Virus record (IMG/VR): IMGVR_UViG_3300042308_001511
Span: 248,001 to 312,000 of that record
Length of the DNA: 64,000 bases
Direction: 5' to 3' (one strand)
Positions 1 to 64,000 of the stretch are shown here, in pieces. The notes below the pieces were generated by a model, which did not search any database, was not told the origin of the DNA, and worked only from the letters and a program-made list of their open reading frames with translations. Numbering within the stretch: the stretch's first letter is position 1; the number at the start of each line of letters is the position of its first letter. Position numbers and translations under genes: made by a program.

Positions 1-1
1 A

Positions 2-1273
2 AGTACACTTATAGGAAGTTATGATGGAAAGGGACTCATAGAATCTAGTGTTTTGGTTAATAAAATTGAAAAACCTACGGTAGCAGGAACTTATGTTCTA
101 AAATCTATAGGTAGTAAAAATCAGTGGGTACTTGAGAGTACTAGTGCACTTAGTGTCGGTGTGGCAAATAACACAACATTGAATCCGGGTTATCTTACAT
201 TTACTTCTGGATCTTCTGCGGGTTCTTCTTTATCCATAAACAATGTTAGTGGTAATAAAGCAATAGCATTAGATGCATCAACCTCTCAGCTTTTGGCTAG
301 TAGTGATACTACTAATTCTTCGAGTAAACCAGGTTATTCATTCTTAGGTGCTTCTAGTACAGGTCTTTATGCAAGTACTACAGAAGTTGGTATTTCATTG
401 GGTGGTTCTAAAACTATTTATTCAACATCTACTTCGACTAAAATTAGTGTTGCTGGTTTGGAAGTTGCTAAGTTTGAAGGTACTGCTATATTTCTAAACA
501 AGGGTACTACCATATCAGGTGGTACTACAACTATAACAGGTGGTCTTTTAGTTGCATCTACTTTTGGATATACTTTCGGAACTCCAGGTACTGGAAAAGT
601 ATTGACATCTGATTCCACGGGTAACGCACTATGGTCTTCGTTAGGTATGCCTTATGGAACAATAATAATGTGGGCATTTGATGCTGGTTCGATACCACCG
701 GATTTTAAGATTTGTAATGGTGTTGGATTTATTTTTGTAAATGGTGCGTATAAAGCTATACCTGATCTTAGGGATAGAAACATATCAGCTTCGAGTGATA
801 ATTCAACGGGTCCATATGGAAGTCTTACACCTACTACACAACAAACCGTTACTCTTTCGAATAGTCATTTACCACAACACTACCACAGTATTGACACTGC
901 TGTAAAAAATTATGCAGGTGAGAACGGTGGTGCTATAGTAGCTGCTTGGTCCACATTTACAGAGACAACGAATGGTGGTGCAGGACATACACACACTTTA
1001 AATTCAAGAGATGGATGTGCGGATAATTCTAGTTCCAGAAACTTTGGAAGTCATACGGGTGACTGTACTAGGTACACAGGTTATACTAAAATAACCGGAT
1101 CGGTTACAACATCACTCGATGGTTACACTGGTGGTCTGACTAGGTGGCAAGGTGCTGGTAATGTAAACCAACCATTCGCCGTACCATTTCTGAGAGGTTA
1201 TAAACTTATATTTTTGATAAAGTTTAACCCTGATGCAAATGCTAGCCAAAGTGGACATTATAAAGCAACTTAA
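2..1273 (+). CDS. Tail fibre/baseplate-type protein with phage tail-collar domain (5' partial)
   Basis: Frame is open from base 2, so the gene starts upstream of the window. G/S/T-rich; PYGTIIMWAF..IPPDFKICNG..IPDLRDR is the tail-collar signature. Confidence 0.75.
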   Translation, partial: STLIGSYDGKGLIESSVLVNKIEKPTVAGTYVLKSIGSKNQWVLESTSALSVGVANNTTLNPGYLTFTSGSSAGSSLSINNVSGNKAIALDASTSQLLASSDTTNSSSKPGYSFLGASSTGLYASTTEVGISLGGSKTIYSTSTSTKISVAGLEVAKFEGTAIFLNKGTTISGGTTTITGGLLVASTFGYTFGTPGTGKVLTSDSTGNALWSSLGMPYGTIIMWAFDAGSIPPDFKICNGVGFIFVNGAYKAIPDLRDRNISASSDNSTGPYGSLTPTTQQTVTLSNSHLPQHYHSIDTAVKNYAGENGGAIVAAWSTFTETTNGGAGHTHTLNSRDGCADNSSSRNFGSHTGDCTRYTGYTKITGSVTTSLDGYTGGLTRWQGAGNVNQPFAVPFLRGYKLIFLIKFNPDANASQSGHYKAT

Positions 1274-2224
1274 TCAAAGAACCTCTCTAGCAATCCTGAC
1301 GAAACCATCAACACGACCCATTGTGTAGTAGTGTAAACAAGGTGCTCCTCTCTTTATTAGATCCTTCGATTGTTCTACACACCAACGTTCGCCAAGCGTT
1401 CGTATTGCGGTATCGTCTTTACACAATAAAGCTTCTTTGTGTAAAGCCTCAGGTATGTCAATCGAGAAAACACGTGGAATCATCGAAATCTGTGCCTTAC
1501 TTGCTAATGGTTTCAAACCCGGTATAATTGGAACCGTAATACCTGCTACACGACACTTAGCAACAAAGTCGAAGTATTTATCATTGTCATAGAATAGTTG
1601 TGTCACTACATAGTCAGCACCTGCATCCACCTTTGCTTTCAACCAATCAATGTCACTTGTTGGATTCACCGCCTCTGCGTGTTTTTCAGGATAACCAGCA
1701 ACACCCATACAGAAGTTAGTAGAAACCCCATTCAAATCTTCTTCAAGATAAACACCTTTGTTCAAATCAGATACTTGTCTAACTAAATCAATCGCATGAG
1801 AATGACCACCCGGCTCCGCTGAAAATACCTTTTCATTCTTAGTAGGGTCTCCTCTCAATACTAACATATTTTCAATACCTAAATAATGAAGATCCAAAAG
1901 TGCATCCTCGGTCTCCTCTTTGGTAAAACCACCACAGATAATGTGTGGTACCGTATCGACACCATATTTATGTGTGATTGAAGAACATATTCCGACCGTC
2001 CCAGGACGTTTTCGAATATGTACTTTCTCTAACAAACCATTGTCTCTCTTTTTATAGATGAACTCCGCTCTGTGATAGGTCACATTTATGAAAGGTGGCT
2101 TGAACTCCATAAGTGGATCAAGTATATCGTATAAATCTACGATGTTACTACCTTTCAATGGTGGTAGTATTTCGAAACTTGCAAATGGTTTTTTCGCTTT
2201 AGCTATGTGTTCTGTTACCTTCAT
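1274..2224 (-). CDS. metF: 5,10-methylenetetrahydrofolate reductase
   Basis: SFEILPP, VPHIICGG, LVLRGD, AGYPEKH, KVDAGADYVVTQLF, IPIIPG, LHYYTM motifs; Bacteroidota-type HRAEFIYK..RKRPGTVGIC insert. Confidence 0.95.
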   Translation of the reverse strand: MKVTEHIAKAKKPFASFEILPPLKGSNIVDLYDILDPLMEFKPPFINVTYHRAEFIYKKRDNGLLEKVHIRKRPGTVGICSSITHKYGVDTVPHIICGGFTKEETEDALLDLHYLGIENMLVLRGDPTKNEKVFSAEPGGHSHAIDLVRQVSDLNKGVYLEEDLNGVSTNFCMGVAGYPEKHAEAVNPTSDIDWLKAKVDAGADYVVTQLFYDNDKYFDFVAKCRVAGITVPIIPGLKPLASKAQISMIPRVFSIDIPEALHKEALLCKDDTAIRTLGERWCVEQSKDLIKRGAPCLHYYTMGRVDGFVRIAREVL

Positions 2225-2808
2225 TTCTTCTTTCTCTTTCTTTTTAGTATCTCATTGAACTGTTCGGCCATCTCAGGTGTTGCTTTTACACGGTCTCGGT
2301 AGCCGACGTATAGGACTTCTCCGGTCAATTTGACGTAGTTCGCATGTCTAAGCAACAACTCCCACCAAGCAACGTAGTCCTCGCCTTCAAGAGAAGTGGG
2401 ATAAAGTTGGAGAGCCAATCTGTGTGTTGTAAAGAATGTACTCATTTCCTTTTTAGATGATTTGTTAATCATTCCCCACTCCTCAATCAGCCTCTGATAA
2501 TCCTTTGAAAAAAGAGACTGCATCTTTATGGTGAGTTCTGAAAGACTCGGGTCGACATCTCCGAATACTGCATCAATCTGGTTGGCTCTTTTCTGTTCGG
2601 TAATGTAGGAATCCATTGAGAAGTCCTCAATAAGTTCCCAAACACGTATGCTGTACTCAACATCATCGGCTCTTTGATCCTTACTAAGGTACGCAGTAAT
2701 CTTAGCAATTTCTTTCCTTAGTGATTTCTCAGTCTCGAAAGTTTTAAAACTTATTTTATAACGTCCTCGCCAATCTTTAAACTTACGTATCAAATCCCAT
2801 CTTTTCAT
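2221..2808 (-). CDS. Hypothetical protein
   Basis: 195-aa ORF, stop overlaps metF start (ATGA). Confidence 0.6.
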   Translation of the reverse strand: MKRWDLIRKFKDWRGRYKISFKTFETEKSLRKEIAKITAYLSKDQRADDVEYSIRVWELIEDFSMDSYITEQKRANQIDAVFGDVDPSLSELTIKMQSLFSKDYQRLIEEWGMINKSSKKEMSTFFTTHRLALQLYPTSLEGEDYVAWWELLLRHANYVKLTGEVLYVGYRDRVKATPEMAEQFNEILKRKRKKK

Positions 2809-2819
2809 AAATATTGATA

Positions 2820-2850
2820 TAAAAAAAGAGCCGATTGTTTAAACCGACTC
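2820..2850 (-). terminator. Intrinsic terminator
   Basis: GAGTCGGTT..AATCGGCTC + T7 on the minus strand, downstream of 2864..3202. Confidence 0.6.
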
Positions 2851-2863
2851 TCAAATATTAAGA

Positions 2864-3202
2864 TTACTTCCAGAAAATCTGTATCAGTACGACGAGCATC
2901 GAAAGTAACACACAGATTGCAGTTTTTGTGTTGAGACCCTCTCCGAAAACAATGTTCGACATAACTCCGAAAACCACAATACCAATACTGAATCCGATTA
3001 TTCTGGACGGCCATAGCTGACCATCGCCCCATATTACTAAATTTCGAACTGAATTCAAAAAGAACCAAGAGATTGGTAGTCCCATCAGTAAGACAAGCCA
3101 TGTGTTATTTTTGAGTAAATCGAACTTCATTGTTCCTTGTAATTGTAGGAAGACACCAATCTGTCCGAGTATTCCCCAAAGTATTCCGTATAATAGATTC
3201 AT
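2864..3202 (-). CDS. Small 4-TM membrane protein (DMT/SMR-like)
   Basis: Four hydrophobic segments, 112 aa. Confidence 0.55.
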   Translation of the reverse strand: MNLLYGILWGILGQIGVFLQLQGTMKFDLLKNNTWLVLLMGLPISWFFLNSVRNLVIWGDGQLWPSRIIGFSIGIVVFGVMSNIVFGEGLNTKTAICVLLSMLVVLIQIFWK

Positions 3203-3210
3203 ATTTTATA

Positions 3211-4587
3211 TTATTTACCGAAGTCTTTCCACCTAATTATTTTCGACTCGTTCTTTTTCACTTTCGCACTTATTTTAGCATGAAGTGGATTCGATGCAGA
3301 TGGTTTGGCTAAACTGTAAAGTTTGCTCAACTTCTTTAACAACTTATTTGTGGTATTACGAAAGAACTTCTCTTTGTCTTTGAAATAATTCACCGGATTT
3401 TGAACGTCTCTACGTGCAACTTTGATGAATGAATCTAAATACTCTTGTTTTTCTTCATCTGTCGCATCATCTTCTGGATCAATAAGAGACATTCCAAAAA
3501 GTGAAGGAGTTCTAAGTTTATCAATCAAATCACCGATACTCGATGTATTTATGTTATGTACTACCAATTGAATAAGTTTATCAATAATTTCGTCATCTGA
3601 GTATTCATCTGGTTCTTCCGTTTTTTCTTGTGATTCATCTGGATCTTCCAGTTCTTCTTGTGATTCATCTGGATCTTCCAGTTCTTCTTGTGATTCATCT
3701 GGATCTTCTGTAATTTTCGGTGATGGTTTAATAACTTTCTTTATTTCATCCATATCCGCCTTTAATTCTTCAACAAAACCATCGAATGTCCACTCATTTA
3801 TTTGTTTGAGCATTTTATATGTTTCGTTACTAGTCAGATACTCTTCAAACTTCTCTTGTTCTGCACCTTGTGCATCCATTGCACTGGCAACTTCTGCATT
3901 TCTAACCATAGATTCACATCTTGTTGTGTAGTAGAGATAGAATAAGAAATCATCAATTGGTTTTATACCGAACCTGATATTATTGTACGCAGCATACTTT
4001 GCAGAAGATTTGTGTTCTTCACCACCTTTCACGTGTCCAAGATCATATGCGTGCATAATTTCGTGTCCAATTGATGATACCATACGTGCTTTGTTGTACT
4101 CGAACGTCTCGATAACCATTCTTTCCCAATACTCGTTCTCATTCACACTCTCCTTAGGTTCAGAGAATATAAGTTTTATTTGTAAATCAATCAATCCATC
4201 GTCCTCATAGATTGTTTTAAAGTTCTTTCGGTCTATTTGTGCCTTTGGTCCGTATCCTGCACCAGCCATCCTATCACCAGGACTTTTCTCTTGTCGGTCT
4301 TCTGGGAAATCAACAACGTCAAATTTAATCAGAACGTTAAACTCTTTAATCTCATAATCATTTATAGACTTTACGTCACCAAGATCTTTTGCACGAATAT
4401 ATGTTGTAAGATAGATGTGTCTGGTTGGATATTTATATTCATCCGGATCCGCACGTTCTTCGTCGATACTATAATATCCATCATTCAACTTTTTGATAAG
4501 CAAATCATAAAGTTTACCCGAAATTTCAACTAAGCCCTTAGGTACACCAACCGCCTCGAAACTTTTGAAACCCTCAATATTCCTCAT
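3211..4587 (-). CDS. N-tag protein with zincin HExxH motif and acidic repeat
   Basis: MRNIEGFKSFEA start; SIGHEIMHAY plus downstream E (RCESMVRNAE); late motif at 4607-4617. Confidence 0.65.
   Translation of the reverse strand: MRNIEGFKSFEAVGVPKGLVEISGKLYDLLIKKLNDGYYSIDEERADPDEYKYPTRHIYLTTYIRAKDLGDVKSINDYEIKEFNVLIKFDVVDFPEDRQEKSPGDRMAGAGYGPKAQIDRKNFKTIYEDDGLIDLQIKLIFSEPKESVNENEYWERMVIETFEYNKARMVSSIGHEIMHAYDLGHVKGGEEHKSSAKYAAYNNIRFGIKPIDDFLFYLYYTTRCESMVRNAEVASAMDAQGAEQEKFEEYLTSNETYKMLKQINEWTFDGFVEELKADMDEIKKVIKPSPKITEDPDESQEELEDPDESQEELEDPDESQEKTEEPDEYSDDEIIDKLIQLVVHNINTSSIGDLIDKLRTPSLFGMSLIDPEDDATDEEKQEYLDSFIKVARRDVQNPVNYFKDKEKFFRNTTNKLLKKLSKLYSLAKPSASNPLHAKISAKVKKNESKIIRWKDFGK
3601..3710. 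repeat. 30-bp coding tandem repeat (EDPDESQEEL), about 3.5 copies
   Basis: tgattcatctggatcttccagttcttcttg at 3631 and 3661, partial at 3691, degenerate at 3601. Confidence 0.95.
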
Positions 4588-4631
4588 ATAAAAAAATAAG
4601 TTTAGGGTATATATAAAACTCCATAGATGGT

Positions 4632-5276
4632 TTACCTAATACTGACCTGAATCTCATTACCATCTATGAACTGGCACCAAGCAAACCTACCATCCTGAGA
4701 TACATTTACATCAAATCCCCACGTCTTCAAAGATTGAACGGATCTTTCGTGTTTCACATGTGTTACATCATCCAGTAATAACACTTTATTGCGTCTTATA
4801 TTCAATGGCCACGACATAAACTCAATAAATTCTAAATAACCAACACCACCTGCACTATCTAAAAATACTAATTGTTTAGTCTCATTTTTGGCGAACAGAC
4901 TAAGTGCATCCTCAACTAAAACCGGATATAAAACTTCTTGAATATAAGATACTTTAGGTCTCGTAGAATCATAGATACCACCATCTGGGAAAGTCATAGA
5001 CATAATACCCTTTATTAAGTTTTCCCTTTTTAGTGAAAGACCATGAACGAAGCAAACATTATCTAAACCTTCCAAGTTTTGTACAGCATGTGTTATATGA
5101 TTAGGATTACATTCAATTGTAAAAACATTTAGACCTTCACCTGCGAAAACCTTTGTAGAACCGGTGCCCAAAAACGTACCAGTCTCTACAACTTCATTTA
5201 TATTATATTCCTTAACTAAACGTTTTACTGTGTCTCTAAACTCGTTCGAGTTCAACTCTATACCATAGTTTGCCAT
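4632..5276 (-). CDS. Class I SAM-dependent methyltransferase
   Basis: VVETGTFLGTGST motif I; VFLDS; LLLDD. Confidence 0.7.
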   Translation of the reverse strand: MANYGIELNSNEFRDTVKRLVKEYNINEVVETGTFLGTGSTKVFAGEGLNVFTIECNPNHITHAVQNLEGLDNVCFVHGLSLKRENLIKGIMSMTFPDGGIYDSTRPKVSYIQEVLYPVLVEDALSLFAKNETKQLVFLDSAGGVGYLEFIEFMSWPLNIRRNKVLLLDDVTHVKHERSVQSLKTWGFDVNVSQDGRFAWCQFIDGNEIQVSIR

Positions 5277-5277
5277 A

Positions 5278-5673
5278 TTATTCTATTCCTAATTTTTCAA
5301 GTCTGACGTCACGCCAATCTTGTGTATTCTTTTGATCCACCACCATATCCACTGATTCACTATAATAACCATTCGATTCTCCAAACCATCTAATAGTAAC
5401 CCAACCTTTTATAGTTGCAAAACGATAAAAGGTCCAGGTTGCACTTTCATATTTACCAGTAACATCAACATTTGAACTTTCTTCACAGACAATAAGTGGT
5501 GAACCTTCGAGATCCGATAAGTCACCACAAATATCATCTATCGTAACAGACTCACAACAATCCTGACTATGCATAAATGTGTATATCCTACCATCTTCGC
5601 AATACATAACAATACTTTCGTCAATACACCTGACCGCGAACATCGTTAATCCAACTAAATCATTTACCATCAT
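5278..5673 (-). CDS. Conserved phage protein (DUF7448-like), C-tag
   Basis: QDCCESV..DICGDL..TWTFY..IRWFGESNGYYSE; ends WRDVRLEKLGIE. Confidence 0.65.
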   Translation of the reverse strand: MMVNDLVGLTMFAVRCIDESIVMYCEDGRIYTFMHSQDCCESVTIDDICGDLSDLEGSPLIVCEESSNVDVTGKYESATWTFYRFATIKGWVTIRWFGESNGYYSESVDMVVDQKNTQDWRDVRLEKLGIE

Positions 5674-5694
5674 TTTTTTGTTTATGCTACGTTG

Positions 5695-6384
5695 TTATGC
5701 TACGTTGGTAACCATATAAGTTGCCATCGCTTCCCATCTATCTGGAAAATTTACAGCCATCTTAGTTACCATTATAAACATCCTCATATTTATAGATACT
5801 TTATCTTTTACAGAATCTAAGAAGTTTAAAGCTTCTATTTTTATTTCTCTGCAGTATTCTGGAAGAACGTTGTCTATTATTGCACTCATTCGTTCAACTT
5901 TATCTTCTGGTGACATAGATAAATCTACCACAAGACTTCTCGAAAGAACTGCTTGGTCAAGTGAAGACTTCTTTTTATTTGATATAAAAATTATACGACC
6001 GTTGAATTTGAACTTATTCGGATACTCGTCAGATTTGTTCATTTTAGACATCCATGTAATCTCTCTTTCATCATATGAATCAAGTGCAGACTTAAGTATG
6101 TTGATTGCAACTTTGTCCTCTAACACAGAATCACAATCGTCGAAAATAATAACCTTACCGTTGTTATCATAAAGAGAGTTGTAAAGACCTCTGGCAGTTG
6201 AATAACCTTTGAAGAAAACATACTCTTGTTCCTCCATACCACATTCAACTAACGCATTCTTTATAGAATACGATTTTCCCAAGCCCCCTTCCCCCGTCAC
6301 AATCAGCGATGGTGAAACACCCATTATAACCATCTTAGCCAAATCTCCTAAAAACCCAAATCTTTTGTTTATCTCAAATTCCAT
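5695..6384 (-). CDS. AAA+ family ATPase
   Basis: Walker A GEGGLGKS, Walker B IIFDDCD, IIFISN sensor, LSRS arginine finger. Confidence 0.85.
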   Translation of the reverse strand: MEFEINKRFGFLGDLAKMVIMGVSPSLIVTGEGGLGKSYSIKNALVECGMEEQEYVFFKGYSTARGLYNSLYDNNGKVIIFDDCDSVLEDKVAINILKSALDSYDEREITWMSKMNKSDEYPNKFKFNGRIIFISNKKKSSLDQAVLSRSLVVDLSMSPEDKVERMSAIIDNVLPEYCREIKIEALNFLDSVKDKVSINMRMFIMVTKMAVNFPDRWEAMATYMVTNVA

Positions 6385-6453
6385 ACGTTCCTTATTTGTT
6401 ACACTACAAATATAACAAAACTAAATAACAAAACAATAAAACAATAAAACAAT

Positions 6454-6912
6454 TTATAGCGACTCGTAAACAAAATCCGCTGCTGTACACGGTGCCGAAG
6501 TAGCGAGTTGATCACACCTTTCATTGAGTTCAGTACCTACGTGACCTTTTACCCAATTTATCTTTACTGACTTTAATCTCCTCGAAACCGAAAGGTATTC
6601 CTTCCATAAATCAGGGTTTTTCTTACCACTAAATCCTTTCTTTTCCCAACCGAATACCCAACCCTTCATCACAGAGTCACAAACGTATTTAGAGTCGGTA
6701 TAGACAACTACATCTAAATCTTGACGAGTTATCGCCCTTAGACCTTCGATAGTGGCAGTAAGTTCCATCCTATTATTTGTTGTCATCCTGAAACCACCAC
6801 TTAGTTCTTTACGTTTCCCTTTCCAACAAAGAACCACGCCCCATCCACCAGGACCGGGATTTCCTCTGGATGATCCGTCTGTCCAGACTTCTACTTTAGA
6901 TTCTTTTTCCAT
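6454..6912 (-). CDS. rnhA: Ribonuclease HI
   Basis: WTDGSSRGNPGPGGWG, TTNNRMEL, YTDSKYV, KNPDLW, WVKGH, NERCDQLA. Confidence 0.97.
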   Translation of the reverse strand: MEKESKVEVWTDGSSRGNPGPGGWGVVLCWKGKRKELSGGFRMTTNNRMELTATIEGLRAITRQDLDVVVYTDSKYVCDSVMKGWVFGWEKKGFSGKKNPDLWKEYLSVSRRLKSVKINWVKGHVGTELNERCDQLATSAPCTAADFVYESL

Positions 6913-6947
6913 ATTATATTTTTGTATTTAAACTCATAAAATAATTA

Positions 6948-7673
6948 CTAAAAGGGAAGGTAATCGTCGTTGTTGTAGGTTATTGGTTCCTTACCATGCT
7001 CTGTCACGAACTCTATCTCTTCCAGTTCCAGTACTGCGTGTATCCTTAGGTCTCTTATACTATCGTATCCTTTCAGTGGCTTCCATCCACGAGAGTCTAG
7101 CTTCCACGTCCTGGCGTTTGTCCTATCTGTTCGCATCTTACCGGAGTAGTTCGTTTGGTAGTGCATCGTCTGACAGTGAAGCACTGCTTCAGGGTGGTTC
7201 TCATAAAGTTTTTCACCATCCCAACTAACACCACAACACGAGATGTCCACGTTCTGAACGACTGCTGCGATTGGGTTATCTGCTGTAAATCCTGTAGGTC
7301 TTATGAGTTGAACAATCGCCATATTCTTCGGATTGAGCCAGGTCCTGGGTTCGTCGATTATCTTAAGGTTTTTGTACATCGCACCTAGGTCCTTCCCAGT
7401 GAGATTCTCCATATAAACGAATCCTTTAGAATGTAGAACTGCCTCTGCAGTGTGTAACATCTTCGAACCGAGTACTATATCAACATCATGTATATCTTGC
7501 TCGGCAATTGAATCTCTTATAGCACCACCGAAGATGCGTATGAACGGTTCTCCGACGATCTGACGGAACTTCGCAACAGTCCTGGGTATTCCTTCCACTA
7601 TTATTTTTTTTGGTCTTAGAAGTTCGTTAGAATCGAATCCAAGGTAGTCATCTAATCTTTTCTTTATGTCCAT
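6948..7673 (-). CDS. Nucleotidyltransferase (poly(A) pol/CCA head-domain-like)
   Basis: IFGGAIRD..DVDI and VDISCCG motifs; C-tag-like IRDLRIHAVL near the C-terminus. Confidence 0.7.
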   Translation of the reverse strand: MDIKKRLDDYLGFDSNELLRPKKIIVEGIPRTVAKFRQIVGEPFIRIFGGAIRDSIAEQDIHDVDIVLGSKMLHTAEAVLHSKGFVYMENLTGKDLGAMYKNLKIIDEPRTWLNPKNMAIVQLIRPTGFTADNPIAAVVQNVDISCCGVSWDGEKLYENHPEAVLHCQTMHYQTNYSGKMRTDRTNARTWKLDSRGWKPLKGYDSIRDLRIHAVLELEEIEFVTEHGKEPITYNNDDYLPF

Positions 7674-8177
7674 CTACTTAAGCATTTTTATTATCTTTTC
7701 TTTTATTCCGCTCTGTTTTATACCTTCATTCATTTTCTTTGTGTGTACAAAGTTTTTCAAAGCAGAAAGATCCATATCATCAATTGCGACCCACTTAACA
7801 ACGTGTGGGTTTTTTTCTAACCATTCATTTATTTCACCGACACGTAGCTCTGGTGACTTAAATGATGAGTGATGGTTTGGTGTGCAATCAATTGGTTGTT
7901 TGTAAACACCATAGTCTGTGAACATCTGTTTTAATTCTTCTAAACTACAATAAAGTTTCCAATCAGAAGAAACTACTATATCTGCACCAGTTTCTTCAAT
8001 TATAGTGTTTAGAATTTTCACCGCTTTGATATCAAAGTTGTCCATTTTGACCGACGCTGGTGCAGGAACATCAGGATTTTCAAGATTCCAACGTTTTATT
8101 TTTTTGGCACGAGTACCCCATTGCATAGCAAGGCATACGACACCATCATTGTCTAGAAATATTATCTTGTCGTTCAT
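7674..8177 (-). CDS. HAD-superfamily protein (Swiss-army RNA-repair-like HAD)
   Basis: IFLDNDGV, IVVSSDWK, WVAIDD. Confidence 0.8.
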   Translation of the reverse strand: MNDKIIFLDNDGVVCLAMQWGTRAKKIKRWNLENPDVPAPASVKMDNFDIKAVKILNTIIEETGADIVVSSDWKLYCSLEELKQMFTDYGVYKQPIDCTPNHHSSFKSPELRVGEINEWLEKNPHVVKWVAIDDMDLSALKNFVHTKKMNEGIKQSGIKEKIIKMLK

Positions 8178-8217
8178 TAATAAAATTTATCTTACGAATA
8201 TAAGAATAATTTTTGAA

Positions 8218-8745
8218 TCAATCTTCGTATTTTATGAAATGCGCCATAATCGAGTACATCGAACGGTGTATGGTTAGAAGGTACGTGCAATCCATATCGA
8301 GTTCTGAACATACCTTACCACACGCGTCCTCTATCTTTTCGATAATCTCACGTTCGTTGTCAAATATCTCCTGATCGTTTACGTTCGCTTCCCTCCTGTG
8401 GCTGACGTTGGTTATGTAGAAAACCTTCGTAGGTGTCAGATCTCCGTTCTCTATGTTTCCTATAAAGGAAATCTGTTGGGTATTTTCACCCATCGTTAGA
8501 TTTCTTTCGCTGAAGTCGTGTGATACACGAAGTCTCTTGTTCATAGTTATCTCAATATTCTCGTACGGATCCTGATCATCATCACCGTTTCCGTATGGAA
8601 AGTACTCGTGGTTTATATTGAAATCTGACCATTCGTCTTCATCCGTTATGTCCGCGAAACAGTATTTGATTGCCTGAAGTCTTCCGTCTTCCTCAATCTC
8701 TTGTAAGTCCTCTTTTATAAACTCTTTCCAGTTTCTTATCTTCAT
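8218..8745 (-). CDS. N-tag hypothetical protein
   Basis: MKIRNWKEFIKE start; co-transcribed with 8754..10031. Confidence 0.6.
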   Translation of the reverse strand: MKIRNWKEFIKEDLQEIEEDGRLQAIKYCFADITDEDEWSDFNINHEYFPYGNGDDDQDPYENIEITMNKRLRVSHDFSERNLTMGENTQQISFIGNIENGDLTPTKVFYITNVSHRREANVNDQEIFDNEREIIEKIEDACGKVCSELDMDCTYLLTIHRSMYSIMAHFIKYED

Positions 8746-8753
8746 AACGTATC

Positions 8754-10031
8754 TTATTTTCCTGTTCCTTCGCAGTATTCACAACTTTCAGAGTCGTAGT
8801 TTGTGTTGCAGGTGGAACACTCGACTTGACCGTCACCGTTACAATATTCACATTCCATTGTTCCACGACCACCGCACTCCTCACAATCAACTTCCTCGGT
8901 CTCACCTTCGCTATCCTCTATCTCAATCGATCCGTCACCGTCACAGGTTCCACATTGCCAGCTTCCTGTTCCTTCACAGTCTCCGCACTCCTGCATACCT
9001 TTGTTACAATCCGGACAGAGCTTGTGACCTCCTTCACAGTGTACACAATCACAACTTCCGTCCATTTCTTCGAGTTCCATATCGTATTCGGTACCGAAGT
9101 ATCCGTCGTTGTTACTTATTATCATATCGTTCTTGAAGAAATACTTAAGAGTGTCCATATATGGCCATTGTGAGTAGTGGTCACTACCCATCTCAACAGT
9201 GAAATATTTTGCACTCTCATCTTCTTTACCTTTGTAAATTGCGGTGAAATGCTCGTCATTGTTTTGAGACTCTTTGTAATGGTAACCATTGTCGTTGGCC
9301 CAGTTTTTGAAAACATTAACAAGTGACTCCTCGTTTGTGTAGATCCTATCCATCAACTTACCTTGTTTCTCGTACTTCATCTGGTACCCTTTATTCGAGT
9401 ATATTGCGATGTCAGTCCAGAGTATGGCTCTACCGACGATTAGATTCTGGTCTTCTGGAGACTTAAGTATGAGCAGCTTGCAGACGTCCGGATTGTTGGC
9501 GTATAAGTCAAAGTAATCAGATTTGTGTGCGTGTCTCATACACGACTTACCTAAGTCACCCTCTTGATTATAATAATTATTTACATTGTAGAACTTCCTG
9601 ATGTCTTCACCATCGACGACCTCCAAATACTTCTCCATATCATTAGCAAGTTGCTGCTCTCCTTTGTATCTGGTGACAAATTTGTAGACGTCCTCCTCGT
9701 TAACCTCAACGAATGGATCATCGAGGTTATATTCTTTGACCCATTGTCTTACAGCATTTATAATTGAGTTAACTACTTTACCGATGTTAGCGAGTTGTTT
9801 TTTATCACTCTCTGGGTGGTTAGTGAAACTGGCTTTACCGACCTCTCTTGACAAACCGATGTAGGTCTGTCTGAGTTTCTCGAAATCTCCACCACCTAAC
9901 TTTATAAGTGCTGCTGCGACCTTATCTTGGTGTTTGTTACTTATTATTTGTAGGGTGTCGAAAAAGTCTTCCTCGAAAATAAGGTACATCTCGTTCAACA
10001 TGAATAGTTCGTACGTCTTTAGTTTTCTCAT
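8754..10031 (-). CDS. N-tag protein with SC/GRA/DRxY domain and C-terminal DnaJ-like Zn fingers
   Basis: MRKLKTYELF start; repeated CxxCxGxG (CGDCEGTG, CGTCDGDG, CEECGGRG, CEYCEGTG); late motif 10036-10046. Confidence 0.7.
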   Translation of the reverse strand: MRKLKTYELFMLNEMYLIFEEDFFDTLQIISNKHQDKVAAALIKLGGGDFEKLRQTYIGLSREVGKASFTNHPESDKKQLANIGKVVNSIINAVRQWVKEYNLDDPFVEVNEEDVYKFVTRYKGEQQLANDMEKYLEVVDGEDIRKFYNVNNYYNQEGDLGKSCMRHAHKSDYFDLYANNPDVCKLLILKSPEDQNLIVGRAILWTDIAIYSNKGYQMKYEKQGKLMDRIYTNEESLVNVFKNWANDNGYHYKESQNNDEHFTAIYKGKEDESAKYFTVEMGSDHYSQWPYMDTLKYFFKNDMIISNNDGYFGTEYDMELEEMDGSCDCVHCEGGHKLCPDCNKGMQECGDCEGTGSWQCGTCDGDGSIEIEDSEGETEEVDCEECGGRGTMECEYCNGDGQVECSTCNTNYDSESCEYCEGTGK

Positions 10032-10061
10032 AAGGTTATATATAAAAAACTAAATTCCGAT

Positions 10062-10273
10062 TCATAATCCAAGCTCTTTCATCTTGATAATCTAAAGTGT
10101 TCTATTTCTATGTTATAAATTTCACATATACTCTCAGTTGACATCTTAGAAAAAAGTTCTGGTGTCAAACCATGCTTGAAATATCCATCTATGAACCAAT
10201 GACAGCGTTGTCTTGCCTCGTAAATCTGTGCATCAAGATCGAACGTACTTATTACTTTTTGTAGTGGTTTCAT
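10062..10273 (-). pseudogene. Hypothetical protein, C-tag split by an apparent 1-nt frameshift
   Basis: ORF ends HFRLSR* at 10079; the -1 frame continues MKELGL* to 10062. Confidence 0.55.
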
Positions 10274-10286
10274 AGTACAAATATAA

Positions 10287-10724
10287 TTAACTTCTATCTA
10301 ATAATCCATTTATTCTAATTTCTCTCAACAAATATTTCATCTCATCATCGTGTGAGTGTTCCCATTCATCCATAACCTGCCTTATTTTGGGATGAAGTCC
10401 GTTGTAAGAAAAATCGTGAGTATCATCCCATTCAGTACCTTTGAACTTCTCTATTATAAGTAATGGCGTCATTTTTTTCTGAATACTCTGAATAAGTTGT
10501 ATATGTCCAGCAACCAGGTCGAAGTTTGACCATCTATCACACCATTTAGTCTTAATATAAGAATCGATGAAATCGGTTGTTATTGCAGGTGGTTTAGAGT
10601 TTCCAAAATAAGAGTGCCACTTCTCCAATATGTAAGTAGCATCCATATCCTCAACCTTACTACCCATAAGGCGATTGAAGTGGAAAGCGAACCTTAACAT
10701 ATTGTATAATCTATTCTCTGTCAT
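10287..10724 (-). CDS. C-tag hypothetical protein
   Basis: ends LLREIRINGLLDRS. Confidence 0.65.
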   Translation of the reverse strand: MTENRLYNMLRFAFHFNRLMGSKVEDMDATYILEKWHSYFGNSKPPAITTDFIDSYIKTKWCDRWSNFDLVAGHIQLIQSIQKKMTPLLIIEKFKGTEWDDTHDFSYNGLHPKIRQVMDEWEHSHDDEMKYLLREIRINGLLDRS

Positions 10725-11091
10725 TTCCTAATATTTTTTCAATTGCATTATCTCTATTAACCATTTTTAGCCAATTGTCGTCCGGTCTTAGTACTAACGG
10801 AGGAAAGGTTCCATCCTGTACCGACTTAATATTTGCGATGTTCCAGTTTCTTCGTGTCTCAACCGAGTAGTATGTCATGTGTTCAGAGTATCCTGTAATT
10901 GTGTATCCTTCCTGCCAGAAACCAGTGTGATCCTTTCTTAGACACATCATACCAATTGGGTACCACTTCTCTAATATTGCGAGTTGTATATCCATTGGTG
11001 AATTGTTAAACCTCTGTAACTGAGACCTCAATTCATTTTTTTCGAACTGGTAGTCCCACTTATTTAGAGCTCTTTTTCCGAATGTGCTCAT
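10711..11091 (-). CDS. C-tag hypothetical protein
   Basis: ends NRDNAIEKILGNDRE. Confidence 0.65.
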   Translation of the reverse strand: MSTFGKRALNKWDYQFEKNELRSQLQRFNNSPMDIQLAILEKWYPIGMMCLRKDHTGFWQEGYTITGYSEHMTYYSVETRRNWNIANIKSVQDGTFPPLVLRPDDNWLKMVNRDNAIEKILGNDRE

Positions 11092-11445
11092 TTATTCATC
11101 ATCTAATAGTTCGTCAATCTTTTTGTCTCTGATTTCCTGTGCAGTGTTGTTTGATCCGGTCTCCCACTTCACTTTGTACTCCTCGATGAATTTTCGGCCG
11201 TCCTCGACGGTGTCGAATTTCTTGCCGTACGATTCTATGCTGTCGTATGTGGCGTCTACATACCTTCCGCAAATGTCTTCTGTGAGGCATATAGTACCGT
11301 TGGCTTTGTTATAATATGATATGACGTGGTATGTCCAAAGCACCTTCGCGGTGTTGAATATCCCGTATACACCTAATTGTATGTCGTTCGAATTAGTTTT
11401 ATAGTCCTTCGGGTGGGTTGTGTATAACATCTTACCTTTGTACAT
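11092..11445 (-). CDS. C-tag hypothetical protein
   Basis: ends IRDKKIDELLDDE. Confidence 0.65.
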   Translation of the reverse strand: MYKGKMLYTTHPKDYKTNSNDIQLGVYGIFNTAKVLWTYHVISYYNKANGTICLTEDICGRYVDATYDSIESYGKKFDTVEDGRKFIEEYKVKWETGSNNTAQEIRDKKIDELLDDE

Positions 11446-11491
11446 AGTATTCTTTTTTGCTAATATAATGTATTTTTTTTATATATAGTAT

Positions 11492-12136
11492 ATGATGTAT
11501 TTAAAAACTTTCGAAGGTTTCGCAGAAGGAAATAGGGGCTATGTGATGCAGGTTATTACGTCCATGTGTGAGAACGACGAGATTGACTTCTCACTCGAGA
11601 CGACCAGTGTGAAGGACGGGAAGGAGACCGATTCGGTGTTTATTTTTCGTCTCGATAAAGGACCGCAGATTGAATCCGTACACGAGGCGATTGCTAGGCT
11701 CGACGACATCGGTTACTTCGCACAGAAGGTGAATTGGATACACGCCTTTCACTGTGTCATTGTTTACAGGAAGGACTGCTTGCTGGTCGATTATATGGAC
11801 GAGTTCTACGAGCGGGCTTTGAGCAGAAGAAAACTTTCTGGTGGTTATTTGGATTGTCTGGTCGGATCCCATCCTGAGAAGTCCCAGGAGATATACGCGG
11901 ATATGATTAAGAATTACGAGCACGTCGTTCTTGGAAACGAGACGTATTTCATCAGTGAGAAGGCGGAACAGTTGACGCTGAACCACGGTTCTGTGGAATG
12001 GAAGGACGGCAAATTCGGGTGGCTGCCTAAGACGAAGACCAGACATTTCGCGACTATGTACAAAACGAACAGTGCTTGGTGGTCTTGGTATTCTACATTG
12101 GATGTAGATGACTGCATCTTTATTCCCTGGACTTAG
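11492..12136 (+). CDS. N-tag hypothetical protein
   Basis: MYLKTFEGF start; TTTATATATAG at 11478-11488. Confidence 0.65.
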   Translation: MMYLKTFEGFAEGNRGYVMQVITSMCENDEIDFSLETTSVKDGKETDSVFIFRLDKGPQIESVHEAIARLDDIGYFAQKVNWIHAFHCVIVYRKDCLLVDYMDEFYERALSRRKLSGGYLDCLVGSHPEKSQEIYADMIKNYEHVVLGNETYFISEKAEQLTLNHGSVEWKDGKFGWLPKTKTRHFATMYKTNSAWWSWYSTLDVDDCIFIPWT

Positions 12137-12151
12137 AATAGATTTTTTATT

Positions 12152-12739
12152 ATGAAATGGATTAAAACATATGAAGCTTTTGGTAACGAACTCGAGACAG
12201 CTATACAAGTTGTTATAACGATGCTCGGTGAGGTCGAACGGCTGTACAAGGTGCCACGGAGCGAGTGGGGCGACGAAAAGATTGACGTGCCTGAGGAACT
12301 TATAGTGCTAGAGCTTCTGGACTATGACCGGTACACGAAGGATTGGGACGACTTCGAGGCGATGATGGCGGAGCAGTGCCCGGGCGTTCTCTTCCGTGAG
12401 AACATGAGGAACCGAAGGATTGTGCTCGGACTGGGCTCATTCGACGAGTACTGCATAAAGAAGCTGAACGAGATGTTCCCTTATAGCTGGGCCGATGAAA
12501 TGAGTACGCCGAACATATACACTTACAGGACGCCTTCGATGCGCTTCGACCAGGGCCTCGCGTTCCGTGAGCCTGTGCTGAACAAGGTCAAGGTGGCGAG
12601 CTATGTCTGGACTTTCCTGGACGCGGTGATGTGTATGGGTAATAGGAGTCGTGACGCGCAGAGGCTGGTTGGTCGTTGGCTTAACGAGATGCTCGGCTGG
12701 GATCTGGACGTGAATAGGACGACCTACGATAGTTGGTAA
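12152..12739 (+). CDS. N-tag hypothetical protein
   Basis: MKWIKTYEAF start. Confidence 0.65.
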   Translation: MKWIKTYEAFGNELETAIQVVITMLGEVERLYKVPRSEWGDEKIDVPEELIVLELLDYDRYTKDWDDFEAMMAEQCPGVLFRENMRNRRIVLGLGSFDEYCIKKLNEMFPYSWADEMSTPNIYTYRTPSMRFDQGLAFREPVLNKVKVASYVWTFLDAVMCMGNRSRDAQRLVGRWLNEMLGWDLDVNRTTYDSW

Positions 12740-12755
12740 CGTTCAATACAACAGA

Positions 12756-13988
12756 TCAGTTTAAAATCTTGGTAGCATAACCGTTATTATATTCCTTTTT
12801 GGTAATAACGTCAACTATTGTAATATCAGTCTTTTGTGATTTAGACCATTTTACAAACTCAGGAAGGTGATCTCTTCGATCATCATAGAAAACAACCTCA
12901 GTTGGGTTGAATTCTTTTATCTTATCTTCTAATGTTTTGATTTTATATTCTAAGGTTACTGAGTCGATTGGTTTAAAGATATATTCATCAAACTCTAAGT
13001 TTTGACTTTCTAATACTTTTCGAACTTCATTTTCTAAAGTTACGACACGACCAGTCATCATTATAAGATAATCACCATTTTCCTTACTATGATTGTATTT
13101 GTCAATGGTCCAATCATTTGTTTTAATATCAAACAAAGATAAATCTAATGATAGTGGTGATTTCCACCAATCAACACCCCTTTTAAAAGGCTCACCAAAT
13201 TTCAACATCCATTCACTTTTAATTGGTGTATGAAATAAAGTATCGTCAAAATCAAAAAATACTAATCTTTGAGTGGTTAAACTTTCTTTTATAACATAAG
13301 TGTCATTTTTTCTAACTGCCAATTTTCCATCCATAAATTTGTAAAACTTATATTTCTTATCAATTGAGGTTACAATATAATAAGAATCTGGGTTTAATCC
13401 TTTATATCTCTTAATATTTCCGTCTATTTTAATACCATCAACTTCACCACCTTGTTGTTTAGCATAAGCCCACTTAATATAGTTAGGATCGACATGTCTA
13501 TCTCTTAGTTTATCTTGATCCAATGAAGTCTGAAGTGTTGATAAAAGATGTATAAAAACAATTTCATAGTTAAACTCTTTTGCTTTATCAAATATTTCTT
13601 TAACGTGTCTAAACCCTTTATCTGTAAATTCTTTACCTGCACCAGTTGTATCATAGATAAAGTTTTGACCAGTTTTAATAAAAGATTCTAATTTACTAAT
13701 ATTTAATTCAGATGCATTTTTAGTTCTACCACCTTCCGGAGTTTCTTTACCTTTGTAATAAACATTTGGATCTCCAGTATAAAGAAGTGATACGTCATCA
13801 GTTGAGAAATCTTTTATACTTTGATTCTTAGTATGTATATGATTCTTAATAAAATAAGATTTACCAATACCAGGTGCTCCAATAAGAAAAACTGCTAAAC
13901 CTTTTTCCTTATTAATTATTTCTTTGATAGGTTCATTTTTAGACCATTCTTCTAAAATAAATTGTTGATAGATATTTATATACTTCAT
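12756..13988 (-). CDS. N-tag P-loop kinase (zeta-toxin/AAA_33-like) fused to HAD phosphatase; Pnkp-like architecture
   Basis: Start reassigned to MKYINIYQQFILE behind TAATATATAC (13992-14001); GAPGIGKS, FIYDTTG; FFDFDDTLF, MMTGR, FYDDR. Confidence 0.75.
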   Translation of the reverse strand: MKYINIYQQFILEEWSKNEPIKEIINKEKGLAVFLIGAPGIGKSYFIKNHIHTKNQSIKDFSTDDVSLLYTGDPNVYYKGKETPEGGRTKNASELNISKLESFIKTGQNFIYDTTGAGKEFTDKGFRHVKEIFDKAKEFNYEIVFIHLLSTLQTSLDQDKLRDRHVDPNYIKWAYAKQQGGEVDGIKIDGNIKRYKGLNPDSYYIVTSIDKKYKFYKFMDGKLAVRKNDTYVIKESLTTQRLVFFDFDDTLFHTPIKSEWMLKFGEPFKRGVDWWKSPLSLDLSLFDIKTNDWTIDKYNHSKENGDYLIMMTGRVVTLENEVRKVLESQNLEFDEYIFKPIDSVTLEYKIKTLEDKIKEFNPTEVVFYDDRRDHLPEFVKWSKSQKTDITIVDVITKKEYNNGYATKILN

Positions 13989-14019
13989 AAAGTATATATT
14001 ATGAATGCAACTTATATTT

Positions 14020-14313
14020 TTATAATATTCCCAGGTCCCTAAGTTTTTTGTCTCTTTGCTCTTCCTTGCTGAGTTTGCACTGATACCAAGTCCCGTTTGT
14101 GTGTTTTTTTTCCTTCGTACCACACTTCGTACAGTATCTTGTTTTGAAGATTTGCTTTATGGGTTGTTTCGTGCCGATGTGAATACCGAGTTCTTCTACC
14201 TGTGAAGAGTACACCCAGTCGTGTCTGTGCGTCGCTGCTCGGTATATTTCCACCACGTTCACGATTGCGATGTAGATAGCACTGTTTCGTATGAGGTTCA
14301 TTATGTGTTTCAT
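14020..14313 (-). CDS. C-tag hypothetical protein with CxxC
   Basis: ends QRDKKLRDLGIL; RYCTKCG. Confidence 0.65.
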   Translation of the reverse strand: MKHIMNLIRNSAIYIAIVNVVEIYRAATHRHDWVYSSQVEELGIHIGTKQPIKQIFKTRYCTKCGTKEKKHTNGTWYQCKLSKEEQRDKKLRDLGIL

Positions 14314-14348
14314 ATTCCTAGTACATCGATTGTTTGTTCTTTTCTCAT
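14310..14348 (-). CDS. 12-aa minigene MRKEQTIDVLGI (C-tag only)
   Basis: ATG at 14348 overlaps the upstream TGA; its TGA overlaps the ATG at 14313. Confidence 0.55.
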   Translation of the reverse strand: MRKEQTIDVLGI

Positions 14349-14632
14349 ATTCCGAGATTTTTTAACGTTTCATCTCTCTTCCATGCCAATATTGTAGATT
14401 CGTCGGTATTGGCATAGTCTTCCCACCATTCGATTCCTCTCTTCGTCTCATTCCAGTTAAACGAGCGCGAAATGAAATCTTGGAAGTCATGACGCCACCA
14501 AGTAAAAAATGTTTCTAAACTTGTTCCCTGTTTCACATGATATGACCTATTGAATTCCTGTAGCCATTCCTCTTGCATATCTTTTGTCATCAGACTATGA
14601 TAATACGAACCTTGTTCCCTCTTTTTAATCAT
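14345..14632 (-). CDS. C-tag hypothetical protein
   Basis: ends KRDETLKNLGI. Confidence 0.65.
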   Translation of the reverse strand: MIKKREQGSYYHSLMTKDMQEEWLQEFNRSYHVKQGTSLETFFTWWRHDFQDFISRSFNWNETKRGIEWWEDYANTDESTILAWKRDETLKNLGI

Positions 14633-14853
14633 ATTCCAATCTCCTTAAGCCTTTCTTCTCTGTGCTCGTAAATGTGCTTGAAGTCCGATTTTTGTCGTAT
14701 CCTGTCTTTTTCGTCCTCGCAGGTGACGATGACGAGTTTTGGTCCTATCTCAAGGTCGGGGCAGTCCGTTGTCTCGTATGTCCTTCCGGTCTTCAGCAGC
14801 CAGTTGCCGTCAACGTCTATCAGGTCGTGCTTCGATATCATCGTCTCGTTCAT
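14629..14853 (-). CDS. C-tag small beta-barrel-like protein (paralog of 58063..58302)
   Basis: Start reassigned to coupled ATG (MNETMISKHD); shares ISKHD..DGxW..YETxDCP..GPKLVIVTCED; ends HREERLKEIGI. Confidence 0.7.
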   Translation of the reverse strand: MNETMISKHDLIDVDGNWLLKTGRTYETTDCPDLEIGPKLVIVTCEDEKDRIRQKSDFKHIYEHREERLKEIGI

Positions 14854-15131
14854 ATTCCCAGTTCTTTCATTCTTTCCTCGCGGTGCTCTACGATTACATC
14901 GTTCAGGTTCTTTAGGTATCTCCACCCGGTTATCGCGTAGTCATGTATTTCAGAATCATTTGTAAAAACATATACCCATATTATGTTTTTACTTCCGACG
15001 TTCAGGTTTTCAGAATTCTCGTGGATTTTTATACTCAACACTTTAGTGCCTTTACTTTCACCGTTCTCGTTGATTATCTGTTGAGCACTACGCATCAGTG
15101 CCTCCTTCTGAAAGTTATCCATGAGTTCCAT
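14850..15131 (-). CDS. C-tag hypothetical protein
   Basis: ends HREERMKELGI. Confidence 0.65.
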   Translation of the reverse strand: MELMDNFQKEALMRSAQQIINENGESKGTKVLSIKIHENSENLNVGSKNIIWVYVFTNDSEIHDYAITGWRYLKNLNDVIVEHREERMKELGI

Positions 15132-15321
15132 CAGTTAGTGAAATACCGTGCTTGACACCTGAGATGACCGCGTCTTTGTCCCAACCCATCTCATCATCGA
15201 GGAACTTACCAATCAAAACGCCGAACTCGTTACCGATATCCGACGCATCACCAGTGTATTTCACGGTGAGAAGGCCCGCTGCAATCTCGTCCAGTGCCTT
15301 TCTGAACTTATTCTCGTCCAT
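15115..15321 (-). CDS. Hypothetical protein
   Basis: 68 aa, overlaps neighbours in the operon. Confidence 0.55.
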   Translation of the reverse strand: MDENKFRKALDEIAAGLLTVKYTGDASDIGNEFGVLIGKFLDDEMGWDKDAVISGVKHGISLTDGTHG

Positions 15322-15784
15322 CTTCGATTTCTTTTATTCGTTTGTCAATCACCGCGATGTTCTCGTATAACTCTGCATCGAGTAATTGTTCTTTCAACTT
15401 TTCGAGTGCCTTTGTATTTCCACAATCGGCTATTTTTTTGTCATAAATCTCAGTAGCATCTGCTAGTAACAAAAACAATGTTTCCATAGAGAATCTATTT
15501 ATCTCCATACTTTCCTCGTTTTTTGCCTTTAAAAGTGTGATATACTTTGTGTGACAATCTGTAACATGTTTTGTATCAAGATTATCTGGATCTGCTATGT
15601 TAGCAATCGCCAATTTGATTGTTTCCTCGTCGGATTCATACTCGTCATGTCTAATCGCTAAATCGATTAAGAAACCGAGTGTAAGTTCTTGGTCAATTAG
15701 TTTAGATACTAAGATGTCCAACTGGATTGCATCTTGATATGATTTATCAAGAAGGCATTGGTAGATTTCTTCGATGTCGTTCAT
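15308..15784 (-). CDS. Hypothetical protein with UVR-like C-terminal helix
   Basis: LDAELYENIAVIDKRIKEIE; early promoter 15801-15808. Confidence 0.55.
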   Translation of the reverse strand: MNDIEEIYQCLLDKSYQDAIQLDILVSKLIDQELTLGFLIDLAIRHDEYESDEETIKLAIANIADPDNLDTKHVTDCHTKYITLLKAKNEESMEINRFSMETLFLLLADATEIYDKKIADCGNTKALEKLKEQLLDAELYENIAVIDKRIKEIEDGRE

Positions 15785-15820
15785 AAGAGTAGATTTTCTA
15801 CAAATATAAACAAACTCCTC

Positions 15821-16054
15821 CTATTCACCAAGTACCTTTTCAATCCTGTGATCACGTCGCTCGTCCTTATCCCACGGTTCAGCGTATATCTTTCCGTCCT
15901 CAATATAAATCTCCCACTCTTTTCCGGTCTTCCTGTCATGAAGCACAAGGTTTCCGAGCACACACTTACCATCTGCCCTTATCGTGTCAGGTTGGTATTG
16001 TCCTATTGTAGTAGGTCCTGGTGGTATGAAAATGTTTGCACTATTTATTGCCAT
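15821..16054 (-). CDS. C-tag hypothetical protein
   Basis: ends RRDHRIEKVLGE. Confidence 0.6.
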   Translation of the reverse strand: MAINSANIFIPPGPTTIGQYQPDTIRADGKCVLGNLVLHDRKTGKEWEIYIEDGKIYAEPWDKDERRDHRIEKVLGE

Positions 16055-16116
16055 ATTAGTTTTGTTCTTTATATACTTCTACCTGATTTTTGTTATATTC
16101 GTAGAAAAAAAAGAAT

Positions 16117-16746
16117 ATGTCTGTTTTTACTAAAAAGGAGTGGCTAGGTTTCTCTATGTGGTGGTTTCTATGTCTTATAAAGAAAAACATCGCCAAATCG
16201 ATTTGCCTAGTGATACTAATCATCATTTACCCGTTTCTGAATTGTTATCCTGATAAGATAGATAGGGACTTTGTTGATCACCAATACAAAAGTGGTGACC
16301 TTAATGTCTACGTTACCGTTGAGAAAAAAAACAGCAATCTTGATTATGATGTACGAACTTCTGTAAAACCAATCAAACTTAAAGGAAGATATATTGTGGA
16401 AAAAGAATGGGATGACACGAACTTAATATTGTGGATACCGTTTGTGATTGGTGTTATTATGCAGTTGGTCGGTCTTTTCGCTAAGAGTGATGATGACCTA
16501 AACTGGGAACTCGACGTCGTCTTCGCCCGTGCAATATCTCGTTTCGTAAGATGTGAGATTGAGGAAGGTCATTACCATTACTTTGTCGGTAACAGGTACA
16601 TAGGTGAGTTCGAACAAAGTATGAACGACTATGACTACATCGGTAGAAAACTATACATTAACTCATTCACGAAGATACTTTGTATGCCAATCTGGAAGAC
16701 TAAGACATCGAAGAGAAGTGATAAGTTGGAAGAATTAGGTATTTAG
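16117..16746 (+). CDS. C-tag membrane protein
   Basis: Two hydrophobic segments; ends KRSDKLEELGI; TATATTCG at 16094-16101. Confidence 0.65.
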   Translation: MSVFTKKEWLGFSMWWFLCLIKKNIAKSICLVILIIIYPFLNCYPDKIDRDFVDHQYKSGDLNVYVTVEKKNSNLDYDVRTSVKPIKLKGRYIVEKEWDDTNLILWIPFVIGVIMQLVGLFAKSDDDLNWELDVVFARAISRFVRCEIEEGHYHYFVGNRYIGEFEQSMNDYDYIGRKLYINSFTKILCMPIWKTKTSKRSDKLEELGI

Positions 16747-16747
16747 A

Positions 16748-17446
16748 TTATATCCTGAACGTGTCACCCGGTCTAAGTACTTTGTGTCCATCTGATGTTA
16801 TCAATGTAACATTACCAGATCCAATAATATCAATTGAGTTTTTACGTATAATCGCTGCGGCATCCTCAGAGAGTCCGAGTCCTATCCTGTTACCACCCAT
16901 ACTATCAACTGCTTTCTGTAACCTAGTCATTCTGTTCCTTTCTTCAAAGTGACTATCAATTATAATATCTGGAACCAATGAAATGCCTGCACCAATACTT
17001 GGAGTTTCCTTACCACCCGTTATCATATAACTTGACATAACTGAAGCTCCTGCAGATGTACCCGAAATAACAAGGCCATTCTTAACCATCCTCTTCATAC
17101 GTGTTAGAAATTTAGTTCCTAAAAGACAATTACTTATACGCGATTGATCACCACCACAAAAGAAAACAAAATCTGCATCATCTAATTTAGACAAATTCAT
17201 ATCGGTATCAAGCTCATCACGTGTAACTGCATGTATTGTGAAAACTTCACAATCCATACCACCGAAAATTTTTGTGTATTTTTCTTCTGCCTCATCTTTA
17301 TACGAAGTAGCCGATGTAATCAACAACAAATTTATTCTACTACCCACCAGATCAATAACCTGTTTTAGTGTATTTGTGCTTTCCGCACCACCTATTGGTA
17401 CAAATATTCCTCGATTCATAAAGTAAGAGTATTTTTGGAGTCTCAT
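16748..17446 (-). CDS. cphB: Cyanophycinase-like peptidase S51
   Basis: PIGGAE, CGGDQSR, GTSAGAS nucleophile elbow, IDSHFEERNRMTRL, GLSEDAA. Confidence 0.85.
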   Translation of the reverse strand: MRLQKYSYFMNRGIFVPIGGAESTNTLKQVIDLVGSRINLLLITSATSYKDEAEEKYTKIFGGMDCEVFTIHAVTRDELDTDMNLSKLDDADFVFFCGGDQSRISNCLLGTKFLTRMKRMVKNGLVISGTSAGASVMSSYMITGGKETPSIGAGISLVPDIIIDSHFEERNRMTRLQKAVDSMGGNRIGLGLSEDAAAIIRKNSIDIIGSGNVTLITSDGHKVLRPGDTFRI

Positions 17447-17449
17447 TAT

Positions 17450-19174
17450 TTACATAAATTTCAAAGCACTCTCGAGACGTTTCATCTTCTCCATAGATTC
17501 CGACAAGTCTCCGTTCTTTTCCCACTCTTCCATTATCGCTACGGTGACGTTGTGATATGACATCGAAGACTTAAGGTTGAAATAGTCTGAAATCTTCCAT
17601 ATGTAGGTCGGTACTATCCTCTTATTGTCCTCAAGGTGATCCAACATCTTTATAGTTGCGGAGATTGTTGACAGCTGTTCGATTGTTTCGAACTTTTTGG
17701 AGAAGTAAGAGTTCTTGTAGTCACGGCTTATCCTTTCGAACTCCTTGTGAAGTTTCATAAACTCTACTACAAGTCTCTGATCTTTATCTTCCAATTGTTT
17801 CTTTATCTCTGTGATGTATTCGATGTACTCGGCGTTCTTCCTCTGATTGTTCGATATCATACTCTTAACTTTGTCTACGACCTGTCTCTCGTGATAGTCG
17901 GTGTCCTTTCCAGTCTCGACTGATTCGAGGTAATCATAGAGTTCGTTAATGAGTCTCTCAAATTCCCACCTGAATGTATCCTTCAACGAGAAGAGAAGGA
18001 AGTTGGTTCCGCCTAAAAGGTGTGGTGTTTTGTTGATCAGCTTACCGAGACCCTCTCTTAGGTTCAGGTCAGCTATCTTCTGTCTGTACCTCTCAAGGTT
18101 GGCTTTCCTTACACTGTCGTTGTCATTTAGTGCGACTGCTCCTGTCCTGGCTTCTTCCCTTTCCTTCTTGGTATCATCCGTGGATTTGAACTCACCTGCC
18201 TCAACGTCTGCAAAGTATTTGTCTGCGTCGAAAAGGATCACGTAGTCCGAATCCTTTATTTCGTCTTCATCGATTCCATGGGTTTGTTTTGAGATGCCGC
18301 CTCTGTATCCAGTACTGACTCTTAGGTTGTAGCCGTACGGCTCCTCGATTGGTTCGTTAGAGGTTATTTTGTAGAGCTCTATTTTGTAAGAACTCTCGTC
18401 GTTGTTAATTTTATTAAGTGATATGTGATGTATTCCCAGATCCTTCCATTTCGTTCCTGCTATACTCACACCCTGACCTCTGGTCTTCGTCGAACCGATA
18501 CCACTATTTATGAAGTGGTACTCACCGTTGTTATCTTTCCAGAATACACCAATCTTAACATCTGGGTGCCAAGACCTCCCATGCTTGAGTATAAGTCTGG
18601 TCTTACCAGGTACTATTTCGTTTTCTTCTATGAACTTCTCCTGTCCGGTTACAAAGTCAAACGCGTCGCCATTGGAAGGAAGTTTTATCCTCTCTGTCTC
18701 CCAGAATTTCGGACTTGATATCTCTCCGTAGTATTTACCGTCGGTGAAAGTGGTTCTCTTAAGTTCACCATCTTCACTCAACCAAAATTTGTAGAGTTTC
18801 TTATCACTTGCGTATTCAACGCCATCACCTTCACATTTCGTACATATTTTACTCGTAAATGATACCGCTTTCTTCGTGGTCGATGCGGTCTGGATATATC
18901 CATCACCGTTACACACAGGACATAATGTGTGCTCGTTACCACCGAGTCTGATTGTCCTCTGAGACTTTCTCTCGTATTTGAAGTATTTGTCACTCACCTC
19001 ACTCACAGGCATCTTACCAATTACCGTGGATGAAATATTCGTTGCCTCGACACAGATGGCTTTTATCGTGTCCAGTATTTCTCGTCTAGCATGTGATGTT
19101 ACGTTTCTGAGAGTCTTACCAAGTATTTTGGACTTGGTTGCCTCGAATATGTTGAATGCCTTTACGTGCTTCAT
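17450..19174 (-). CDS. N-tag large protein with DnaJ-like Zn-finger pair
   Basis: MKHVKAFNIFEA; CPVCNGDG..CTKCEGDG. Confidence 0.65.
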   Translation of the reverse strand: MKHVKAFNIFEATKSKILGKTLRNVTSHARREILDTIKAICVEATNISSTVIGKMPVSEVSDKYFKYERKSQRTIRLGGNEHTLCPVCNGDGYIQTASTTKKAVSFTSKICTKCEGDGVEYASDKKLYKFWLSEDGELKRTTFTDGKYYGEISSPKFWETERIKLPSNGDAFDFVTGQEKFIEENEIVPGKTRLILKHGRSWHPDVKIGVFWKDNNGEYHFINSGIGSTKTRGQGVSIAGTKWKDLGIHHISLNKINNDESSYKIELYKITSNEPIEEPYGYNLRVSTGYRGGISKQTHGIDEDEIKDSDYVILFDADKYFADVEAGEFKSTDDTKKEREEARTGAVALNDNDSVRKANLERYRQKIADLNLREGLGKLINKTPHLLGGTNFLLFSLKDTFRWEFERLINELYDYLESVETGKDTDYHERQVVDKVKSMISNNQRKNAEYIEYITEIKKQLEDKDQRLVVEFMKLHKEFERISRDYKNSYFSKKFETIEQLSTISATIKMLDHLEDNKRIVPTYIWKISDYFNLKSSMSYHNVTVAIMEEWEKNGDLSESMEKMKRLESALKFM

Positions 19175-19869
19175 TTCGTCTTTTTGTTTTTTATTATGAG
19201 CTCACCTAATACCTCGAGTCTTCCGACCTCTCTCTGGAACTCTATCTGATCCATATCAGTAGATATACTCCTGTAGGTCTCATCAAACTCCTTCTTAGCC
19301 TCTTCCACGTCGAACTTTCCAGAAGCAGCCTTCTTGTAGTATGGTAGTTTCACTTTGAAGTGATGCCACGTAAGAAGTGCTAGGCCACCTTTGTCGTGTG
19401 CGTTATTGGCAATCTTCTCTGCACCTGCCTCTCTTGTGTCTGCGAACTTACTAAGCTCGTCCGTCTTATCAACCTTCTCTTCTTTGGCTTCGTTGAACTT
19501 CTTCCAATTATTCAATATATCTTGATACATTTTCGGGTAAAGAGTTATAATCAGATTACTGGTCGATATTTTGAACTTAACTTCGAATCTCTCGCTGAGT
19601 CTGTCGGCGACCTGGATCGCGTTGTCCCTTATGTCGGCGATGATAGAGGTGAATTTTTCGAACTGGTCTCTGGTGATTTCGGTGTCCAAAGTTGGATTTA
19701 CGTCCATCTCATGAATGTTTAGGTTCCAGTTGAAATACTCGAAGTCCACTCTGTAGCCATACGTCGGTTGGCCGAGCGTGTCGGTAATCTCCTGTATGCT
19801 GTCCATAACCTCGCGGTCATCTTTTACCAATGCCTCAAATACCCTATCGAACCTTCTTATGTGTTTCAT
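19171..19869 (-). CDS. N-tag protein, two-module fusion (paralog of 19875..20522 in N-half)
   Basis: MKHIRRFDRVFEA; internal second tag ILNNWKKFNEA. Confidence 0.65.
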   Translation of the reverse strand: MKHIRRFDRVFEALVKDDREVMDSIQEITDTLGQPTYGYRVDFEYFNWNLNIHEMDVNPTLDTEITRDQFEKFTSIIADIRDNAIQVADRLSERFEVKFKISTSNLIITLYPKMYQDILNNWKKFNEAKEEKVDKTDELSKFADTREAGAEKIANNAHDKGGLALLTWHHFKVKLPYYKKAASGKFDVEEAKKEFDETYRSISTDMDQIEFQREVGRLEVLGELIIKNKKTK

Positions 19870-19874
19870 ATCTA

Positions 19875-20522
19875 TTAAACCAGTTTTATGTGTGTGTCTT
19901 CGTATTCGTCGTCGTTGACTCCTAAATAAACTTCATCGTTTCCTGCTTGTATGCTGAACATATCACCCAGTTCTTTACCCGGCTGGTCGAAACCTACCTT
20001 CTCAGCATCAAGCATGCTTTCGAAGTCCCATAGTTTCTCCTCTACGTCCTGCCCTGAGAACTTCAGTATTAAGTCTGTCGTGCTGTACTCCTCCTGTGGG
20101 TTTTCCTCAAAGCCTGCGAACTGAATACCATTGTCACTAGCCCATCTCTCGACCTCACTTCTCGATATGAGTATATTAAAGTCGTAGACGTCCTCCTCAA
20201 CACCTTTTATGAAATCGTAACCGTTGTTTTCTTTCAGCTCTATCATAAACTCCGCGGCAGTCATATTGAATAGTACTTTGTACCTGTCCGCCAGCCTGTC
20301 CGCTAACGTGAGTGCGTTGTCTTTTATGTTATTGTAGGTATCAATCATCTTCTCTAATCCGTCCTTGTCCAACCAACGTGAGCTAGCATCACCAATTGTC
20401 CATTTGTACCTGTTGTTGATTACTTCCGGATCACCAAACGCATCAGTGAACTCCTGCATACTGTCCCTAAGTTCGATATACTGTGAATTGTCGGACTCAT
20501 TGAATCTTCTTAAGTGTTTCAT
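19875..20522 (-). CDS. N-tag hypothetical protein
   Basis: MKHLRRFNES; shares DSxQExTDxxGxP..DNAxxxADRL with 19171. Confidence 0.65.
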   Translation of the reverse strand: MKHLRRFNESDNSQYIELRDSMQEFTDAFGDPEVINNRYKWTIGDASSRWLDKDGLEKMIDTYNNIKDNALTLADRLADRYKVLFNMTAAEFMIELKENNGYDFIKGVEEDVYDFNILISRSEVERWASDNGIQFAGFEENPQEEYSTTDLILKFSGQDVEEKLWDFESMLDAEKVGFDQPGKELGDMFSIQAGNDEVYLGVNDDEYEDTHIKLV

Positions 20523-22273
20523 TTCTTCTTACTCTTTTTCTTTTTAGAAAGTAAGCCTTCCTTTCTCCACTGACCAATCTGCTTACTAGCAACTGCCGAC
20601 TTCAGGAACTCCACGTTCTCCGGGTCCATAAGAAAGTGGTCAGAAACAACCAGATTCTTTATTCTAGCATCCGCAATTACATCCGATAATTTCCTACCCT
20701 CTGTGTCACTTTTCAACACTAAGTCTTGTAATTGCATACCCTCAAAGGATATGCCTGCTATGTCACAATTGATTAATGATAACTTATCCAATTTAGTACC
20801 TTCAAGTCCTTTTCTAAGATCCACCATATTAGTGCGGCACTCTCTTAGTTCTATGTCTCCGGTTCCAAATTTAGACAGTTCTGGCATATCAGAAATGTCA
20901 ATATTCACTATTGATAACTTTTCTAAATTGTATTTGAGGTCGAACAAGTTTGAGGGAACCTTCGGTGTAGATATAATCATTGTCTCGATCCTGTTATTCT
21001 CTCTAACAACCACATCACTCCAGTCAGTGCTCGGATTTATGTTTAAGAACCTACAATTTATACCTATTGTCCTTTTGTGTTGTATATTATGTAAAGTGTC
21101 ATGATAAGGACTATCTATATTATCATCTGATGATATATCCGGTGCGAATACATATACAGCACTCCTCGCATCCTCGTCTGTGGAGTCGAGATACCTTTTT
21201 ATACCTGCCACCTGCTCGACCATATTATATATGCCGTCATTCTCACCGTCACTCATACGTTGTGGGTAGACACGGTCGAAGAAAAGTCCTTTGCTTTCTG
21301 ATGGCATCACTATCGATCTTATGAAGAACCTTGCCAATGGAAGTTTTTCTGCTATTAGTTCACCATCACTATTATAAACAGGTGAGTCCAAATAGATGAA
21401 CGCTGGAACACTATTAGGATCAAATACATTAGCTAGTAAACTTCTTACATGTGATCCACCATATAATTCTTGACACGATGCATAAAATTTACTCACTGAT
21501 ATGTTGAGTATATCCTGTGGATTGTGTAGAATACTTACATAAACATCCTTATGAAAAACTTTGAGGTCTGCCTTATGTCCTTTCACTTCTGTGGCAAGCA
21601 TATTCTTTATGGACCCAATCTCAGAAGACGAGAAGTTCCTGTTAACAATCTGGTCTTCTCTACCTAGTTTCTTCATACAATCGTCGTAGTCCTTCGCAAA
21701 ACTATTAAGGTTATATAAACCGTTGTAGTAAGCAAACTCACCAGCAACTTTTTCCTCGAACTGAAACTGGCCATCCTCACCTTTTATTGGAACACCGAGC
21801 TCGTCTCTAACCATCTGTTTATCGGAACAGGTTGTCTTCACGTCAATTCTAGGTAGCACGTTGTTTGTCAGTGCGGCGATTTCTTCCAGGCCGATGTTAG
21901 TGAAATCTATACCATCTTCCATAAGTTCTGCAATTTTATCAGTCTCACTGGAATAATCATCTAATTCTAATGCCCAATTAAGTGCATCCGAAACCACCCT
22001 TATGAATTCGGTAGGTAAGTTATCAAAAACTAACTCAGCTTTTCGGATATTAGTTTTAAAGAATAAGTCTAATACACGGTATTTCTGCTCAGGTTCTAAT
22101 TTCCAATTACCCTGAATCGCTTTTATCTCGTCATTTGGTTCTATCTCTTCGTATTCGAGGTATTTTTTACCCCACCTTTTGGTAACTATTTCCTTTTGTT
22201 TAGGATTTATGACATCACCAATCTTAGCTTCAGTTAGGAACTGCTTTCTTCCTTTTATCCATTTCATATTCAT
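20519..22273 (-). CDS. N-tag protein with SC/AR/DRxY domain and C-terminal leucine-rich repeats
   Basis: MKWIKGRKQFLTEAK; YASCQ..LARFFIR..FFDRVYP; LEKLSIVNIDI, LDKLSLINCDI; TAATATATAA at 22277-22286. Confidence 0.65.
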   Translation of the reverse strand: MNMKWIKGRKQFLTEAKIGDVINPKQKEIVTKRWGKKYLEYEEIEPNDEIKAIQGNWKLEPEQKYRVLDLFFKTNIRKAELVFDNLPTEFIRVVSDALNWALELDDYSSETDKIAELMEDGIDFTNIGLEEIAALTNNVLPRIDVKTTCSDKQMVRDELGVPIKGEDGQFQFEEKVAGEFAYYNGLYNLNSFAKDYDDCMKKLGREDQIVNRNFSSSEIGSIKNMLATEVKGHKADLKVFHKDVYVSILHNPQDILNISVSKFYASCQELYGGSHVRSLLANVFDPNSVPAFIYLDSPVYNSDGELIAEKLPLARFFIRSIVMPSESKGLFFDRVYPQRMSDGENDGIYNMVEQVAGIKRYLDSTDEDARSAVYVFAPDISSDDNIDSPYHDTLHNIQHKRTIGINCRFLNINPSTDWSDVVVRENNRIETMIISTPKVPSNLFDLKYNLEKLSIVNIDISDMPELSKFGTGDIELRECRTNMVDLRKGLEGTKLDKLSLINCDIAGISFEGMQLQDLVLKSDTEGRKLSDVIADARIKNLVVSDHFLMDPENVEFLKSAVASKQIGQWRKEGLLSKKKKSKKK

Positions 22274-22352
22274 ATCTTATATATTATTTACATAACCTCT
22301 GAAAACTTCCAAAGATTTTATTATATTTGTAGTTAGTATAAACTTATTCATT

Positions 22353-22808
22353 ATGGACAAAATAGAATGCCAAGTGGTACTACTACCTACTGAAAAACAA
22401 TCAAATATAGTCTTCGTTAATCAAAAATTGGACTGGCTTGGTCAAAACCAACAAAAAAACGAAGAAAAGAAATTTGTATCATTCGTAGATGATAAAGGAA
22501 ATGTACTCGCGACTTCATTAAAAGAAGATGGATTCCCAAACATCGGTATTGACTTCCTATGGACATATGTAAAAGCAAACGGTAAAATAAATAGTGTATT
22601 CTTATTCGAAGATTTAAAAGACACCAATAATAAAGTAAGAACAAGAAACAATGGTGATGTTGTTGTAGCTAGATCTGACGAGAAAGAATTCACCGAGAAA
22701 GATGTAGTTGATATGTTATCTTATGCAATTGCACACTCTGGTATAAGCTCTAAAGAAATGAACCAAAAAATAGAAGAAACCATTAAATGGTTCAGATCCT
22801 ATAACTAA
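22353..22808 (+). CDS. Hypothetical protein
   Basis: TATATTTG at 22322-22329, terminator downstream. Confidence 0.6.
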   Translation: MDKIECQVVLLPTEKQSNIVFVNQKLDWLGQNQQKNEEKKFVSFVDDKGNVLATSLKEDGFPNIGIDFLWTYVKANGKINSVFLFEDLKDTNNKVRTRNNGDVVVARSDEKEFTEKDVVDMLSYAIAHSGISSKEMNQKIEETIKWFRSYN

Positions 22809-22812
22809 AAAC

Positions 22813-22844
22813 AAAAAAGGGACTATTTTTAGTACCTTTTTTTT
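22813..22844 (+). terminator. Intrinsic terminator
   Basis: AAAAAAGGGACTA-TTTT-TAGTACCTTTTTTTT. Confidence 0.6.
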
Positions 22845-22931
22845 ATCTCGTTTCAGCTACGTTACTATCATTCAAAGGATAACCTCCTCTTTCTCGAAGT
22901 CTACGTGAATGAAACACCAAAAAAAAATAAA

Positions 22932-23147
22932 ATGGAAGACATTACACTCTACAAACTCATAAAACAAACCTTTATCGAAGAAAACCCCACTGCCACCGTA
23001 CACGACGTCAGAGAAACCGCATACGACTCTATACTAATAATGTACACAACACCAGAATCATCACCCAAACTAAACATAAAAACAATAGAAACAACCCAAG
23101 CACTTGCCTGGGTCCGAGAAAAAAGACTAGGAGACATAGGACTCTAA
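22932..23147 (+). CDS. C-tag hypothetical protein
   Basis: ends VREKRLGDIGL; start moved to the first ATG. Confidence 0.6.
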   Translation: MEDITLYKLIKQTFIEENPTATVHDVRETAYDSILIMYTTPESSPKLNIKTIETTQALAWVREKRLGDIGL

Positions 23148-23180
23148 AATATAAACCGTATATTTGTAAAAAAAAAAGAA

Positions 23181-24131
23181 ATGATGATGAACAGAACCAC
23201 AAAAGAAGAATTCACACAGGAACTATCCGACTGGGCTAAAAACTGGGAAAACGATATCCAAAAGTCTCTAAAAAGAAACATCACACTTTATTTAAACGGA
23301 ATCGGCAATATGGGTGAATACCTGGCATCACTAATTTCCGGAAAAAAAGGCACCGCATCCGGCGGCAGCGGATTCGACCTATTACACGGCACAACCGCAG
23401 ATGAATCCAAATTCGCATGTCTTGTACAAGCAAAAAAATGCACAAACAAAAATTGCGAAACAAAATTCCTTTTCTTTATGCCAACCGATAAATGTGAAAA
23501 ATGTGGCAGCAACTTAGATTATATGAGCGACTCACGTTGGGGAATCGATTCAGATGCTGGCATAAAATACCACGAAACATTAGAATACTACTGGATGCAA
23601 ATACTTGAACCAGTAAAATACCACTACTCTTGTAGAGAATTCGTATACAAATGCTTTAGAATAGACGCTAAAGATAAAAACTTCTACGAATACCTAAAAA
23701 ACCAAAACGATAACGGATCCAAAAATAACTGCAACTTCCAACCATACTCCGTAGACTTCTACAGATCATCACCTGTACTTGTTGCAGAATTCAAAATAGA
23801 AATCGGTATCGAAACTAAAGTAACACCAACATTCTTCGACCTAGATAACCAACAACCCGAAGAATTCGATACAAAAATATTAGAAATAACACACTGCAAA
23901 AGAACTCTCGATGTATTAGGACTTGATGAAACCAAAATATACCCATACACTCAGAATAAAAATAAATCTTGGAGCAAACAAGATGTACTAGAAACAGGTT
24001 TCACTAAAGAAAGAGATTACCTAATCAAAATTATACTCGAAAACCTAAACGGTAAAAAACTTTCACAAATAGTTCCAATCAAACCAAAATCATTAGGCAA
24101 AGAAAGAGGAACAACAAGGAGAAAACTCTAA
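23181..24131 (+). CDS. Putative PD-(D/E)xK endonuclease with Zn ribbon (restriction-enzyme-like)
   Basis: MGEYLAS..SGFDLL..DESK; CTNKNC..CEKC; convergent with a DNA MTase. Confidence 0.5.
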   Translation: MMMNRTTKEEFTQELSDWAKNWENDIQKSLKRNITLYLNGIGNMGEYLASLISGKKGTASGGSGFDLLHGTTADESKFACLVQAKKCTNKNCETKFLFFMPTDKCEKCGSNLDYMSDSRWGIDSDAGIKYHETLEYYWMQILEPVKYHYSCREFVYKCFRIDAKDKNFYEYLKNQNDNGSKNNCNFQPYSVDFYRSSPVLVAEFKIEIGIETKVTPTFFDLDNQQPEEFDTKILEITHCKRTLDVLGLDETKIYPYTQNKNKSWSKQDVLETGFTKERDYLIKIILENLNGKKLSQIVPIKPKSLGKERGTTRRKL

Positions 24132-24157
24132 AAACAAATAAAACAAATAAAACAAAT

Positions 24158-24180
24158 AAGAGGCCAAACGGCCTCTTTTT
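24158..24180. terminator. Bidirectional terminator
   Basis: AAGAGGCC-AAAC-GGCCTCTTTTT between convergent genes. Confidence 0.75.
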
Positions 24181-24182
24181 CT

Positions 24183-25196
24183 TTATTCTAAATCCAATTC
24201 CGAATCCAATTCCGATTCCAAACCAGAATCCATCTTAATCAACTCCTTCTTACGCTTCTTACCCTTCTCCCTAACACTACCATCAAAGTAACCCTCCGGC
24301 AATTCAAAATTACTATCCTTTAACCTCTGTTCAACCAACCAAAAATACCTCTGATCTATATCAACTCCTAAATAGTCACGCCCTAACCTCTTAGCACCCA
24401 TTAATGAACTACCAGAACCCATAAAAAAATCTATCACCAAATCACCCTCTACCGAACTAGTCTTTATTATACGATCAACCAACATATCCGGCTTCTGTGT
24501 AGGATGAAACTTAGTACCCTTCTTAAAATAAAAAACAATATCGTCCCAAACATCCGTAAGTCCAAACTGCATATTGAATTTGTAAACCATATCATCATAC
24601 GCCGGTAACCTACCGTCAAATAAAATATCCAACTTAGTCCAATCCTCCCTCGTTGGCTGCATCAATGTCTTCTGTCTCAAACCGGCTATAGAACTCCACG
24701 TTCCACCTCCCCATGATGCCTTACCCAAATACTCATTTATCTCCTTTGGCGTAAGACCCTTCCTATCCTTCTCAACATTCAAAAGCTTCCTAATAACATC
24801 CGTAGAATCATAGTAAAATAAAAATGCACTCTCCGTAGTAGTTGGATACATCTTCAACTTAGAACTAACACGACCCGCCGCACTCTTCATACCCTTCCAA
24901 ATAACAACCTGCTGCTTAAACTTAAAACCATACCTCTCAAAAATAGGTATCAACATAGATAACTGATAAGGAAAACCAAAAACCCATACAGATCCAGAAT
25001 ATTTCGATATCCTCGAAACCTCACTAATCCATTTCTCACACCAATCTAAATACTCATCTATACTACGCCACTGCTTATCCCAATCCTCATTCACCACATT
25101 CATATACGGCGGATCTAATAAAAACAAATCACAGCTCCTGTCTGGTAACGTCGGCAAAAATTTGATTATGTCCGCGTTGTGAATCTCATTCCTCAT
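24183..25196 (-). CDS. Beta-class N6A/N4C DNA methyltransferase
   Basis: DLFLLDPPY before FHPTQKP and DFFMGSGS; helical insert in the TRD region. Confidence 0.9.
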   Translation of the reverse strand: MRNEIHNADIIKFLPTLPDRSCDLFLLDPPYMNVVNEDWDKQWRSIDEYLDWCEKWISEVSRISKYSGSVWVFGFPYQLSMLIPIFERYGFKFKQQVVIWKGMKSAAGRVSSKLKMYPTTTESAFLFYYDSTDVIRKLLNVEKDRKGLTPKEINEYLGKASWGGGTWSSIAGLRQKTLMQPTREDWTKLDILFDGRLPAYDDMVYKFNMQFGLTDVWDDIVFYFKKGTKFHPTQKPDMLVDRIIKTSSVEGDLVIDFFMGSGSSLMGAKRLGRDYLGVDIDQRYFWLVEQRLKDSNFELPEGYFDGSVREKGKKRKKELIKMDSGLESELDSELDLE

Positions 25197-25303
25197 ATTA
25201 CAATAAATTTATATTTATATTCAAAATAAACCTAATAGTTTCCCTCCAAAATTTATATTATAATACTAAAAAATCCATATATTCGTAAAAAAATAAAAAA
25301 AAC

Positions 25304-25801
25304 ATGAACGACTACACATACCAAAAATTCAAAGAAGACTTTGAAAACGCCCAAACACCCGAAGCTAAACAAGATGCCATCTTTACCTTGCTAGATTCCA
25401 ATATCGACATAAATGAATATAAAGAAGATATCCAAGAATATAAAGATCAACTCAAAGATCTGAAACATCAAATGGAAGTAGAAGAAGATACCTACATAAA
25501 CAAAGGCATCGATAACGGAACATTTACACTCTACACCTGTACACAAAACATCCATCAATACACCGCAGGAAACAACTACTACGTAAGTATCGATAACATC
25601 AAAACCAGATACACCGCAGCTCTTATCGGAGATGCCCCAGAATCTGAAATACCAAATGCAATAAAAGAATACTTCAACGGTCTAAAAGACCTAATCTGGA
25701 TCGTTACTGACAATGGATTAGGAACACTAAAAAAGAAAGAACTTGTAGTAGGTCTTAATTTTCACGACTTTGATTTTAATAAACACTTCACAAAACTATG
25801 A
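25304..25801 (+). CDS. Hypothetical protein
   Basis: TATATTCG at 25278-25285. Confidence 0.6.
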   Translation: MNDYTYQKFKEDFENAQTPEAKQDAIFTLLDSNIDINEYKEDIQEYKDQLKDLKHQMEVEEDTYINKGIDNGTFTLYTCTQNIHQYTAGNNYYVSIDNIKTRYTAALIGDAPESEIPNAIKEYFNGLKDLIWIVTDNGLGTLKKKELVVGLNFHDFDFNKHFTKL

Positions 25802-25861
25802 AATCAAAAAAATGTAGTATATTCGTAAAAACAAACTTTTCTTAAAACTAAAACGAAACCT

Positions 25862-26359
25862 ATGAAAACAATACTTACAATTATACTGACAACATTCACC
25901 TTATGTGTAAATGCTAATTATGTAATTAAAGATTCTACAACACTAAAAAATGAACTAAATGAACAAAAAATACAACTTAATTACTTATTTAGTTTACTTT
26001 CTAAAAATGAAGAACTAAATGGAATTTTACAAAAAATAAATGATCAAGAAAAATACAAATTTCTCAAAATAACATTCGGTCTAAACAAAAATGACGAACT
26101 CTTCAAAACTAATCAAAACATAAGTAGAATCAAATTCACTATCGCACAATATTTATACCGTTTACATTCTAAAATAGACACAACAAATATAGAAGAAGTG
26201 AAAAAAACTACACAAATACTCAAAAATATAAATATCATATCAACCAGTAATTATGATATGTTAGATAGTGATTTCACTGATAAACCCCTCAAAAAAACCA
26301 AATTGTATAAAGAACATAAAAATGATTACAGACAAAAAAGAATCAAAGAATTTTTCTAA
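25862..26359 (+). CDS. Secreted hypothetical protein
   Basis: Signal peptide MKTILTIILTTFTLCVNA; TATATTCG at 25818-25825. Confidence 0.65.
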   Translation: MKTILTIILTTFTLCVNANYVIKDSTTLKNELNEQKIQLNYLFSLLSKNEELNGILQKINDQEKYKFLKITFGLNKNDELFKTNQNISRIKFTIAQYLYRLHSKIDTTNIEEVKKTTQILKNINIISTSNYDMLDSDFTDKPLKKTKLYKEHKNDYRQKRIKEFF

Positions 26360-26377
26360 ACTAGATAACAAAAAAAA

Positions 26378-26425
26378 ATGCGAAAACTACTAACAATCAT
26401 CCTAACAACACTTGCGTTATACTAA
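26378..26425 (+). pseudogene. Signal-peptide remnant MRKLLTIILTTLALY*
   Basis: LTIILTT identical to 25862; stop falls inside palindrome copy 1. Confidence 0.5.
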
Positions 26426-26710
26426 AAATACCACGTTTTTTAGTATGTTTTTTTCTGAACCGTGCAAGCACCTATAAATTGTTATTTCAAAAGCGGCTAT
26501 ACCGTAAATGCAGGTACATGCATCGGTCTCTAGGAGCCTTGCCCTTACTGGCTTTCAGAGGGTCTCATTTTTTTCACTGGTTTTCACTTTTTTTCCACAG
26601 GTTTTGAGCTTGTAGGCGTTGGTAAATAGTTACTAGGTCCCATACAAAAAAAACGTGGGATTTTTGGCACCTCAATTTTGGATATACTAAAAATCACGTG
26701 TTTTTTAGTG
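26419..26710. other. Candidate replication origin / skew-switch locus
   Basis: Non-coding, flanked by palindromes at 26419 and 26642/26684; hairpins 26508-26523 and 26542-26562; + strand changes from C/A-rich to G/T-rich here. Confidence 0.5.
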
Positions 26711-26750
26711 CTTTATTTTTTTGAATATATACTCTAAAATAAACTGAGTT

Positions 26751-27011
26751 ATGCAGATATTGAAGACATATGAGGGATTCCACGGGTATGGACCACAAAA
26801 GAAGAGGATATTGATTGAACAAAAGATGAAGTTTTTGCCTTTATTGGAGCAGCTACCAGATGAGGCAGATTTTTCTGTTGTTCATCAGAGTGATAAGTGG
26901 ACTGCGATTTCCTTTATCAAAATGGGTGGGAATCCGAGTGAGTTTTACTTAGATAAGGTTTTAGACATACTAAAGGAGAATGGCATTGACACCTCATCAA
27001 TCAGTGAGTGA
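26751..27011 (+). CDS. N-tag hypothetical protein
   Basis: MQILKTYEGF; GAATATATAC at 26723-26732. Confidence 0.6.
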   Translation: MQILKTYEGFHGYGPQKKRILIEQKMKFLPLLEQLPDEADFSVVHQSDKWTAISFIKMGGNPSEFYLDKVLDILKENGIDTSSISE

Positions 27012-27095
27012 TCATTTTTTTATAAGATACTAAAAATCACGTGTTTTTTTGTATATTTCAAATTTATATACAAAAAAACACGTGATTTTTAGCAT

Positions 27096-27791
27096 TTATT
27101 TGTTTTTGAAATATGTTAGGCCGAATGTGAATGTGTGTATTGTTTTCACTTTTTGTATTCCGTAGTAGTTATAGACATCTGCCGCAGTTATTGCTAAATT
27201 GGTTGCTATTCTATAGCTTATTTTAGTTGTTCCGTAAATAATAACATTTTCGCCACCATTTATAACGGGTTGATAATAATATTCGCTAGTAAATGTAAGT
27301 TTTTGTAGTTCTCTTACTATTTTTAGACGGAAAGAGTGTCTTATATATGATATGTCTTTGTTATTTATTCTTTGCCACAATAGGGCGTATGAGTAATTGA
27401 TTTTGAAACCTATAATTGTATCTCTTCTACCATATCCGATACCGATTAGGTTATCTAAATTCAGATCACGTGTTAGTGAGTAAGTTGTTTGTATTGTAGT
27501 AAATGCGCTATTATTTTTATTAGAGTATGGTATAATTAGTTTATTAGAAAATTCATTACTAATTAGTTTACTGGAGTATGAGATATCGTGATTTAGGTTG
27601 TTATTTATTGATATTTTGCCTAATTCGATATTTGTTGTGGAGTTTATACTCCCGTTGTAAGTTTTCTTAGAGTTATCGATATAATTGAATCCGAGTGTAT
27701 TATTGAGGTTATATTTCTGTGAAAAGATTATTATTGGTAGTAGTAATACCAATATTGTTATTTTGATTTTGTGTAATATACTAAAATTCAC
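27096..27791 (-). CDS. Outer-membrane beta-barrel protein (DUF481-like)
   Basis: Signal-like N-terminus, alternating beta strands, YYQP, ends TFTFGLTYFKNK; GTG start lies in palindrome copy 6. Confidence 0.6.
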   Translation of the reverse strand: MNFSILHKIKITILVLLLPIIIFSQKYNLNNTLGFNYIDNSKKTYNGSINSTTNIELGKISINNNLNHDISYSSKLISNEFSNKLIIPYSNKNNSAFTTIQTTYSLTRDLNLDNLIGIGYGRRDTIIGFKINYSYALLWQRINNKDISYIRHSFRLKIVRELQKLTFTSEYYYQPVINGGENVIIYGTTKISYRIATNLAITAADVYNYYGIQKVKTIHTFTFGLTYFKNK

Positions 27792-27805
27792 GTGATTTTT
27801 TGTAT

Positions 27806-28453
27806 TTAGAATGTTAGTTTTAGAGATTTGAGTATATGGTTATCATTAGATCCTCCTGTTGCAGCGCCTATACCTAAGTAGTAATTGTTATTATCGAAAG
27901 TAAAGTTTGTATATGAATGTTGCTCTGTAACGGGTTTTGTGTTACTGGTTGAGTAATATACCTTAGCGGTGCCGTTTGAGTGGTTGTAATCGAGCCAATA
28001 GTATGCATTTTGTCTAAATGAGATGGCTTGTGTTTCTGTGCCTTGGCTGGTATTATTTTTGTACCAGGTAACATTGTTATTGGTGAATGTAAGGAATGTT
28101 ATTGCGTTTATGGCGGATGTAATTCTGCCTACGCCACCGCCGGATACTCCGTTAGAGTTATTTGTTTGTGTCCATTGGATTGAGAATCCGTCGGCACCTG
28201 TTCCGTCGCTACATTCGAAGTTCCATTGTAGAGAGAAGTTTCGGTTGTATTTTATTTTGTTTGATCTGTATATGTTACCTACGTTTGCGTTGGTGTTATT
28301 TGTTATGTATATCCAGTTGTTGGATATTCCATAAGTAGATACGAGGTTTAGACCTTGCGTAGATATAAAGTTATCGTAGTTGAAACTGTCGTTTGTTTTA
28401 CTTTTCGGTAGTTTGGTTAGAGGTCCAGAGAAGGATGATACTTTATTGAGCAT
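27806..28453 (-). CDS. L-type (legume/ConA-like) lectin domain protein
   Basis: GADGFS, YWLDYN, YLGIGAATGG..DNHILKS; late motif 28474-28483. Confidence 0.75.
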   Translation of the reverse strand: MLNKVSSFSGPLTKLPKSKTNDSFNYDNFISTQGLNLVSTYGISNNWIYITNNTNANVGNIYRSNKIKYNRNFSLQWNFECSDGTGADGFSIQWTQTNNSNGVSGGGVGRITSAINAITFLTFTNNNVTWYKNNTSQGTETQAISFRQNAYYWLDYNHSNGTAKVYYSTSNTKPVTEQHSYTNFTFDNNNYYLGIGAATGGSNDNHILKSLKLTF

Positions 28454-28574
28454 TTTTATTTATATGGTTTCTATTATATATTATAATAGATTATACTAAA
28501 AAACACGTGAATTTTAGTATATTATTTTATAGAGGTGCCAAAGGGGATGTGATTTTTGGCACCTTTTGTATTGT

Positions 28575-28883
28575 TTAGATGTTATTGAAATTGGCAACGA
28601 CGTTATTTATGATTTTGTTTTTGATGTATTCTTTGCCTTGTTCGTCTGTGAATTTTTCAATTTCTGGGTTTGACATAGCATCTATGGTTGTTTGTAAGGC
28701 AGCGGTTGTCACTTCCATTACGGTCAGGTGGAATACTTTGGCGAAGTTATTTTTCAGGATCTCGCGGTTGGCTTCCATAGTTTCGGTTCCTTCGTCGAAT
28801 AGTTCTAAAAGGAATTCTACTTGTTCGTTTACTGGTTTAGCTTTGATTGTGTCGGCTTGTTCTTGTGTTAGGATAGTTTTCAT
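28575..28883 (-). CDS. Hypothetical protein
   Basis: TATATTTG at 28905-28912. Confidence 0.6.
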   Translation of the reverse strand: MKTILTQEQADTIKAKPVNEQVEFLLELFDEGTETMEANREILKNNFAKVFHLTVMEVTTAALQTTIDAMSNPEIEKFTDEQGKEYIKNKIINNVVANFNNI

Positions 28884-28924
28884 TGTTTAGGTTTTAGTTT
28901 TAGACAAATATACGTACGTAGTTC

Positions 28925-28984
28925 TTATAAAGAAAATAAGACTAATGTCACAATAACGATAACGATTACGATAATAATAGGCAT
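28925..28984 (-). CDS. 19-aa hydrophobic peptide MPIIIVIVIVIVTLVLFSL
   Basis: Short ORF with TATATTTG promoter at 29008-29015. Confidence 0.35.
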   Translation of the reverse strand: MPIIIVIVIVIVTLVLFSL

Positions 28985-29090
28985 GGCTTTATGTTTTTAG
29001 TGTTTCTCAAATATACTCATTCTTTGGGTACCAGGTACTAACAGGTGCTAAAAAAGACGTATTTTTTAGTATATTATTATTTTATAAGAT

Positions 29091-29215
29091 AGGTTGGAGT
29101 CTACCCTCTGCGTGCTGGTAGTGCACGAACCCTTTTCCCGGCTTTCCCAGTGAGTTAGTATGTGAAGTTATGGTCCCATCGTTTCTTTTGTTAAAGATAC
29201 GGAACTTTCCTGGAT
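29091..29215. ncRNA. Non-coding repeat copy 1 (structured RNA or DNA element)
   Basis: Four identical blocks (14, 22, 21, 11 nt) shared with 33328-33454; indels break frame. Confidence 0.55.
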
Positions 29216-29247
29216 GAATGGCTAAAAAAGACGTATTTTTTGGCATA

Positions 29248-30042
29248 TTATTTTGATTTGGGTCTGATAGAGATACCGAATAGTAGTTGTGTACTTTGTG
29301 TGTATACGCCGTATGCGAGTTTCTGGTTATCGATTTGTCCTATAGCATGCCTTAGATCTGTTCTGAAACTGATACGTTCTGAGATTGGTATTTTGATACC
29401 TATGTCTGCGAGTAGTCCCGCATCGACTCCAATGGTCTGCATTGGCTCTATATCGGATCGTATACCGTTGGTTGTGTTTGTATGATACTCTGATATAGGA
29501 AGAGAGAGAAAACCTCCCAGGTCGAGCGAGAGTGCCGTTTTGGTGCCATCTGTCTGTATTCCTATCATAAGTGGGATTGTGATATAGTTTAGCCTGGAGT
29601 ATCCTTCTGATACGACCCATGTTTTTGATTGGTATCCATAGTTTTCGGTTTGTGTCCAGAATTCGGAGTAGTAGGATCTTCCCTTGCTTTCTATGAAGAG
29701 TCCAGACTTCACGTTTATCCCTGGATTGACTGTACTTATCATTGCACCTGCGGAGTATCCCCAGATGTTGCCGAATTGTATTTGAAAGTCTGGTATGTTT
29801 CCGTAGAATTCTTCGTATCCGTTCTGGTCGTATCTGAACCAGTTTATGCTTGGTCCAATCTGTGGTGTTATTTCGACTGGGTACTTAGTACTTACTATGG
29901 TACCGAGAGCGGTTACAACACCTGCGGTTATGTAGCTGTTTACTGGATCCCAGGTTACTTTCTGTACTGGTGTATATGATTGTGCGATAAGTTTGGTGGA
30001 TAGCAGCACGATAAGTGCTAAAAAGTACGTGTTTTTTGGCAT
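29248..30042 (-). CDS. Outer-membrane beta-barrel, porin/PorT-like family
   Basis: Signal peptide; LNYITIPLMIG, DAGLLADIG, DLRHAIG, LLFGISI; ATG lies in palindrome copy 11. Confidence 0.7.
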   Translation of the reverse strand: MPKNTYFLALIVLLSTKLIAQSYTPVQKVTWDPVNSYITAGVVTALGTIVSTKYPVEITPQIGPSINWFRYDQNGYEEFYGNIPDFQIQFGNIWGYSAGAMISTVNPGINVKSGLFIESKGRSYYSEFWTQTENYGYQSKTWVVSEGYSRLNYITIPLMIGIQTDGTKTALSLDLGGFLSLPISEYHTNTTNGIRSDIEPMQTIGVDAGLLADIGIKIPISERISFRTDLRHAIGQIDNQKLAYGVYTQSTQLLFGISIRPKSK

Positions 30043-30044
30043 AT

Positions 30045-30812
30045 TTATTTTTCTAAGTTTTCTTTTACTCCAATTTGGTTCAGTCTATCAACACACATAT
30101 CATAATACATAGGATTGTTTTCAATTAGTATAAAATTCCTTTTTGTGTTTTTCGCGGCTAATCCTGTAGTCCCACAACCAGCACAATTATCTAAAATAAT
30201 ATTATCTTCATTACTATATGTTTTTATTAGATACTCACACAATTCTTGACTTTTTTGTGTTGGATGTATCGGTGGATGTGGTCTATCAAAACTTAAAATA
30301 CTTTTAGGATATTTTTTAGTATCACCCTTTCTATTTGCCGAAGGATTTTTATGACTATCAAATTTACCATAATTATTATTACCTAAATTACCATCTTTAT
30401 ATTTAGTACCCATACCATGTAAAGGTTCACCCTCAGTAAATTGTGGATTATATATTGGTAATTTTTTATAAAACACTATGATATCCTCATGGTTTCTTAA
30501 AGGCATTCTTTTAGCATTTAAAAATCCACTTCCCCTATTACCTTTATCCCAAATAAGATTATATCTATGTATTTTTTCATTAGATAACATCAACTTAGCA
30601 GTGAATTTATCCTGTCCAAATAAAATTATAGGTGAATTTTCTTTAGTTATCCTATTATATTGTTCCCAAAGTAATTCTAAATTTATGACTGAATCCCATT
30701 TGTTTTTGGTAACACCATAAGGTAAATCACATAATATCATATCAATATACTTATCAGGGATAGATTTCATTACTTCTAAACAATCCCCTAAATATGTTTT
30801 ATTTATTTCCAT
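30045..30812 (-). CDS. Beta-class DNA methyltransferase
   Basis: DMILCDLPYG, HPTQK, DNCAGCGTT. Confidence 0.9.
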   Translation of the reverse strand: MEINKTYLGDCLEVMKSIPDKYIDMILCDLPYGVTKNKWDSVINLELLWEQYNRITKENSPIILFGQDKFTAKLMLSNEKIHRYNLIWDKGNRGSGFLNAKRMPLRNHEDIIVFYKKLPIYNPQFTEGEPLHGMGTKYKDGNLGNNNYGKFDSHKNPSANRKGDTKKYPKSILSFDRPHPPIHPTQKSQELCEYLIKTYSNEDNIILDNCAGCGTTGLAAKNTKRNFILIENNPMYYDMCVDRLNQIGVKENLEK

Positions 30813-30830
30813 ATCCGTTTAATTTTGTTT

Positions 30831-31238
30831 TCATACGGTATTCCTTAGTACACCGTTTTTGTTTATTTTCCATTTATTCGAATGGTTTTTATGGTTCGTA
30901 TACATTATTGATTCTAAGCTTCTAAGGCCTTTGATACTCAGCATGTATTTTAGATCCGACTCTAAGCCATAACATTCGTCTTTATATGATATTCTTATCG
31001 TATCTGATAGGGTCCCGTTCATCTTATTGTAGAAATCATCATTGGATCTTATATCGATGTTTAAAACGTCTTCAGTGAAGTATATACTCCTTACAATGAA
31101 TGGTATCAGGGGCTCGTCGAATAGATAAAGGTTTGGAGGCCAATCGCGTTCGTTAGCAGGGATTCTGAGTTTCCCATTTATATCCAGATAGTTTAGAATC
31201 CTTTCAATCATTTCCAGCTTGATGTTCTTTGTCTTCAT
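30831..31238 (-). CDS. Hypothetical protein
   Basis: 135-aa ORF in operon. Confidence 0.55.
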   Translation of the reverse strand: MKTKNIKLEMIERILNYLDINGKLRIPANERDWPPNLYLFDEPLIPFIVRSIYFTEDVLNIDIRSNDDFYNKMNGTLSDTIRISYKDECYGLESDLKYMLSIKGLRSLESIMYTNHKNHSNKWKINKNGVLRNTV

Positions 31239-31242
31239 CTCA

Positions 31243-31509
31243 TTAATACTTAACCATTAAAAATGAGTGATCCCATTGATTGTAGTCTCCGCCTACAACA
31301 TCTTGAACTTGATATCCTTTCTTAATGTACTTATACATCTCGTCTGTGCCTCTTACATAAACTGTTGCTATGGGTTTAGCAGGAACTGAAAGTATAACTC
31401 CATTATCTACTCTAAATCGTTTGTCTTTTGACGCATCGGTTATTGTCATTGACATCATTACAAAAAATGCAAATCCTGCAATTAAGTATCCTAAGTTTTC
31501 TCTATTCAT
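31243..31509 (-). CDS. Membrane-anchored hypothetical protein
   Basis: Start at coupled ATG (MNRENLGYLIAGFAFFVMM). Confidence 0.6.
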   Translation of the reverse strand: MNRENLGYLIAGFAFFVMMSMTITDASKDKRFRVDNGVILSVPAKPIATVYVRGTDEMYKYIKKGYQVQDVVGGDYNQWDHSFLMVKY

Positions 31510-31757
31510 ATACCGATCTGGTTTAGGTTTGATTCTCTCAGCTTCTGTTTCAGTCTTTTCTCGTACTCCTCGATGGAGATTCGGAACTTGTTGCTCCATA
31601 CGAGTTCTCTGTACGGTGCCATTATGATGTCATCGTAGACGTATACGTTTTCGAAGATGATGTTTTTTCTGTTGACGGTCGGATCTGCCAGGCAGATAGC
31701 GTCTTTGATTATTTCGTGGTCGGGTTTCAAATCATTATTAATTTTGTATTTTTTCAT
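31506..31757 (-). CDS. C-tag hypothetical protein
   Basis: ends LRESNLNQIGI. Confidence 0.65.
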   Translation of the reverse strand: MKKYKINNDLKPDHEIIKDAICLADPTVNRKNIIFENVYVYDDIIMAPYRELVWSNKFRISIEEYEKRLKQKLRESNLNQIGI

Positions 31758-32031
31758 ATCTGTAAATATACGGAAAATAGTGAGAAGGTGCTAAACACCT
31801 CATCGTTTATTTAGACGATACATAACATAGACACTCAGACGCGACATATGTCTATGTACAACAAAGATTGATTGTTCTTCGATGGAGACATAGACATATG
31901 TCGAAAAGATTGATGTAAATCGACGCGTTCCTGTGATGCGTCTACTGTGCCGACGCTTTTTATTTTCACGGTTTCTGCACCAGTACCGGTATTTTTATTA
32001 TATTTGTAGAAACGAAGAAAAACGACGGACT

Positions 32032-32289
32032 ATGACAACTGATTTGAATAAGACCTTAGAGAAAGACGCAAACGGACGCTTGATCGACCTATACAACATC
32101 ATCCAGAACGAGGACATCACCAAAGCCGAAGGAGCCAACCTAAAGAGCTTATTCGAGACCGAGTTGAGAGTGATGCAGGAAGTGAGCGTACACCTACGCA
32201 GTGTACGTTTCGACCCATCGAGTGAAGAAGGAATGGAGCTGCAGCTTGGCCTTTGCCAAAAAGTGTTGAACGGCGAGTCATTGTCATAA
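32032..32289 (+). CDS. Hypothetical protein
   Basis: Start MTTDLNK behind TATATTTG at 31999-32006. Confidence 0.6.
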   Translation: MTTDLNKTLEKDANGRLIDLYNIIQNEDITKAEGANLKSLFETELRVMQEVSVHLRSVRFDPSSEEGMELQLGLCQKVLNGESLS

Positions 32290-32299
32290 ATCTACTAAA

Positions 32300-32818
32300 A
32301 TGAAATACTTCTCAGATTTCCAGACCGGAAAGACATACAACTACAAAACGCTCTCATTGGACGGCACCAAGACCGTTCGCGAGACTAACACCAAATACCT
32401 TTTCTCCTTCTACACAAGCAACGGAAACGAGATCGACCTTCACTTCTTCCCGAACGATAACTTCTCGGCACCTGAGGGATCCACGTTCGACGAGAAGAAA
32501 AAGAGGAAGTTGAACGACTCCAGGTGCAGGTACATACTGTGTGAGGTCGAGACAATAGTATACGACGTCGAAGGAAACGAGCACGGACGTGATACGAAGT
32601 TCGAGGTGTACGATAAGTCTACGGACAAGCAAACCTTCGCACGTGGAAAGAAAGCTCGTTACAACAAGGATTTCGCACCTTTCACGAGGTTCTTCAACAT
32701 CGAGCTGAAGGGCGGGAAGATGGTCTTGGCACCGGGCGGTGTCCACTACGGCGTGGTGCCAGGCACGTTGAAGCACGGAGTGGAGGTGAAGGCGGTTGAC
32801 TCATTAACAATAGTATAG
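32300..32818 (+). CDS. Hypothetical protein
   Basis: 172-aa ORF in island. Confidence 0.6.
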   Translation: MKYFSDFQTGKTYNYKTLSLDGTKTVRETNTKYLFSFYTSNGNEIDLHFFPNDNFSAPEGSTFDEKKKRKLNDSRCRYILCEVETIVYDVEGNEHGRDTKFEVYDKSTDKQTFARGKKARYNKDFAPFTRFFNIELKGGKMVLAPGGVHYGVVPGTLKHGVEVKAVDSLTIV

Positions 32819-32820
32819 AA

Positions 32821-33015
32821 ATGGACGGGTTGAGAATCATCGACAACAACACCGGGAACAAGTGGGTCATCAGATCAACGGGCAGAGGGCAGTTCCATCT
32901 GTCCAGGATCTATTCCAGCAAGAAGAACAAGAGAAGGCAGCAGTCGGAGCTGGTCTTCTCGGAATCTGAATGTCAAAAGTACATTAGTAATGGCAATTGG
33001 TCAAGCATCGTCTAA
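32821..33015 (+). CDS. Hypothetical protein
   Basis: 64-aa ORF in island. Confidence 0.5.
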   Translation: MDGLRIIDNNTGNKWVIRSTGRGQFHLSRIYSSKKNKRRQQSELVFSESECQKYISNGNWSSIV

Positions 33016-33058
33016 ATAGACGATAATACGTTTTATCGTTTATTTAGACGATTATCTT

Positions 33059-33256
33059 TCACGATATAGATATGTTTACGCACCATTTGACTCTGTGCTG
33101 CACGACACCGTTTTCGTTCAGGAAAGTCTCTCTGCGCAGGAAGCCATACAGATCCTTCTGGTCCACGATGACTCTTTCTCTGCCGTGCAGGCGCTGTAGC
33201 CTGAGAATCTCCTCATAGACCTCATCGATTGAGTTCGCTTCTATTTTTCGTGTCAT
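33059..33256 (-). CDS. Hypothetical protein
   Basis: Start MTRKIEA behind TATATTTG at 33272-33279. Confidence 0.5.
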   Translation of the reverse strand: MTRKIEANSIDEVYEEILRLQRLHGRERVIVDQKDLYGFLRRETFLNENGVVQHRVKWCVNISIS

Positions 33257-33327
33257 AGATATGTTTTTTGACAAATATAAGGAATATATTCTAATGAACA
33301 AAGGACGACTTTATTTTTTTATAAAGC

Positions 33328-33454
33328 AGGTTGGAGTCTACTCTTCCTGCACTGATGTTGTGCAACGCCCCTTTCCCGGCTTTCCCAGTGAGTCGATATG
33401 TCTTAGCTATGGTCCCATCGTTTCTTTTCATAAATATAAGGATCTTTCCTGGAT
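33328..33454. ncRNA. Non-coding repeat copy 2
   Basis: Homologous to 29091-29215; hairpin TGCAC-7nt-GTGCA corresponds to CGTGC-7nt-GCACG. Confidence 0.55.
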
Positions 33455-33515
33455 TAAACAAAGAAAGGTGCCAAAAATACACGTTTTTTGGCACCTTTCT
33501 ATAATCTGTATCAGA

Positions 33516-34805
33516 TTAGTTTTTTATGGCTTTCAGTGATATTGTTTGTCTGTCCTTTGTTATGTTCAGAAAATAAGTCCCTGGTTGCAGCATCTGTGTA
33601 TCGATTGAGATTGTGCCTCCGTCGAATACCTGGATTGTTTTCCCTTCGATGGTTGTAAATGTACCGTATGATCCAGGTGTCAAGCTAATCTCTATCCTAT
33701 CGTTGAAAGGGTTCGGCCAGAACAACTCTTTAAGTTGTTGTTCACGTAAAGATAAGCTAGATGAGTCTTTTAGTCCTGTATTGTCCCACAAACACTTCAC
33801 CGAGTCGAACTGGTAGACGTAGATAGTGTCTGTAGGCTGTACCGGTTTTGTGCCTTTGTTCTCCCATACGAGTGTTTTGATGTTGAACTGGTGGTTGTCC
33901 CAACAGGTTGTATCTGCAGGCCTGGTCGGTATTGCTCTTACAGAGTCCAGCCAGAAATATCCTGCGTACGGGTGGTACATCTGACATACGGGAGTATTAT
34001 CGTTACAATCAGATAGGAACTTACCAGATACTATAATACTATCGAGGTGAACGATTCCTGCGACCTGTGCTGCTGCGTAGTTACAGATCTTATACTGAGT
34101 GTTGTCGTAGCTGATATAGTAGCCTGAGCAGTCTGTAAAGCCGAGTGCTACGTAGTTGGTGATTGGTCCTGGTTCTGTACCTGGTACAATCATTATAGGA
34201 ACACCGGTTGGTTTGTATTCTTTGTTATTGGTTCCAACAACGGAACAACCGTTAGCGTCGGTGAATACGACGTATAGTTTAGGATTGTATAGGTTCATAA
34301 AGCAACCACCTTGGTTTGGACCGTAGTATTGGGTGAATGTGTTGTCCCAGTTCTTTGTGTATACTTTATCAATCATAGCATAGTTAGCTTTATCGACTGA
34401 AAAGTAAATACAGGTTTGTTGGTTTTGAGGGTTCTGTGGATCTGGCATCTGTATAACATTGAAGGAAGTGACCTTCAGTGAGTCACAGTCTTTAGTGACA
34501 GCGATAGAGATGTTTATTAGTGTGTCCAACGAGAATTTGGCTAAGCCGTCATCTTTCTTCTTACCGAGTACCCAGTAGGTGCCTGGTACGAGTTCGCCTT
34601 TTGTTTTAAAGTTTGTGGCCAGTTCGGATCCCTGTATTGCAGCGTCTACGACTCTATAGATTGACCACTTTTTAATGTTTGTTCCTGTGGTGTCGACTGA
34701 TACGGCACCATCATTGAAGTTTGGTCCAGTAGCGTTTGTGACCTTTACTTGTGAGTTTGCTAGGAATGCTAGCATAAATGAGATTGTAGCTATTAGTTTT
34801 TTCAT
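33516..34805 (-). CDS. Secreted protein with T9SS type A C-terminal sorting domain
   Basis: Signal peptide; C-term FWPNPFNDRIEI..TIEGKTI..IDTQMLQPGTYFLNI..LKAIKN. Confidence 0.8.
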   Translation of the reverse strand: MKKLIATISFMLAFLANSQVKVTNATGPNFNDGAVSVDTTGTNIKKWSIYRVVDAAIQGSELATNFKTKGELVPGTYWVLGKKKDDGLAKFSLDTLINISIAVTKDCDSLKVTSFNVIQMPDPQNPQNQQTCIYFSVDKANYAMIDKVYTKNWDNTFTQYYGPNQGGCFMNLYNPKLYVVFTDANGCSVVGTNNKEYKPTGVPIMIVPGTEPGPITNYVALGFTDCSGYYISYDNTQYKICNYAAAQVAGIVHLDSIIVSGKFLSDCNDNTPVCQMYHPYAGYFWLDSVRAIPTRPADTTCWDNHQFNIKTLVWENKGTKPVQPTDTIYVYQFDSVKCLWDNTGLKDSSSLSLREQQLKELFWPNPFNDRIEISLTPGSYGTFTTIEGKTIQVFDGGTISIDTQMLQPGTYFLNITKDRQTISLKAIKN

Positions 34806-34850
34806 ATTATTTTTTATACGAAAATAAATAAAAGATTTGATATGGTGTAA

Positions 34851-34882
34851 AAAAAAACCGTTCTGTTTTGAACGGGTTTTTT
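34851..34882. terminator. Intrinsic terminator
   Basis: AAAAAACCGTTC-TGTTTT-GAACGGGTTTTTT. Confidence 0.65.
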
Positions 34883-34895
34883 ATAATGTGAAAAA

Positions 34896-35201
34896 CTATG
34901 GTCTGTTTTGGTTCTGTTGTTGCTGAGGTTGTGGACAGATGACGTTCATAGTGGCGCCGTAGACCTTTAGGCCCAACGGAGTGTCCGCACCGTGAAGTTG
35001 GTGCCACTGACCCTCTGTTTTCATACCAGGGTTCACCGCCTCACCCTGTTGTTGTGCTCTGTACTGGTCACAAAGACCGTTAGGGCCATATACCAAACCC
35101 TTAATACCCTGTTGTTGCTGTTGTTGAGTCATATTCTGTGAGAATACAAATCCTGTAAACAAAAACGACACTATAAAGGCAATCACTTTACTTTTCTCCA
35201 T
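34896..35201 (-). CDS. Secreted Gln-rich protein
   Basis: MEKSKVIAFIVSFLFTGFVFSQ signal; polyQ tracts; two Cys. Confidence 0.6.
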   Translation of the reverse strand: MEKSKVIAFIVSFLFTGFVFSQNMTQQQQQQGIKGLVYGPNGLCDQYRAQQQGEAVNPGMKTEGQWHQLHGADTPLGLKVYGATMNVICPQPQQQQNQNRP

Positions 35202-35839
35202 CTTTTTATTATTTTTTTTATACGGCACCGAAACCAGCACCAGTTATATATTCCATTCCTAAAATCTCCCAAAAGGTACCAAAATCTCCACCAAACCCTC
35301 GGCCAGAACCTCCAATCATTCTTCCTATCCTCAACCAAACGCTCTGACCTCATAACGTTGGCCCACTCATCGTAGTCTAAATAAGCCAACTCTGCGTCAC
35401 CTATATCCCAAGACCCAGGTACCGACCAATCCTTTCCCATGTGACCTGAAAGTGCAAGAACACATACCTCCTCTAACAATGGTGAAACACCTATGTCTAA
35501 TCGCTTACTAGCCCTACGAAAACGTCCAACATGCCAAGCATTGACATCTATCAGTGCCACGTAGAACTCGTAATGTACAAACGAAGAGTCGGGTATGCCA
35601 TATCTACCCAGATCCAAAAGACGATCTTGTAACTGAAAGTAAGTAAGTTCGAACACAACACTACCATCACCAGAAAGACGATAACCCAAGTCCCTATCGA
35701 AACCTGTTTCCCAGTCATGCGTGAACCAGTCGTACATCGCCTGCACCGGATCTGAATACTCCTCTACCCAATAACCCTGTGTAGGACTAAGAACACCATT
35801 TACCTTCCTAAGTGGTAATAGAACCAATAACCAGCACAT
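35183..35839 (-). CDS. Hypothetical protein
   Basis: Start at coupled ATG (TGATG overlap); Trp/Arg-rich C-terminus. Confidence 0.55.
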   Translation of the reverse strand: MCWLLVLLPLRKVNGVLSPTQGYWVEEYSDPVQAMYDWFTHDWETGFDRDLGYRLSGDGSVVFELTYFQLQDRLLDLGRYGIPDSSFVHYEFYVALIDVNAWHVGRFRRASKRLDIGVSPLLEEVCVLALSGHMGKDWSVPGSWDIGDAELAYLDYDEWANVMRSERLVEDRKNDWRFWPRVWWRFWYLLGDFRNGIYNWCWFRCRIKKIIKRWRKVK

Positions 35840-36195
35840 CAATCGTAACAAATATGACCCTCCAAAGTACCAACACCGTAGACGTGTCCTTGTACGTAAA
35901 CCGTGTAGGTACCTGGTGGAATCTTAAATACACCATGTTCGAAAACTTGACTATAGTAATCACCAAACATAGTTATACCTGAAATCTTAACTCCAGTCGC
36001 CTGACCATCACCATACTTCATAAACCTGACAGATATCCGTCCAGTCTTAGTCGTGAACGTACCGTTAGTCTGAGTTATGTTGGGTGTCGATTGCCAAGAA
36101 GACCTACGTCCCTGTGTGAAAATTGAACTGCACATCTCACATGAGAAACACCAAACAGAAAATAACAAAAAAACCAATGAAACTAATATCCTCAT
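35839..36195 (-). CDS. Secreted hypothetical protein
   Basis: MRILVSLVFLLFSVWCFSC signal peptide. Confidence 0.55.
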   Translation of the reverse strand: MRILVSLVFLLFSVWCFSCEMCSSIFTQGRRSSWQSTPNITQTNGTFTTKTGRISVRFMKYGDGQATGVKISGITMFGDYYSQVFEHGVFKIPPGTYTVYVQGHVYGVGTLEGHICYD

Positions 36196-36205
36196 AATAT
36201 GATAT

Positions 36206-36574
36206 TTACTTACCCAGTATTTCTTTGTCAGTTGCTGACATAGATGTAACTACCATCGATAAGCCGGTGGCCATTACTGAGGCCCATTCAGGAAGTTTGA
36301 ATATGACACAGATTATGCCTAATATGATGTAAATTAATATACCTATCAGTATTCCTTTACCTAAACTTTTCCAGGTCGGTGGAACCTCATCTTCGTCTGC
36401 TACTGTAAGTGCCATTATGCCGGAACACACCGTTGCTATTGTTAGTAATAGATAGTATCCACCTGACCAGGTTCCACCGACCCACCAGTTTAGTAACAGG
36501 TAGTAAAGTGTACCTGTAGCGAGTGTGGTTCCGAGTGCTTTGATGATTCTTGAGATAATTAATGGTAAGTTCAT
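36206..36574 (-). CDS. 4-TM membrane protein
   Basis: Four hydrophobic segments. Confidence 0.6.
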   Translation of the reverse strand: MNLPLIISRIIKALGTTLATGTLYYLLLNWWVGGTWSGGYYLLLTIATVCSGIMALTVADEDEVPPTWKSLGKGILIGILIYIILGIICVIFKLPEWASVMATGLSMVVTSMSATDKEILGK

Positions 36575-36662
36575 AATAAAAAATATTTTTGTTTTTATAC
36601 AAAAATAAATAAAAGATTTGATATGGTGCTAAAAAATAATATATACAAAAAAGAAGATATTT

Positions 36663-37544
36663 ATGAAGTACATAAAGACTTACGAAGTGCTGAAGGAGGC
36701 CAAGCTTCCCAGAAGGAGGTTCATACTACTGTCAGGCCCCAGCGCCTCTGGTAAGTCAACACTGGCAAAGAACCTAGGTGCCACTCACTGGTACGATAAG
36801 ATGTCCCAGGCGGTACTGATTGGCACCGACGACTTTATGAATAGAAAGGCCTTCGGGGTTATGAAAAGTCTTTGTAAGGCTGCGGGAATGCCTTTACTGG
36901 CCGCTATGATGAAGGACTGGCCGCACGTATTCGACCAATACAAAAAAGACTTCACAAAGTGGCGCAAGACGGCATCAACCGAGGAGCAGTCAATCTTCGA
37001 CGACCTACATAAGAGGTTCCCTATCGATAAGGCGAAGGACAACGCTCCACACTTCCACCAAGACGGAAGGATCACAGGGATGGCCTGGTGTGCTGCACTT
37101 CTACCTAAGGAGTGTAAGACCATATTGTTCGACGACATATCTGTTGGTATAAAGAAGTACTTCGATGTTGATGAGTGGATCCTGTTCACACCATTTGACT
37201 GGTTGCTTAAGAACATAACCGACAGGAACTCAGATAAGGATAAGAGTGTTCATATAGACGTGAACTCGGAGGGTACCGCTATATACCAGTACTGCCAATG
37301 GTGGCAGGCGTCTGCTGAGGCGGATCTCGACAACAAGATGTACACGGCGGATTCTGTTAGGACGATGCTGTCTGCGGCAGGTCATAATGATCCAGATGAG
37401 GTTCTTTCGCTACTGGGTGTTAAGGGTCTTGATAACGGGTTCTATCTTACGACCAGGGACTGGATCGACGCGGGTTCGAGGATTGTGAACACCAGGGATG
37501 TTTCTACCGGTAGGGCCGGGGATTTGCCGGGTGGCTTAAAATAA
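36663..37544 (+). CDS. N-tag P-loop kinase
   Basis: MKYIKTYEVLKE; FILLSGPSASGKST; ILFDD; TAATATATAC at 36637-36646. Confidence 0.75.
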   Translation: MKYIKTYEVLKEAKLPRRRFILLSGPSASGKSTLAKNLGATHWYDKMSQAVLIGTDDFMNRKAFGVMKSLCKAAGMPLLAAMMKDWPHVFDQYKKDFTKWRKTASTEEQSIFDDLHKRFPIDKAKDNAPHFHQDGRITGMAWCAALLPKECKTILFDDISVGIKKYFDVDEWILFTPFDWLLKNITDRNSDKDKSVHIDVNSEGTAIYQYCQWWQASAEADLDNKMYTADSVRTMLSAAGHNDPDEVLSLLGVKGLDNGFYLTTRDWIDAGSRIVNTRDVSTGRAGDLPGGLK

Positions 37545-37561
37545 CATGGACTTTATGAAAC

Positions 37562-37767
37562 TTACATTCCCAATTCCTTAAGTTTATCTTCTCTGAGCTC
37601 TTCTACGGTTCTGAAGTTTTTCCGATCCAGATAAGACCATCTATCACTATCATTTTTGACTAAAATCAAATCCGGAGACATTCCATAGTCGTTTGCATCG
37701 TACCACTTGCCGACGTGACTGACAGGCGTTCTAATATTGATTGATTACTTACACAAATGACCTTCAT
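37562..37767 (-). pseudogene. Frameshifted C-tag small beta-barrel paralog
   Basis: MKVICVSNQ.. in frame 0; -1 frame ..HVGKWYDAND..LREDKLKELGM*. Confidence 0.6.
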
Positions 37768-37879
37768 ACTATTGTTATTCTCATAGGAACAAATATAGCG
37801 ATTAAAAAGAAAGGTGCCAAAAAATACGAGTTTTTTGGCAACTCATCATACTGGGTTCCGGTAAATAATATATACCCTT

Positions 37880-38524
37880 ATGAGACTACTGAAGACATTC
37901 GAGGGATTCCACCTGGACGAGACAACACAGTTGATAACACACCTCTGCGAGGAACTGGGAGTTGACATAACATCCAGTGAAGAGATTGAGAGTGCGACAA
38001 TATACACAACCGACTATTCTGAGTTGTCCGAACTAGAGATTGCTACGATACTAGAAGACCACATACCTATGCTGGGTGAGGGTAAAAGGATCGCGATGGC
38101 AATCGACCGGCTTAAGCCGATGAGGATATTCGTCTACGAGGGTAACCTGATTGATGTGATATTCTCCTACCTAGACTCAAGGCTCGGTGACATGGAGGTT
38201 GAGACCAACAAGAACAGGTGGGGTGAAGACACAATCGTGTACACAAAGGGTGGTTCGTGGTACTTCTGGCACTTCAAAGACGACAGTGAGCTGAAGATAT
38301 CCTACCAGAACGAGAACATACTCAACGAGATTGGATTGAAGAGCAAGCTAATAATGCCCAAAGTGGATCTCGAAGGGTTCATCGATTACATATCTGGGAA
38401 CCACTACGAGCGGGGTGAGAAGATTACCGCGAACATATCGGCGGGATCCGTGAAACGTATGAACGTGGTGCATGAGTGGTTCTCCTCCAGGTTCGAGAAG
38501 TTCGACTACGTGGACTTCGTATAA
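37880..38524 (+). CDS. N-tag hypothetical protein
   Basis: MRLLKTFEGF; TAATATATAC at 37866-37875. Confidence 0.65.
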   Translation: MRLLKTFEGFHLDETTQLITHLCEELGVDITSSEEIESATIYTTDYSELSELEIATILEDHIPMLGEGKRIAMAIDRLKPMRIFVYEGNLIDVIFSYLDSRLGDMEVETNKNRWGEDTIVYTKGGSWYFWHFKDDSELKISYQNENILNEIGLKSKLIMPKVDLEGFIDYISGNHYERGEKITANISAGSVKRMNVVHEWFSSRFEKFDYVDFV

Positions 38525-38527
38525 GTT

Positions 38528-38782
38528 TTATAGACCAAGTTCCTTTAGCTTCATCTCGCGCCACTCTTCCTTTGAGACGAATCTCGACCTTAGATACTCG
38601 GTGTTGTGACCGAAGTTGTTGATGATCTCGACGAACTCGTCGAACAGGTTTTCTGCATAGTTTACTACCTCGTACTCCTTTCCGTAGGTCAAGCCCCCAG
38701 GGATATGGCCTCTGGATTTGTATCCTCTTTTTGTTGATTCGTTGTTGTCGTAAGGTTCTATACAGACGATTTTTTCACACAT
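38528..38782 (-). CDS. C-tag SH3-like protein (LTYGKxYEV family)
   Basis: KIVCI..LTYGKEYEV..IINNFG..RF; ends WREMKLKELGL. Confidence 0.7.
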   Translation of the reverse strand: MCEKIVCIEPYDNNESTKRGYKSRGHIPGGLTYGKEYEVVNYAENLFDEFVEIINNFGHNTEYLRSRFVSKEEWREMKLKELGL

Positions 38783-38810
38783 GCCGTAAATATACGATAA
38801 AGTATTAAAG

Positions 38811-38837
38811 AAAAAAGCACCTAAGGTGCCTTTTTTT
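38811..38837. terminator. Intrinsic terminator
   Basis: AAAAAAGCACC-TAA-GGTGCCTTTTTTT. Confidence 0.65.
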
Positions 38838-39378
38838 ATCTCATTGATAGGACGAATACTATGTACTCTAATATCAAATCTTTCCTCCTGTGCTTGTACT
38901 CCCAGACGTCCTCCCCGGACTCTAACTCGTCATCTTCGTTAGTGAACTCGTCGAAGAAGGTGTCCGCGAAGTCCTCCTCCTCTGCGTCAGGATTAGAGGT
39001 GCCAAGTTCGTCTTTCAGAATATCCAAGCAGTCCCATAGTTCATCCTGATCGAGCATCTCGAGAAGTTCATCCTCGTCGTAGAAAATCACATATATCCTG
39101 TCGCTGGTACCGCCACCCTGTCCTACGGCGTAGTTCCAACCCTCGTCTTCGAGCATAGGTTTGAACCTGGTCTTAGTGTCTTTGTCAATGAACGGATTTT
39201 GACCATAAGGACCATAAGATGGTTTGTCTGCGTAGGACCATATACGAAACACGTTGTCTTTGGCGAGATTTATCCTCTCGGCATCTTTGTCTTCCAGCAT
39301 CGCAGTGGCTATCTGGTTGACCTGGTCCATTTTGTTATCCTGTCCGAACTCCTCGAACATCATCAGTCTTCTTCTCAT
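38836..39378 (-). CDS. N-tag acidic protein
   Basis: MRRRLMMFEEF; TAATATATAA at 39382-39391. Confidence 0.65.
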   Translation of the reverse strand: MRRRLMMFEEFGQDNKMDQVNQIATAMLEDKDAERINLAKDNVFRIWSYADKPSYGPYGQNPFIDKDTKTRFKPMLEDEGWNYAVGQGGGTSDRIYVIFYDEDELLEMLDQDELWDCLDILKDELGTSNPDAEEEDFADTFFDEFTNEDDELESGEDVWEYKHRRKDLILEYIVFVLSMR

Positions 39379-39460
39379 GCTTTATATATTAAAAGCATTA
39401 TCCGTTTTCTTATTGTCTGTTGTGCCAGAATCCGGGAATGTTTGCGTTAATATATACTCT

Positions 39461-40255
39461 ATGAAGTACATTAGAACATACGGGATCTTCGAGTCGAAGA
39501 AGAAGGACGTGAAGGATTACATGGGCAAAGACAGGATCATACTGATAGGTCCACCTACGGTCGGAAAGTCGACCATATCCAATGCACTCGCCAAGAGCCT
39601 GGGCCTCGAGGTCGTCTCTCTGGACAGGCTACAGGCTGAGTTCGGGTACGGAGAGGATTCCGAGCGCGAGTGCGTGGCCCACGTCCTGTCGGAGGACTAC
39701 GAGGGCTTCGACAAGCCTTCGATACTCGACTTCGGTGGAGGGCACGTCTACAAGAAGGACGCTCACAAGCTGCTGAAGGGTTACAGGAACATCTTCGTCC
39801 TTGTCCCTTCGGAGGACATTGAGTTCAGCAGGGAACTTCTGGAGAAGGGCCACGAGAGGAGGTTGCAGGTAGGTACTGACCGCGAGCTCAAGAAGGTCAT
39901 GTCCGCCTACGAGAAGGGTTGGAAGGGAATGGACGAGGGCAAGGCCGAGAAGATGATTGAGTTGATAAAGAAGGTGCTGGAAGGCGGCGCTGGTAAGATA
40001 AAGGTCGAGGATCTACCGCCTAACATGAAGTCGGAGTTCACTGGCTCGTCCTTCTACAAGTCGCAGAAGCCAAAGTACTTCTGGGACGTCGAGTCAGGCT
40101 GGAGGAAGTACCAGGACCTTTTCACGAAGAGGCACGACAGGATAAACAGGTCCATAACGGACAACGTGGTTGAGGTCTACACTAAGAAGGGCGTCCGCAG
40201 GTCGAAGTCGGCCATAGTGAAGGAGATACTGGGTGGTCTGGTGAAATTCACTTAA
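39461..40255 (+). CDS. N-tag shikimate-kinase-like P-loop kinase
   Basis: Start reassigned to MKYIRTYGIFES; IILIGPPTVGKSTI, SLD, LDFGGG; TAATATATAC at 39448-39457. Confidence 0.75.
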   Translation: MKYIRTYGIFESKKKDVKDYMGKDRIILIGPPTVGKSTISNALAKSLGLEVVSLDRLQAEFGYGEDSERECVAHVLSEDYEGFDKPSILDFGGGHVYKKDAHKLLKGYRNIFVLVPSEDIEFSRELLEKGHERRLQVGTDRELKKVMSAYEKGWKGMDEGKAEKMIELIKKVLEGGAGKIKVEDLPPNMKSEFTGSSFYKSQKPKYFWDVESGWRKYQDLFTKRHDRINRSITDNVVEVYTKKGVRRSKSAIVKEILGGLVKFT

Positions 40256-40298
40256 TAAGGGTGAAATTCACTTAAAATAAAATTTGAGTGAAAAACAC

Positions 40299-40519
40299 TT
40301 AATATTTTAGAACCATATGAGGTTGTATGAATGGTGATTCTTCTTTGCAATTGAATTCGAATTCTACGTTGATTTCCGGTATTACGCCTTTCACGATACC
40401 CTCAACGCCAATGAACTTCTCCATTTGAGAGTTCCAGTGTACGCCAAAATACCGGGAGAAGGTGGTACTTGATGAGGTCTCAAACCTGAAACCCTTCGCC
40501 TGTCTCCTACTTTTATCAT
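40299..40519 (-). pseudogene. Frameshifted, tag-less member of the KGFxF family
   Basis: Coupled ATG gives MIKVGD; -1 frame continues AKGFRFE..GVEGIV. Confidence 0.55.
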
Positions 40520-40725
40520 CTATGAAGTGATTCAACCGTTATACTTCCATCTTCATGCTTGGTGAACTTATCTCCTTTCGACGGTAGGTGCATTTTACCG
40601 TTGGCTAATCGTATGAATGATCCTACGGTATCACAACCATCTCTTTCTTCTCTTATGCAGTTCCCTTCGAAGAACTTCTGAGCTTCTCGCCCCATCCATC
40701 CTTCATATACTAATTCTTCTTTCAT
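40516..40725 (-). CDS. Hypothetical protein
   Basis: Start at coupled ATG (MKEELVYEG). Confidence 0.55.
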   Translation of the reverse strand: MKEELVYEGWMGREAQKFFEGNCIREERDGCDTVGSFIRLANGKMHLPSKGDKFTKHEDGSITVESLHR

Positions 40726-40979
40726 CTTATTCCCAGTTCTTTTAGTTTGTCTTCTCTTAGTATTACAAGGTACTCGTCGATTGGGTACCACCAAGCAGAA
40801 GTGCCATTGTCTACGTTTTTATTTCCGAATTCTATTTTGAAGGTGCCATTATCGTGGTCTATTTCTACAATGGTTCCATCGACGCCTATGAGGTTGTACA
40901 TAGGTGTTGTCATCGCAACAAATAAGGCTCGCCTCTGTTCTGCGAATTCGAACCCTTTCACTCTGTCTCCTATCTTCAT
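40722..40979 (-). CDS. C-tag KGFxF-family small beta-barrel protein
   Basis: KIGDRVKGFEF..GVDG..WYP; ends LREDKLKELGIR. Confidence 0.7.
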   Translation of the reverse strand: MKIGDRVKGFEFAEQRRALFVAMTTPMYNLIGVDGTIVEIDHDNGTFKIEFGNKNVDNGTSAWWYPIDEYLVILREDKLKELGIR

Positions 40980-41203
40980 ATTCCAAGTTGTTTCAGTTTC
41001 TCTTCTCTGTACTCGTCGGGCTCCAGGAATTGTAGGTGTCTGTTGTGAACGACCAGCTCGTACTCGGTCCCGTCGACGGTGAAGAAGACTAAGGTATAGT
41101 ATTTGTTCGAGAATTCCGACTTGTAGAGACCACCACAGATGAGCGGCTCGTAACTGTAGTCCTTCAGCGTCGCGTCGTCCGATATGACCTTTACGTATTT
41201 CAT
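40976..41203 (-). CDS. C-tag hypothetical protein
   Basis: ends YREEKLKQLGI. Confidence 0.65.
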   Translation of the reverse strand: MKYVKVISDDATLKDYSYEPLICGGLYKSEFSNKYYTLVFFTVDGTEYELVVHNRHLQFLEPDEYREEKLKQLGI

Positions 41204-41430
41204 ATCCCTAGTTCTTTTAGTCTCCGTTCCCTTTGTATCGCCAGGTACTCCTTGATTGGGTAGGACCAGTAGCCGACTCCGTCGTAGAATATGCTGAATG
41301 TGTCGGTCCCCACGTCGCTTACGACGCCTTCTACACCCACGAAACGGTTCATACCTCTATTGTAGTTAAGGATTGCCGAGTTATTGAATGCGGGGAATTT
41401 GAATCCTTTCGCTATGTCTCCTATCTTCAT
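41200..41430 (-). CDS. C-tag KGFxF-family protein
   Basis: KIGDIAKGFKF..GVEG..WSYP; ends QRERRLKELGI. Confidence 0.7.
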   Translation of the reverse strand: MKIGDIAKGFKFPAFNNSAILNYNRGMNRFVGVEGVVSDVGTDTFSIFYDGVGYWSYPIKEYLAIQRERRLKELGI

Positions 41431-41705
41431 ATCCCAAGTTCTTTAAGTTTTTCTTCTCTCTGCAATACCAGGTATTCGTCCAGAGGATAGATCCAGTGCT
41501 GCATGTTTGGTTCTGCTGGCATTACGCGAAATGTATCTACGTGTATGGGTGTACCGATAAAGCCTATGACCAGCTCGTTCATTTTCGGCCTGACCTGCCT
41601 CGCGATACCTTCCACGCCCACGAACTGTTCCATTAGGTCGTTCCAGTGAACCCCACTCGAGTTTTCGAACCGGAATCCTTTTGCCTTGTCTCCACGCTTA
41701 ATCAT
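41427..41705 (-). CDS. C-tag KGFxF-family protein
   Basis: MIKRGDKAKGFRF..GVEG..WIYP; ends QREEKLKELGI. Confidence 0.7.
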   Translation of the reverse strand: MIKRGDKAKGFRFENSSGVHWNDLMEQFVGVEGIARQVRPKMNELVIGFIGTPIHVDTFRVMPAEPNMQHWIYPLDEYLVLQREEKLKELGI

Positions 41706-41712
41706 CTTTCTA

Positions 41713-41958
41713 TCAAAAATGGTCTGGATCATAAAAGTCTCTATCTATGAATATAAGATCAGAGACCGGTATTGTTTTATAACCATCATCGAATGTTTTA
41801 TTGTTTAGAATAAATGCTGTGCCGAAGTCAAACGAATAATCTGAATTTTGAACGCAGCATATCTTATAGGTATTATCATTGTAATTGTATGATACTTTGA
41901 CAATATCACCTTCTAATACTTCTATGGCAGTGTCTTTGTATTTGAGCTTTATTTTCAT
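41713..41958 (-). CDS. Hypothetical protein
   Basis: 81-aa ORF. Confidence 0.5.
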   Translation of the reverse strand: MKIKLKYKDTAIEVLEGDIVKVSYNYNDNTYKICCVQNSDYSFDFGTAFILNNKTFDDGYKTIPVSDLIFIDRDFYDPDHF

Positions 41959-42020
41959 GGCAGTTTATGTATTAAAATTTTATTTGATCTCGACTTATCT
42001 CGCTCAGAGCAATGCCACAA

Positions 42021-42362
42021 TCATATTCCTATTTCTTTTAGTTTTTCTTCTCTATCTCTTCTTAATATCTCATTATCAAAAGGTATCCAATTTTCATCAA
42101 AGCTATACTTATAGATTTTCTTATTATCTTGCCAAATAAGATAAGAAGAAAACTTAACTACATTACCAAGATAGTCTACTCCTGTAAAAGCTTCTTTGTG
42201 TATGCTTTTTCCAAAACCCACTTTTTGAGTTTCTATATCCCTGATTATTTTTAATAAATCTTCAAAATCAATATCTCGCTCTATAATTTCTTCGCCAGTA
42301 GTTGATATATACTCACCGGGCTTTAAAAACTTTATTTTAAGTATTTTCTCTATTTCCATCAT
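42021..42362 (-). CDS. C-tag hypothetical protein
   Basis: ends DREEKLKEIGI. Confidence 0.65.
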   Translation of the reverse strand: MMEIEKILKIKFLKPGEYISTTGEEIIERDIDFEDLLKIIRDIETQKVGFGKSIHKEAFTGVDYLGNVVKFSSYLIWQDNKKIYKYSFDENWIPFDNEILRRDREEKLKEIGI

Positions 42363-42637
42363 ATCCCTAATTCTTTTATTCTTTCTTCTCTATACCATGA
42401 CACCGGCATGAAGTAGGGATCGAACCAGGGTTCGATCCCAGGCGTGACCACAAGGTTCTCGTCGACCCACTGCTCTATCCAGTTACAGGTTAGACCATCG
42501 TCGGATTTGAGCTTGTAGATCCATTGTCCAAATGAGTCGAGCGCTCGGTCAGTTATCTCGTATGTCTTTCCCAGGACGAGGGTGTTATAGTTTTCCTCAC
42601 CTTTCGTGCATATTACTCGTTCTCCTATTTCTAACAT
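42359..42637 (-). CDS. C-tag SH3-like protein (LxxGKxYE family)
   Basis: VICT..LVLGKTYEI; ends YREERIKELGI. Confidence 0.7.
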   Translation of the reverse strand: MLEIGERVICTKGEENYNTLVLGKTYEITDRALDSFGQWIYKLKSDDGLTCNWIEQWVDENLVVTPGIEPWFDPYFMPVSWYREERIKELGI

Positions 42638-42638
42638 A

Positions 42639-42932
42639 TTACCATTTCTTTCTAAGACCTTCTTTTATCTCTGGATGGTATTTGTCCACTAGGCGTTCGA
42701 ACTGACCGTGGTGAAGCCCGTAGATAGGTATTCCACCCTCTCCGCAATAGATTTTTATTACGTGCCCGAACGCTATTACTAACTTCGCATGCCTTACGAT
42801 GTCTTCTGGGTCCGGTAGGCGAGCTCCTATGAAGAACCCGTCGTGGTCGTCTATCTGATCAGCAAGGTCTTTGGCCATAATTTCCAAAGTACCATACTTT
42901 ACTTGTTTGAGTATGTCTGTTACTTCCATCAT
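42639..42932 (-). CDS. Hypothetical protein
   Basis: 97-aa ORF. Confidence 0.55.
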   Translation of the reverse strand: MMEVTDILKQVKYGTLEIMAKDLADQIDDHDGFFIGARLPDPEDIVRHAKLVIAFGHVIKIYCGEGGIPIYGLHHGQFERLVDKYHPEIKEGLRKKW

Positions 42933-42933
42933 C

Positions 42934-43260
42934 CTATAAGTGTTTCTGTGTATATGGAATAATTTCTATTCCTATTGTAACTAAGGCAAACTGAATCATC
43001 TCGTCATCCATATTTAGTTCTCGTATATGATCCGGGTTTCTGACTACACGGTTGGCAGTCTGCAGAGCAGTAAGTTCAGGTGTGAATTTTTTTAGATCCG
43101 TTTTTATAGCGTTTATCTGATCGTTATTTAGTACCTGGACTATTTTGTATAGTTCGATAATACGCTCTCTGGTCGATTTTTCTTTGATGAGGTCTAATTT
43201 CCTTTTCAGGTTCTTGGTAGCCAGTCGTGTTATAAAGTCTTTTTTTCTCGTATCCGTCAT
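42934..43260 (-). CDS. Hypothetical protein
   Basis: TATATTTG at 43306-43313. Confidence 0.55.
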   Translation of the reverse strand: MTDTRKKDFITRLATKNLKRKLDLIKEKSTRERIIELYKIVQVLNNDQINAIKTDLKKFTPELTALQTANRVVRNPDHIRELNMDDEMIQFALVTIGIEIIPYTQKHL

Positions 43261-43331
43261 CGTCGTTCGTTTCTAGCATCGCGTGATACGCTCTGCGTTA
43301 TACTACAAATATAGTAAAAACTTACGGGAAT

Positions 43332-43634
43332 TTATATGCCGAGTTCGTTTATTCTTTCATGTCTTGTAATCTCTATGTAGTCAGCGATTGGGTAGGTCCA
43401 ATAATCATAATTTTGAAAATGAAGCAGATCAGACAAATTCCTGAGGTTCATGAACTTTACTACAAATGTCTCCTCCTTTACCTCAGCAACTTCACCCTCT
43501 TCACCAACGTAGAGATCCATGCTGGGGTGGTAGTTCAGCCCGGTCGTTTTGTCTATTGAAAAGGTGGTCTCAGATCCGTCACCTATTTTCTCTCCGAACT
43601 TGAACCCCTTTACTTTGTCTCCTACTTTTATCAT
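43332..43634 (-). CDS. C-tag KGFxF-family protein
   Basis: MIKVGDKVKGFKF..GEEG..WTYP; ends RHERINELGI. Confidence 0.7.
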   Translation of the reverse strand: MIKVGDKVKGFKFGEKIGDGSETTFSIDKTTGLNYHPSMDLYVGEEGEVAEVKEETFVVKFMNLRNLSDLLHFQNYDYWTYPIADYIEITRHERINELGI

Positions 43635-43635
43635 A

Positions 43636-44397
43636 TCAATGTGGTACAATGATTGTCTTGCCCTCACCCTTCTTTACATGTTCTCTCTCGTTCAGTATCC
43701 TCTTTATAGCAGCGTTCCCAATACCTCTGTTCCTTTTCATTCCTGCCTTATACATCTTCAATAACCTCTCAGTCGATAACTTCTCTAGTCTTTTGTCCTC
43801 GGGTCTCTTATCCTTCTGTGCCAATGGCTTGGCTTTCTCTACCTTTCTTTTGGAGAGCTTGGTCCCGCAAACGTATCTGTGCTCGTCGTCGCCTACCCTG
43901 ACCGACCATAGCTGGTAGCCTTTATCCTCGTTTTGGTGCTTGAAGGTGATTGTGGCGTGGTGTCCATTATAGTAGACTGGCTCACCTACGGTGAATGAGT
44001 TGGCCCACTCCATTTTTACCTGACGGATCTCTTCTTTGAAGTTAATCCCAGGTGGAACCATAATGTTTCGCCAGGTCGTTGTCTTACCTGAACGTAGCTC
44101 TTCCAGGCGTTTTTGCTGCTCGTCCGAGTATATGATACTCTCGATGTCGAAGGTCTCTTCCAGGTCTTCCCCTTTGTTGTCCAGCAGGTCTTCTATGAGT
44201 GAGTTCCTAATCTCGGCTTTGATGTCGAGGTGGTCGATGTGTATGTAGTCAACCAGGAATGAAGGTTCGTGGTTATACATTGATATCTTTATGTAGTGTG
44301 CGATGTGTGTGCCCTCGTGCCTCTCTAAACTGAGAAGCTTGTGGAATCCGGATACCCTGCTTCGGACTAAGTCCTCTATTCTCTTACTGTGTTCCAT
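43636..44397 (-). CDS. Multi-module hypothetical protein with internal C-tag-like helix
   Basis: IRNSLIEDLL at about aa 62-71; SH3-like VGEPVYY module. Confidence 0.6.
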   Translation of the reverse strand: MEHSKRIEDLVRSRVSGFHKLLSLERHEGTHIAHYIKISMYNHEPSFLVDYIHIDHLDIKAEIRNSLIEDLLDNKGEDLEETFDIESIIYSDEQQKRLEELRSGKTTTWRNIMVPPGINFKEEIRQVKMEWANSFTVGEPVYYNGHHATITFKHQNEDKGYQLWSVRVGDDEHRYVCGTKLSKRKVEKAKPLAQKDKRPEDKRLEKLSTERLLKMYKAGMKRNRGIGNAAIKRILNEREHVKKGEGKTIIVPH

Positions 44398-44418
44398 TTA
44401 TTCTAGTATTTCGTCAGT

Positions 44419-44679
44419 TTATGTGTTTAGAATTTTTTCAAGGACCTTACCATCTTCGTAATAGAAGTGTGATAAAGTCCAGCCTTTTTCTATACAGATT
44501 TTATCGATGTATTCATCTAATATAGATTCTCTTTGACCACAAAGTAAAGAATCATAATCTTTTACCTCATCCTTTATCAATCGTTTGGCCTCTCTTACGA
44601 TGTTCTTACGATGTTTCAATGTCATTGGTCCTTTCATATCAGATGTGTTTAGAAAATAAAGATAAGAATTATATTCCAA
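44419..44679 (-). CDS. Hypothetical protein
   Basis: 86-aa ORF. Confidence 0.55.
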   Translation of the reverse strand: MEYNSYLYFLNTSDMKGPMTLKHRKNIVREAKRLIKDEVKDYDSLLCGQRESILDEYIDKICIEKGWTLSHFYYEDGKVLEKILNT

Positions 44680-44703
44680 TTTTTGATTAATATATATAAA
44701 CGT

Positions 44704-45138
44704 ATGAGATACATAAAGCTTTACGAGGATTTCTCCGCATCGGATTTGGACCAGGTGATGATGTCCATCTGCGACGACATGTCGTTTAGTCTCTACTACG
44801 AGGGTAATCTGTCCAGGGTCTACACGGTCGATGGGCGGGTTGACGACACCGACCTGTCCAGGTGGAAGGACTACCTCGGTAGCGAGTGGACCATACTTGT
44901 GAACACACTTGTCAATAATAGCTGCGTGACGTTTGTTAGGGGAGACGAGGGTGTTTTCCCTGCGGTAAAAGAGATGTTGATGAAGTTATGGCCAACGAAG
45001 AGGTCGATAGATTACAATGGATTTGGTGGTGTTGATACGAACTGGTTCAGGATCAGGAGAGATCTGATATGGTACTTCGATCTCAGCTCGTCACAGGCAA
45101 GAACTTTGTTGAAGGATCACTACGAAGAGGCAGAGTGA
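44704..45138 (+). CDS. N-tag protein, paralog of 51307..51939
   Basis: MRYIKLYEDFS..DQVMMSICDDMSF; TAATATATA at 44688-44696. Confidence 0.7.
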   Translation: MRYIKLYEDFSASDLDQVMMSICDDMSFSLYYEGNLSRVYTVDGRVDDTDLSRWKDYLGSEWTILVNTLVNNSCVTFVRGDEGVFPAVKEMLMKLWPTKRSIDYNGFGGVDTNWFRIRRDLIWYFDLSSSQARTLLKDHYEEAE

Positions 45139-45453
45139 TCAAATCCCAATCTCCGATAGTCTACAATCTCTTAGAAGCTCTTTGAATACCAATATATCGA
45201 CTTCCAATGTATTGTCAAAGCAAATATCATCGGGCATGCTTTGGAGCTTATTGTCTTTATATACGAAATAGCATTTGTTAGGATCTAAAAGAATCGATTC
45301 TGTAATCTCTCTTATGGCTCTTTCTTCAGATACTCGCCATTTATTGAATGATCCTTTTTCATAGTCCCACTGATAGTCGACCCAGCGAATGAATCTTTTT
45401 CCAAGGCGTTCTCTCTTTTCGCTTTTGATGGCGTTTAAAAGGCTCTCACTCAT
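45139..45453 (-). CDS. C-tag hypothetical protein
   Basis: ends LRDCRLSEIGI. Confidence 0.65.
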   Translation of the reverse strand: MSESLLNAIKSEKRERLGKRFIRWVDYQWDYEKGSFNKWRVSEERAIREITESILLDPNKCYFVYKDNKLQSMPDDICFDNTLEVDILVFKELLRDCRLSEIGI

Positions 45454-46004
45454 ATCCCAAGACTTGATATTTTATCGTCTCTCTTTCCCTCTACGTCCAG
45501 GTACCCTTCTTTTTTCATTAGCCTTTCTACGAATTCTCGTTTTCTCTTACGTTCTTCTTTTTCTGCTATCTCGTCTTTGTATCTGGTATCAAGGTATTTC
45601 TTTATGGTCTCCATTAAGCTGTATTTGTCTAGGTCGAATTTGCCTATTTCTTTACAGGAGAAGATACCTTGTTTCACCAATAGTCCTTCTAACTCGTCTT
45701 CGTCGATGATTAGTTCAAACTCTCCCATAGTAGAGTGGTACAGTCTCTTTCTCTTTTGAAATGAAATCATAAAGAAAGCGGTGAAGATTATTCTTCCACT
45801 ATCCTCAAAGAGTTTGTTTGTGACTCCACCTAAAAAGAGCATCATAACGGTTATTAGGATTCCTATAATAGACATTCCTATAACTGCACCAATAGTGACT
45901 TCGAATTTGGTTTCTTGTGCCATAGCGTATATAAGGCCTATGGCAGGAGCTGTTACGAATGCTATTCCAATTAGTGTGAATATTAATCTTTTTAAGTGTC
46001 TCAT
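45450..46004 (-). CDS. C-tag membrane protein
   Basis: 2-3 TM segments; ends KRDDKISSLGI. Confidence 0.65.
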   Translation of the reverse strand: MRHLKRLIFTLIGIAFVTAPAIGLIYAMAQETKFEVTIGAVIGMSIIGILITVMMLFLGGVTNKLFEDSGRIIFTAFFMISFQKRKRLYHSTMGEFELIIDEDELEGLLVKQGIFSCKEIGKFDLDKYSLMETIKKYLDTRYKDEIAEKEERKRKREFVERLMKKEGYLDVEGKRDDKISSLGI

Positions 46005-46031
46005 TCTGTCTTATAATTAAAAAATAACAAA

Positions 46032-46119
46032 AATACATATGGATAAAGTTCCTGATCCATGTACCACTGAGGGAACTTTTAGTTTGTTCGGTTTCATTTC
46101 ATGGTCATCCATATGTATT
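46032..46119 (-). ncRNA. Candidate structured RNA / 5' leader
   Basis: Perfect 13-bp outer stem AATACATATGGAT/ATCCATATGTATT with inner 8-bp stem AAAGTTCC/GGAACTTT; promoter at 46147-46154. Confidence 0.45.
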
Positions 46120-46167
46120 GTGTATTCAGTACAATGTTTTACAATACAAATATAGTGTTTTTATTTA

Positions 46168-46659
46168 TTAAATACCAATCTCCAACAATTTTTTATCTCT
46201 TCTTATTTGGACATAGTCGAAGTATTCATCGATTACCCTTACGGTGTGTTCGAACGCCGGCTTACCTCTGAGGTGGTTGTTTCTCGCTTCGCTTATCGCA
46301 GCACCCATCTTATAGAACTCTTCATATGAAGTTAAACAAAATGCTACGGTATGTACATCATCACCTTTTATAATTGCGTGTGGTACCATCACTTCTTTCA
46401 CATAAAGTCGTTTTACTTCTTCTATCGTCAGATATCCAGGTATGACCTCGTGAAGGTTCTCTTTGGTATATCCTTTTCTGATCCATTCTCTAGCTCCGGC
46501 TATGAGCTTGGTCTTTTCCCAGTACCTGTCGTAGTCTGTTATGAATTCGACTTTTCTTTGTATTATACCAATAACATCATATTCTTTCCCTTCTTCGAAG
46601 ATTGTTCCACCCGTAAAAGAATGATTGATCATTTTTTCGTTAGTACATCTCAGTCTCAT
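46168..46659 (-). CDS. C-tag hypothetical protein
   Basis: Coupled start MRLRCT..EGKEYDV; ends RRDKKLLEIGI. Confidence 0.65.
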   Translation of the reverse strand: MRLRCTNEKMINHSFTGGTIFEEGKEYDVIGIIQRKVEFITDYDRYWEKTKLIAGAREWIRKGYTKENLHEVIPGYLTIEEVKRLYVKEVMVPHAIIKGDDVHTVAFCLTSYEEFYKMGAAISEARNNHLRGKPAFEHTVRVIDEYFDYVQIRRDKKLLEIGI

Positions 46660-46871
46660 ATCCCAATCTCTTTTAGTTGCAGCTCTCGCCATTCTTCTGG
46701 CGTCCAGAACCAGGTTCCTATGAAATCAACGCCTTTGGCTATTTTGAGTCCATAGAACCATTTCTTTTGGTCTTTCTCTCGTATAATCATAATGGCGTTT
46801 TGTACATAAACACCTTCATATACTTCACCTTTTCTGAAACCATTGTGAGTATGTTTACATATTAGTTTCAT
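46656..46871 (-). CDS. C-tag SH3-like protein
   Basis: Coupled start MKLICK..KGEVYE; ends WRELQLKEIGI. Confidence 0.65.
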   Translation of the reverse strand: MKLICKHTHNGFRKGEVYEGVYVQNAIMIIREKDQKKWFYGLKIAKGVDFIGTWFWTPEEWRELQLKEIGI

Positions 46872-47185
46872 AGAGGCATTGTTATTTGTTGACCTTCTTC
46901 GAAATCGATATCGGTTATGAACTCTACTTTGATCCAATCTTCTGTATAGTGTCTTTGATATTCTTCTTTGACTTCTCCTATGAAATCGTGTTCGACCCAT
47001 CTATAGTCTTTTATCTGTAGCCCCTTAGTGATAATATTTACTTTGAGTGGCTTCCAATCTGGATTGACCAGGTTTATATCGGTGATGATGGCTTTGATAG
47101 GTGTATCAACGTCAGGGAACTTTATAGTCACCTGACGCTTGCCGTTGGCTATCTCCTGGAGGAGCTGGTTGAATGAGTATTCCAT
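46868..47185 (-). CDS. Hypothetical protein
   Basis: 105-aa ORF. Confidence 0.55.
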   Translation of the reverse strand: MEYSFNQLLQEIANGKRQVTIKFPDVDTPIKAIITDINLVNPDWKPLKVNIITKGLQIKDYRWVEHDFIGEVKEEYQRHYTEDWIKVEFITDIDFEEGQQITMPL

Positions 47186-47208
47186 ATCACAAATATTGTT
47201 AATGCATT

Positions 47209-47490
47209 TTATTTTAATTTTCGTAGACCATAGAATATAAATGCTTTTTCAATCTGTTCTAAACTATATCCTTTAGATTCTTCACCGTTATTAAATTTTT
47301 TCTCTAAATCATTCATCTTTCTAGTTATACCAAATAACATAAATCTTGACGAAACTAATTTAGTATACACCACTTGATTATAATCAGTAAAATCTATGGT
47401 TTTAGACTTCTCTCTGACTATATCAACACATAAATCCCACGTAATTCTTTCTTGTGGTGATAAACTATTAAGTAAATTGGTATAACTCAT
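47209..47490 (-). CDS. Hypothetical protein
   Basis: 93-aa AT-rich ORF. Confidence 0.55.
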   Translation of the reverse strand: MSYTNLLNSLSPQERITWDLCVDIVREKSKTIDFTDYNQVVYTKLVSSRFMLFGITRKMNDLEKKFNNGEESKGYSLEQIEKAFIFYGLRKLK

Positions 47491-47523
47491 ATTGTACAGA
47501 TTTTAGTAGTGAACTTCGCGAAC

Positions 47524-47811
47524 TCAGTATTCCGCTCCGGAATTTTCCAATACATAATCGAACCAGTCTTCTGGCATGTCGTCGCAGTTTCCAGCGATTG
47601 CATCTGCTAGTACTTTGTTTCTATCTGAATACCCTTCGGCATCAATCACTTCTTTTATGATTGCTGCGGCGTCTTCTTTGGATAGTGTCTTTACGAAGTC
47701 GGTGATGGGTGTGATGTTCATTACTTCGTAGGGTCCTTTGTCGTCAAAGGAATATGTACCGAATCGGGTTAAGGCTTCGGTTAGTTTTTGTAAGATGTTT
47801 TCTGCGGTCAT
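47524..47811 (-). CDS. Hypothetical protein
   Basis: Start reassigned to MTAENILQK, downstream of the tRNA-like element. Confidence 0.6.
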   Translation of the reverse strand: MTAENILQKLTEALTRFGTYSFDDKGPYEVMNITPITDFVKTLSKEDAAAIIKEVIDAEGYSDRNKVLADAIAGNCDDMPEDWFDYVLENSGAEY

Positions 47812-47839
47812 GTTTAGAGTTTTTATTTTAAAATTTTTA

Positions 47840-47956
47840 GAGTCAGGACAAGATTCGAACTTGTTATAAGAGAGGTCACTTACCGCTGATGGGACTTTCA
47901 CCATCACCCTCTGTATTGCCATACCACGTTGCGTCTACCAATTCCGCCACCTGACT
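47840..47956 (-). tRNA. Atypical tRNA-like RNA (Leu-type D arm, no canonical anticodon arm)
   Basis: Acceptor AGTCAGG/CCTGACT, D arm GCGGAATTGGTAGACGC, T arm ACAAG-TTCGAAT-CTTGT; 66 nt between D and T arms; no encoded CCA. Confidence 0.7.
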
Positions 47957-47977
47957 ATTCAAAGATAAGAATTATCC

Positions 47978-48661
47978 CTAATAAAATCTAAGTAAGATTG
48001 TTTTTTCTCCAGAGCGTGCAAATATAAAATCTTTGTATAATATCTCACTATTCGAGAATATACCGTAAATGTAATCCTCCTCAAAGTCTGCCTCGTAAAT
48101 CTCTTCAGTGGTCATAACCCTTCTACCCCTCTTACCAAATATGAAATTAGAGTCCTCTATAAGAACCATTTGATTCTCGTTTACGTGATCCATCACATAG
48201 TCACCATCATCATCACGTGTTGTCTGTTTATTTGACTGTCCCAAAAAGTCACTAAGATCAAACTCTATTGCTAATGAGTTCCTACATTCATAGATATTGT
48301 ACAACTCTTTGTATCCATACTCCTTAACGGTATCTGCAGGGTCATATACAATAAACTTTCCACCTACCGTTTTTAGTACCACCCAATGTTTTATGTTACC
48401 GTAGTAAACTGCAAGCATCCAAACTTTGTCGGGGTTTTGTAAGAAATAATTGAGAGGAGTTTCCGCCATAACCCGGTGCTTTATACCGAGTTTATTTATT
48501 ATGTCATGCATTCTTGGCCAAGGTGTGCCACCGATTCTGGTAGGAGACATATCGAATATATCTTGTATACCCAGTTCTTCTCGGTAACCAACAGCACTCA
48601 TAATCATTCTGAGAGACGTTGGTCCACAAGATGATCCACAATTTTGGTTAAGGTGTTTCAT
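47978..48661 (-). CDS. Peptidase C39-like (papain fold) protein
   Basis: QNCGSSCGPTSL, HWVVL, VYDP. Confidence 0.75.
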   Translation of the reverse strand: MKHLNQNCGSSCGPTSLRMIMSAVGYREELGIQDIFDMSPTRIGGTPWPRMHDIINKLGIKHRVMAETPLNYFLQNPDKVWMLAVYYGNIKHWVVLKTVGGKFIVYDPADTVKEYGYKELYNIYECRNSLAIEFDLSDFLGQSNKQTTRDDDGDYVMDHVNENQMVLIEDSNFIFGKRGRRVMTTEEIYEADFEEDYIYGIFSNSEILYKDFIFARSGEKTILLRFY

Positions 48662-49372
48662 TTAGAATAAGTTTAAGTATTGAGTTATTTCTTTTATCTC
48701 TTCAGGGTCAAAGGCACTTAGTAGTTCATCACCTTGTATTTCTTCCAAACTTTTCCCTTCTTTAGCGAGTTCTTCTATGTAGTCCGCTGCTGACTTTTTA
48801 TTGGTCTCGTAGAATGCGAGGTGTTCAGTTGTTGGATACTTATCGATTGTACCGTCGTATACTTCTATGGTGAAGTAAACACCATCTAAGTCGTTAAAGA
48901 GTTTCCTACTTTTCAACCAGTGATCTATGTTCTTTAGTCCGTGGAATGCTTGGCCCCATATGAACTTTACATCCGGTCTTGGGTTTTCTTTGTAGTAGTA
49001 TTTAAGCATGTGTCCAATACCTTTTTCTTTATGGTCTGGATGCACAAATAAAGAAACACCTTCTATACCTGTAGAGTCGTCACCTTCAAAGTCGTAGAAG
49101 TTACCGATTATGACTGGGAGCTTTGTTTTTTTGAGTATATACCCACCTACAATTTCACCGTTTATTTCTGCTACAATTGAAACTGAATAATCAAGTTTAT
49201 TGATAGAGTATTGGTCGTGTTTTTCTTTGGTCTTTGGATCTGCTAAGTCGCCCCAGAATTTACCAAAGTATTGGAACTTAATATCCATACAGGTTCTCAC
49301 ATCGGCTTCAGTCATTGGTCTTATCGTTATGCCTTTGTTTAGAAATCCTTCGTATGTTTTCAGTATTTTCAT
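48662..49372 (-). CDS. N-tag GNAT acetyltransferase
   Basis: MKILKTYEGF; IRPMTEAD; SLFVHPDHKEKGIGHML; AAATATATAC at 49394-49403. Confidence 0.75.
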   Translation of the reverse strand: MKILKTYEGFLNKGITIRPMTEADVRTCMDIKFQYFGKFWGDLADPKTKEKHDQYSINKLDYSVSIVAEINGEIVGGYILKKTKLPVIIGNFYDFEGDDSTGIEGVSLFVHPDHKEKGIGHMLKYYYKENPRPDVKFIWGQAFHGLKNIDHWLKSRKLFNDLDGVYFTIEVYDGTIDKYPTTEHLAFYETNKKSAADYIEELAKEGKSLEEIQGDELLSAFDPEEIKEITQYLNLF

Positions 49373-49433
49373 AGGTGTGTTTTTATTTATAGAGTATATA
49401 TTTCACGTAGAAAATACGTTCTCTTTAGTAGCG

Positions 49434-49655
49434 TCAAATTTCATCTTGTTCTTTGATATGTTCTTTGATATCTCCAATACAATTGATTCCTTGGTTGCTA
49501 TTATCTATAGCTACTACTTCTAAATCATTAGGTAATAATTCGCCTAATTTTTTAACCCAGGTCAATCTTACTTTACCGTTACCAATTCCTACTCTTCTAG
49601 CAATTGGTATTATTTCTCCGGTGCTAGGTATTTTTACTCCAAATGTCGTGCTCAT
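49434..49655 (-). CDS. Hypothetical protein
   Basis: 73-aa ORF. Confidence 0.55.
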   Translation of the reverse strand: MSTTFGVKIPSTGEIIPIARRVGIGNGKVRLTWVKKLGELLPNDLEVVAIDNSNQGINCIGDIKEHIKEQDEI

Positions 49656-49677
49656 ACTTTTTATGTTTTAAGATTTT

Positions 49678-50031
49678 TTATTCGAGAACCAGGTCAATCT
49701 TCAACTCTCTAATCTCTTCGTCTGTTAGAGCTCCTATTTGTGCCACTCGGTCTAATATAATCTTTTCTAAATCAGTGGCCAAGCGTACTTCACGGTCGTA
49801 CACAGAGACTCTTTTTCCACTCAAATAAGGATAGGTGTTTTGACCGTCTTTTCTGAGGAACTCATTACTGGACTTCCGCCACATATGGTTCATATTACTG
49901 AAGGTCAATCCAAATACTAACGCGTTGGCAAAATCATCGTTCTGTGTGGTGTAAGGTCGTATAAGGCACCAGCTACCATCGTGTTCGTCGGTGATGAGGT
50001 ATGTCTCGTCTTTTATGAATGTTCTTTTCAT
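49678..50031 (-). CDS. C-tag hypothetical protein (paralog of 56217..56553)
   Basis: ends IRELKIDLVLE. Confidence 0.65.
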   Translation of the reverse strand: MKRTFIKDETYLITDEHDGSWCLIRPYTTQNDDFANALVFGLTFSNMNHMWRKSSNEFLRKDGQNTYPYLSGKRVSVYDREVRLATDLEKIILDRVAQIGALTDEEIRELKIDLVLE

Positions 50032-50324
50032 ACACCCAGTTCTTTAAGTCTTTCTTCTCTTATATGTTGTAAGTATTCCGCGAGAGGATAAATTACGCCC
50101 CAACTGTTAGACCACGATGTATTGGCTTCGTTGCTGTAGTCTCTATCCCATTCTCTAGGAAATCGAACTTCGAATCTCGGTCCGACGCCGTGTGGTCCTT
50201 CAGATATCTTTTTAACAATTCCTTCGACACCGATGAATCGTTCCTTAGATTCGGTCCAATCTAGGTTTGCCGAGTTTAGTTCGTGGAATCTGAATCCTTT
50301 TACTTTACTGCCTTTCTCTATCAC
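50028..50324 (-). CDS. C-tag KGFxF-family protein
   Basis: GTG start after tandem promoters at 50333-50349; KVKGFRF..GVEG..IYP; ends IREERLKELGV. Confidence 0.65.
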   Translation of the reverse strand: MIEKGSKVKGFRFHELNSANLDWTESKERFIGVEGIVKKISEGPHGVGPRFEVRFPREWDRDYSNEANTSWSNSWGVIYPLAEYLQHIREERLKELGV

Positions 50325-50353
50325 TTTTTTTACAAATATAACAAATATAAGAA

Positions 50354-50548
50354 TCATTCTGTAACCTTTATTATGTCGTTCGAAAAATAATCGCTAACTT
50401 TTTCTTCCTCTCCATATGGTCTGAAGTAAAGAAGACCGTCTCTTTTGTAGATCCTGTGTTGACCCGCTTGTTGTACATCTACCAGGTCTCCATCCGCGAG
50501 TTCGTTGTCGAACTTGTCTATACATTTTATTTTCATGTTGTCTCTCAT
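50354..50548 (-). CDS. Hypothetical protein
   Basis: 64-aa ORF. Confidence 0.5.
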   Translation of the reverse strand: MRDNMKIKCIDKFDNELADGDLVDVQQAGQHRIYKRDGLLYFRPYGEEEKVSDYFSNDIIKVTE

Positions 50549-50644
50549 GTCGTTTTTTTAGTAAAGATAAGGTGGTGGTTTGGTGTCCACAACGGACAAT
50601 TGTCCTCATTTGTTTTAGGGTAAATAATAATAATATATACTCGT

Positions 50645-51310
50645 ATGAAAATTAGAATGTTTGAGAATTGGTCACAAGACTTCGTGACAGATTTCACCGA
50701 CAACGGTTTCGATGTTGATGTGAATGAATATACTATCAACGGACAGTATAAGGGTAAGTTCGTGGTTACACAGGTTTCCAGGTGGTTCGACGATATGTTG
50801 GGTAAGATAGATACCGAGTACAATATAATGAGGACTAAGACATTCTTTAATTCGATTACAGGGAATGCCAACTTCGAGGTTGTTGTTGCACCTCCTACGA
50901 GTGGAAACTCGATTGAGTTTATGTTGGATGGTGTCAAGCATGAGTTCTATATAAAATATGTCAGGTGTTTCGGTAGCGGATCTGAAATAGGCCTTGCGTT
51001 TGTGGGTAACCGTGGTGATGGAGATTCTGGAACGATTTATATCAGTGTAGTTGAGAGTCCTGTGAGGAAGACGAAGAAGATCCGTTTTGGTTACAACAAC
51101 AGGACCAAAAACGTTCTTGTGTCGATGGATGTAGTGGGTAAGCTACTGGAACTAATCATCTCAGATAAATTAGAGGTAGGTGATTATGGTGAGAGAAAGA
51201 AGTATAGTGAGTTAACTAATGAAGAGCTAATTATTCGTAAATTTGATGGTGGGATGACCAAGCAGAAGTTCGATTTACATATAGATGCAATAAAGAGTGT
51301 AGTGAGATGA
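50645..51310 (+). CDS. N-tag hypothetical protein
   Basis: MKIRMFENWS; TAATATATAC at 50631-50640. Confidence 0.65.
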   Translation: MKIRMFENWSQDFVTDFTDNGFDVDVNEYTINGQYKGKFVVTQVSRWFDDMLGKIDTEYNIMRTKTFFNSITGNANFEVVVAPPTSGNSIEFMLDGVKHEFYIKYVRCFGSGSEIGLAFVGNRGDGDSGTIYISVVESPVRKTKKIRFGYNNRTKNVLVSMDVVGKLLELIISDKLEVGDYGERKKYSELTNEELIIRKFDGGMTKQKFDLHIDAIKSVVR

Positions 51311-51939
51311 GGTACATAAAACTATATGAAGAGTTCTCCAAGAACGAGTTCGACCAGGTGATGATGTCAATCTGTGAGGATATGTCCTTCGAGGTCTACG
51401 AAGATTTCCCTTCTACTGAGGATGTAAGGGTCTACTTGGTGGACGGTTTACCTAACATAGATCGTTCTAGGTATGAAGAGTATTTGGGTGATGATTGGCA
51501 TATTATTTCGAAAGAGTACAGGTATCTCGATAAGTGTATGGTTAGTTTCGTGAAGGGTGAGCCTAGTGATGCAGCTCTTAAGTGGTTGGAGGATGTGTAT
51601 GGTGACCTGAGACGAGAAGAGGAGCATCTTCCTTCGACTGAATGGGGAGCTTATGGTGAGAAGGCGGGTATTTCCTACAACTACATTGATGGTACTGGTA
51701 GGAAGATACTATCATTCGTTGTGCGTGATGTTTTAAATCAATCGATGGATCCGTTCGATATGGAATCTTCGGGTGGTACGAAAGTATATTTCAACACTGA
51801 TGTGCGTGACTTCCTACGAGCTTGTTTCGGTCTGTCGGATTTATTTGCACATATTCTAAGAGATATAGTAAATATTTGGATTAAGGATGTGTATGGTATA
51901 AACGGTCATGTCTATCTTCTTCCTCCTAATAACAGGTAG
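51307..51939 (+). CDS. N-tag protein, paralog of 44704..45138
   Basis: MRYIKLYEEFS..DQVMMSICEDMSF. Confidence 0.7.
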   Translation: MRYIKLYEEFSKNEFDQVMMSICEDMSFEVYEDFPSTEDVRVYLVDGLPNIDRSRYEEYLGDDWHIISKEYRYLDKCMVSFVKGEPSDAALKWLEDVYGDLRREEEHLPSTEWGAYGEKAGISYNYIDGTGRKILSFVVRDVLNQSMDPFDMESSGGTKVYFNTDVRDFLRACFGLSDLFAHILRDIVNIWIKDVYGINGHVYLLPPNNR

Positions 51940-51941
51940 TT

Positions 51942-52199
51942 TTAGATTCCTAGTTGATTGAGTTTGTTTTCTCTCATCTCTACCGCGAAGTAATTTTTGA
52001 GTATTTCTCTGTCGTGAAATTGAATGTTCTTGTGAGTTATCTCGACCGTTTCTAATGGATCTGGATTGTAGTCGCTGTATGTTAGTTCGTAGTCAATGAA
52101 TCTAATATATATTCGCCATCGATCGTAATTGAATCTACCAGAGTTCTTTACGACCTCTTTAAACCCTATGCTTTTTATTTCTCTTATTAGGTCTTCCAT
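51942..52199 (-). CDS. C-tag hypothetical protein
   Basis: ends MRENKLNQLGI. Confidence 0.65.
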   Translation of the reverse strand: MEDLIREIKSIGFKEVVKNSGRFNYDRWRIYIRFIDYELTYSDYNPDPLETVEITHKNIQFHDREILKNYFAVEMRENKLNQLGI

Positions 52200-52200
52200 A

Positions 52201-52659
52201 TTATGGATTTTTATCGGTGCACATCTCTTTTTTAATCGCTTCTTCCACCTTGGAATACCAGGTGGCAGTGGAGGTGGTTGGTGGACTCACCTCTCGTTTG
52301 AGTGCGTCTTCTACCTTATAATAGTATTGGAATTTCGTTGGATCAGGTGTACCCACCTCTCGTTTGAGTGCGTCTTCTACCAGCACCTTCGTTATTGCTT
52401 GTATTTCCTCGTATTTCAAATGGAAATTGGATTCGAAAAACTCCCAGTATTTATAATAGTGTGTCCAGAATTTTTCATTTTTACAATCCTGGTAGAATAT
52501 CCATTGACCATCTTTATGATATATGAATTCTAATCCATCTTCATTATATACATTACAATTGATAATCTCAATTCCTGACGTAATTTCGCAGAACAGGTCT
52601 ATGACAGTGTTTTGGTTCCCCATCAGTAAATCAATCTTTATGTCTCTTACTTCTTTCAT
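52201..52659 (-). CDS. Hypothetical protein with tag-like N-terminus and 22-aa repeats
   Basis: Coupled start MKEVRDIKIDLL; KVEDALKREV repeats. Confidence 0.6.
   Translation of the reverse strand: MKEVRDIKIDLLMGNQNTVIDLFCEITSGIEIINCNVYNEDGLEFIYHKDGQWIFYQDCKNEKFWTHYYKYWEFFESNFHLKYEEIQAITKVLVEDALKREVGTPDPTKFQYYYKVEDALKREVSPPTTSTATWYSKVEEAIKKEMCTDKNP
52222..52381. repeat. 66-bp-period coding tandem repeat x3
   Basis: CACCTCTCGTTTGAGTGCGTCTTCTACC at 52288 and 52354; degenerate copy at 52222. Confidence 0.85.
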
Positions 52660-52922
52660 TAGTCTAAAAGTTCTTCTTCTCTTGCATAAAACTGTTCGCC
52701 ATTTTCGTCGGTGAAATAGTAGATATAATTTCCACCTTTCATACCACATTTGTCTATGGTTATAATCTTCCCATCCATCTTTACCTTATCTCCTTTGTAG
52801 AATAATGGCATACTTATCCAATGGGGAAAAAGGTCTAGCACCTGTTGTACTTTACCATTGTCTCCGATTATCTCTTTTATCTTTCTTTCGAATCCTGATA
52901 GGTTGTCCATTTCTTCTTTCAT
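52659..52922 (-). CDS. Hypothetical SH3-like protein
   Basis: Start MKEEMDNL; FYKGDKVK. Confidence 0.55.
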   Translation of the reverse strand: MKEEMDNLSGFERKIKEIIGDNGKVQQVLDLFPHWISMPLFYKGDKVKMDGKIITIDKCGMKGGNYIYYFTDENGEQFYAREEELLD

Positions 52923-52945
52923 AGGTACAATATACGGAAAATAAT

Positions 52946-53221
52946 TTACCTCATCTCTATTTCCTCTAATGATACAACGTTCACCTCTGCCAGTGTGTGG
53001 TATTTTGCCCACTGCTCTATGTAGATGCCACGCATCGGATCATCATCATCGTTTAGTTTCTCGTCAATCTCGCGGTAGTATTCTTTCACTTTCACTAAGA
53101 GTTTGTTTGCCTTTTCTACGTAGGCAAGTGCGAGTTCTTTGTCATTGGTTACGAACAGGTTACCTCTGTGGAAGTCGTCCCAACTTCCGCTTGTGTATGT
53201 TATTATGTACATATTTTTCAT
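52946..53221 (-). CDS. Hypothetical phage protein
   Basis: Coupled start MKNMYIITY; GSWDD. Confidence 0.55.
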   Translation of the reverse strand: MKNMYIITYTSGSWDDFHRGNLFVTNDKELALAYVEKANKLLVKVKEYYREIDEKLNDDDDPMRGIYIEQWAKYHTLAEVNVVSLEEIEMR

Positions 53222-53469
53222 TGTATTTCTAATTTGTTCAATTGTCTTTCTCTCCACTCTTTTTGTGTGTAAAATCTTTCTTCAATATCACCGCCGACCC
53301 AATGTGGAATACCATCTCCGTTTGTATTTTTTATGATGCTACCTGGCCCGTCTACGAAAGTAATTTCATACATATCACCTGGTATGAAATGGTATTCATA
53401 AGACCCTCCGGTTTTACCATATAGTGCGGTATAGGGTTTATTAACATAGATTATATCTCCTACTTTCAT
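53218..53469 (-). CDS. C-tag SH3-like protein
   Basis: ends WRERQLNKLEIQ. Confidence 0.65.
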   Translation of the reverse strand: MKVGDIIYVNKPYTALYGKTGGSYEYHFIPGDMYEITFVDGPGSIIKNTNGDGIPHWVGGDIEERFYTQKEWRERQLNKLEIQ

Positions 53470-53807
53470 ATTCCTAGTTCTATTAGTCTCTGTTCTCGTA
53501 TCTCACGGAGATACTCTTTTATAGGATAGCACCATTTCCTTGGCGGCACTTCCTCTAAACGATAATCTCCTTCATTCGAACTTGATAATACTAATCTTTC
53601 AATTTCCTCATCAGGAAGGATTTCGAATTGTATGGTTATGTAGTTTTCATTCGGTGTTCTGGATTCGTATACTATTTCTACTATTGATCCCTCGCGACCG
53701 ATGTATTTCTCCATACGTTGATCCCAGTACATATTCGAAGAGTTTTTCTTATTTGTGAACCTGAACCCTTTTGCTTTTTGTCCTAACTCTAGTGTACCTA
53801 CTTTCAT
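53466..53807 (-). CDS. C-tag KGFxF-family protein
   Basis: GQKAKGFRF..GREG..WCYP; ends IREQRLIELGI. Confidence 0.7.
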   Translation of the reverse strand: MKVGTLELGQKAKGFRFTNKKNSSNMYWDQRMEKYIGREGSIVEIVYESRTPNENYITIQFEILPDEEIERLVLSSSNEGDYRLEEVPPRKWCYPIKEYLREIREQRLIELGI

Positions 53808-54004
53808 ATCCCCAGTTCTTCCAGCTGTTTCTCTCTCCACTTATTCATTGGTATTACCGTTCTTATATTATGCCAGGTAAAATAACCTTTATCATCAACT
53901 ATTTTATAGTCAAAATAAGTTTGGTCGATAACGTCATATGCCTTACCATAGGTGAGGTTCGTAGTTGTGCCGTAGCTGATCTCGCTTATACAAACAACTT
54001 TCAT
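53804..54004 (-). CDS. C-tag SH3-like protein (LTYGKxY family)
   Basis: MKVVCI..LTYGKAYDV; ends WREKQLEELGI. Confidence 0.7.
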   Translation of the reverse strand: MKVVCISEISYGTTTNLTYGKAYDVIDQTYFDYKIVDDKGYFTWHNIRTVIPMNKWREKQLEELGI

Positions 54005-54005
54005 T

Positions 54006-54401
54006 TCATTTCGTTTTTGTAATCTCTTTGTCGAAGCAGTATAGAGCATCCAGAACCTCTTTCTTTGTGTCGAAGTTGTTCCATTCGTTGAAGTAATCGA
54101 AAACACACCCGTCTACGCCGTCTGCGTAAATAGATACTTCCCACCACTTTGTCTCACACTCTTCGTTGAATATATCCACCGTGAAGTTCTTGCCGTGGTA
54201 TGTGTACCACCCAATCCCATTTTTGGTCACTTTGATACCGTCTTCTTTCAGGATCTCACCGAAAGACTTTGGCTTACACAGCTTGGCCCACTTCTTCGCT
54301 AGTTTGTCGTACTGAGATTTATAGTCAGTGTAGTTCATCTTACCTGCTTTATAGTCTTCACCAAGTGTCAGAATGTTTTGTTTTATTTCTTCGTGTGTCA
54401 T
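54006..54401 (-). CDS. Hypothetical protein
   Basis: Start MTHEEIKQ after TATATTTG at 54420-54427. Confidence 0.6.
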   Translation of the reverse strand: MTHEEIKQNILTLGEDYKAGKMNYTDYKSQYDKLAKKWAKLCKPKSFGEILKEDGIKVTKNGIGWYTYHGKNFTVDIFNEECETKWWEVSIYADGVDGCVFDYFNEWNNFDTKKEVLDALYCFDKEITKTK

Positions 54402-54473
54402 CGCAGTGGGTTTGTTTAACAAATATAGTTAAATGGTTTAACACCTCATCATATCCCCCATTGTATTTTTATT

Positions 54474-55724
54474 TTATTGTTTCTTCTTTGTCTTCTTTTT
54501 AGTTGGTATTGGCGGTAAAGATTTGAACTCTGTCAGTGTAGGCTCGAGTCCTTTCATTATCGGCCTCAGGTACGACACGTGTTCCTTTTCGTACTGTTCT
54601 ATTATCCAACTTTCTTTAAACTCTTTCTCTATCTTTGTGACCAGGTCGCCGAACTCTCGGTCCAACTCTGTGAAGACTTTGACAATCTCCGGGTTCCCCA
54701 TCGTTTCTTTGTATATTTCTGGGTAATTCTGTTTGGCGTAGAGTAGGTACCATCCCGTGAATGTCCTGAACTCGTACCAAGCGAAGTAGGTCGATAGGCA
54801 GCCTTCCTCGAATATTTTCAACGACACCTTGTCACCTTTCACCTTTGCTGTCTGGTATCCTATCCAGTTAGACCGGGTTCCGTTATAGTATGCAGAGAAC
54901 TCGTCCATCATTCCGTATATGCCCCACGAGTTGGCACTTACTTTCGAGTTGGCACTTACGTAGGTGCCGTACCTGAATATCTTTGATGGTGCGTCCTTTG
55001 GAACTATGGCTATGAACTCGCATGAATTGTAAGGTTTAGTGTGTCTCGCCCATAGGTCGTGGCCGGGTGTTATCATATAGCGGTGTCGAAGATCTTTGTC
55101 CCATCCCCAGTCTATCTTGTTGTAGTGATGTGTCGTCTCGTGTAGTAGCGTGTTGAGTTTATGTGGAAAACTTACACTGGTGTCACCACCGTATGGTATA
55201 GTCTTTCCATTTACCACAGAGTTGTAACATCCGGGACCGCAGTACGCACTATCTACTACTATCATATACTCTGGACACCACTTTTTGATACTGGCGATGG
55301 CTTTGTTCTTTATATACTCTTGACTTTGCTTGATGTAGAGCTCGTTGTTCTTTCTTATCCATTCTAGTCTTTCCCATTCCTTTATGGTTGGAAACAAATT
55401 GGCTTCGTATTTCTTTATTCGTTTTGGATTGAATATTCCTTCGTAGAGATCGTTTTTCTTGTCGTCGTATCGCATGAACTTGGGAACCTTACCTTTCATA
55501 ACTATTCCGAAACGTTTTATTATGTATGTGCCGGAGTCGATCTTCTCGATCGGTATTCTGACATCCTTTGGTTTGTATGGTTTTTGATAAGAGTGTGTAA
55601 CAAAGGTTCCGTCGCTGTAGAACCTTATGGCTTTTATTGGTTTGTTTCCGGTTAGGTATACTTTGGAAGTGTCTGGTTGTGCCAGTGATATAAGTGGTAA
55701 CAGAAGTAGTATAATGAGTTTCAT
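54474..55724 (-). CDS. Secreted zincin-like metallopeptidase
   Basis: Signal peptide MKLIILLLLPLISLA; LLHETTH; MDEFSAY. Confidence 0.6.
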   Translation of the reverse strand: MKLIILLLLPLISLAQPDTSKVYLTGNKPIKAIRFYSDGTFVTHSYQKPYKPKDVRIPIEKIDSGTYIIKRFGIVMKGKVPKFMRYDDKKNDLYEGIFNPKRIKKYEANLFPTIKEWERLEWIRKNNELYIKQSQEYIKNKAIASIKKWCPEYMIVVDSAYCGPGCYNSVVNGKTIPYGGDTSVSFPHKLNTLLHETTHHYNKIDWGWDKDLRHRYMITPGHDLWARHTKPYNSCEFIAIVPKDAPSKIFRYGTYVSANSKVSANSWGIYGMMDEFSAYYNGTRSNWIGYQTAKVKGDKVSLKIFEEGCLSTYFAWYEFRTFTGWYLLYAKQNYPEIYKETMGNPEIVKVFTELDREFGDLVTKIEKEFKESWIIEQYEKEHVSYLRPIMKGLEPTLTEFKSLPPIPTKKKTKKKQ

Positions 55725-55746
55725 ATCCTTCAAATGTAAGGATATA

Positions 55747-56220
55747 TTAGTATTTACAGTGTATGTTTAGATAGATACCTTTCATTTGTGCATTGATATA
55801 TACAAATCGAATAAAGTAGGTTGTATTCTTTTTTATGTAGGTATATTCTTCAAATGAAGTAACCTCGCTTAAGAAGTTGGATTCATTTATATCTACTTTG
55901 ACTTTTGTTCTATCTTTTGGTAAATCTTTGGCAAATTTATTTAAAACATTAGTAATAGAATCTGATGAGACATTACTTTTTAGATCAACACCATCATAAT
56001 CATTAAGATAATAAAGCCCGGTGAATCCTTTTGTTTTGACCATATCGACTATTATGTCGATTTTTTTTGAATAAAGAATGTCCAAAAGGCGGTTTTTATA
56101 TTTGTTATGATTGGCAAATACTTTTGTAGGTTGCCATGTATCTGAAGCGTCTATATCTGTACTATCTGATTGTGAGTACAAATTCAATGCTATCAATAAG
56201 AATAAAGTTAAAATTTTCAT
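55747..56220 (-). CDS. Secreted hypothetical protein
   Basis: Signal peptide MKILTLFLLIALNLYSQ. Confidence 0.6.
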   Translation of the reverse strand: MKILTLFLLIALNLYSQSDSTDIDASDTWQPTKVFANHNKYKNRLLDILYSKKIDIIVDMVKTKGFTGLYYLNDYDGVDLKSNVSSDSITNVLNKFAKDLPKDRTKVKVDINESNFLSEVTSFEEYTYIKKNTTYFIRFVYINAQMKGIYLNIHCKY

Positions 56221-56553
56221 AGTAGGCTGCCTATTTTTATGTCTCTTATTTCCTGTTCGGTCAGAGCGAATTTTATTTCTGTTGCTTGTTGGTGCATTAG
56301 TATTTCGATTTCGGTCGCTGATCTGGTTTCCCTACTCTTTATGCTTATAGCGTTGGTAAACCACCAAGGCCACGTATTCTCACCGTCGTTTAAACAACAA
56401 TGAGGTTTCGCTCCAGTGATTGTTCATATCGGTTAGTACATATGCACCAAGAGACCATTGATCGTCCTCTATTTGTGTCCTTAAAGGACGGAATATGGCG
56501 ATTCCACCTTTGGTCTCACACACGTATGTTTCTCCTTCTATGAACACTCTCAT
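56217..56553 (-). pseudogene. Frameshifted C-tag paralog of 49678..50031
   Basis: MRVFIEGETY..NHWSETS in frame 0; +1 frame NDGENTWP..EIRDIKIGSLL*, stop coupled to the ATG at 56220. Confidence 0.65.
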
Positions 56554-56563
56554 TGTTTATCCT

Positions 56564-56800
56564 TTATTCAATTCCAATTTCTTTTAGTTTAAGTTCCCTG
56601 AACTCTTCCTGTGTCACGAACCTAGTTCTTAGGTAGTCATTGCTTATACCCATATCGTTGATGAGCGTGTAGAATCTTATGTGATATGTTTCGATTACGT
56701 AGTATGTCTTCCCATAGGTAAGCTCTTGACCTCCATTTTGTCCGAATTTGAGTATGTCGGTCTCGCAGTCTATGCAGACGAGTGGTTTTCCTTTCATCAT
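56564..56800 (-). CDS. C-tag SH3-like protein (LTYGKxY family)
   Basis: LVCI..LTYGKTYYV..INDMG..RF; ends FRELKLKEIGIE. Confidence 0.7.
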   Translation of the reverse strand: MMKGKPLVCIDCETDILKFGQNGGQELTYGKTYYVIETYHIRFYTLINDMGISNDYLRTRFVTQEEFRELKLKEIGIE

Positions 56801-56801
56801 C

Positions 56802-57128
56802 TTACTTTTTTGATTCGTGCCACTCCCGTTTGTTGGTGTATGTCTTCCTGTGTTCGTCTATCATACCAAGTGCCTCTTCGTATTCGTAGATCCTTTCCTT
56901 CTCGAAGATTTCGAGTGTCTCACCACCCAATCCTCTCTTAACGTAGAGTTTGTGTGGGTTCGCCACACAGGTCTCAATCTCGTTTCCTTCTCCTGTGTAG
57001 TCTCTAACATATCCGTAAGGCTTGTCGATCAACTGTGCGAAGTTTTTCTTGCTGTTCGTTGCGCAGATGATTAGTACCTCTACACCTCTTATCAGAGTCG
57101 TTAGGTTGTATTGTTTTAGTTTTGCCAT
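56802..57128 (-). CDS. Hypothetical protein
   Basis: 108-aa ORF. Confidence 0.55.
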   Translation of the reverse strand: MAKLKQYNLTTLIRGVEVLIICATNSKKNFAQLIDKPYGYVRDYTGEGNEIETCVANPHKLYVKRGLGGETLEIFEKERIYEYEEALGMIDEHRKTYTNKREWHESKK

Positions 57129-57148
57129 ACTGTGAATATAAGGATTTT

Positions 57149-57700
57149 TTAGAAGTTCTTGTATGTCTCGAAAGATTTTCCGGTTGTGTCACCACCGTAG
57201 TTGTCAACTTCTTCACCATCGTAGAACACCTCGCCTACTATATCTCCGTAGAAGTATTGGTCTATACCTATCTCGTCATAGATCTTGATTTTCATTTTGG
57301 TGATGTCGAACTCGTCCTCTGTTGTTATGTCTCCTTGGAAGAAACTACCTTTCTCGAAAGAGATACACATAAGAAGATCCTTCGTCTCGTCGACTGGGAC
57401 GTACTCATACTCTACAAGTTCGAAGTCTTCTGTGTCGTGGTCGTGTAGGCTCTCGGAGTCTATTGTAAAAACAGTTTCGCCTTCTTCGTCGGTGATTTCT
57501 ATGGTGTATCCACCGGACGCGCCCCATTTGTGGAACTGGTTATCTATCTCGTGCCAGCCACCAATCTCGTCTAAGTCTTCATCTACTGCCTCAACGAGTT
57601 CTTTGTAGGGGTTGTTCAGTATTTTCTTTATGTCTTCGTTAACGGATCCGATGGTGACTTCACTACCATATCCGCTGATTGATATTTTGTAAGTTCTCAT
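57149..57700 (-). CDS. Acidic hypothetical protein
   Basis: 183-aa D/E-rich ORF. Confidence 0.6.
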   Translation of the reverse strand: MRTYKISISGYGSEVTIGSVNEDIKKILNNPYKELVEAVDEDLDEIGGWHEIDNQFHKWGASGGYTIEITDEEGETVFTIDSESLHDHDTEDFELVEYEYVPVDETKDLLMCISFEKGSFFQGDITTEDEFDITKMKIKIYDEIGIDQYFYGDIVGEVFYDGEEVDNYGGDTTGKSFETYKNF

Positions 57701-57722
57701 ATTGTAAATATAAGGAAGTTTT

Positions 57723-58049
57723 TCATAGTATAAGTTCGATCCTGGCGTCTCGTTTTTCTTGTTCGGTCACTTTATGCTTAACGAACCTTTCTTCGAATTT
57801 CCTTGCGTTTTCTTCGTCATCGTTGTGATACTCGATCCAGTGTGAGTTATTTGTGCTATATCTGAATCGTTCTTCGAGTTCATTCGAACTTGCATACTTC
57901 ATCACTGCCCAGTTCGTTATAACTCCCTGTATGGTGGTTATCTGTCCGTTTTCTGCGATGTGAATGACACATAGCCAGTAGCTAAGCATCTCACTGAACA
58001 TAGAACCTCTCTTTGGGTTAAGCAGTGCGTTTTTGGTTTTGTTTTCCAT
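57723..58049 (-). CDS. C-tag hypothetical protein
   Basis: ends KRDARIELIL. Confidence 0.65.
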   Translation of the reverse strand: MENKTKNALLNPKRGSMFSEMLSYWLCVIHIAENGQITTIQGVITNWAVMKYASSNELEERFRYSTNNSHWIEYHNDDEENARKFEERFVKHKVTEQEKRDARIELIL

Positions 58050-58062
58050 TTCTTCTTATGTT

Positions 58063-58302
58063 TTAGATTCCGAGTGAATCGATCCTCTGTTCTCTGTATT
58101 CTGCCATATCCATAAAGTCTGACCTGCGGCGGACCCTGTATTGACCGTCTTCACAGGTGACGATGACAAGTTTTGGTCCTAGCTCACCAGTTGGTGTGTA
58201 CGTTGAAGGGCAGTCTGATGTCTCGTAAGCCTTTCTAGCTTTCATTAACCATACTCCGTTACCATCCTTCCAATCGTGTTTGGATATCATTATATCGTTC
58301 AT
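58063..58302 (-). CDS. C-tag protein (paralog of 14629..14853)
   Basis: ends YREQRIDSLGI. Confidence 0.7.
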   Translation of the reverse strand: MNDIMISKHDWKDGNGVWLMKARKAYETSDCPSTYTPTGELGPKLVIVTCEDGQYRVRRRSDFMDMAEYREQRIDSLGI

Positions 58303-58514
58303 ATTCCTAGTTTTTCCAGTACGAGTTGTCTTTTTTCCACAGTTGATATGAATAGTTCTCTATCGTATATTGCATAGTCGGTTTCGCCGTTTCCCCAGTA
58401 TATTGCGTAGTAGTTTACTCTATCCACCGCATCGTACCATTCGCCAATCTTTATGTCGGTGTGATAGCCGGATCTGTTTGATACACACTGAACTTTTATC
58501 CTCTGTCGTTTCAT
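58299..58514 (-). CDS. C-tag SH3-like protein
   Basis: VQCVSN..IGEWYDA; ends KRQLVLEKLGI. Confidence 0.65.
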   Translation of the reverse strand: MKRQRIKVQCVSNRSGYHTDIKIGEWYDAVDRVNYYAIYWGNGETDYAIYDRELFISTVEKRQLVLEKLGI

Positions 58515-58777
58515 ATTCCGAGTTCTTTTATCTTTTGGTCTCTTAGTCGTATTTTGTATTCGTCGAGATTTATGGTGATGTCTTTTTTATAGGTGAAATG
58601 TTTCTTCATACCTTGTACGTTCTTTATGATAGTAAAGTAATAGTTCACCATTAGTAAGTCTTCGGTAAAGTCTAATTGTATTTCGTAGATTTTATCGATG
58701 ACTATTTTATCTCTTTCTATCGTAGGCTCTTTTTCGGTTATAAAGTCCTTTATCAGTTCGTTGTCGTATTCGATCAT
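58511..58777 (-). CDS. C-tag hypothetical protein
   Basis: ends LRDQKIKELGI. Confidence 0.65.
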   Translation of the reverse strand: MIEYDNELIKDFITEKEPTIERDKIVIDKIYEIQLDFTEDLLMVNYYFTIIKNVQGMKKHFTYKKDITINLDEYKIRLRDQKIKELGI

Positions 58778-59028
58778 TCTATTCCTAGTTCATCGAGTTT
58801 TCTGTCTCTTTGTCTCTGTGCCTCGCTGAGGTTGATTAGTCGGCCTCTTGTGTGTGAATTTGGGCTGTGGAAGTTTTTGTTGTGACTCGACGTCCACGGT
58901 ATGTCGAGCTCGCTGGACCAAATCCATATTCTATCGTACGTGAAGTTCTTGTCGTCGAGTTCCTCTATCGTGAACGTCTTTTCTGGCTGTGTTTCCCAGT
59001 ACACGAGGTCTCCTACCTGGTAGTTCAT
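58774..59028 (-). CDS. C-tag SH3-like protein
   Basis: YQVGDLVYW; ends QRDRKLDELGIE; TATATTCG at 59088-59095. Confidence 0.65.
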   Translation of the reverse strand: MNYQVGDLVYWETQPEKTFTIEELDDKNFTYDRIWIWSSELDIPWTSSHNKNFHSPNSHTRGRLINLSEAQRQRDRKLDELGIE

Positions 59029-59168
59029 ATCCCTATTACTTTTACGTGCGACTTTATATCCATTGGTGTTCCTGCTGTTTTATTTTCCGAATATAAGTAA
59101 ATAATATGTAACTGACAAATTATAGTTATTTTATTTTTAATATATAAGATATAAAAAAAATATTTATA

Positions 59169-60341
59169 ATGGCAACATTTACCACATCAAAAACTTCTGG
59201 AAGTATATATGTATCTGTTAATACAACAACGGGTTATTGGATGAGTTTCCATAATGGAAGTTATAATGGAAATTCAAACACCCCACAGATATATAGTGAT
59301 TCTGGTACCTTCAATTATTGGGGTAAAAGATTGGATGTAATTGCAACAAATGGTGAATTTACAATTGTCGCGTGTGATGTTAATGGAAACATTGGTGGTG
59401 ATATAACTTTGTTGAATTTATATTCTAGTTCTGATATAATTGCGTTTGACGGAACTGGTTTGACCGCTTTGACTAAATTGAGTATAGAGGGTGCATCGAA
59501 TATTAGAGGTCAGCTAACATCTTTTGATGCGACTGGTATGACTTCATTGAATTGGTTATACTTAAGGAGTAATTTACTAACAAATATAAACGTAACTGGT
59601 TTAGTAAATCTAACTAAGTTAGTGTTGGATGGTAATCAATTAACTTGGGGAGGTATAAGTGGTTTAAATACTTTGAGTAGTTTAACTTGGTTAAACTTAA
59701 ATGGTAACTTATTAACTACATTTGATGGTTCAGGTTTGAGCTCGTTATTACAACTTGATTTGTTCTACAATCAGGTAACAACATCTGGAATAACTAATTT
59801 ACCAAATACATTGGTTAAATTGAATTTACGTTATAATAGACTTACATCATTTGATGCTACTAGTTTAGTAAACTTAACTGAACTTAGTTTACAGATGAAT
59901 CAAATAACATCTGTAAATTTATCTGGCCTAACAAAATTGATTTTACTTAATTTATCTGATAATTTATTGACAGATATAAATGTTTCTGGATTGACTAGTT
60001 TGAAATATATAAATCTTACTGGTAATCGTTTATCTACAATGGATGTAAGTGGTCTAACTAATTTAGTTGATTTGAGATTATGGCGTAATTCGTCTATAAC
60101 ACCTAGTGTTAACAATCAGATATTACAACAATTGGATCAAAATGGTGCTATTGGTGATACTTCTACTAGTAAGGGTTACTTTCCAGCAAATGGTGTTTTT
60201 TGGTCTAATAATGGTAGAACTTCTGTTAGTAATGTAAGTTTCAATAATTTGACGAATAAAAATTGGGAATTTGATGGTTTGGATTTGATTGCGAGTCCAA
60301 CTCGTCAGTTATCGGGCACTAAGGACAGAAAAAACTTATAA
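59169..60341 (+). CDS. Leucine-rich repeat (internalin-like) protein
   Basis: About 10 repeats of LTxLxLxxNxLTxxDxSG; TAATATATAA at 59138-59147. Confidence 0.85.
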   Translation: MATFTTSKTSGSIYVSVNTTTGYWMSFHNGSYNGNSNTPQIYSDSGTFNYWGKRLDVIATNGEFTIVACDVNGNIGGDITLLNLYSSSDIIAFDGTGLTALTKLSIEGASNIRGQLTSFDATGMTSLNWLYLRSNLLTNINVTGLVNLTKLVLDGNQLTWGGISGLNTLSSLTWLNLNGNLLTTFDGSGLSSLLQLDLFYNQVTTSGITNLPNTLVKLNLRYNRLTSFDATSLVNLTELSLQMNQITSVNLSGLTKLILLNLSDNLLTDINVSGLTSLKYINLTGNRLSTMDVSGLTNLVDLRLWRNSSITPSVNNQILQQLDQNGAIGDTSTSKGYFPANGVFWSNNGRTSVSNVSFNNLTNKNWEFDGLDLIASPTRQLSGTKDRKNL

Positions 60342-60449
60342 ATTTGTTATATCACCTACGGGATTTCCATTTAGATTTACCTCATTTTCTTGTGATAAGG
60401 AAAAAACAGAGATAGATAAAAAGATGAAAGTGATGATAAACGTTTTCAT
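60336..60449 (-). CDS. 37-aa signal-peptide ORF
   Basis: MKTFIITFIFLSISVFSLSQENEVNLNGNPVGDITNL; promoter at 60485-60492. Confidence 0.35.
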   Translation of the reverse strand: MKTFIITFIFLSISVFSLSQENEVNLNGNPVGDITNL

Positions 60450-60530
60450 ATTTGAATTTTTTAGGTGAGTAATTATCTACACAACAAATATAATGAAAAT
60501 ATTTTATAAAGTGGTATTCGGTAGAAAATA

Positions 60531-61253
60531 TCAATTACATATTGCCTTTATTAGTGCTGCCTCTTGCTTCGGGGATATCCTTCCGTTACGGTCGTAGTAT
60601 TCCAATACACTAGATACGAATTGTGATGATTTGTGGTTTATCTCACGGCTCTTCACCAGGAACTTGGCTTGTCTTATACAATCTATACCTTCTGATTTGT
60701 CGTCGAGTAGCGAGTTTATCTTCGCGTCTCTCATATCGGATTTGTCTGACTCTATGTAGTCGAGGAATGCAATCCATTCGCATTCCTCCATCGTGTAGTA
60801 GCTTTTGTTGAACGTAGATATGATTATCTTTATCTCGTTCTTATCCTGTATGCAGTAGAAACTATTTATCGGACAGTTCTTGTAATTAATGAGTATTCGG
60901 TCTCCTTCCTTCTTACAAAAGCTTAGGTCATAGGGGTTCAAGCTATCAAAATTCAACTTCTGTGGATAGGAGTAGTCGACTTCGCAGTTTCCGAATACTT
61001 CCATTGTTTTTATGAACTCCTCGTCAGATATGTCTTCTATTCTCTTACCTATGTTCAGTATCTTCTCTACGGGCTTCCACCACGCGGTCCAACTTATGCA
61101 TTCCGGTTCTAAAATCGCCTCAGCTCCTCGCATCTCGGCAATACCCCTAACCTTACGTGTCTGCCAGACTTGTACGGTCTGATACCAGCCAGCTGTGTTC
61201 ACCTTTCCAAAGTCTTCTTCTGCAGAGAATGATATGTAGAAGTTTGTTACCAT
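60531..61253 (-). CDS. Hypothetical protein with internal C-tag-like helix
   Basis: MRDAKINSLLDD before a short C-terminal module. Confidence 0.6.
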   Translation of the reverse strand: MVTNFYISFSAEEDFGKVNTAGWYQTVQVWQTRKVRGIAEMRGAEAILEPECISWTAWWKPVEKILNIGKRIEDISDEEFIKTMEVFGNCEVDYSYPQKLNFDSLNPYDLSFCKKEGDRILINYKNCPINSFYCIQDKNEIKIIISTFNKSYYTMEECEWIAFLDYIESDKSDMRDAKINSLLDDKSEGIDCIRQAKFLVKSREINHKSSQFVSSVLEYYDRNGRISPKQEAALIKAICN

Positions 61254-61600
61254 CTACTTTCTATATCTGTGGTCTCGTTGATTATGAATTGTGATCCGTC
61301 TTCTATTGATTCACCTGATTGTAGGAATAAATCTTCACTTTTCCACGCGCTGTTGTAGAACTCTTCATATTCGGGTTCTATTAATGGTGCTATACTATCT
61401 TGAGTCTCTGGATCTAATTCGTTCCAAAGATCTTCGTCGTCATTTAGTTCATAAAGTAAAGTATCTATGTATTGTACGAAATCTTTTTCGGTTGTGCCTT
61501 CGTAAGGAATTGATATTTCCCTGAACTTCTCTGGATCCAGAGTAATATGTTCTGATTGTCTTAGAACGGTGTATCGTTCTACTTTTCGAATTGTTATCAT
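61247..61600 (-). CDS. Acidic hypothetical protein
   Basis: TATATTTG at 61619-61626. Confidence 0.6.
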   Translation of the reverse strand: MITIRKVERYTVLRQSEHITLDPEKFREISIPYEGTTEKDFVQYIDTLLYELNDDEDLWNELDPETQDSIAPLIEPEYEEFYNSAWKSEDLFLQSGESIEDGSQFIINETTDIESRW

Positions 61601-61709
61601 ATTTTTTTATTTAGTATTCAAATATAACTATTTATTTTGAATTGTAAAAAGAAATATGGAAAGACTGTCGGGTTTGTGTGTTTATATATATCCTAAACTA
61701 ATAAAACAT

Positions 61710-62285
61710 ATGTTATCCAGAGAAAAGATGATTAGTATGATTAGGAGGTCACAAACCTACATATCTGTATTACTATTCACTTTTGTTTTCATATTCTGTT
61801 GGAAGACTACGAATCTCGATATAACAAAGATAGAGTTATCGAAATGGGGTCAATCTGGATTTGTTTCTATTATATGGAATAGTGCGGTATTAATTTTCTC
61901 ATTATCAATTGCGGTAAATTCATGGTTGTATATGAGGGGACATAAACGACTTAAGCATCGTAGGAAGTTTTATATTCTTTTCGCGTTTCTTCCGATGGCA
62001 TTGGCTGTGGTTGGTTTATTTGATGCGTTTTCACATCCTTATATTCACTCGGTTGCAGCAGGTCTTTATTTCTTCGTATATCCACTTACCATTTTTCTTT
62101 TTGCACATTTCAATAGAAAGAATATGCAATATTTACAATGGACTACACATATAACTTTAGCGGTATTGATGGCAATTGCACCAATATCATTTATGCTTTT
62201 GTTTAAAGGAAAGGCAATAGCAGAAACGGTACACACATTGCTCGTAATCATATACAATGTAATGATTGCTAGACACGAGCATTAA
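61710..62285 (+). CDS. Multi-pass membrane protein (DUF998/Frag1-like)
   Basis: 5-6 TM segments, IHSVAAGLYF; late-like motif at 61681-61691. Confidence 0.6.
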   Translation: MLSREKMISMIRRSQTYISVLLFTFVFIFCWKTTNLDITKIELSKWGQSGFVSIIWNSAVLIFSLSIAVNSWLYMRGHKRLKHRRKFYILFAFLPMALAVVGLFDAFSHPYIHSVAAGLYFFVYPLTIFLFAHFNRKNMQYLQWTTHITLAVLMAIAPISFMLLFKGKAIAETVHTLLVIIYNVMIARHEH

Positions 62286-62303
62286 TAAAAATAAAATAAT
62301 AAA

Positions 62304-62969
62304 ATGAAAAATCAAAAATGGAAATACAATCAGAAGGCAGAAGACGCGTGGCAAGTTTTGAGAATACAAAGTGAGTTTATAAAGGGATTCGATGAATTAT
62401 CTGAGTTAACTCCATGTATATCGGTCTTCGGATCTGCTAGGACTGATAAAGACGACAAATATTATAAAGAAGCAACTAGATTGTCTGAGATGATTGTAAA
62501 AAGTGGATATGGTGTAATAACTGGTGGTGGACCAGGAATAATGGAGGCTGCAAATATGGGTGCGTATGGTAATGATGGTAAATCTGTGGGTTTGGAAATT
62601 GAATTACCATTTGAGACAAGTGCTAATAAGTATATTGATAAATTGGTTTCGTGTAGGTATTTCTTTACACGAAAAGTATTCTTTTTGAAGTATTCACAAG
62701 CATTTGTTGGTTTTCCGGGTGGTTTTGGAACATTAGATGAATTGTTCGAAACATTGACACTTATGCAGACTGGACATCTAAGGATGTTGCCAATTGTTTT
62801 AGTTGGTAAAGACTATTGGAAAGGGATGATTAAATGGATTAAGAAAACTATGTTAGAGGATGGTAAAGTTTCTAAAGAAGATTTAAACCTTTTCAAAGTT
62901 GTTGATACTGCAGAAGAAGCGATGGAGTATATTTTATCGAAATTGGAAGAGAACAAACCTAACTTTTAG
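62304..62969 (+). CDS. LOG-family (TIGR00730) nucleotide phosphoribohydrolase
   Basis: FGSAR, ITGGGPGIMEAANMGA, IELPFE, FFTRK, PGGFGTLDELFE. Confidence 0.93.
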   Translation: MKNQKWKYNQKAEDAWQVLRIQSEFIKGFDELSELTPCISVFGSARTDKDDKYYKEATRLSEMIVKSGYGVITGGGPGIMEAANMGAYGNDGKSVGLEIELPFETSANKYIDKLVSCRYFFTRKVFFLKYSQAFVGFPGGFGTLDELFETLTLMQTGHLRMLPIVLVGKDYWKGMIKWIKKTMLEDGKVSKEDLNLFKVVDTAEEAMEYILSKLEENKPNF

Positions 62970-63027
62970 TAACTGGTTTTGGTGTATAGTTTATAATATA
63001 TAGTTTATAAAAAAAAATAAATCTACG

Positions 63028-63237
63028 ATGATAAAATTGAAGAAGTTTGAGGAGTTGGATTACGAACAGCTTAGAGACCAAACGAATAGAGACTTCCACG
63101 GAAGTAAATCAGATACTGTTGAATATCCGGATGTTAGGAATATGAATAGGGATGAGTTGAAGGACTATCTTGAAACTATTGGTGTTCCATCAAACATACT
63201 CGATGAAACTGTGGATAATATACTTAGTGCACTATAA
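63028..63237 (+). CDS. N-tag small protein
   Basis: MIKLKKFEEL; TAATATATAG at 62994-63003. Confidence 0.6.
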   Translation: MIKLKKFEELDYEQLRDQTNRDFHGSKSDTVEYPDVRNMNRDELKDYLETIGVPSNILDETVDNILSAL

Positions 63238-63238
63238 T

Positions 63239-63270
63239 AAAAATACCTTCCAATTGGAAGGTATTTTTTT
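63239..63270. terminator. Bidirectional terminator
   Basis: AAAAATACCTTCC-AATT-GGAAGGTATTTTT between convergent genes. Confidence 0.85.
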
Positions 63271-63700
63271 ATTCAAATGTTACTATTTTTCCTATAAATA
63301 CACAATGTTTATTATATTTTGATTTCTCACCAGTTTCCACATTCACCACAAAAAATGCTTCTTTAGATTCTTTGGCATCGTACATCTCGTACTCTGTCAT
63401 ACCTTCAAAGTTTATTACTTCAAGATAACAATTCTTTGGAATTGCCATTCCTGATATGATTTTACCATCTGTTGATTTCACATATATTTTGTTTGTACTT
63501 TTTCTATACACAACGAAGAAGTCTGCACCATAACCTAATATTTGCTTATCATCATCTATTGTCTCCACAAAAAGTGTCTTACCTGTCTCAGAACTAACTA
63601 TTGCGGTCTGGTAGTCGTCTAGCTCGTCTAAATATATTTCACTTTGTGCACTTACCAGTGTAGATAAGAATAGTAATGTGATTGTGATAATGTTTCTCAT
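63269..63700 (-). CDS. Secreted hypothetical protein
   Basis: Signal peptide MRNIITITLLFLSTLVSA; TATATTCG at 63718-63725. Confidence 0.6.
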   Translation of the reverse strand: MRNIITITLLFLSTLVSAQSEIYLDELDDYQTAIVSSETGKTLFVETIDDDKQILGYGADFFVVYRKSTNKIYVKSTDGKIISGMAIPKNCYLEVINFEGMTEYEMYDAKESKEAFFVVNVETGEKSKYNKHCVFIGKIVTFE

Positions 63701-63749
63701 AGTAGTTTTCGTTTCTACGAATATACTAAATTTTTATCAATTACGGTCT

Positions 63750-63953
63750 TTATATTCCTAATTCTTCTAATTTCAAGTCTCTTAGCATTTTGTACTTCCA
63801 TTCTATGTATTCACTATCCATATAATGGAAAACAAGTGTTTCCAGGAATACGAAGAATCCTTCAGGTGTCAGTTCACATATTTTCTCACATGCGTATAGG
63901 TTTGAACCCATAGAGAAATTGATGTAATAGTCGGTAGGCTCAAATGGTGCCAC
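63750..63953 (-). CDS. C-tag hypothetical protein
   Basis: ends LRDLKLEELGI. Confidence 0.65.
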   Translation of the reverse strand: MAPFEPTDYYINFSMGSNLYACEKICELTPEGFFVFLETLVFHYMDSEYIEWKYKMLRDLKLEELGI

Positions 63954-64000
63954 CGGCCATTGACTTAAGTTTATATCTCCCAGTGAACTTATAAACGGTT

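What the first reader, a model, noticed from the sequence alone, without database searches (positions are those of the whole stretch)
14310..14348. A tag-only minigene (MRKEQTIDVLGI) translationally coupled at both ends
Seen: a 39-nt ORF below the ORF-track cut-off that consists essentially of the C-tag (compare REQRIDSLGI at 58063). Its ATG overlaps the upstream TGA and its TGA overlaps the next ATG (ATGA twice). Inference: either the scar of a gene body excised by recombination between tags, showing the tag is a separable module, or a free peptide that competes for the tag's receptor.
Basis: partly seen in the sequence, partly recalled or inferred. Interest (0 to 1): 0.62.

Follow-up and report, generated by a model that had tools for sequence, protein, structure and literature searches.

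The report
Deletion scar of a phage gene
The 12-codon "tag-only minigene" is what is left of a 90-105-residue accessory gene of a freshwater huge phage after an in-frame deletion removed its body: ordinary gene decay, not a purpose-built peptide.

Summary
The ORF is real. It lies on the minus strand at window 14348->14310, encodes MRKEQTIDVLGI*, and has ATGA stop/start overlaps at both ends. It is not a "tag-only" gene. In at least seven near-identical metagenomic relatives the same slot, between the same 95-aa and 94-97-aa genes, holds a full-length gene of 90-105 aa (MRKEQTID[VG]LKVGD...FEK[LI]GI*) under purifying selection (dN/dS 0.18-0.31). Against the L016 allele the mini-ORF is an exact join of codons 1-10 to the last two codons plus stop, across a 4-nt direct repeat (ACTA), with 255 bp lost in frame. 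Ten of its twelve codons are therefore the old N-terminus, and only G-I-stop certainly comes from the tag. It lacks the invariant Arg and scores 4.9 bits on a tag matrix, against 15.5-35.4 for 75 real tags. The scar sits on a mosaic breakpoint: 98-99 % identity to one haplotype on its left, 79 % to that haplotype and 91.5 % to another on its right. Contigs from two other samples of a second study carry it. A true tag-end-to-tag-end excision of the same gene also exists in one sample and leaves no mini-ORF. Translation of the scar, as a relay that keeps the downstream gene coupled, is inferred and untested. The tag system itself is the interesting part: about 76 ORFs here, and it also occurs in 634-642-kb phages.

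The parts
14310..14348 (-). 12-codon remnant ORF MRKEQTIDVLGI* (the finding)
   Evidence: Read directly. Identical to the 5' 30 nt plus the 3' 9 nt of the 97-aa gene L016:270-563.
14319..14348 (-). Retained 5' end (codons 1-10, MRKEQTIDVL) of the deleted P0013-family gene
   Evidence: 30/30 nt identical to L016:270-299 and 29/30 to L008:3285-3314.
14319..14322 (-). Deletion junction: the 4-nt microhomology ACTA, present at both breakpoints in the intact allele
   Evidence: L016 reads 5' ...GAT GTA CTA|AAA GTA GGA and 3' ...GAA AAA CTA|GGA ATA TGA; the window reads GAT GTA CTA GGA ATA TGA.
14310..14318 (-). Retained 3' end (GGA ATA TGA = G-I-stop) of the deleted gene's tag, including the ATG of the next gene; also the point where the run-X2 variant contig diverges
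14345..14632 (-). Upstream tagged gene, 95 aa (ends RDETLKNLGI); its TGA overlaps the remnant's ATG
   Evidence: 98-99 % nt identity to the L008/L009/L016 haplotype.
14020..14313 (-). Downstream tagged gene, 97 aa (MKHIMNLIRNS..., ends RDKKLRDLGIL); its ATG overlaps the remnant's TGA
   Evidence: 79 % nt identity to L008/L016 but 91.5 % to L018, so the mosaic breakpoint is at the scar.
14629..14853 (-). Tagged gene (74 aa from ATG; MNETMISKHD...REERLKEIGI), part of the same coupled array
14850..15131 (-). Tagged gene, 93 aa (...EHREERMKELGI). Its homologue directly precedes the P0013-family gene in L017/L018, and directly precedes the 97-aa gene in the X2 variant.

Best explanation
The mini-ORF is a deletion scar, the head and tail of a dispensable accessory gene. 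SHOWN: related freshwater huge-phage haplotypes carry a 90-, 97- or 105-aa tagged gene (P0013/P0014/P0015) in this slot, ATGA-coupled to both neighbours and under purifying selection. The window haplotype joins codon 10 of that gene to its last two codons across a 4-nt direct repeat (ACTA). This removes 255 bp (85 codons) relative to the L016 allele, or 234 bp relative to L008, in frame and with no other change. The joint coincides with a switch of haplotype, L016/L008-like upstream and L018-like downstream. INFERRED: the event was an illegitimate, microhomology-mediated recombination. It was either an unequal exchange between two co-infecting haplotypes, or ordinary homologous exchange followed by replication slippage. 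INFERRED: because the deletion kept the frame, the original architecture survives (stop of gene A overlapping a start, 12 codons, a stop overlapping the start of gene C). Ribosomes leaving the 95-aa gene can therefore still be handed on to the 97-aa gene by termination-reinitiation. On this reading the remnant matters, if at all, as a passive translational relay, and its 12-residue product has no function of its own.
For: The 95-aa neighbour has homologues at 65-99 % identity. In L008-L013 and L016 it is followed by the full-length gene and then by the homologue of the 97-aa gene. The DNA alignment shows a single clean gap and an exact junction with ACTA at both breakpoints. The full-length gene exists in three diverged alleles and two syntenic contexts with dN/dS 0.18-0.31. 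More distant relatives have other full-length tagged genes in the slot and never a mini-ORF. Mosaic: 98-99 % identity to L008/L016 on the left, 79 % to L008/L016 and 91.5 % to L018 on the right. The deleted form is spanned without a gap by contigs from runs X2 (602 nt, 1 difference) and X3 (1151 nt, 8 differences). These are two further samples from a second study, so it is not an assembly artefact. The tag matrix gives 4.9 bits against at least 15.5 for real tags, and Arg is invariant in 75 of 75 real tags. ATGA overlaps are the norm in these arrays, at 41 of 75 tags.
Against: There is no expression evidence of any kind. No RNA run holds the locus, so translation of the remnant and its relay role are untested. 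An in-frame outcome has a 1-in-3 prior, so by itself it is weak evidence of selection. The true right-hand parent has not been sampled (best match 91.5 %), so a one-step unequal exchange cannot be told apart from two steps. The resulting peptide is more tag-like than 99 % of artificial 'N-terminus + GI' chimeras.
Confidence: 0.9

Rival explanations
1. The remnant is a functional free 'tag' peptide that binds the unknown tag receptor and competes with the roughly 75 tagged proteins.
For: It ends in L-G-I-COOH and, in the tag register, has K-E-x-x-I-x-x-L-G-I. Only 0.9 % of artificial chimeras made of the first 10 residues of other ORFs plus GI score as high. It keeps start and stop contexts that should allow translation. 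It persists in three samples.
Against: It has Lys where Arg is invariant (75 of 75), Thr where 58 of 75 tags have Lys or Arg, and Val at a position that is mostly Glu, Lys or Asp. It scores 4.9 bits against a minimum of 15.5 for real tags. Its tag-like residues descend from the N-terminus of the lost gene and are present there in the intact alleles, so they were not selected for tag function. No receptor is known, and the phage encodes no PDZ or S41 domain.
Confidence: 0.04
2. The scar arose by recombination between the tags of two neighbouring genes, excising the body between them.
For: Tag ends share short repeats: GGAATATGA is common, and shared exact 3' suffixes between tag pairs reach a 95th percentile of 9 nt and a maximum of 16 nt. 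Such an excision of this very gene exists in run X2.
Against: Tag-to-tag exchange leaves one hybrid tag on the upstream gene and no free-standing ORF, exactly as in the X2 variant. Here the 5' 30 nt are identical to the start of the deleted gene itself, and the upstream gene's own tag (RDETLKNLGI) is intact.
Confidence: 0.03
3. The mini-ORF is ancestral, and the 90-105-aa gene was inserted into it in the relatives.
For: The slot is hyperplastic, and different genes occupy it in different relatives.
Against: This needs an in-frame insertion exactly between codons 10 and 11 of a 12-codon ORF that has no reason to pre-exist. The full-length gene occurs in three alleles of 72-100 % identity, in two different contexts, under purifying selection. 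Its MRKEQ start and FEK[LI]GI end are integral parts of it in all alleles, including L017/L018, where the upstream neighbour is a different gene.
Confidence: 0.02
4. It is an assembly artefact or a chance ORF.
For: Metagenome-assembled genome; repeats at gene ends could mislead an assembler.
Against: Contigs from two other samples of a second study span the junction with 0 gaps. The retained segments match the intact gene base for base.
Confidence: 0.01

Closest known systems
Gene remnants left by microhomology-mediated (illegitimate) deletion in the accessory-gene arrays of large phages (general phenomenon; my own knowledge)
   Same: A short direct repeat (4 nt) at both breakpoints, a clean loss of the body of a non-essential ORFan, retained ends, and location in a variable array of small genes.
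   Different: Here the deletion is in frame and keeps both stop/start overlaps, so the remnant is still a complete, potentially translated ORF rather than an untranslated fragment. It also coincides with a haplotype switch.
PeSL-mediated modular shuffling in hyperplastic regions of T4-type phages (Arbiol et al. 2010, PMC2839356; Comeau et al. 2014, PMC4122927)
   Same: ORFan cassettes in hyperplastic regions are gained and lost by recombination between short conserved sequences at gene boundaries. The X2 variant at this locus (precise loss of one gene between two GGAATATGA tag ends) is the analogous event.
   Different: PeSLs are intergenic promoter-plus-terminator cassettes of about 100 bp. 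Here the genes overlap by 4 nt, there is no intergenic spacer, and there is no excess of promoter- or terminator-like sites. The shared boundary is coding (tag end plus start codon) and only about 9 nt long. The mini-ORF itself did not arise at the boundaries.
Translational coupling by overlapping stop/start codons (ATGA/TGATG), termination-reinitiation in bacterial and phage operons (established knowledge, e.g. trp operon gene pairs)
   Same: The remnant has an ATGA overlap at both ends, as 41 of 75 tagged genes in this genome have at their 3' end.
   Different: A 12-codon ORF serving only as a relay between two coupled genes is an inference here and has not been shown.
Phage lambda bar minigenes and other two-to-few-codon minigenes (my own knowledge)
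   Same: A very short translated ORF in a phage genome.
   Different: Bar minigenes act through peptidyl-tRNA drop-off from 2-codon ORFs. Nothing suggests that here, and this ORF is explained by descent.

Membership tests
C-tag-bearing proteins of this phage clade | Invariant Arg at position -9 from the C-terminus | tested here: not met
   75 of 75 real tags have Arg; the mini-ORF has Lys there, with Arg one residue earlier.
C-tag-bearing proteins of this phage clade | Hydrophobic residues at -5 and -2, Gly at -1, and Ile/Val/Leu at the C-terminus | tested here: met
   I, L, G, I. By descent, I(-5) comes from the old N-terminus and L(-2) lies in the junction repeat; only G and I certainly come from a tag.
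C-tag-bearing proteins of this phage clade | Overall match to the tag profile (real tags 15.5-35.4 bits) | tested here: not met
   4.9 bits.
C-tag-bearing proteins of this phage clade | The tag is appended to a protein body | tested here: not met
   There is no body: 12 residues in all.
Deletion remnant of the P0013/P0014/P0015 gene family | Same syntenic slot between the same flanking genes | tested here: met
   95-aa gene, slot, then the MK[HY]I[LM]xLIRNSAIY gene in L008-L013, L016 and the window.
Deletion remnant of the P0013/P0014/P0015 gene family | Retained ends are base-for-base homologous to the intact gene, with a single gap between them | tested here: met
   30/30 and 9/9 nt identical to L016, with one 255-bp gap.
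Deletion remnant of the P0013/P0014/P0015 gene family | The intact form is a real gene, older than the remnant | tested here: met
   Three alleles of 72-100 % aa identity in two contexts, dN/dS 0.18-0.31. Polarity is inferred by parsimony, not by a rooted tree.
PeSL-type boundary cassettes (T4-type phages) | An intergenic promoter plus stem-loop terminator of about 100 bp at the cassette boundaries | tested here: not met
   The genes overlap by 4 nt. Promoter-like sites: 4, against 3.1 +/- 1.4 in shuffles; terminator-like sites: 0.
Translationally coupled relay ORF | Start overlaps the upstream stop, and stop overlaps the downstream start | tested here: met
   ATGA at 14345-14348 and at 14310-14313.
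Translationally coupled relay ORF | Ribosome occupancy, and dependence of the downstream gene on it | not testable with these tools
   No RNA run holds the locus; the phage is uncultured.

The most novel reading that the evidence does not exclude
By accident of descent the scar encodes a free peptide (K-E-x-x-I-x-x-L-G-I-COOH) that is still recognised by whatever reads the clade-wide C-terminal tag. It would then be a natural tag-only competitor, or a handle for finding the tag's receptor.
Probability: 0.04. Interest if true: 0.6.

Novelty: new member of a known kind. Interest (0 to 1): 0.22.

Why it matters
In itself it matters little. It is a well-resolved example of how accessory genes are lost from the small-gene arrays of huge phages, with one microhomology deletion and one boundary-repeat excision of the same gene caught in natural populations. 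It is useful in two ways. First, the mini-ORF should not be used as evidence about the tag, neither for its separability nor as a competitor. Second, the locus shows two distinct routes of cassette loss, only one of which uses the tag-end/ATGA repeat. That bears on how these arrays turn over. The truly open and interesting question lies next to the finding: what is the function of a 10-residue C-terminal tag carried by about 76 unrelated proteins in this genome and shared with 634-642-kb phages?

Tried and rejected
Megablast of 4.1 kb around the locus against the phage collection gave no match. tblastn of the 95-aa protein against phages gave no match. IMG/VR scans with the 95-aa, 97-aa and 455-aa proteins found no relatives. 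Pfam and PHROGs searches on the flanking genes, the ancestral 97-aa gene and other tagged genes found nothing except DUF7448. A literature search for the tag string returned only noise, and the jumbo-phage comparative paper does not mention such a tag. I considered a PDZ-type or tail-specific-protease receptor, because -L-G-I-COOH resembles a class II PDZ ligand; the phage has no PDZ_2, PDZ_6 or Peptidase_S41 match, so no receptor candidate emerged and a host receptor remains possible. AlphaFold models of the ancestral 97-aa protein (pLDDT 54) and the 95-aa neighbour (pLDDT 63) were too poor for fold searches. The tag region of the latter is modelled as the end of a C-terminal helix at low confidence. 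I tried to confirm the second ghost tag (genome 327910-327942) through a relative; the only one found (L021, 68 % identity) has a different full-length gene upstream, so ancestry is suggested by the aligned junction but not proven. The idea that the tag is a by-product of a conserved DNA element (a Shine-Dalgarno sequence or a recombination site) is rejected. All synonymous codons and all three stop codons are used, the mean shared 3' suffix between tag pairs is 3.3 nt, and the GGA lies only 2 nt from the ATG.

Full report
OBSERVATION. The window is G000:C1:248001-312000 of a single 344,083-bp virus contig (36.6 % GC, CheckV completeness 91 %). On the minus strand, 14348->14310 reads ATGAGAAAAGAACAAACAATCGATGTACTAGGAATATGA = MRKEQTIDVLGI*. 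Its ATG overlaps the TGA of a 95-aa gene (14345-14632, ends RDETLKNLGI). Its TGA overlaps the ATG of a 97-aa gene (14020-14313, ends RDKKLRDLGIL). So the sequence-level observation is correct, on the minus strand.

THE TAG IS REAL. About 31 ORFs in the window and 75-76 in the genome end in R-[EDN]-x-[KR]-[LI]-x-x-[LI]-G-[IVL]-stop. Of the 33 occurrences of the motif in all six frames of the window, nearly all are C-terminal. All synonymous codons for Arg, Leu, Gly and Ile are used, and so are TGA, TAA and TAG. Pairs of tags share on average only 3.3 nt of exact 3' suffix (95th percentile 9, maximum 16). Conservation is therefore at the peptide level. The tag sits on at least 56 BLAST-unrelated bodies, including membrane proteins, and it lies outside a complete DUF7448 domain (profile positions 2-103 of 104). 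The same pattern occurs 25 and 36 times in LR745206.1 (634,780 bp) and LR756502.1 (642,428 bp), against 0-1 for a reversed control. These sizes match the 634- and 642-kb genomes of Al-Shayeb et al. 2020. That paper places its largest genomes in the Mahaphage clade and predicts Bacteroidetes hosts for those above 634 kb (PMC7162821). The identification rests on size only. A T9SS sorting-domain protein in the window (33516-34805) also points to a Bacteroidota host. The phage occurs in lake and river metagenomes from 13 studies.

WHAT THE MINI-ORF IS. The 95-aa neighbour has homologues at 65-99 % identity, and I fetched their contigs. In the nearest relatives (L008-L013, 99 %) the slot holds a 90-aa gene, MRKEQTIDGLKVGDTLMF...CPREVAFEKIGI*. 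It is ATGA-coupled on both sides and is followed by the homologue of the 97-aa gene. A DNA alignment shows the window to be these relatives minus one block of 234 bp. The family has three alleles: P0013 (90 aa), P0014 (97 aa, L016) and P0015 (105 aa, L017/L018). With L016 the fit is exact. Its 5' end is ATG AGA AAA GAA CAA ACA ATC GAT GTA CTA|AAA GTA GGA..., and its 3' end is ...TTC GAA AAA CTA|GGA ATA TGA. The window is the join of the two across the shared ACTA, with 255 bp (85 codons) lost in frame and no substitution. Hence MRKEQTIDV(L) is the old N-terminus and only (L)GI-stop is tag-derived. The full-length gene is under purifying selection (dN/dS 0.18-0.31) and occurs in two different syntenic contexts, so it is the older state. 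More distant relatives carry other full-length tagged genes (72/78, 101, 169 aa) in this slot and never a mini-ORF.

MOSAIC AND POPULATION DATA. Left of the scar the window is 98-99 % identical to L008/L009/L016. Right of it, the 97-aa gene is only 79-83 % identical to those loci but 91.5 % identical to L018. The switch is visible within a few bases of the joint (GAAACAC in the window and L018, GAAATAC in L016). The scar is therefore also a haplotype joint. This fits one unequal, microhomology-guided exchange between two phages, or a homologous exchange followed by slippage; the data cannot separate the two. Contigs of run X2 (602 nt, 1 difference, no gap) and X3 (1151 nt, 8 differences, no gap) span the scar. 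X2 and X3 are different samples from a different study than the probable source, X1. X2 also has a contig whose sequence is the L018-type tail ...TEHRDERMKEL followed by GGAATATGA and then the 97-aa gene. That is the L018 arrangement minus the entire 105-aa gene (318 bp), joined inside the 9-nt repeat GGAATATGA that ends both tags. The same dispensable gene has thus been lost twice, by two routes.

IS THE PEPTIDE A TAG? On a matrix built from 75 real tags the mini peptide scores 4.9 bits; real tags score 15.5-35.4 (median 27.9). It has Lys for the invariant Arg, Thr at the mostly basic -6 position and Val at -3. It is nevertheless more tag-like than 99.1 % of artificial 'first ten residues + GI' chimeras. 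I read this as coincidence combined with ascertainment, since that resemblance is why it was flagged. The ancestral gene's own tag (REAAFEKLGI) is itself atypical, at 4-6 bits. No phage-encoded PDZ or S41 domain exists to serve as an obvious C-terminus reader.

HOW IT MOST LIKELY WORKS. Shown: its origin by deletion. Inferred: the in-frame outcome preserves the chain stop/start, 12 codons, stop/start, so ribosomes finishing the 95-aa gene can reinitiate twice and reach the 97-aa gene. ATGA overlaps are the rule in these arrays (41 of 75 tags), and five other doubly coupled ORFs of 2-9 codons exist by a crude criterion. There is no intergenic space and no excess of promoter- or terminator-like sites here. 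No RNA data exist. An in-frame result has a prior of one in three, so selection for it is plausible but not demonstrated.

COMPARISON WITH WHAT IS KNOWN. The closest described system for cassette turnover is PeSL-mediated modular shuffling in T4-type phages (PMC2839356; PMC4122927). The X2 excision works like it, except that its boundary repeat is a 9-nt coding sequence rather than an intergenic regulatory cassette of about 100 bp. The mini-ORF itself is simply a microhomology deletion remnant. S-PM2 'ORFanage' loss was attributed to mispackaging, a different mechanism (PMC4503421).

OTHER SCARS. Genome 327910-327942(-) holds KLKEIGI* plus an ATGA overlap with the next gene. It lies one base out of frame behind a gene ending ...DDLGIN*. 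In relative L021 the homologous junction is the end of a full 92-aa gene (REDRLKELGI*-ATGA-MRWINE). Genome 335840-335878(-) reads WKRQNALDGIGI* in frame just after the stop of a tagged gene, but about two such matches are expected by chance genome-wide. Window 10062-10091(-) holds ...KMKELGL*, which shares 15 nt with the tail of the MDSFQ-family gene.

VERDICT. The label 'tag-only minigene' is wrong by descent. 'Scar of an excised gene' is right, but the excision was not between tags, and the competitor-peptide idea is unsupported. The finding itself is of low interest. The neighbouring tag system deserves its own study.

Noticed in passing
Whole genome G000 (e.g. window 40722-42637, 58063-59028; genome 326001-329566); also LR745206.1 and LR756502.1: A 10-residue C-terminal tag, R-[EDN]-x-[KR]-[LI]-x-x-[LI]-G-[IVL]-COOH, sits on 75-76 ORFs with at least 56 unrelated bodies, and is conserved as peptide rather than as DNA. 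It lies outside a complete DUF7448 domain. It also occurs 25 and 36 times in two huge phages of 634 and 642 kb (control 0-1). Function and receptor are unknown, and I found no description of it in the literature searches I ran.
   Followed up: partly
window 14318 / 14893 (run X2 variant contig): A population variant in which the L018-type 96-aa gene tail (...TEHRDERMKELGI*) is coupled directly to the 97-aa gene. The whole P0015-like gene (318 bp) is missing and the joint lies inside the 9-nt repeat GGAATATGA shared by the two tag ends: a clean boundary-repeat cassette excision or insertion.
   Followed up: yes
genome 327910-327942 (-) = L019:1910-1942: A ghost half-tag, KLKEIGI*, with an ATGA overlap to the next gene (MRWINE...), one base out of frame behind a gene ending ...RGKVLDDLGIN*. 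It looks like another deletion that kept only the 3' part of a tag and the downstream start context. Relative L021 has a full 92-aa tagged gene at that junction.
   Followed up: partly
genome 335840-335878 (-) = L020:1840-1878: WKRQNALDGIGI* lies in frame directly after the TGA of a tagged gene (ends REERLINLGIE*) and overlaps the start of the next gene in another frame. It could be a remnant, a readthrough extension or chance; about two such motif hits are expected genome-wide.
   Followed up: no
window 10050-10091 (-): A short fragment, ...IIKMKELGL*, followed by IGI*. Its DNA shares 15 identical bases (ATGAAAGAGCTTGGA) with the tail of the MDSFQ-family tagged gene, so it may be another tag remnant in a gene boundary.
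   Followed up: no
window 14020-15131 versus L008/L016/L017/L018: At least four arrangements of this small-gene array coexist in freshwater populations. The slot after the 95-aa gene holds unrelated tagged genes (72/78, 90-105, 101, 169 aa) in different relatives: a hyperplastic array with no intergenic spacers.
   Followed up: partly
window 17450-19174 (-); 33516-34805 (-); 1274-2224 (-); 59169-60341 (+): A 574-aa protein with a DnaJ-type CXXCXGXG zinc-finger region, shared at 24 % identity with the 634- and 642-kb phages; a protein with a T9SS C-terminal sorting domain (a hint of a Bacteroidota host); a methylenetetrahydrofolate reductase; and a leucine-rich-repeat protein.
   Followed up: no
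window 40722-41732, 43332-43634, 50028-50357, 53466-53807 (-): A paralogous family of six tagged genes that start M-K-[IV]-G-D...KGF[KR]F and end EYL-x-x-R-E-x-[KR]-L-K-E-L-G-I. It shows that part of the tag's abundance comes from local gene duplication.
   Followed up: no

What the first reader, a model, noticed from the sequence alone, without database searches (positions are those of the whole stretch)
22800..30042. Sharp GC/AT-skew inversion at about 26.5 kb marks a probable replication origin
Seen: from about 22.8 to 26.4 kb the + strand is strongly C/A-rich regardless of gene direction (+ genes use C/A-ending codons, the - strand MTase 24183 uses G/T-ending codons). From about 26.7 to 30 kb the pattern is mirrored (+ gene 26751 is G/T-rich, - genes are C/A-rich). 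The switch is a ~220-bp non-coding stretch with hairpins and TTTTCAC/TTTTCCACAG repeats between palindromes. Established: a C-rich to G-rich switch on the + strand is the polarity of a bidirectional origin. The bias fades with distance, which is unusual and suggests prolonged single-strandedness near this site.
Basis: partly seen in the sequence, partly recalled or inferred. Interest (0 to 1): 0.68.

Follow-up and report, generated by a model that had tools for sequence, protein, structure and literature searches.

The report
Strand-skew flip marking probable phage origin
In a 344-kb freshwater jumbo phage, one short non-coding spot separates two stretches whose DNA strands carry opposite and unusually strong mutation biases whichever way the genes point; this is best read as the footprint of replication forks leaving a replication origin, though that has not been shown directly.

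Summary
At third codon positions the + strand GC skew is -0.43 to -0.81 for six consecutive genes (22353-26359), on both strands. It is +0.44 to +0.77 for the genes from 26751 to 30042. The flip (26434-26598) is the largest orientation-independent skew jump in the 344-kb genome (0 of 2000 shuffles reach it). Comparison with unskewed orthologs shows the bias comes from strand-specific A>G and C>T transitions, a deamination-type signature. A related phage has the same flip between the same anchor genes, with different cargo genes between them. Its negative domain runs at least 12-17 kb and fades with distance. In this genome the sharp left border is a mosaic or rearrangement junction, and a detached piece of the old left domain now lies at genome 196-203 kb. 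Right of the centre the + strand stays G/T-rich for about 70 kb. The polarity fits diverging replication forks. However, the site is not the genome-wide GC-skew minimum (66 kb), most nearby genes would meet the forks head-on, the core sequence is poorly conserved, no initiator gene is adjacent, and no raw reads were available to test for coverage peaks or molecule ends. Verdict: probable origin-like fork-divergence point (about 0.55).

The parts
22353..26359 (.). Left arm. The + strand is A/C-rich (the - strand G/T-rich) at third codon positions in six genes of both orientations.
   Evidence: + strand GC3 skew is -0.43 to -0.81 and keto3 skew is -0.31 to -0.73.
22905..23147 (+). 80-aa anchor gene, conserved in relatives L014-L016 and L026.
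   Evidence: 85-91% nucleotide identity. In L026 it abuts the 165-aa gene directly.
23181..24131 (+). Restriction-endonuclease-like cargo gene (weak MamI-like hit). Its coding strand is A/C-rich.
   Evidence: 42% amino-acid identity to the L008 ortholog. Synonymous T>C 35 against C>T 1.
24183..25196 (-). N6/N4 DNA methyltransferase cargo gene. Its coding strand is G/T-rich.
   Evidence: 74% amino-acid identity to the L008 ortholog. Synonymous A>G 60 against G>A 0, and C>T 18 against T>C 7.
25304..25801 (+). 165-aa anchor gene next to the centre, conserved in L014-L016, L026 and L027.
   Evidence: 87-94% nucleotide identity. GC3 skew is -0.80 here and -0.83 in L014.
26360..26750 (.). Non-coding centre where the skew flips. 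Candidate origin region.
   Evidence: cumulative keto skew minimum at 26434, cumulative GC skew minimum at 26598; no convincing ORF; no Rfam family.
26379..26424 (+). 15-codon relic ORF (MRKLLTIILTTLALY*) resembling the signal peptide of the gene at 25862. It is truncated at the palindrome.
   Evidence: leader comparison.
26421..26446 (.). Hairpin palindrome at the left edge of the centre. Population variants join here.
26449..26465 (+). TTTTTTCTGAACCGTGC motif, shared with the centre of L014, where it is tandemly duplicated.
26563..26604 (+). Two 21-bp tandem repeats (TCTCATTTTTTTCACTGGTTT / TCACTTTTTTTCCACAGGTTT). Iteron-like and T-rich.
   Evidence: family D1.
26684..26709 (.). CACGTG-core palindrome at the right edge of the centre.
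26751..30042 (.). Right arm. The + strand is G/T-rich at third positions in genes of both orientations. A CACGTG palindrome sits at each gene border.
29248..30042 (-). Outer-membrane beta-barrel (PF13568-type) anchor gene, conserved in L014-L019.
   Evidence: 82-87% identity.
30045..30812 (-). Low-GC (27%) methyltransferase just outside the domain, without the right-arm skew. It looks like recent cargo.
17450..22273 (-). Unskewed block that has been moved and inverted relative to relatives. It forms the sharp left border.

Best explanation
The non-coding centre at about 26.4-26.75 kb (genome about 274.5 kb) is a point from which replication forks diverge. It is an origin, or an origin-like initiation zone, of this T4-like-equipped jumbo phage. 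Right of it the + strand is the lagging-strand template, and left of it the - strand is. That strand spends more time single-stranded and accumulates C>T and A>G deaminations. Over evolutionary time this makes it G/T-rich whichever way the genes point. The bias is strongest next to the centre for one or more of three inferred reasons: fork direction is fully polarised there, lagging-strand synthesis may start late, or the fast-evolving cargo genes parked there reach mutational equilibrium. Further away, recombination-dependent initiation and selection on core genes dilute the bias. What is shown: the strand-specific transition signature, its independence from gene orientation, its uniqueness in the genome, and its conservation at the locus. 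What is inferred: that replication, rather than some other polar process, is the cause.
For: The skew is orientation-independent and mirror-symmetric, and the jump is the genome's largest. Against the unskewed, co-oriented L008 orthologs, the - strand MTase shows A>G 60/0 and C>T 18/7, and the + strand REase shows the complementary T>C 35/1 and G>A 5/1. This is the A- and C-deamination signature described for single-stranded exposure (PMC3269012). The related phage contig (L014/L028) has the same flip between the same anchors with different cargo. Its negative domain is at least 12-17 kb long, fades with distance, and affects genes on both strands. Right of the centre the + strand keto3 skew stays at +0.16 to +0.23 for 10-55 kb in genes of both orientations. 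Low-GC cargo that looks recent carries little skew. The centre is contiguous in assemblies from independent studies. The phage encodes its own PolB, a DnaB-like helicase and a RecA/UvsX-like recombinase. That is compatible with T4-style origin firing followed by recombination-dependent replication (PMC3016281). Skew jumps are an accepted signature of efficient origins (PMC11874978).
Against: The total cumulative GC skew has its global minimum at 66 kb, next to the replisome genes, not here, although that curve follows gene orientation. Most genes on both sides point toward the centre, so they would meet the forks head-on. Apart from a hairpin and one short motif, the core sequence is poorly conserved between the window and L014. 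No initiator or replication gene is adjacent. The left border in this genome is abrupt, falling between two genes 80 bp apart, which needs a mosaic-junction explanation. A parsimony test on recent substitutions was inconclusive. There is no direct replication evidence.
Confidence: 0.55

Rival explanations
1. The flip is a structural junction, not a functional site. A segment that had acquired a strong uniform strand bias elsewhere, or in the opposite orientation, was inverted or recombined next to another such segment. The two arms then simply carry inherited skew of opposite sign.
For: These genomes are heavily mosaic, and skew travels with moved segments. A piece of the left domain now lies at genome 196-203 kb and is still negative. 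Pieces at 325-327 kb are inverted and carry the inverted sign. The right arm is bracketed by palindrome copies at 26422 and 30018, exactly at the two turning points. A truncated gene relic abuts the palindrome at the flip. Population variants join at these palindromes. The genome as a whole is + strand keto-rich, so only the left arm is truly anomalous.
Against: The same flip, with the same anchors and orientation, is present in the relative L014/L028, so any inversion would have to be ancestral. The skew is strongest on both sides next to the centre, which an inversion of a uniformly skewed genome (about +0.2) does not produce. The R and M genes are convergent here yet share one strand-level bias, while their co-oriented L008 orthologs are unskewed. 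So the bias arose on the present arrangement.
Confidence: 0.15
2. The centre is the packaged genome's terminus or concatemer junction (pac site or terminal-repeat boundary). Recombination-dependent replication primed from invading ends sends forks outward from it, giving origin-like polarity without a classical origin.
For: The polarity argument is the same as for an origin. The phage has a recombinase and its own replisome. T4-type phages rely on recombination-dependent initiation (PMC3016281). Hairpins and structural variation cluster at 26419-26454. IMG/VR classes the record as linear with no end repeats, so its true ends are unknown.
Against: No read starts or ends could be examined. Resection of ends would expose the opposite strand to the one that is biased (inference). 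Contigs from several samples run through the site, although that is also expected for terminally redundant genomes.
Confidence: 0.12
3. A non-replicative polar process causes the bias. Candidates are persistent R-loops or pervasive divergent transcription from the centre, or an enzyme (an ssDNA deaminase of host or phage) acting on one strand of this cargo hot spot.
For: The signature consists of transitions only (A>G, C>T), as expected for deaminases or exposed non-template DNA. The strongest zone coincides with a hypervariable cargo region holding R-M, methyltransferase and surface-protein genes. T4 origins themselves use R-loops (PMC3016281).
Against: Each gene has its own host-type TAnnTTTG promoter, and most genes are transcribed toward the centre, not away from it. 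Their coding strands are therefore A/C-rich, the opposite of the known non-template C>T bias. The bias extends at least 17 kb to the left in the relative and about 70 kb to the right here, across genes of both orientations, which is too far for R-loops. No deaminase gene was seen near the locus.
Confidence: 0.1

Closest known systems
Replication-associated skew switch at bacterial and viral origins (Lobry-type GC skew), and skew S-jumps at efficient mammalian origins
   Same: There is an upward jump of strand skew (C/A-rich to G/T-rich on the + strand), it is independent of gene orientation, and the skew declines with distance as fork polarity is diluted (PMC11874978).
   Different: The amplitude is far higher (GC3 skew about -0.8 to +0.8). 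The strongest zone is only about 4-7 kb per side. The site is not the global extremum of the total GC skew. Nearby genes are oriented head-on.
Vertebrate mitochondrial strand asymmetry under strand-displacement replication
   Same: The same two transitions (C>T and A>G) accumulate on the strand exposed as single-stranded DNA. The coding strand is A/C-rich in most genes, and the opposite-strand gene is G/T-rich. The skew magnitude is comparable (PMC3269012).
   Different: This is a 344-kb dsDNA phage with a PolB, helicase and recombinase replisome. The pattern is mirror-symmetric around one point rather than genome-wide on one strand. Strand displacement is not shown here.
Bacteriophage T4 origins (oriF/oriG: R-loop-primed, followed by recombination-dependent replication)
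   Same: The phage encodes its own replisome and recombinase. A localised initiation site whose influence on fork direction fades as recombination-dependent initiation takes over would explain a local skew (PMC3016281).
   Different: No sequence similarity to T4 origins was tested or expected. No promoter plus unwinding-element architecture is demonstrated. To my knowledge T4 itself is not known for such a local skew (own knowledge, not checked here).

Membership tests
Skew-defined replication origin | Sign change of strand skew with origin polarity, independent of gene orientation. | tested here: met
   The + strand GC3 skew goes from -0.8 to +0.77 across 26.4-26.75 kb, for genes on both strands in each arm. 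It is the largest jump in the genome.
Skew-defined replication origin | Global extremum of the cumulative skew of the whole replicon. | tested here: not met
   The cumulative GC skew minimum is at 66,367 and the maximum at 243,320. The site at about 274.5 kb is only a local minimum. The total skew follows gene orientation, and the genome is rearranged.
Skew-defined replication origin | The switch is conserved at the homologous locus in relatives. | tested here: met
   L014/L028 flips between the 165-aa and OMP anchors. This rests on one related lineage (L014, L015 and L016 are near-identical).
Skew-defined replication origin | Origin-type sequence elements (iterons, an AT-rich unwinding element, an adjacent initiator gene). 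| tested here: inconclusive
   A 21-bp tandem repeat, T-rich tracts and hairpins are present. No initiator gene is adjacent. The core is poorly conserved compared with L014.
Skew-defined replication origin | Physical evidence of initiation (copy-number peak, fork-direction switch). | not testable with these tools
   All 20 runs that hold the locus are kept as assembled contigs, and contig depth is not informative.
Single-strand deamination asymmetry (mitochondrial type) | Excess of C>T and A>G on one strand, with the complementary changes on the other. | tested here: met
   R-M pair against L008; 151-aa gene against L009: 18 vs 6; the neighbouring 584-aa and 574-aa control genes show 34 vs 32 and 20 vs 20.
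Single-strand deamination asymmetry (mitochondrial type) | The asymmetry is still active in recent substitutions. | tested here: inconclusive
   In the left arm, T>C is 0.094 against A>G 0.030 per base (expected direction), but C>T 0.116 exceeds G>A 0.047 (opposite). In the right arm the rates are about equal. Counts are small.
Inversion breakpoint | Relatives exist with the un-inverted arrangement. | tested here: not met
   All available relatives share the window's relative orientation of the anchors. Only a few relatives were available.
Assembly join | The junction is supported by only one assembly. | tested here: not met
   Contigs from X2 (26097-27369, identical), X3 and X8 span the centre, and L014-L016 span their homologous centre.

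The most novel reading that the evidence does not exclude
A few kilobases on each side of this phage origin stay single-stranded unusually long (strand-displacement-like initiation with delayed lagging-strand synthesis, or repeated abortive firing). This gives mitochondria-grade deamination asymmetry in a dsDNA phage. It would turn the origin-proximal cargo bay, with its palindrome-bounded cassettes of R-M, methyltransferase and surface-protein genes, into a zone of accelerated, directional sequence evolution.
Probability: 0.2. Interest if true: 0.8.

Novelty: new variant of a known kind. Interest (0 to 1): 0.6.

Why it matters
If it is correct, this gives a sequence-only handle on where and how an uncultivated family of freshwater jumbo phages starts replication. 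It would also show that a dsDNA phage can carry strand asymmetry as extreme as animal mitochondria, concentrated around one site. The skew also acts as a fossil record: segments keep their sign after being moved, which exposed several rearrangements here. In addition, the strongest zone coincides with a hot spot of cargo turnover (restriction-modification and surface genes), which suggests a link between replication initiation, single-stranded DNA and accessory-gene evolution that can be tested experimentally.

Tried and rejected
- Rfam on 22-30.5 kb found only spurious hairpin (miRNA-type) hits below threshold.
- Folding the centre as ssDNA gave a weak z-score of -1.87.
- blastn of the island against reference phages found no match.
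- IMG/VR scans led nowhere. The 584-aa flank protein found no relative. The CACGTG palindrome had 0 hits. The TTTTTTCTGAACCRTGC motif gave 6 hits, all unrelated.
- The sigma-70-type promoter scan was not above chance (44 found, 37.9 expected). Bacteroidota-type TAnnTTTG boxes were more informative.
- I first suspected an imported small replicon, because of the sharp borders at gene edges. I dropped this reading because a relative shows the same polarity at the same locus with other cargo and a much longer left domain. No Rep or integrase gene is present.
- Convergent sense transcription was rejected. Coding strands of the majority genes are A/C-rich, and minority-orientation genes share the strand-level bias.
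- Resection at a double-strand break at the centre was rejected on polarity, since it would expose the other strand (inference).
- No homology was found between the two arms, so the locus is not a diverged inverted duplication, apart from short shared leaders.
- The parsimony test of recent substitutions was inconclusive.
- P0057's context had no DNA available.
- The 66-kb cumulative GC-skew minimum was considered as a rival origin. There is no orientation-independent jump there.


Full report
**Context.** The window is bases 248,001-312,000 of a 344,083-bp IMG/VR virus record. The record is linear, has no end repeats and is estimated 91% complete. The gene content points to a jumbo phage of a Bacteroidota host. 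This includes a T9SS C-terminal sorting domain, OMP_b-brl_2 and lectin-like proteins, and host-type TAnnTTTG -7 boxes 20-25 nt upstream of start codons. The same DNA is held by lake and river metagenomes from 12 studies. The phage encodes a family-B polymerase (about 60.7 kb), a DnaB-like helicase (55.4-56.2 kb) and a RecA/UvsX-like protein (about 73 kb).

- In 1-kb windows the + strand GC skew falls to -0.48 and the AT skew rises to +0.34 between 22.5 and 26.5 kb. They then flip to +0.31 and -0.28 up to 30 kb.
- At third codon positions the + strand GC skew of the genes from 22353 to 26359 is -0.43, -0.71, -0.69, -0.81, -0.80 and -0.68. The -0.81 value belongs to the - strand methyltransferase.
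- For the genes from 26751 to 30042 it is +0.50, +0.68, +0.77, +0.64 and +0.44, again for both orientations. The genome-wide sd is 0.23.
- Eight of the nine genes in the genome with |GC3 skew| >= 0.6 lie here. All 11 genes with + strand keto3 skew <= -0.3 lie in the left arm or in a fragment that once belonged to it.
- The jump at the centre is the largest in the genome: +0.96 in keto3 and +1.35 in GC3, using 5-gene windows. None of 2000 gene-order shuffles exceeded 0.56.
- The centre is 26360-26750. It has no convincing ORF and no Rfam family. It holds two palindromes (26421-26446 and 26684-26709) and two 21-bp tandem repeats at 26563-26604.

In this genome the bias forms plateaus (keto skew about -0.25 to -0.34, then +0.2 to +0.3). 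These end abruptly at gene borders: the cumulative curves turn at 22352-22356 and at 30039. The + ORF 28579-28890 is the antisense shadow of the real gene 28575-28883 on the - strand, which has its own promoter and a leader homologous to that of the gene at 25862.

**Mutational signature.** The restriction-modification pair in the left arm has orthologs in another viral contig, L008 (MTase 74% and REase 42% amino-acid identity). There the two genes are co-oriented and have ordinary composition. I compared synonymous third positions of identical residues, taking L008 as the reference.
- The window's - strand MTase has A>G 60 against G>A 0, and C>T 18 against T>C 7.
- The + strand REase has T>C 35 against C>T 1, and G>A 5 against A>G 1.

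Both therefore report the same events on one physical strand: A>G and C>T on the - strand, with few transversions. This is the signature attributed to deamination of A and C in DNA exposed as a single strand (PMC3269012). R and M are convergent here yet share the strand-level bias, so the bias arose on the present arrangement.

**Relatives.** The flank gene and the OMP gene have many homologs in metagenome assemblies. A 60-kb ENA scaffold (L014/L028; L015 and L016 are near-identical) carries three anchors at 85-93% nucleotide identity: the 80-aa gene (22905), the 165-aa gene (25304) and the OMP (29248). They have the same relative orientation as in the window, with different cargo between them: two methyltransferases, a 397-aa gene and a low-GC acetyltransferase-like gene.

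In window orientation its + strand keto3 skew is -0.36 to -0.75 for the genes next to the centre. It declines to about -0.1 to -0.25 at 12-17 kb, for genes on both strands. It flips to +0.45 to +0.50 on the other side. Low-GC cargo genes, in both genomes, carry little skew, as expected for recent arrivals. L026 lacks the R-M pair between the 80-aa and 165-aa genes. A contig in run X3 shows the same deletion form alongside the full form. The pair is therefore exchangeable cargo.

**Why the borders are sharp here.**
- Compared with L009-L013, the block at window 17453-22799 has been moved about 20 kb and inverted. Its old slot, between an M50-like gene and a 200-aa gene, is closed at genome 246.9 kb.
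- The genes that lie left of the 80-aa anchor in L028 (243-aa, 150-aa, GlnRS-type synthetase, 116-aa) sit at genome 197-203 kb in this genome, in the same orientation. They form its only other negative-skew domain.
- Other L028 genes lie inverted at 325-327 kb, with the inverted sign. Skew therefore travels with segments.
- The left border is a mosaic junction. The 151-aa gene at 22353 shows G>A/T>C 18 against 6 relative to L009, while the adjacent 584-aa and 574-aa genes show none (34 vs 32, 20 vs 20).
- On the right, about 6 kb of genome-specific cargo (30-36 kb) interrupts the skew. The skew then continues at +0.16 to +0.23 for 10-55 kb in genes of both orientations.

**Interpretation.** The polarity is that of forks leaving the centre, with the lagging-strand template being the strand that gains G and T. 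Skew jumps of this kind are used to call origins (PMC11874978). A T4-like mode would explain a bias that is maximal near the site and diluted further away. In that mode, origin firing is followed by recombination-dependent initiation in either direction (PMC3016281). This step is inference.

Several observations weigh against the origin reading:
- The total cumulative GC skew has its minimum at 66,367 and its maximum at 243,320. However, that curve follows gene orientation, and there is no orientation-independent jump at 66 kb.
- Most genes on both sides would be head-on to the forks.
- The core of the centre is poorly conserved compared with L014, beyond a hairpin and the TTCTGAACC motif.
- No initiator gene is adjacent.
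- A test on recent substitutions was inconclusive.

**Rivals.**
- An ancestral inversion or mosaic junction of pre-skewed segments fits the palindromes at both turning points of the right arm (26422 and 30018). It also fits the gene relic at 26379-26424. It does not explain why the skew peaks on both sides of the centre, or why it is shared by the relative.
- A packaged terminus or concatemer junction that seeds recombination-dependent forks gives the same polarity. It cannot be excluded, because all runs are kept as contigs.
- Transcription or R-loops, or a strand-specific deaminase, fit the transition signature. They do not fit the gene orientations or the tens-of-kilobases extent.

**Physical checks.** Contigs from independent studies run through the centre: X2 covers 26097-27369 with an identical sequence, and X3 and X8 also span it. 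It is therefore not an assembly join. Structural variants join at the palindromes (25292 to 26419; 28897 back to 28496; a strand flip between 26371 and 26454), which marks them as recombination-prone cassette borders. I followed the operators' note on read laying (5,901 letters laid). No alternative genetic code was used.

**Verdict.** This is a real, extreme and conserved strand-bias flip. I read it as a probable origin-like fork-divergence point (confidence about 0.55). The sharp outer borders in this genome come from rearrangement and cargo turnover, not from the mechanism itself.

Noticed in passing
window 26422-30039 (copies at 26422, 26687, 27030, 27071, 27781, 28496, 29048, 29222, 30018): A 22-bp palindrome, CTAAAAA-N-CACGTG-N-TTTTTAG, has 9 of its 10 genome copies in the right arm and sits at every gene border there. 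Contig variants from other samples join exactly at these sites (25292 to 26419; 28897 back to 28496). This suggests cassette boundaries or recombination hot spots. The motif has no exact match elsewhere in IMG/VR.
   Followed up: partly
window 23148-25291: The restriction-modification pair (MamI-like REase candidate plus N6/N4 MTase) is present or absent among near-identical strains (X3 joint 23147 to 25292). It is also missing in L026. Its orthologs in L008 are co-oriented, whereas here the two genes are convergent.
   Followed up: yes
window 17453-22799; genome 246.9 kb, 196-203 kb, 325-327 kb: Several rearrangements are seen relative to related phages. A 5-kb block has been moved and inverted. 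A fragment of the ancestral left skew domain is now 70 kb away and still negatively skewed. Other fragments are inverted and carry the inverted skew.
   Followed up: yes
whole genome (G000), especially 60-110, 170-240 and 280-344 kb: The + strand is G/T-rich at third codon positions for genes of both orientations over most of the genome (mean +0.07 and +0.09). This hints at predominantly one-directional fork movement genome-wide.
   Followed up: partly
genome 55-73 kb and 66,367 / 243,320: The total cumulative GC skew has its minimum beside the replisome genes (helicase, PolB, recombinase) and its maximum at 243 kb. This tracks the switch in gene orientation and shows no orientation-independent jump. 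It remains a weaker alternative candidate for an origin.
   Followed up: partly
window 26379-26424: A 15-codon ORF relic (MRKLLTIILTTLALY*) is homologous to the signal-peptide start of the gene at 25862 and is cut off at the palindrome. The leaders of 25862 (+) and 28883 (-) are also homologous in mirror orientation.
   Followed up: partly
window 25862-26359, 27096-28453, 29248-30042, 33516-34805: The phage carries several envelope-type cargo genes: a signal-peptide protein, a putative beta-barrel protein, a legume-lectin-like protein, an OMP_b-brl_2 protein and a protein with a T9SS sorting domain.
   Followed up: no
window 30045-30812 and L014 5229-6038: Very low-GC (27%) cargo genes (a methyltransferase here, an acetyltransferase-like gene in L014) sit inside or beside the skewed zone with little skew. 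They look like recent acquisitions.
   Followed up: partly
P0009 (660,742-bp JGI contig), P0038 (642-kb contig), P0016 (172-kb contig): Homologs of the 584-aa flank gene lie on very long contigs. The 660-kb contig is about twice this genome's length, so it could be a much larger relative or a dimer assembly. This was not examined.
   Followed up: no
genome 199,529-201,130; L028 8265-9869; L010-L013: The phage group encodes a GlnRS/GluRS-type aminoacyl-tRNA synthetase (98.7% identical between this genome and L028). It also encodes ClpP, HU, guanylate kinase, MTHFR and RNase H. No tRNA genes were found in the window.
   Followed up: no

What the first reader, a model, noticed from the sequence alone, without database searches (positions are those of the whole stretch)
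26419..37841. Thirteen 28-bp palindromes (arm-ACGT core-arm) punctuate gene boundaries: candidate recombination or origin-binding sites
Seen: e.g. ATACTAAAAA-TCACGTGT-TTTTTAGTG (26684), ATACTAAAAA-ACACGTGA-ATTTTAGTAT (28493), AGAAAGGTGCCAAAAA-TACACGT-TTTTTGGCACCTTTCT (33462). Two arm variants (ATACT/ATACA and GGTGCC/GGTGCT) occur in mixed combinations, which looks like recombinant hybrid sites. Copies separate single genes (26751, 27096, 27806, 28575, 29248), and 27027/27068 form an inverted pair. Established: ~10-13-bp inverted arms around a 6-8-bp spacer is the layout of tyrosine-recombinase sites (loxP, dif) and of dimeric operator sites. Inference: a dif-module/cassette-like array of envelope genes, or iterated binding sites for an origin protein. 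No recombinase is encoded in this window.
Basis: partly seen in the sequence, partly recalled or inferred. Interest (0 to 1): 0.8.

Follow-up and report, generated by a model that had tools for sequence, protein, structure and literature searches.

The report
Palindromic promoter-terminator cassettes shuffling phage genes
The 28-base palindromes are real. They belong to a family seen only in a group of giant freshwater Bacteroidota phages, where they sit between accessory genes, often fused to a host-type promoter, and mark where related phages have gained, lost or flipped gene cassettes. They look like a counterpart of the 'PeSL' cassettes of T4-like phages, not proven recombinase or origin sites.

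Summary
Observation confirmed. There are 13 palindromes of about 28 bp (5-bp clamp, A5-6, a roughly 6-nt ACGT-type centre, T5-6, clamp) at 26.4-37.9 kb. A relaxed motif gives 12 hits against 1.15 expected. The window is bases 248,001-312,000 of a 344-kb IMG/VR phage contig. Strict versions of the motif occur nowhere else in that contig, and never more than once per stretch in any other viral contig or in 185,579 bacterial species genomes.

Related metagenomic phages carry 83 distinct sites, 69 of them exactly 28 bp. About 50 have a Bacteroidota sigma-A -7 box (TAnnTTTG/A) at a fixed 16-19 or 28-29 nt. The canonical form reads as an A-flanked hairpin, a U-tract and a promoter.

Gene order differs between relatives. 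A 4.3-kb, six-gene block in the window is bracketed by two sites where a relative has one chimeric site. The outer-membrane gene has different neighbours in four relatives. The 6-nt centre is flipped between otherwise identical contigs.

Best reading: PeSL-like mobile regulatory cassettes that also serve as crossover points. Tyrosine-recombinase (dif-like) sites or operators for a dimeric regulator are not excluded. Origin iterons are unlikely.

A new covarying ~100-nt ncRNA gene rides in these cassettes.

The parts
26419..26446 (.). Palindrome s1 (ATACT clamps). It follows a truncated signal-peptide ORF and lies at the 3' edge of a decayed ncRNA copy.
26643..26670 (.). Palindrome s2, a degenerate hybrid (ATACA / GTGCC arms), at the 5' edge of the decayed ncRNA copy.
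26684..26711 (.). Palindrome s3 (ATACT / GCACT arms, CACGTG centre), 39 nt upstream of the + strand gene 26751-27011.
27027..27054 (.). Palindrome s4, after the stop of + strand gene 26751-27011. It forms an inverted pair with s5.
27068..27095 (.). Palindrome s5, starting directly after the stop codon of minus-strand gene 27096-27791. Its reverse complement differs from s4 by one base.
27778..27805 (.). Palindrome s6, between the lectin-like gene (27806-28453) and the 231-aa signal-peptide gene. The GTG in its centre is the only in-frame start for that gene.
28493..28520 (.). Palindrome s7 (perfect ATACT clamps), 40 nt upstream of the lectin-like gene's start.
28535..28562 (.). Hairpin s13 (GTGCC clamps, no ACGT core; extended stem 28531-28566). 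It follows the 102-aa gene 28575-28883. Fold energy is -14 to -18 kcal/mol.
29045..29072 (-). Palindrome s8, at the 3' side of ncRNA copy B. A -7 box TATATTTG (29008-29015) lies 29 nt downstream on the minus strand, ahead of a 19-aa hydrophobic ORF and the 102-aa gene.
29219..29246 (-). Palindrome s9, 1 nt after the stop of the outer-membrane gene. A -7 box TATCTTTA (29192-29199) lies 19 nt downstream and drives ncRNA copy B.
30015..30042 (-). Palindrome s10, 2 nt after the methylase stop codon. It is fused to the outer-membrane gene, coding MPKNTYFLA. Relatives keep the palindrome upstream of the native ATG.
33468..33494 (-). Palindrome s11 (extended 16-bp stem 33462-33500, about -18 kcal/mol), after the T9SS-tail gene. 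On the minus strand it is followed by a U-tract, a -33 TTTG and a -7 TATATTTA (33431-33438) that drive ncRNA copy C. It is the right boundary of the 4.3-kb cassette block.
37814..37841 (-). Palindrome s12. Its T-tract plus G supplies a -33 TTTG, and a -7 TATATTTG (37790-37797) lies 16 nt downstream on the minus strand. It is the left boundary of the 4.3-kb cassette block.
33501..37813 (.). Cassette block of six genes (T9SS-tail protein, four small secreted or membrane ORFs, P-loop ATPase). It is present here and absent from relative L036, which has a single chimeric palindrome at the junction.
29059..29196 (-). ncRNA gene copy B (covariance-model hit, 141 bits).
33296..33435 (-). ncRNA gene copy C (covariance-model hit, 148 bits).
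31786..31800 (.). Collapsed remnant (GGTGCTAAACACC) at the position where relative L036 has a full 28-bp palindrome.

Best explanation
The palindromes are copies of a phage-family-specific mobile regulatory cassette.

Anatomy. The core is a 28-bp hairpin-forming unit: a clamp, A6, a ~6-nt centre, T6, and the complementary clamp. In its canonical form it is flanked by A's upstream and a U-rich tract downstream, which is the layout of a bidirectional intrinsic terminator. It is fused at a fixed distance to a Bacteroidota sigma-A promoter. The -33 TTG/TTTG comes either from the T-tract plus the first G of the clamp, or from the U-tract. The -7 box is TAnnTTTG.

Regulatory role. Each accessory gene, or the small ncRNA gene, in this hyperplastic region is therefore bracketed by such units. 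They end or insulate the upstream transcript and start the next one.

Recombination role. The units are the only sequence shared between otherwise unrelated cassettes. The phage's or host's general recombination and template-switching machinery therefore crosses over inside them. This inserts, deletes, inverts and reshuffles cassettes, and leaves hybrid arms, doubled sites and flipped centres behind.

Shown versus inferred. Shown here: the anatomy, the fixed promoter spacing, the position after gene ends, the confinement to one region and one phage group, the cassette indel with a chimeric junction, the variable gene order, and the spacer flips. Inferred: that the hairpin terminates transcription, that the promoters fire, and that exchange is homology-driven rather than enzyme-directed.

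The AT-clamped copies at 26.4-28.5 kb have weak hairpins and no recognisable promoter. They are probably a young local subfamily that now acts mainly as cassette junctions or weak attenuators.
For: Family and architecture. A census of 63 related loci (392 kb) found 83 distinct sites, 69 of them exactly 28 bp. A -7 box falls in sharp peaks at 16-19 and 28-29 nt downstream. The -7 box consensus and its position at -12 to -5 are taken from PMC9723704.

Position. Of 49 promoter-oriented sites, 31 have a co-directional gene or ncRNA end just upstream. Their median fold energy is -12.6 kcal/mol, with 55% U in the 12-nt tail and 56% A in the 8-nt head. Of the 83 sites, 74 are not deep inside any ORF of at least 70 aa, and 41 lie within 80 nt of a gene's 3' end. 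A generic terminator scan flags s11, s12 and s13.

Shuffling. Three-way alignment A3 shows that L036 has one site whose left flank and centre match s12 and whose right flank matches s11. Homology-block ends cluster at palindromes: 6 of 37 against 5% expected, p about 0.01, and these are the most recurrent ends. The outer-membrane gene has different neighbours in the window, L036, L041 and L042.

Flipped centres. L036 and L037 differ at only 4 positions in 1517 nt, and all four lie in the 6-nt centre. The same kind of flip is seen in L079 against L085/L103 and in s11 against L106.

Confinement. Strict motifs occur in the 344-kb contig only in this region.

Precedent. PeSLs are defined as an early promoter plus a stem-loop terminator flanking ORFans in hyperplastic regions, where two PeSLs around a cassette in one phage correspond to a single PeSL in its relative, with crossovers inside the loop (PMC2839356, PMC4122927).
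Against: Only 4 of the 13 window sites (s8, s9, s11, s12) have a recognisable sigma-A promoter.

The ATACT-type hairpins are weak, at -2 to -9 kcal/mol.

In the sense of the downstream promoter, the hairpin is weaker than its antisense version in 23 of 36 distinct sites and stronger in only 9.

Clamp complementarity within a site barely exceeds that of random left-right pairings: 26% against 13.5% perfect. Pairing is therefore not strongly maintained, while the 28-bp length is. That pattern fits protein recognition better than a terminator.

In relative L076, two back-to-back palindromes sit between divergent promoters, where neither would be transcribed. The element therefore travels with the promoter and cannot be only a terminator.

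Three window sites lie inside coding sequence.

There are no expression data of any kind.
Confidence: 0.5

Rival explanations
1. The 28-mers are core sites of a site-specific (tyrosine-type) recombinase. The layout would be 11-bp arm, 6-bp spacer, 11-bp arm, as in dif or pdif. The enzyme would be encoded elsewhere in the 344-kb genome or supplied by the host. Cassettes would be moved as in pdif modules or integrons.
For: The 11-6-11 geometry is kept at exactly 28 bp in 69 of 83 sites despite slippage-prone A/T runs.

Arms recombine as units, giving hybrid sites.

The cassette indel has a chimeric site at its junction.

Cassettes occur in both orientations, and there is an inverted doublet.

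A mild conserved left/right asymmetry (ATGCY...AGCAC) is seen relative to the downstream unit.
Against: No integrase or recombinase is found among 87 window ORFs, nor among the annotated genes of the related loci fetched with Pfam calls.

Both arms share one consensus.

No multi-copy or similarly clamped site appears in 185,579 species genomes.

A flip of a 6-bp centre cannot be made by such an enzyme acting on one site.

The fixed-distance promoter and the U-tract are unexplained by this model.
Confidence: 0.17
2. The palindromes are operators for a dimeric DNA-binding regulator from the phage or the host. The regulator would switch a set of host-RNAP promoters of accessory cassettes on or off. 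Recombination at the sites would be a by-product.
For: The site centre lies at about -42 to -46 (spacing 16-19) or about -55 (spacing 28-29) relative to the start site. It overlaps or abuts the -33 element, which is weak or missing in the ncRNA promoters that carry a palindrome.

In L076, two sites serve divergent promoters and would not be transcribed.

Length and half-site consensus are conserved more strongly than pairing is.

The centre is semi-conserved as NACGYN.
Against: Clamps differ between lineages (GCGCT, GTGCC, GTACT) and are mixed within this one genome.

Centres can be replaced by unrelated 7-9-nt loops (L083, L052), and they flip freely.

A third of the family, and 9 of the 13 window sites, have no promoter nearby.

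No candidate regulator has been identified.
Confidence: 0.2
3. The sites are iterated binding sites of a replication-origin protein (iterons).
For: The sites are AT-rich, repeated and clustered. The cumulative GC skew has a local minimum near 24-26 kb.
Against: The sites are spread over 11 kb, one per gene boundary, rather than packed next to an unwinding element.

In relatives they occur in many different genomic contexts and travel with cassettes.

The skew turn coincides with a switch in gene strand.

No replication-initiator gene is adjacent.
Confidence: 0.02
4. The repeats are only shared 5' coding segments (MPKNT.FLA signal-peptide starts) of paralogous genes, and are palindromic by accident.
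For: Three minus-strand ORFs start with the palindrome.
Against: In relatives at 82-93% identity the same outer-membrane protein starts MNKITII..., and the palindrome lies upstream of the ATG.

The two small ORFs are not conserved as proteins. Their conserved block is read in two different frames, and one relative has an early stop.

Most sites are non-coding.
Confidence: 0.02

Closest known systems
PeSLs (promoter-early stem-loops) of T4-like myoviruses (Arbiol et al. 2010, PMC2839356; Comeau et al. 2014, PMC4122927)
   Same: Both are short conserved composite units, a stem-loop plus a host-type promoter, concentrated in hyperplastic regions of large phage genomes. Both flank single accessory or orphan genes. 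In both, the stem is built on complementary homopolymer tracts (G/C there, A/T here). In both, a cassette bracketed by two units in one phage corresponds to a single chimeric unit in a relative, with crossovers in or near the loop.
   Different: The phage lineage and host phylum are unrelated. The promoter is of the Bacteroidota sigma-A type (-33 TTG, -7 TAnnTTTG), not sigma-70. The core is a strict 28-bp palindrome with an ACGT-type centre. Many copies lack a promoter. Terminator and promoter activity and mini-circles have been demonstrated for PeSLs but not tested here.
   Same: The length is 28 bp, with an 11-6-11 layout and A/T-rich inner arms. The sites bracket small gene modules that turn up in different contexts.
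   Different: The arms are not differentiated into XerC and XerD halves. No similar chromosomal dif site was found. No Xer-type gene is in the window. The sites are tied to promoters and U-tracts.
Integron attC sites
   Same: One imperfect palindrome per cassette, hybrid sites after exchange, and structure apparently mattering more than sequence.
   Different: attC sites are 57-141 bp with extrahelical bases, lie next to an intI gene and attI, and their cassettes are promoterless and co-oriented. None of this holds here.
REP / REPIN elements and chloroplast hairpin-loop flips
   Same: Both are extragenic palindromes after genes, with occasional inverted doublets. Small inversions of the loop between stem arms are seen, as in chloroplast intergenic hairpins.
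   Different: REPs are chromosome-wide and linked to a RAYT transposase. The sites here are confined to one region of a phage genome and to one phage group.

Membership tests
PeSL-like mobile regulatory cassette | Repeated motif concentrated in a hyperplastic region, flanking single accessory or orphan genes | tested here: met
   Thirteen sites lie in 11 kb and there are none in the other 53 kb. Strict motifs are absent from the rest of the 344-kb contig. Most flanked genes have no family hit.
PeSL-like mobile regulatory cassette | Composite of a stem-loop and a host-type early promoter | tested here: inconclusive
   Met for about 49-55 of 83 family sites, with fixed spacing to a TAnnTTTG/A box, and for 4 of the 13 window sites. 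Not met for the ATACT-type copies.
PeSL-like mobile regulatory cassette | The stem-loop terminates transcription and the promoter is active | not testable with these tools
   Only sequence criteria are available: the U-tail, A-head and fold energy. Sense hairpins are not the stronger ones.
PeSL-like mobile regulatory cassette | Two units around a cassette in one phage correspond to one chimeric unit in a relative | tested here: met
   Alignment A3 of s12, the L036 junction and s11; block map.
PeSL-like mobile regulatory cassette | Excised cassette mini-circles | not testable with these tools
   This needs reads or inverse PCR.
PeSL-like mobile regulatory cassette | T4-like phage with a sigma-70 consensus promoter (family in the strict sense) | tested here: not met
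   There is no near match in the phage collection. The promoter type is Bacteroidota sigma-A. The relation is therefore analogy, not membership.
dif / pdif (Xer) sites | 28 bp: 11-bp arm, 6-bp spacer, 11-bp arm | tested here: met
   69 of 83 sites are exactly 28 bp.
dif / pdif (Xer) sites | Two different arms, for two recombinases, or resemblance to the host dif site | tested here: not met
   Both arms follow one consensus, R-Y-G-C-Y-A6. The strict motif gives only unrelated singletons in 185,579 species genomes. The host itself may be missing from that set.
dif / pdif (Xer) sites | A cognate tyrosine recombinase | tested here: inconclusive
   None is found in the 64-kb window. The other 280 kb of the contig and the host could not be examined.
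Integron attC | Adjacent intI and attI, attC of 57-141 bp, promoterless co-oriented cassettes | tested here: not met
   There is no integrase. The sites are 28 bp. Cassettes lie on both strands and have their own promoters.
Intrinsic (bidirectional) terminator | A stable stem followed by a U-tract, with an A-tract before it for the opposite direction | tested here: inconclusive
   Met by canonical GC-clamped copies and by s11, s12 and s13. Not met by AT-clamped copies, at -2 to -9 kcal/mol.
REP / REPIN | Genome-wide extragenic spread and a RAYT gene | tested here: not met
   The sites form a local cluster only. No Y1 transposase is present. No bacterial genome has several copies.
Origin iterons | Tightly packed direct repeats next to an initiator gene and an unwinding element | tested here: not met
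   There is one site per gene boundary over 11 kb, and the sites travel with cassettes in relatives.

The most novel reading that the evidence does not exclude
The 28-mers are the core sites of a dif-like (11-6-11) site-specific cassette-exchange system in giant Bacteroidota phages. The recombinase would be an unidentified phage or host enzyme. The sites would have been co-opted as promoter and terminator parts. This would be a phage counterpart of pdif modules or integrons, moving secreted-protein genes and a small ncRNA between genomes.
Probability: 0.15. Interest if true: 0.85.

Novelty: new variant of a known kind. Interest (0 to 1): 0.55.

Why it matters
PeSL-type 'mobile regulatory cassettes' have so far been described in T4-like phages of Proteobacteria, going by the two PeSL papers read here. 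I made no systematic search for other reports.

Finding the same logic, built from different parts, in 300-kb-class freshwater Bacteroidota phages suggests it is a general and convergent solution. In that solution, large phages keep a plastic accessory-gene compartment that stays expressed wherever a cassette lands.

The cassettes here carry envelope-related cargo: an outer-membrane beta-barrel, a T9SS-sorted protein, a lectin-like protein, DNA methylases, and a previously undescribed structured ncRNA. The sites are therefore handles for studying host-surface remodelling and gene flow in uncultured phages. The canonical unit could also serve as a compact terminator-promoter part for Bacteroidota genetics.

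The strict 28-bp geometry, the weakly maintained pairing and the flipping centres are not fully explained by the terminator model. They leave room for an undiscovered protein partner.

Tried and rejected
**Near-identity search.** A search of the region against 50,697 phage records gave only a 91-bp methylase hit.

**Rfam.** Neither the gathering nor the E-value threshold gave any real family. The only hits were spurious miRNA matches to the s4/s5 doublet.

**tRNAs.** None were found.

**Looser viral scan.** It therefore says nothing about the rest of the genome.

**Host REP or dif hypothesis.** The strict motif gave 62 singletons in 185,579 species genomes. None had the R-Y-G-C-Y clamps.

**Small-protein hypothesis for ORFs 29082-29246 and 33291-33494.** Rejected. 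The conserved block is read in two frames across copies, the ATG is not conserved, and one relative has an early stop.

**Restriction or methylation-site hypothesis for the ACGT centre.** ACGT and CACGTG are not avoided in the window.

**Strand test for an RNA hairpin.** Transition mismatches show no G-U bias overall. There is a mild bias against the sense strand. The test therefore did not support an optimised sense terminator.

**Sigma-70-type promoter scan.** No enrichment: 58 found against 52.6 expected.

**Bacteroidota-type full promoter pattern.** Only a modest excess in the window: 14 found against 6.5 expected.

Full report
**Observation**

Reading the region shows thirteen units of one design. 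Each has a 5-bp clamp of the form R-T-R-C-Y, a run of five or six A, a centre of about six bases that usually contains ACGT, five or six T, and the complementary clamp. Twelve are 28 bp long and one is 27 bp.

A relaxed motif, A5-NN-ACGT-NN-T5 with up to 2 mismatches, occurs 12 times in the 64-kb window. Shuffles give 1.15 expected and a maximum of 4. All hits but one fall between 26.4 and 37.9 kb. Half-sites of the R-T-R-C-N-A4+ type are also concentrated there.

The 27027/27068 pair is a true inverted doublet, with 30-nt arms that are 97% complementary. Hybrid arm combinations (ATACT, ATACA, GTGCT, GTGCC, ATGCC) are real. The sites lie at gene boundaries, in several cases 0-2 nt after the upstream stop codon.

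**Context**

The window is bases 248,001-312,000 of IMGVR_UViG_3300042308_001511, a 344,083-bp viral contig. It has 38.6% G+C and no tRNA genes. Few of its ORFs match any family.

The matches that exist point to a Bacteroidota host. They are a T9SS C-terminal sorting domain, an OMP_b-brl_2 outer-membrane barrel, a legume-lectin-like protein, two N6/N4 DNA methylases, MTHFR, RNase H and LRR proteins. No integrase, transposase or recombinase family is found among 87 ORFs of at least 100 aa.

**Distribution**

Two strict forms of the motif were scanned through all of IMG/VR. Each finds several copies only in this stretch of this contig, and single chance hits elsewhere. The family is therefore not a genome-wide terminator of this phage.

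The same strict form gives only 62 singletons in one genome each of 185,579 bacterial and archaeal species. None has the characteristic clamps. It is thus not a host REP-like family, and no dif-like counterpart was seen.

**Relatives**

The 264-aa outer-membrane protein has homologues at 44-98% identity in lake metagenomes. Their contigs, and those recovered with an 18-mer from a repeated element, give 63 related loci totalling 392 kb.

In them I count 83 distinct palindromes of the same design, and 69 are exactly 28 bp. Clamps differ by lineage: GCGCT, GTGCC, GTGCT, ATGCY, ATACT and GTACT. Centres are mostly NACGYN, but some are unrelated 7-9-mers.

The key finding is a Bacteroidota sigma-A -7 box. 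Its consensus is TAnnTTTG and it lies at -12 to -5 (PMC9723704). It sits at a sharply fixed distance from the palindrome in about 49-55 of the 83 sites, either 16-19 nt or 28-29 nt downstream.

The canonical unit, in the direction of the downstream gene, reads:
- an A-rich head;
- clamp-A6-centre-T6-clamp;
- a U-rich tract (TTTTCTTGTTTT or CTTTCTTTGTTT) that contains the -33 TTG;
- about 20 nt of spacer;
- TATTTTTG;
- about 25 nt, then the ATG.

In the short-spacing class, the T-tract plus the first G of the clamp is itself the -33 TTTG.

Of 49 promoter-oriented sites, 31 have a co-directional gene or ncRNA end just upstream. Their median fold energy is -12.6 kcal/mol. Of all 83 sites, 74 are not deep inside any ORF of at least 70 aa.

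In the window, s8, s9, s11 and s12 have this composite form. A generic terminator scan flags s11, s12 and s13.

**Shuffling**

Nucleotide comparison of the window with the relatives gives a mosaic of blocks.

Locus L036 is colinear with window 39.7-37.8 kb. It then continues directly with window 33.5-33.07 kb. At the junction L036 has one palindrome. Its left flank and centre are those of s12, and its right flank is that of s11 (alignment A3). The 4.3 kb between s11 and s12, holding six genes, is therefore a block bracketed by two units where the relative has one. This is exactly the pattern described for PeSLs (PMC2839356).

The outer-membrane gene has four different neighbourhoods:
- window: a methylase upstream and an ncRNA downstream;
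- L036: a 128-aa ORF upstream and a 91-aa ORF downstream;
- L041: a SPOR-like gene on the opposite strand;
- L042: a lipoprotein upstream.

In L041 the T9SS gene and the homologue of 32300-32818 are adjacent and co-oriented. In the window they are separated and on opposite strands.

Distinct block ends fall within 12 nt of a palindrome 6 times out of 37, against 5% expected (p about 0.01). These are the ends shared by most relatives. This enrichment is partly confounded with gene boundaries.

In L042 and L130 the palindrome lies immediately upstream of the native start of the outer-membrane gene (MNKITII...). In the window and in L041, an ATA-to-ATG change plus a deletion fused it to the ORF (MPKNTYFLA...). 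The palindrome therefore overlies coding sequence only secondarily.

**DNA-level dynamics**

L036 and L037 differ at four positions in 1517 nt, and all four lie in the 6-nt centre. It reads CTCGTA in one and TACGAG in the other. The same kind of flip separates L079 from L085/L103 and s11 from L106. At 31786-31800 the window has a collapsed remnant where L036 has a full site.

Such flips and centre deletions are what hairpin or cruciform intermediates and arm-to-arm exchange produce. A recombinase acting on a single site cannot make them.

**What does not fit a plain terminator**

- The ATACT-clamped copies fold weakly, at -2 to -9 kcal/mol, and have no recognisable promoter.
- Across the family, left and right clamps are only slightly more complementary than random pairings: 26% against 13.5% perfect. 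Mismatches are transitions with no G-U bias.
- In the sense of the downstream promoter, the hairpin is the weaker of the two strands in 23 of 36 sites.
- The 28-bp length is kept despite slippage-prone runs.
- In L076 two palindromes sit back to back between divergent promoters, where they would not be transcribed.

These points give real weight to a protein partner, either a regulator or a recombinase. The element clearly travels with the promoter as well as with gene ends.

**Verdict**

The best-supported reading (confidence 0.5) is a PeSL-like mobile regulatory cassette. It is a palindromic hairpin coupled to a host-type promoter. It punctuates transcription in a hyperplastic region, and as the only shared sequence between unrelated cassettes it is where recombination reshuffles them.

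The rivals are:
- operator sites of a dimeric regulator (0.2);
- dif-like recombinase sites (0.17);
- origin iterons (0.02);
- shared coding 5' ends (0.02).

The tyrosine-recombinase and origin mechanisms are not. Activity of the terminators and promoters, and the enzyme basis of exchange, remain untested.

**Side finding**

Many cassettes carry a ~100-nt non-coding RNA gene. It has its own -33/-7 promoter, an invariant purine-rich block, and a 5-bp stem with a 7-nt loop. All five pairs of that stem covary and none is ever broken in 28 copies. There is also a second 7-bp stem with covariation.

It is not protein-coding. The conserved block is read in two frames across copies, and the ATG is not conserved. 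It matches no Rfam family. The window has two intact copies and one decayed copy.

Noticed in passing
window 29059-29196 (-) and 33296-33435 (-); decayed copy about 26450-26680 (-); 28 further copies in L036-L130: A new candidate structured ncRNA family of about 100 nt. It has a Bacteroidota-type promoter and an invariant block containing GGGAAAGCCGGGAAA. Hairpin 1 has 5 of 5 covarying pairs, a 7-nt loop and variable loop positions 3-5. Hairpin 2 also shows covariation. There is no Rfam match. Some relatives (L041, L117, L130) carry a canonical terminator hairpin inserted at its 3' end, which fixes the transcribed strand. Function is unknown.
   Followed up: yes
window 31802-31819, 33007-33024, 33035-33052: A second hairpin family (ATCGTYTAWWTAGACGAT). 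The copies bracket a ~1.2-kb block of three + strand genes (31933-33015) that relative L036 lacks. They also occur after the ncRNA in L061. This appears to be another cassette-junction element.
   Followed up: partly
L036:1305-1332 versus L037:1305-1332; L079:4564 versus L085:3516 and L103:2172: The 6-7-nt centre of the palindrome is inverted between contigs that are otherwise identical. This is a natural flip polymorphism of the hairpin loop.
   Followed up: yes
window 14023-58545 (18 copies, family D1), e.g. 37562-37596, 41427-41461: A 35-nt repeat that encodes a conserved C-terminus (...EE.R..KLKELG[ILM] then stop) of a large paralogous family of small proteins, mostly on the minus strand. 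A matching N-terminal motif (M.[YIL][IL]K[TL][YF]E.F) recurs in several + strand genes (26751, 36663, 37880, 44704, 51307).
   Followed up: no
window 34823-34850 and 36597-36627: A ~30-nt repeat lies upstream of two minus-strand genes (ATG at 34805 and at 36574). It ends in the half-site GGTG(C)TAAAAAA and carries a TAnnTTTG-like box on the minus strand. This looks like a palindrome half-site joined to a promoter.
   Followed up: partly
L079, L085, L103, L106:7171-7250 (relatives): ncRNA promoters that lack the 28-bp palindrome instead have a small inverted repeat (CTCACA..TGTGAG type) overlapping the -33 TTTG. This may be a different operator.
   Followed up: no
window 29082-29246 (-) and 33291-33494 (-): ORFs of 54 and 67 aa start at the palindrome's ATG or GTG and run through the promoter and the whole ncRNA. 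They are open in several relatives but in different frames. They are probably non-functional. Re-initiation after the adjacent stop codon (TAATATG) is not excluded.
   Followed up: partly
window 1-64000: The palindromic tetranucleotides CATG (83 found, 217 expected), TTAA (223 found, 525 expected), CTAG (83 found, 187 expected) and GCGC (18 found, 39 expected) are strongly depleted. ACGT is not. This looks like restriction avoidance.
   Followed up: no
window 1274-2224 (-) for MTHFR; other ORFs not pinned down: The auxiliary genes are unusual for a phage: MTHFR, a LOG-like 'lysine decarboxylase' family protein together with an isopentenyl-transferase hit, HAD 'Swiss-army-knife' RNA-repair domains, and peptidases of families S51 and C39.
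   Followed up: no
window 28928-28987 (-): A 19-aa, entirely hydrophobic ORF (MPIIIVIVIVIVTLVLFSL) lies between the s8-linked promoter and the 102-aa gene.
   Followed up: no
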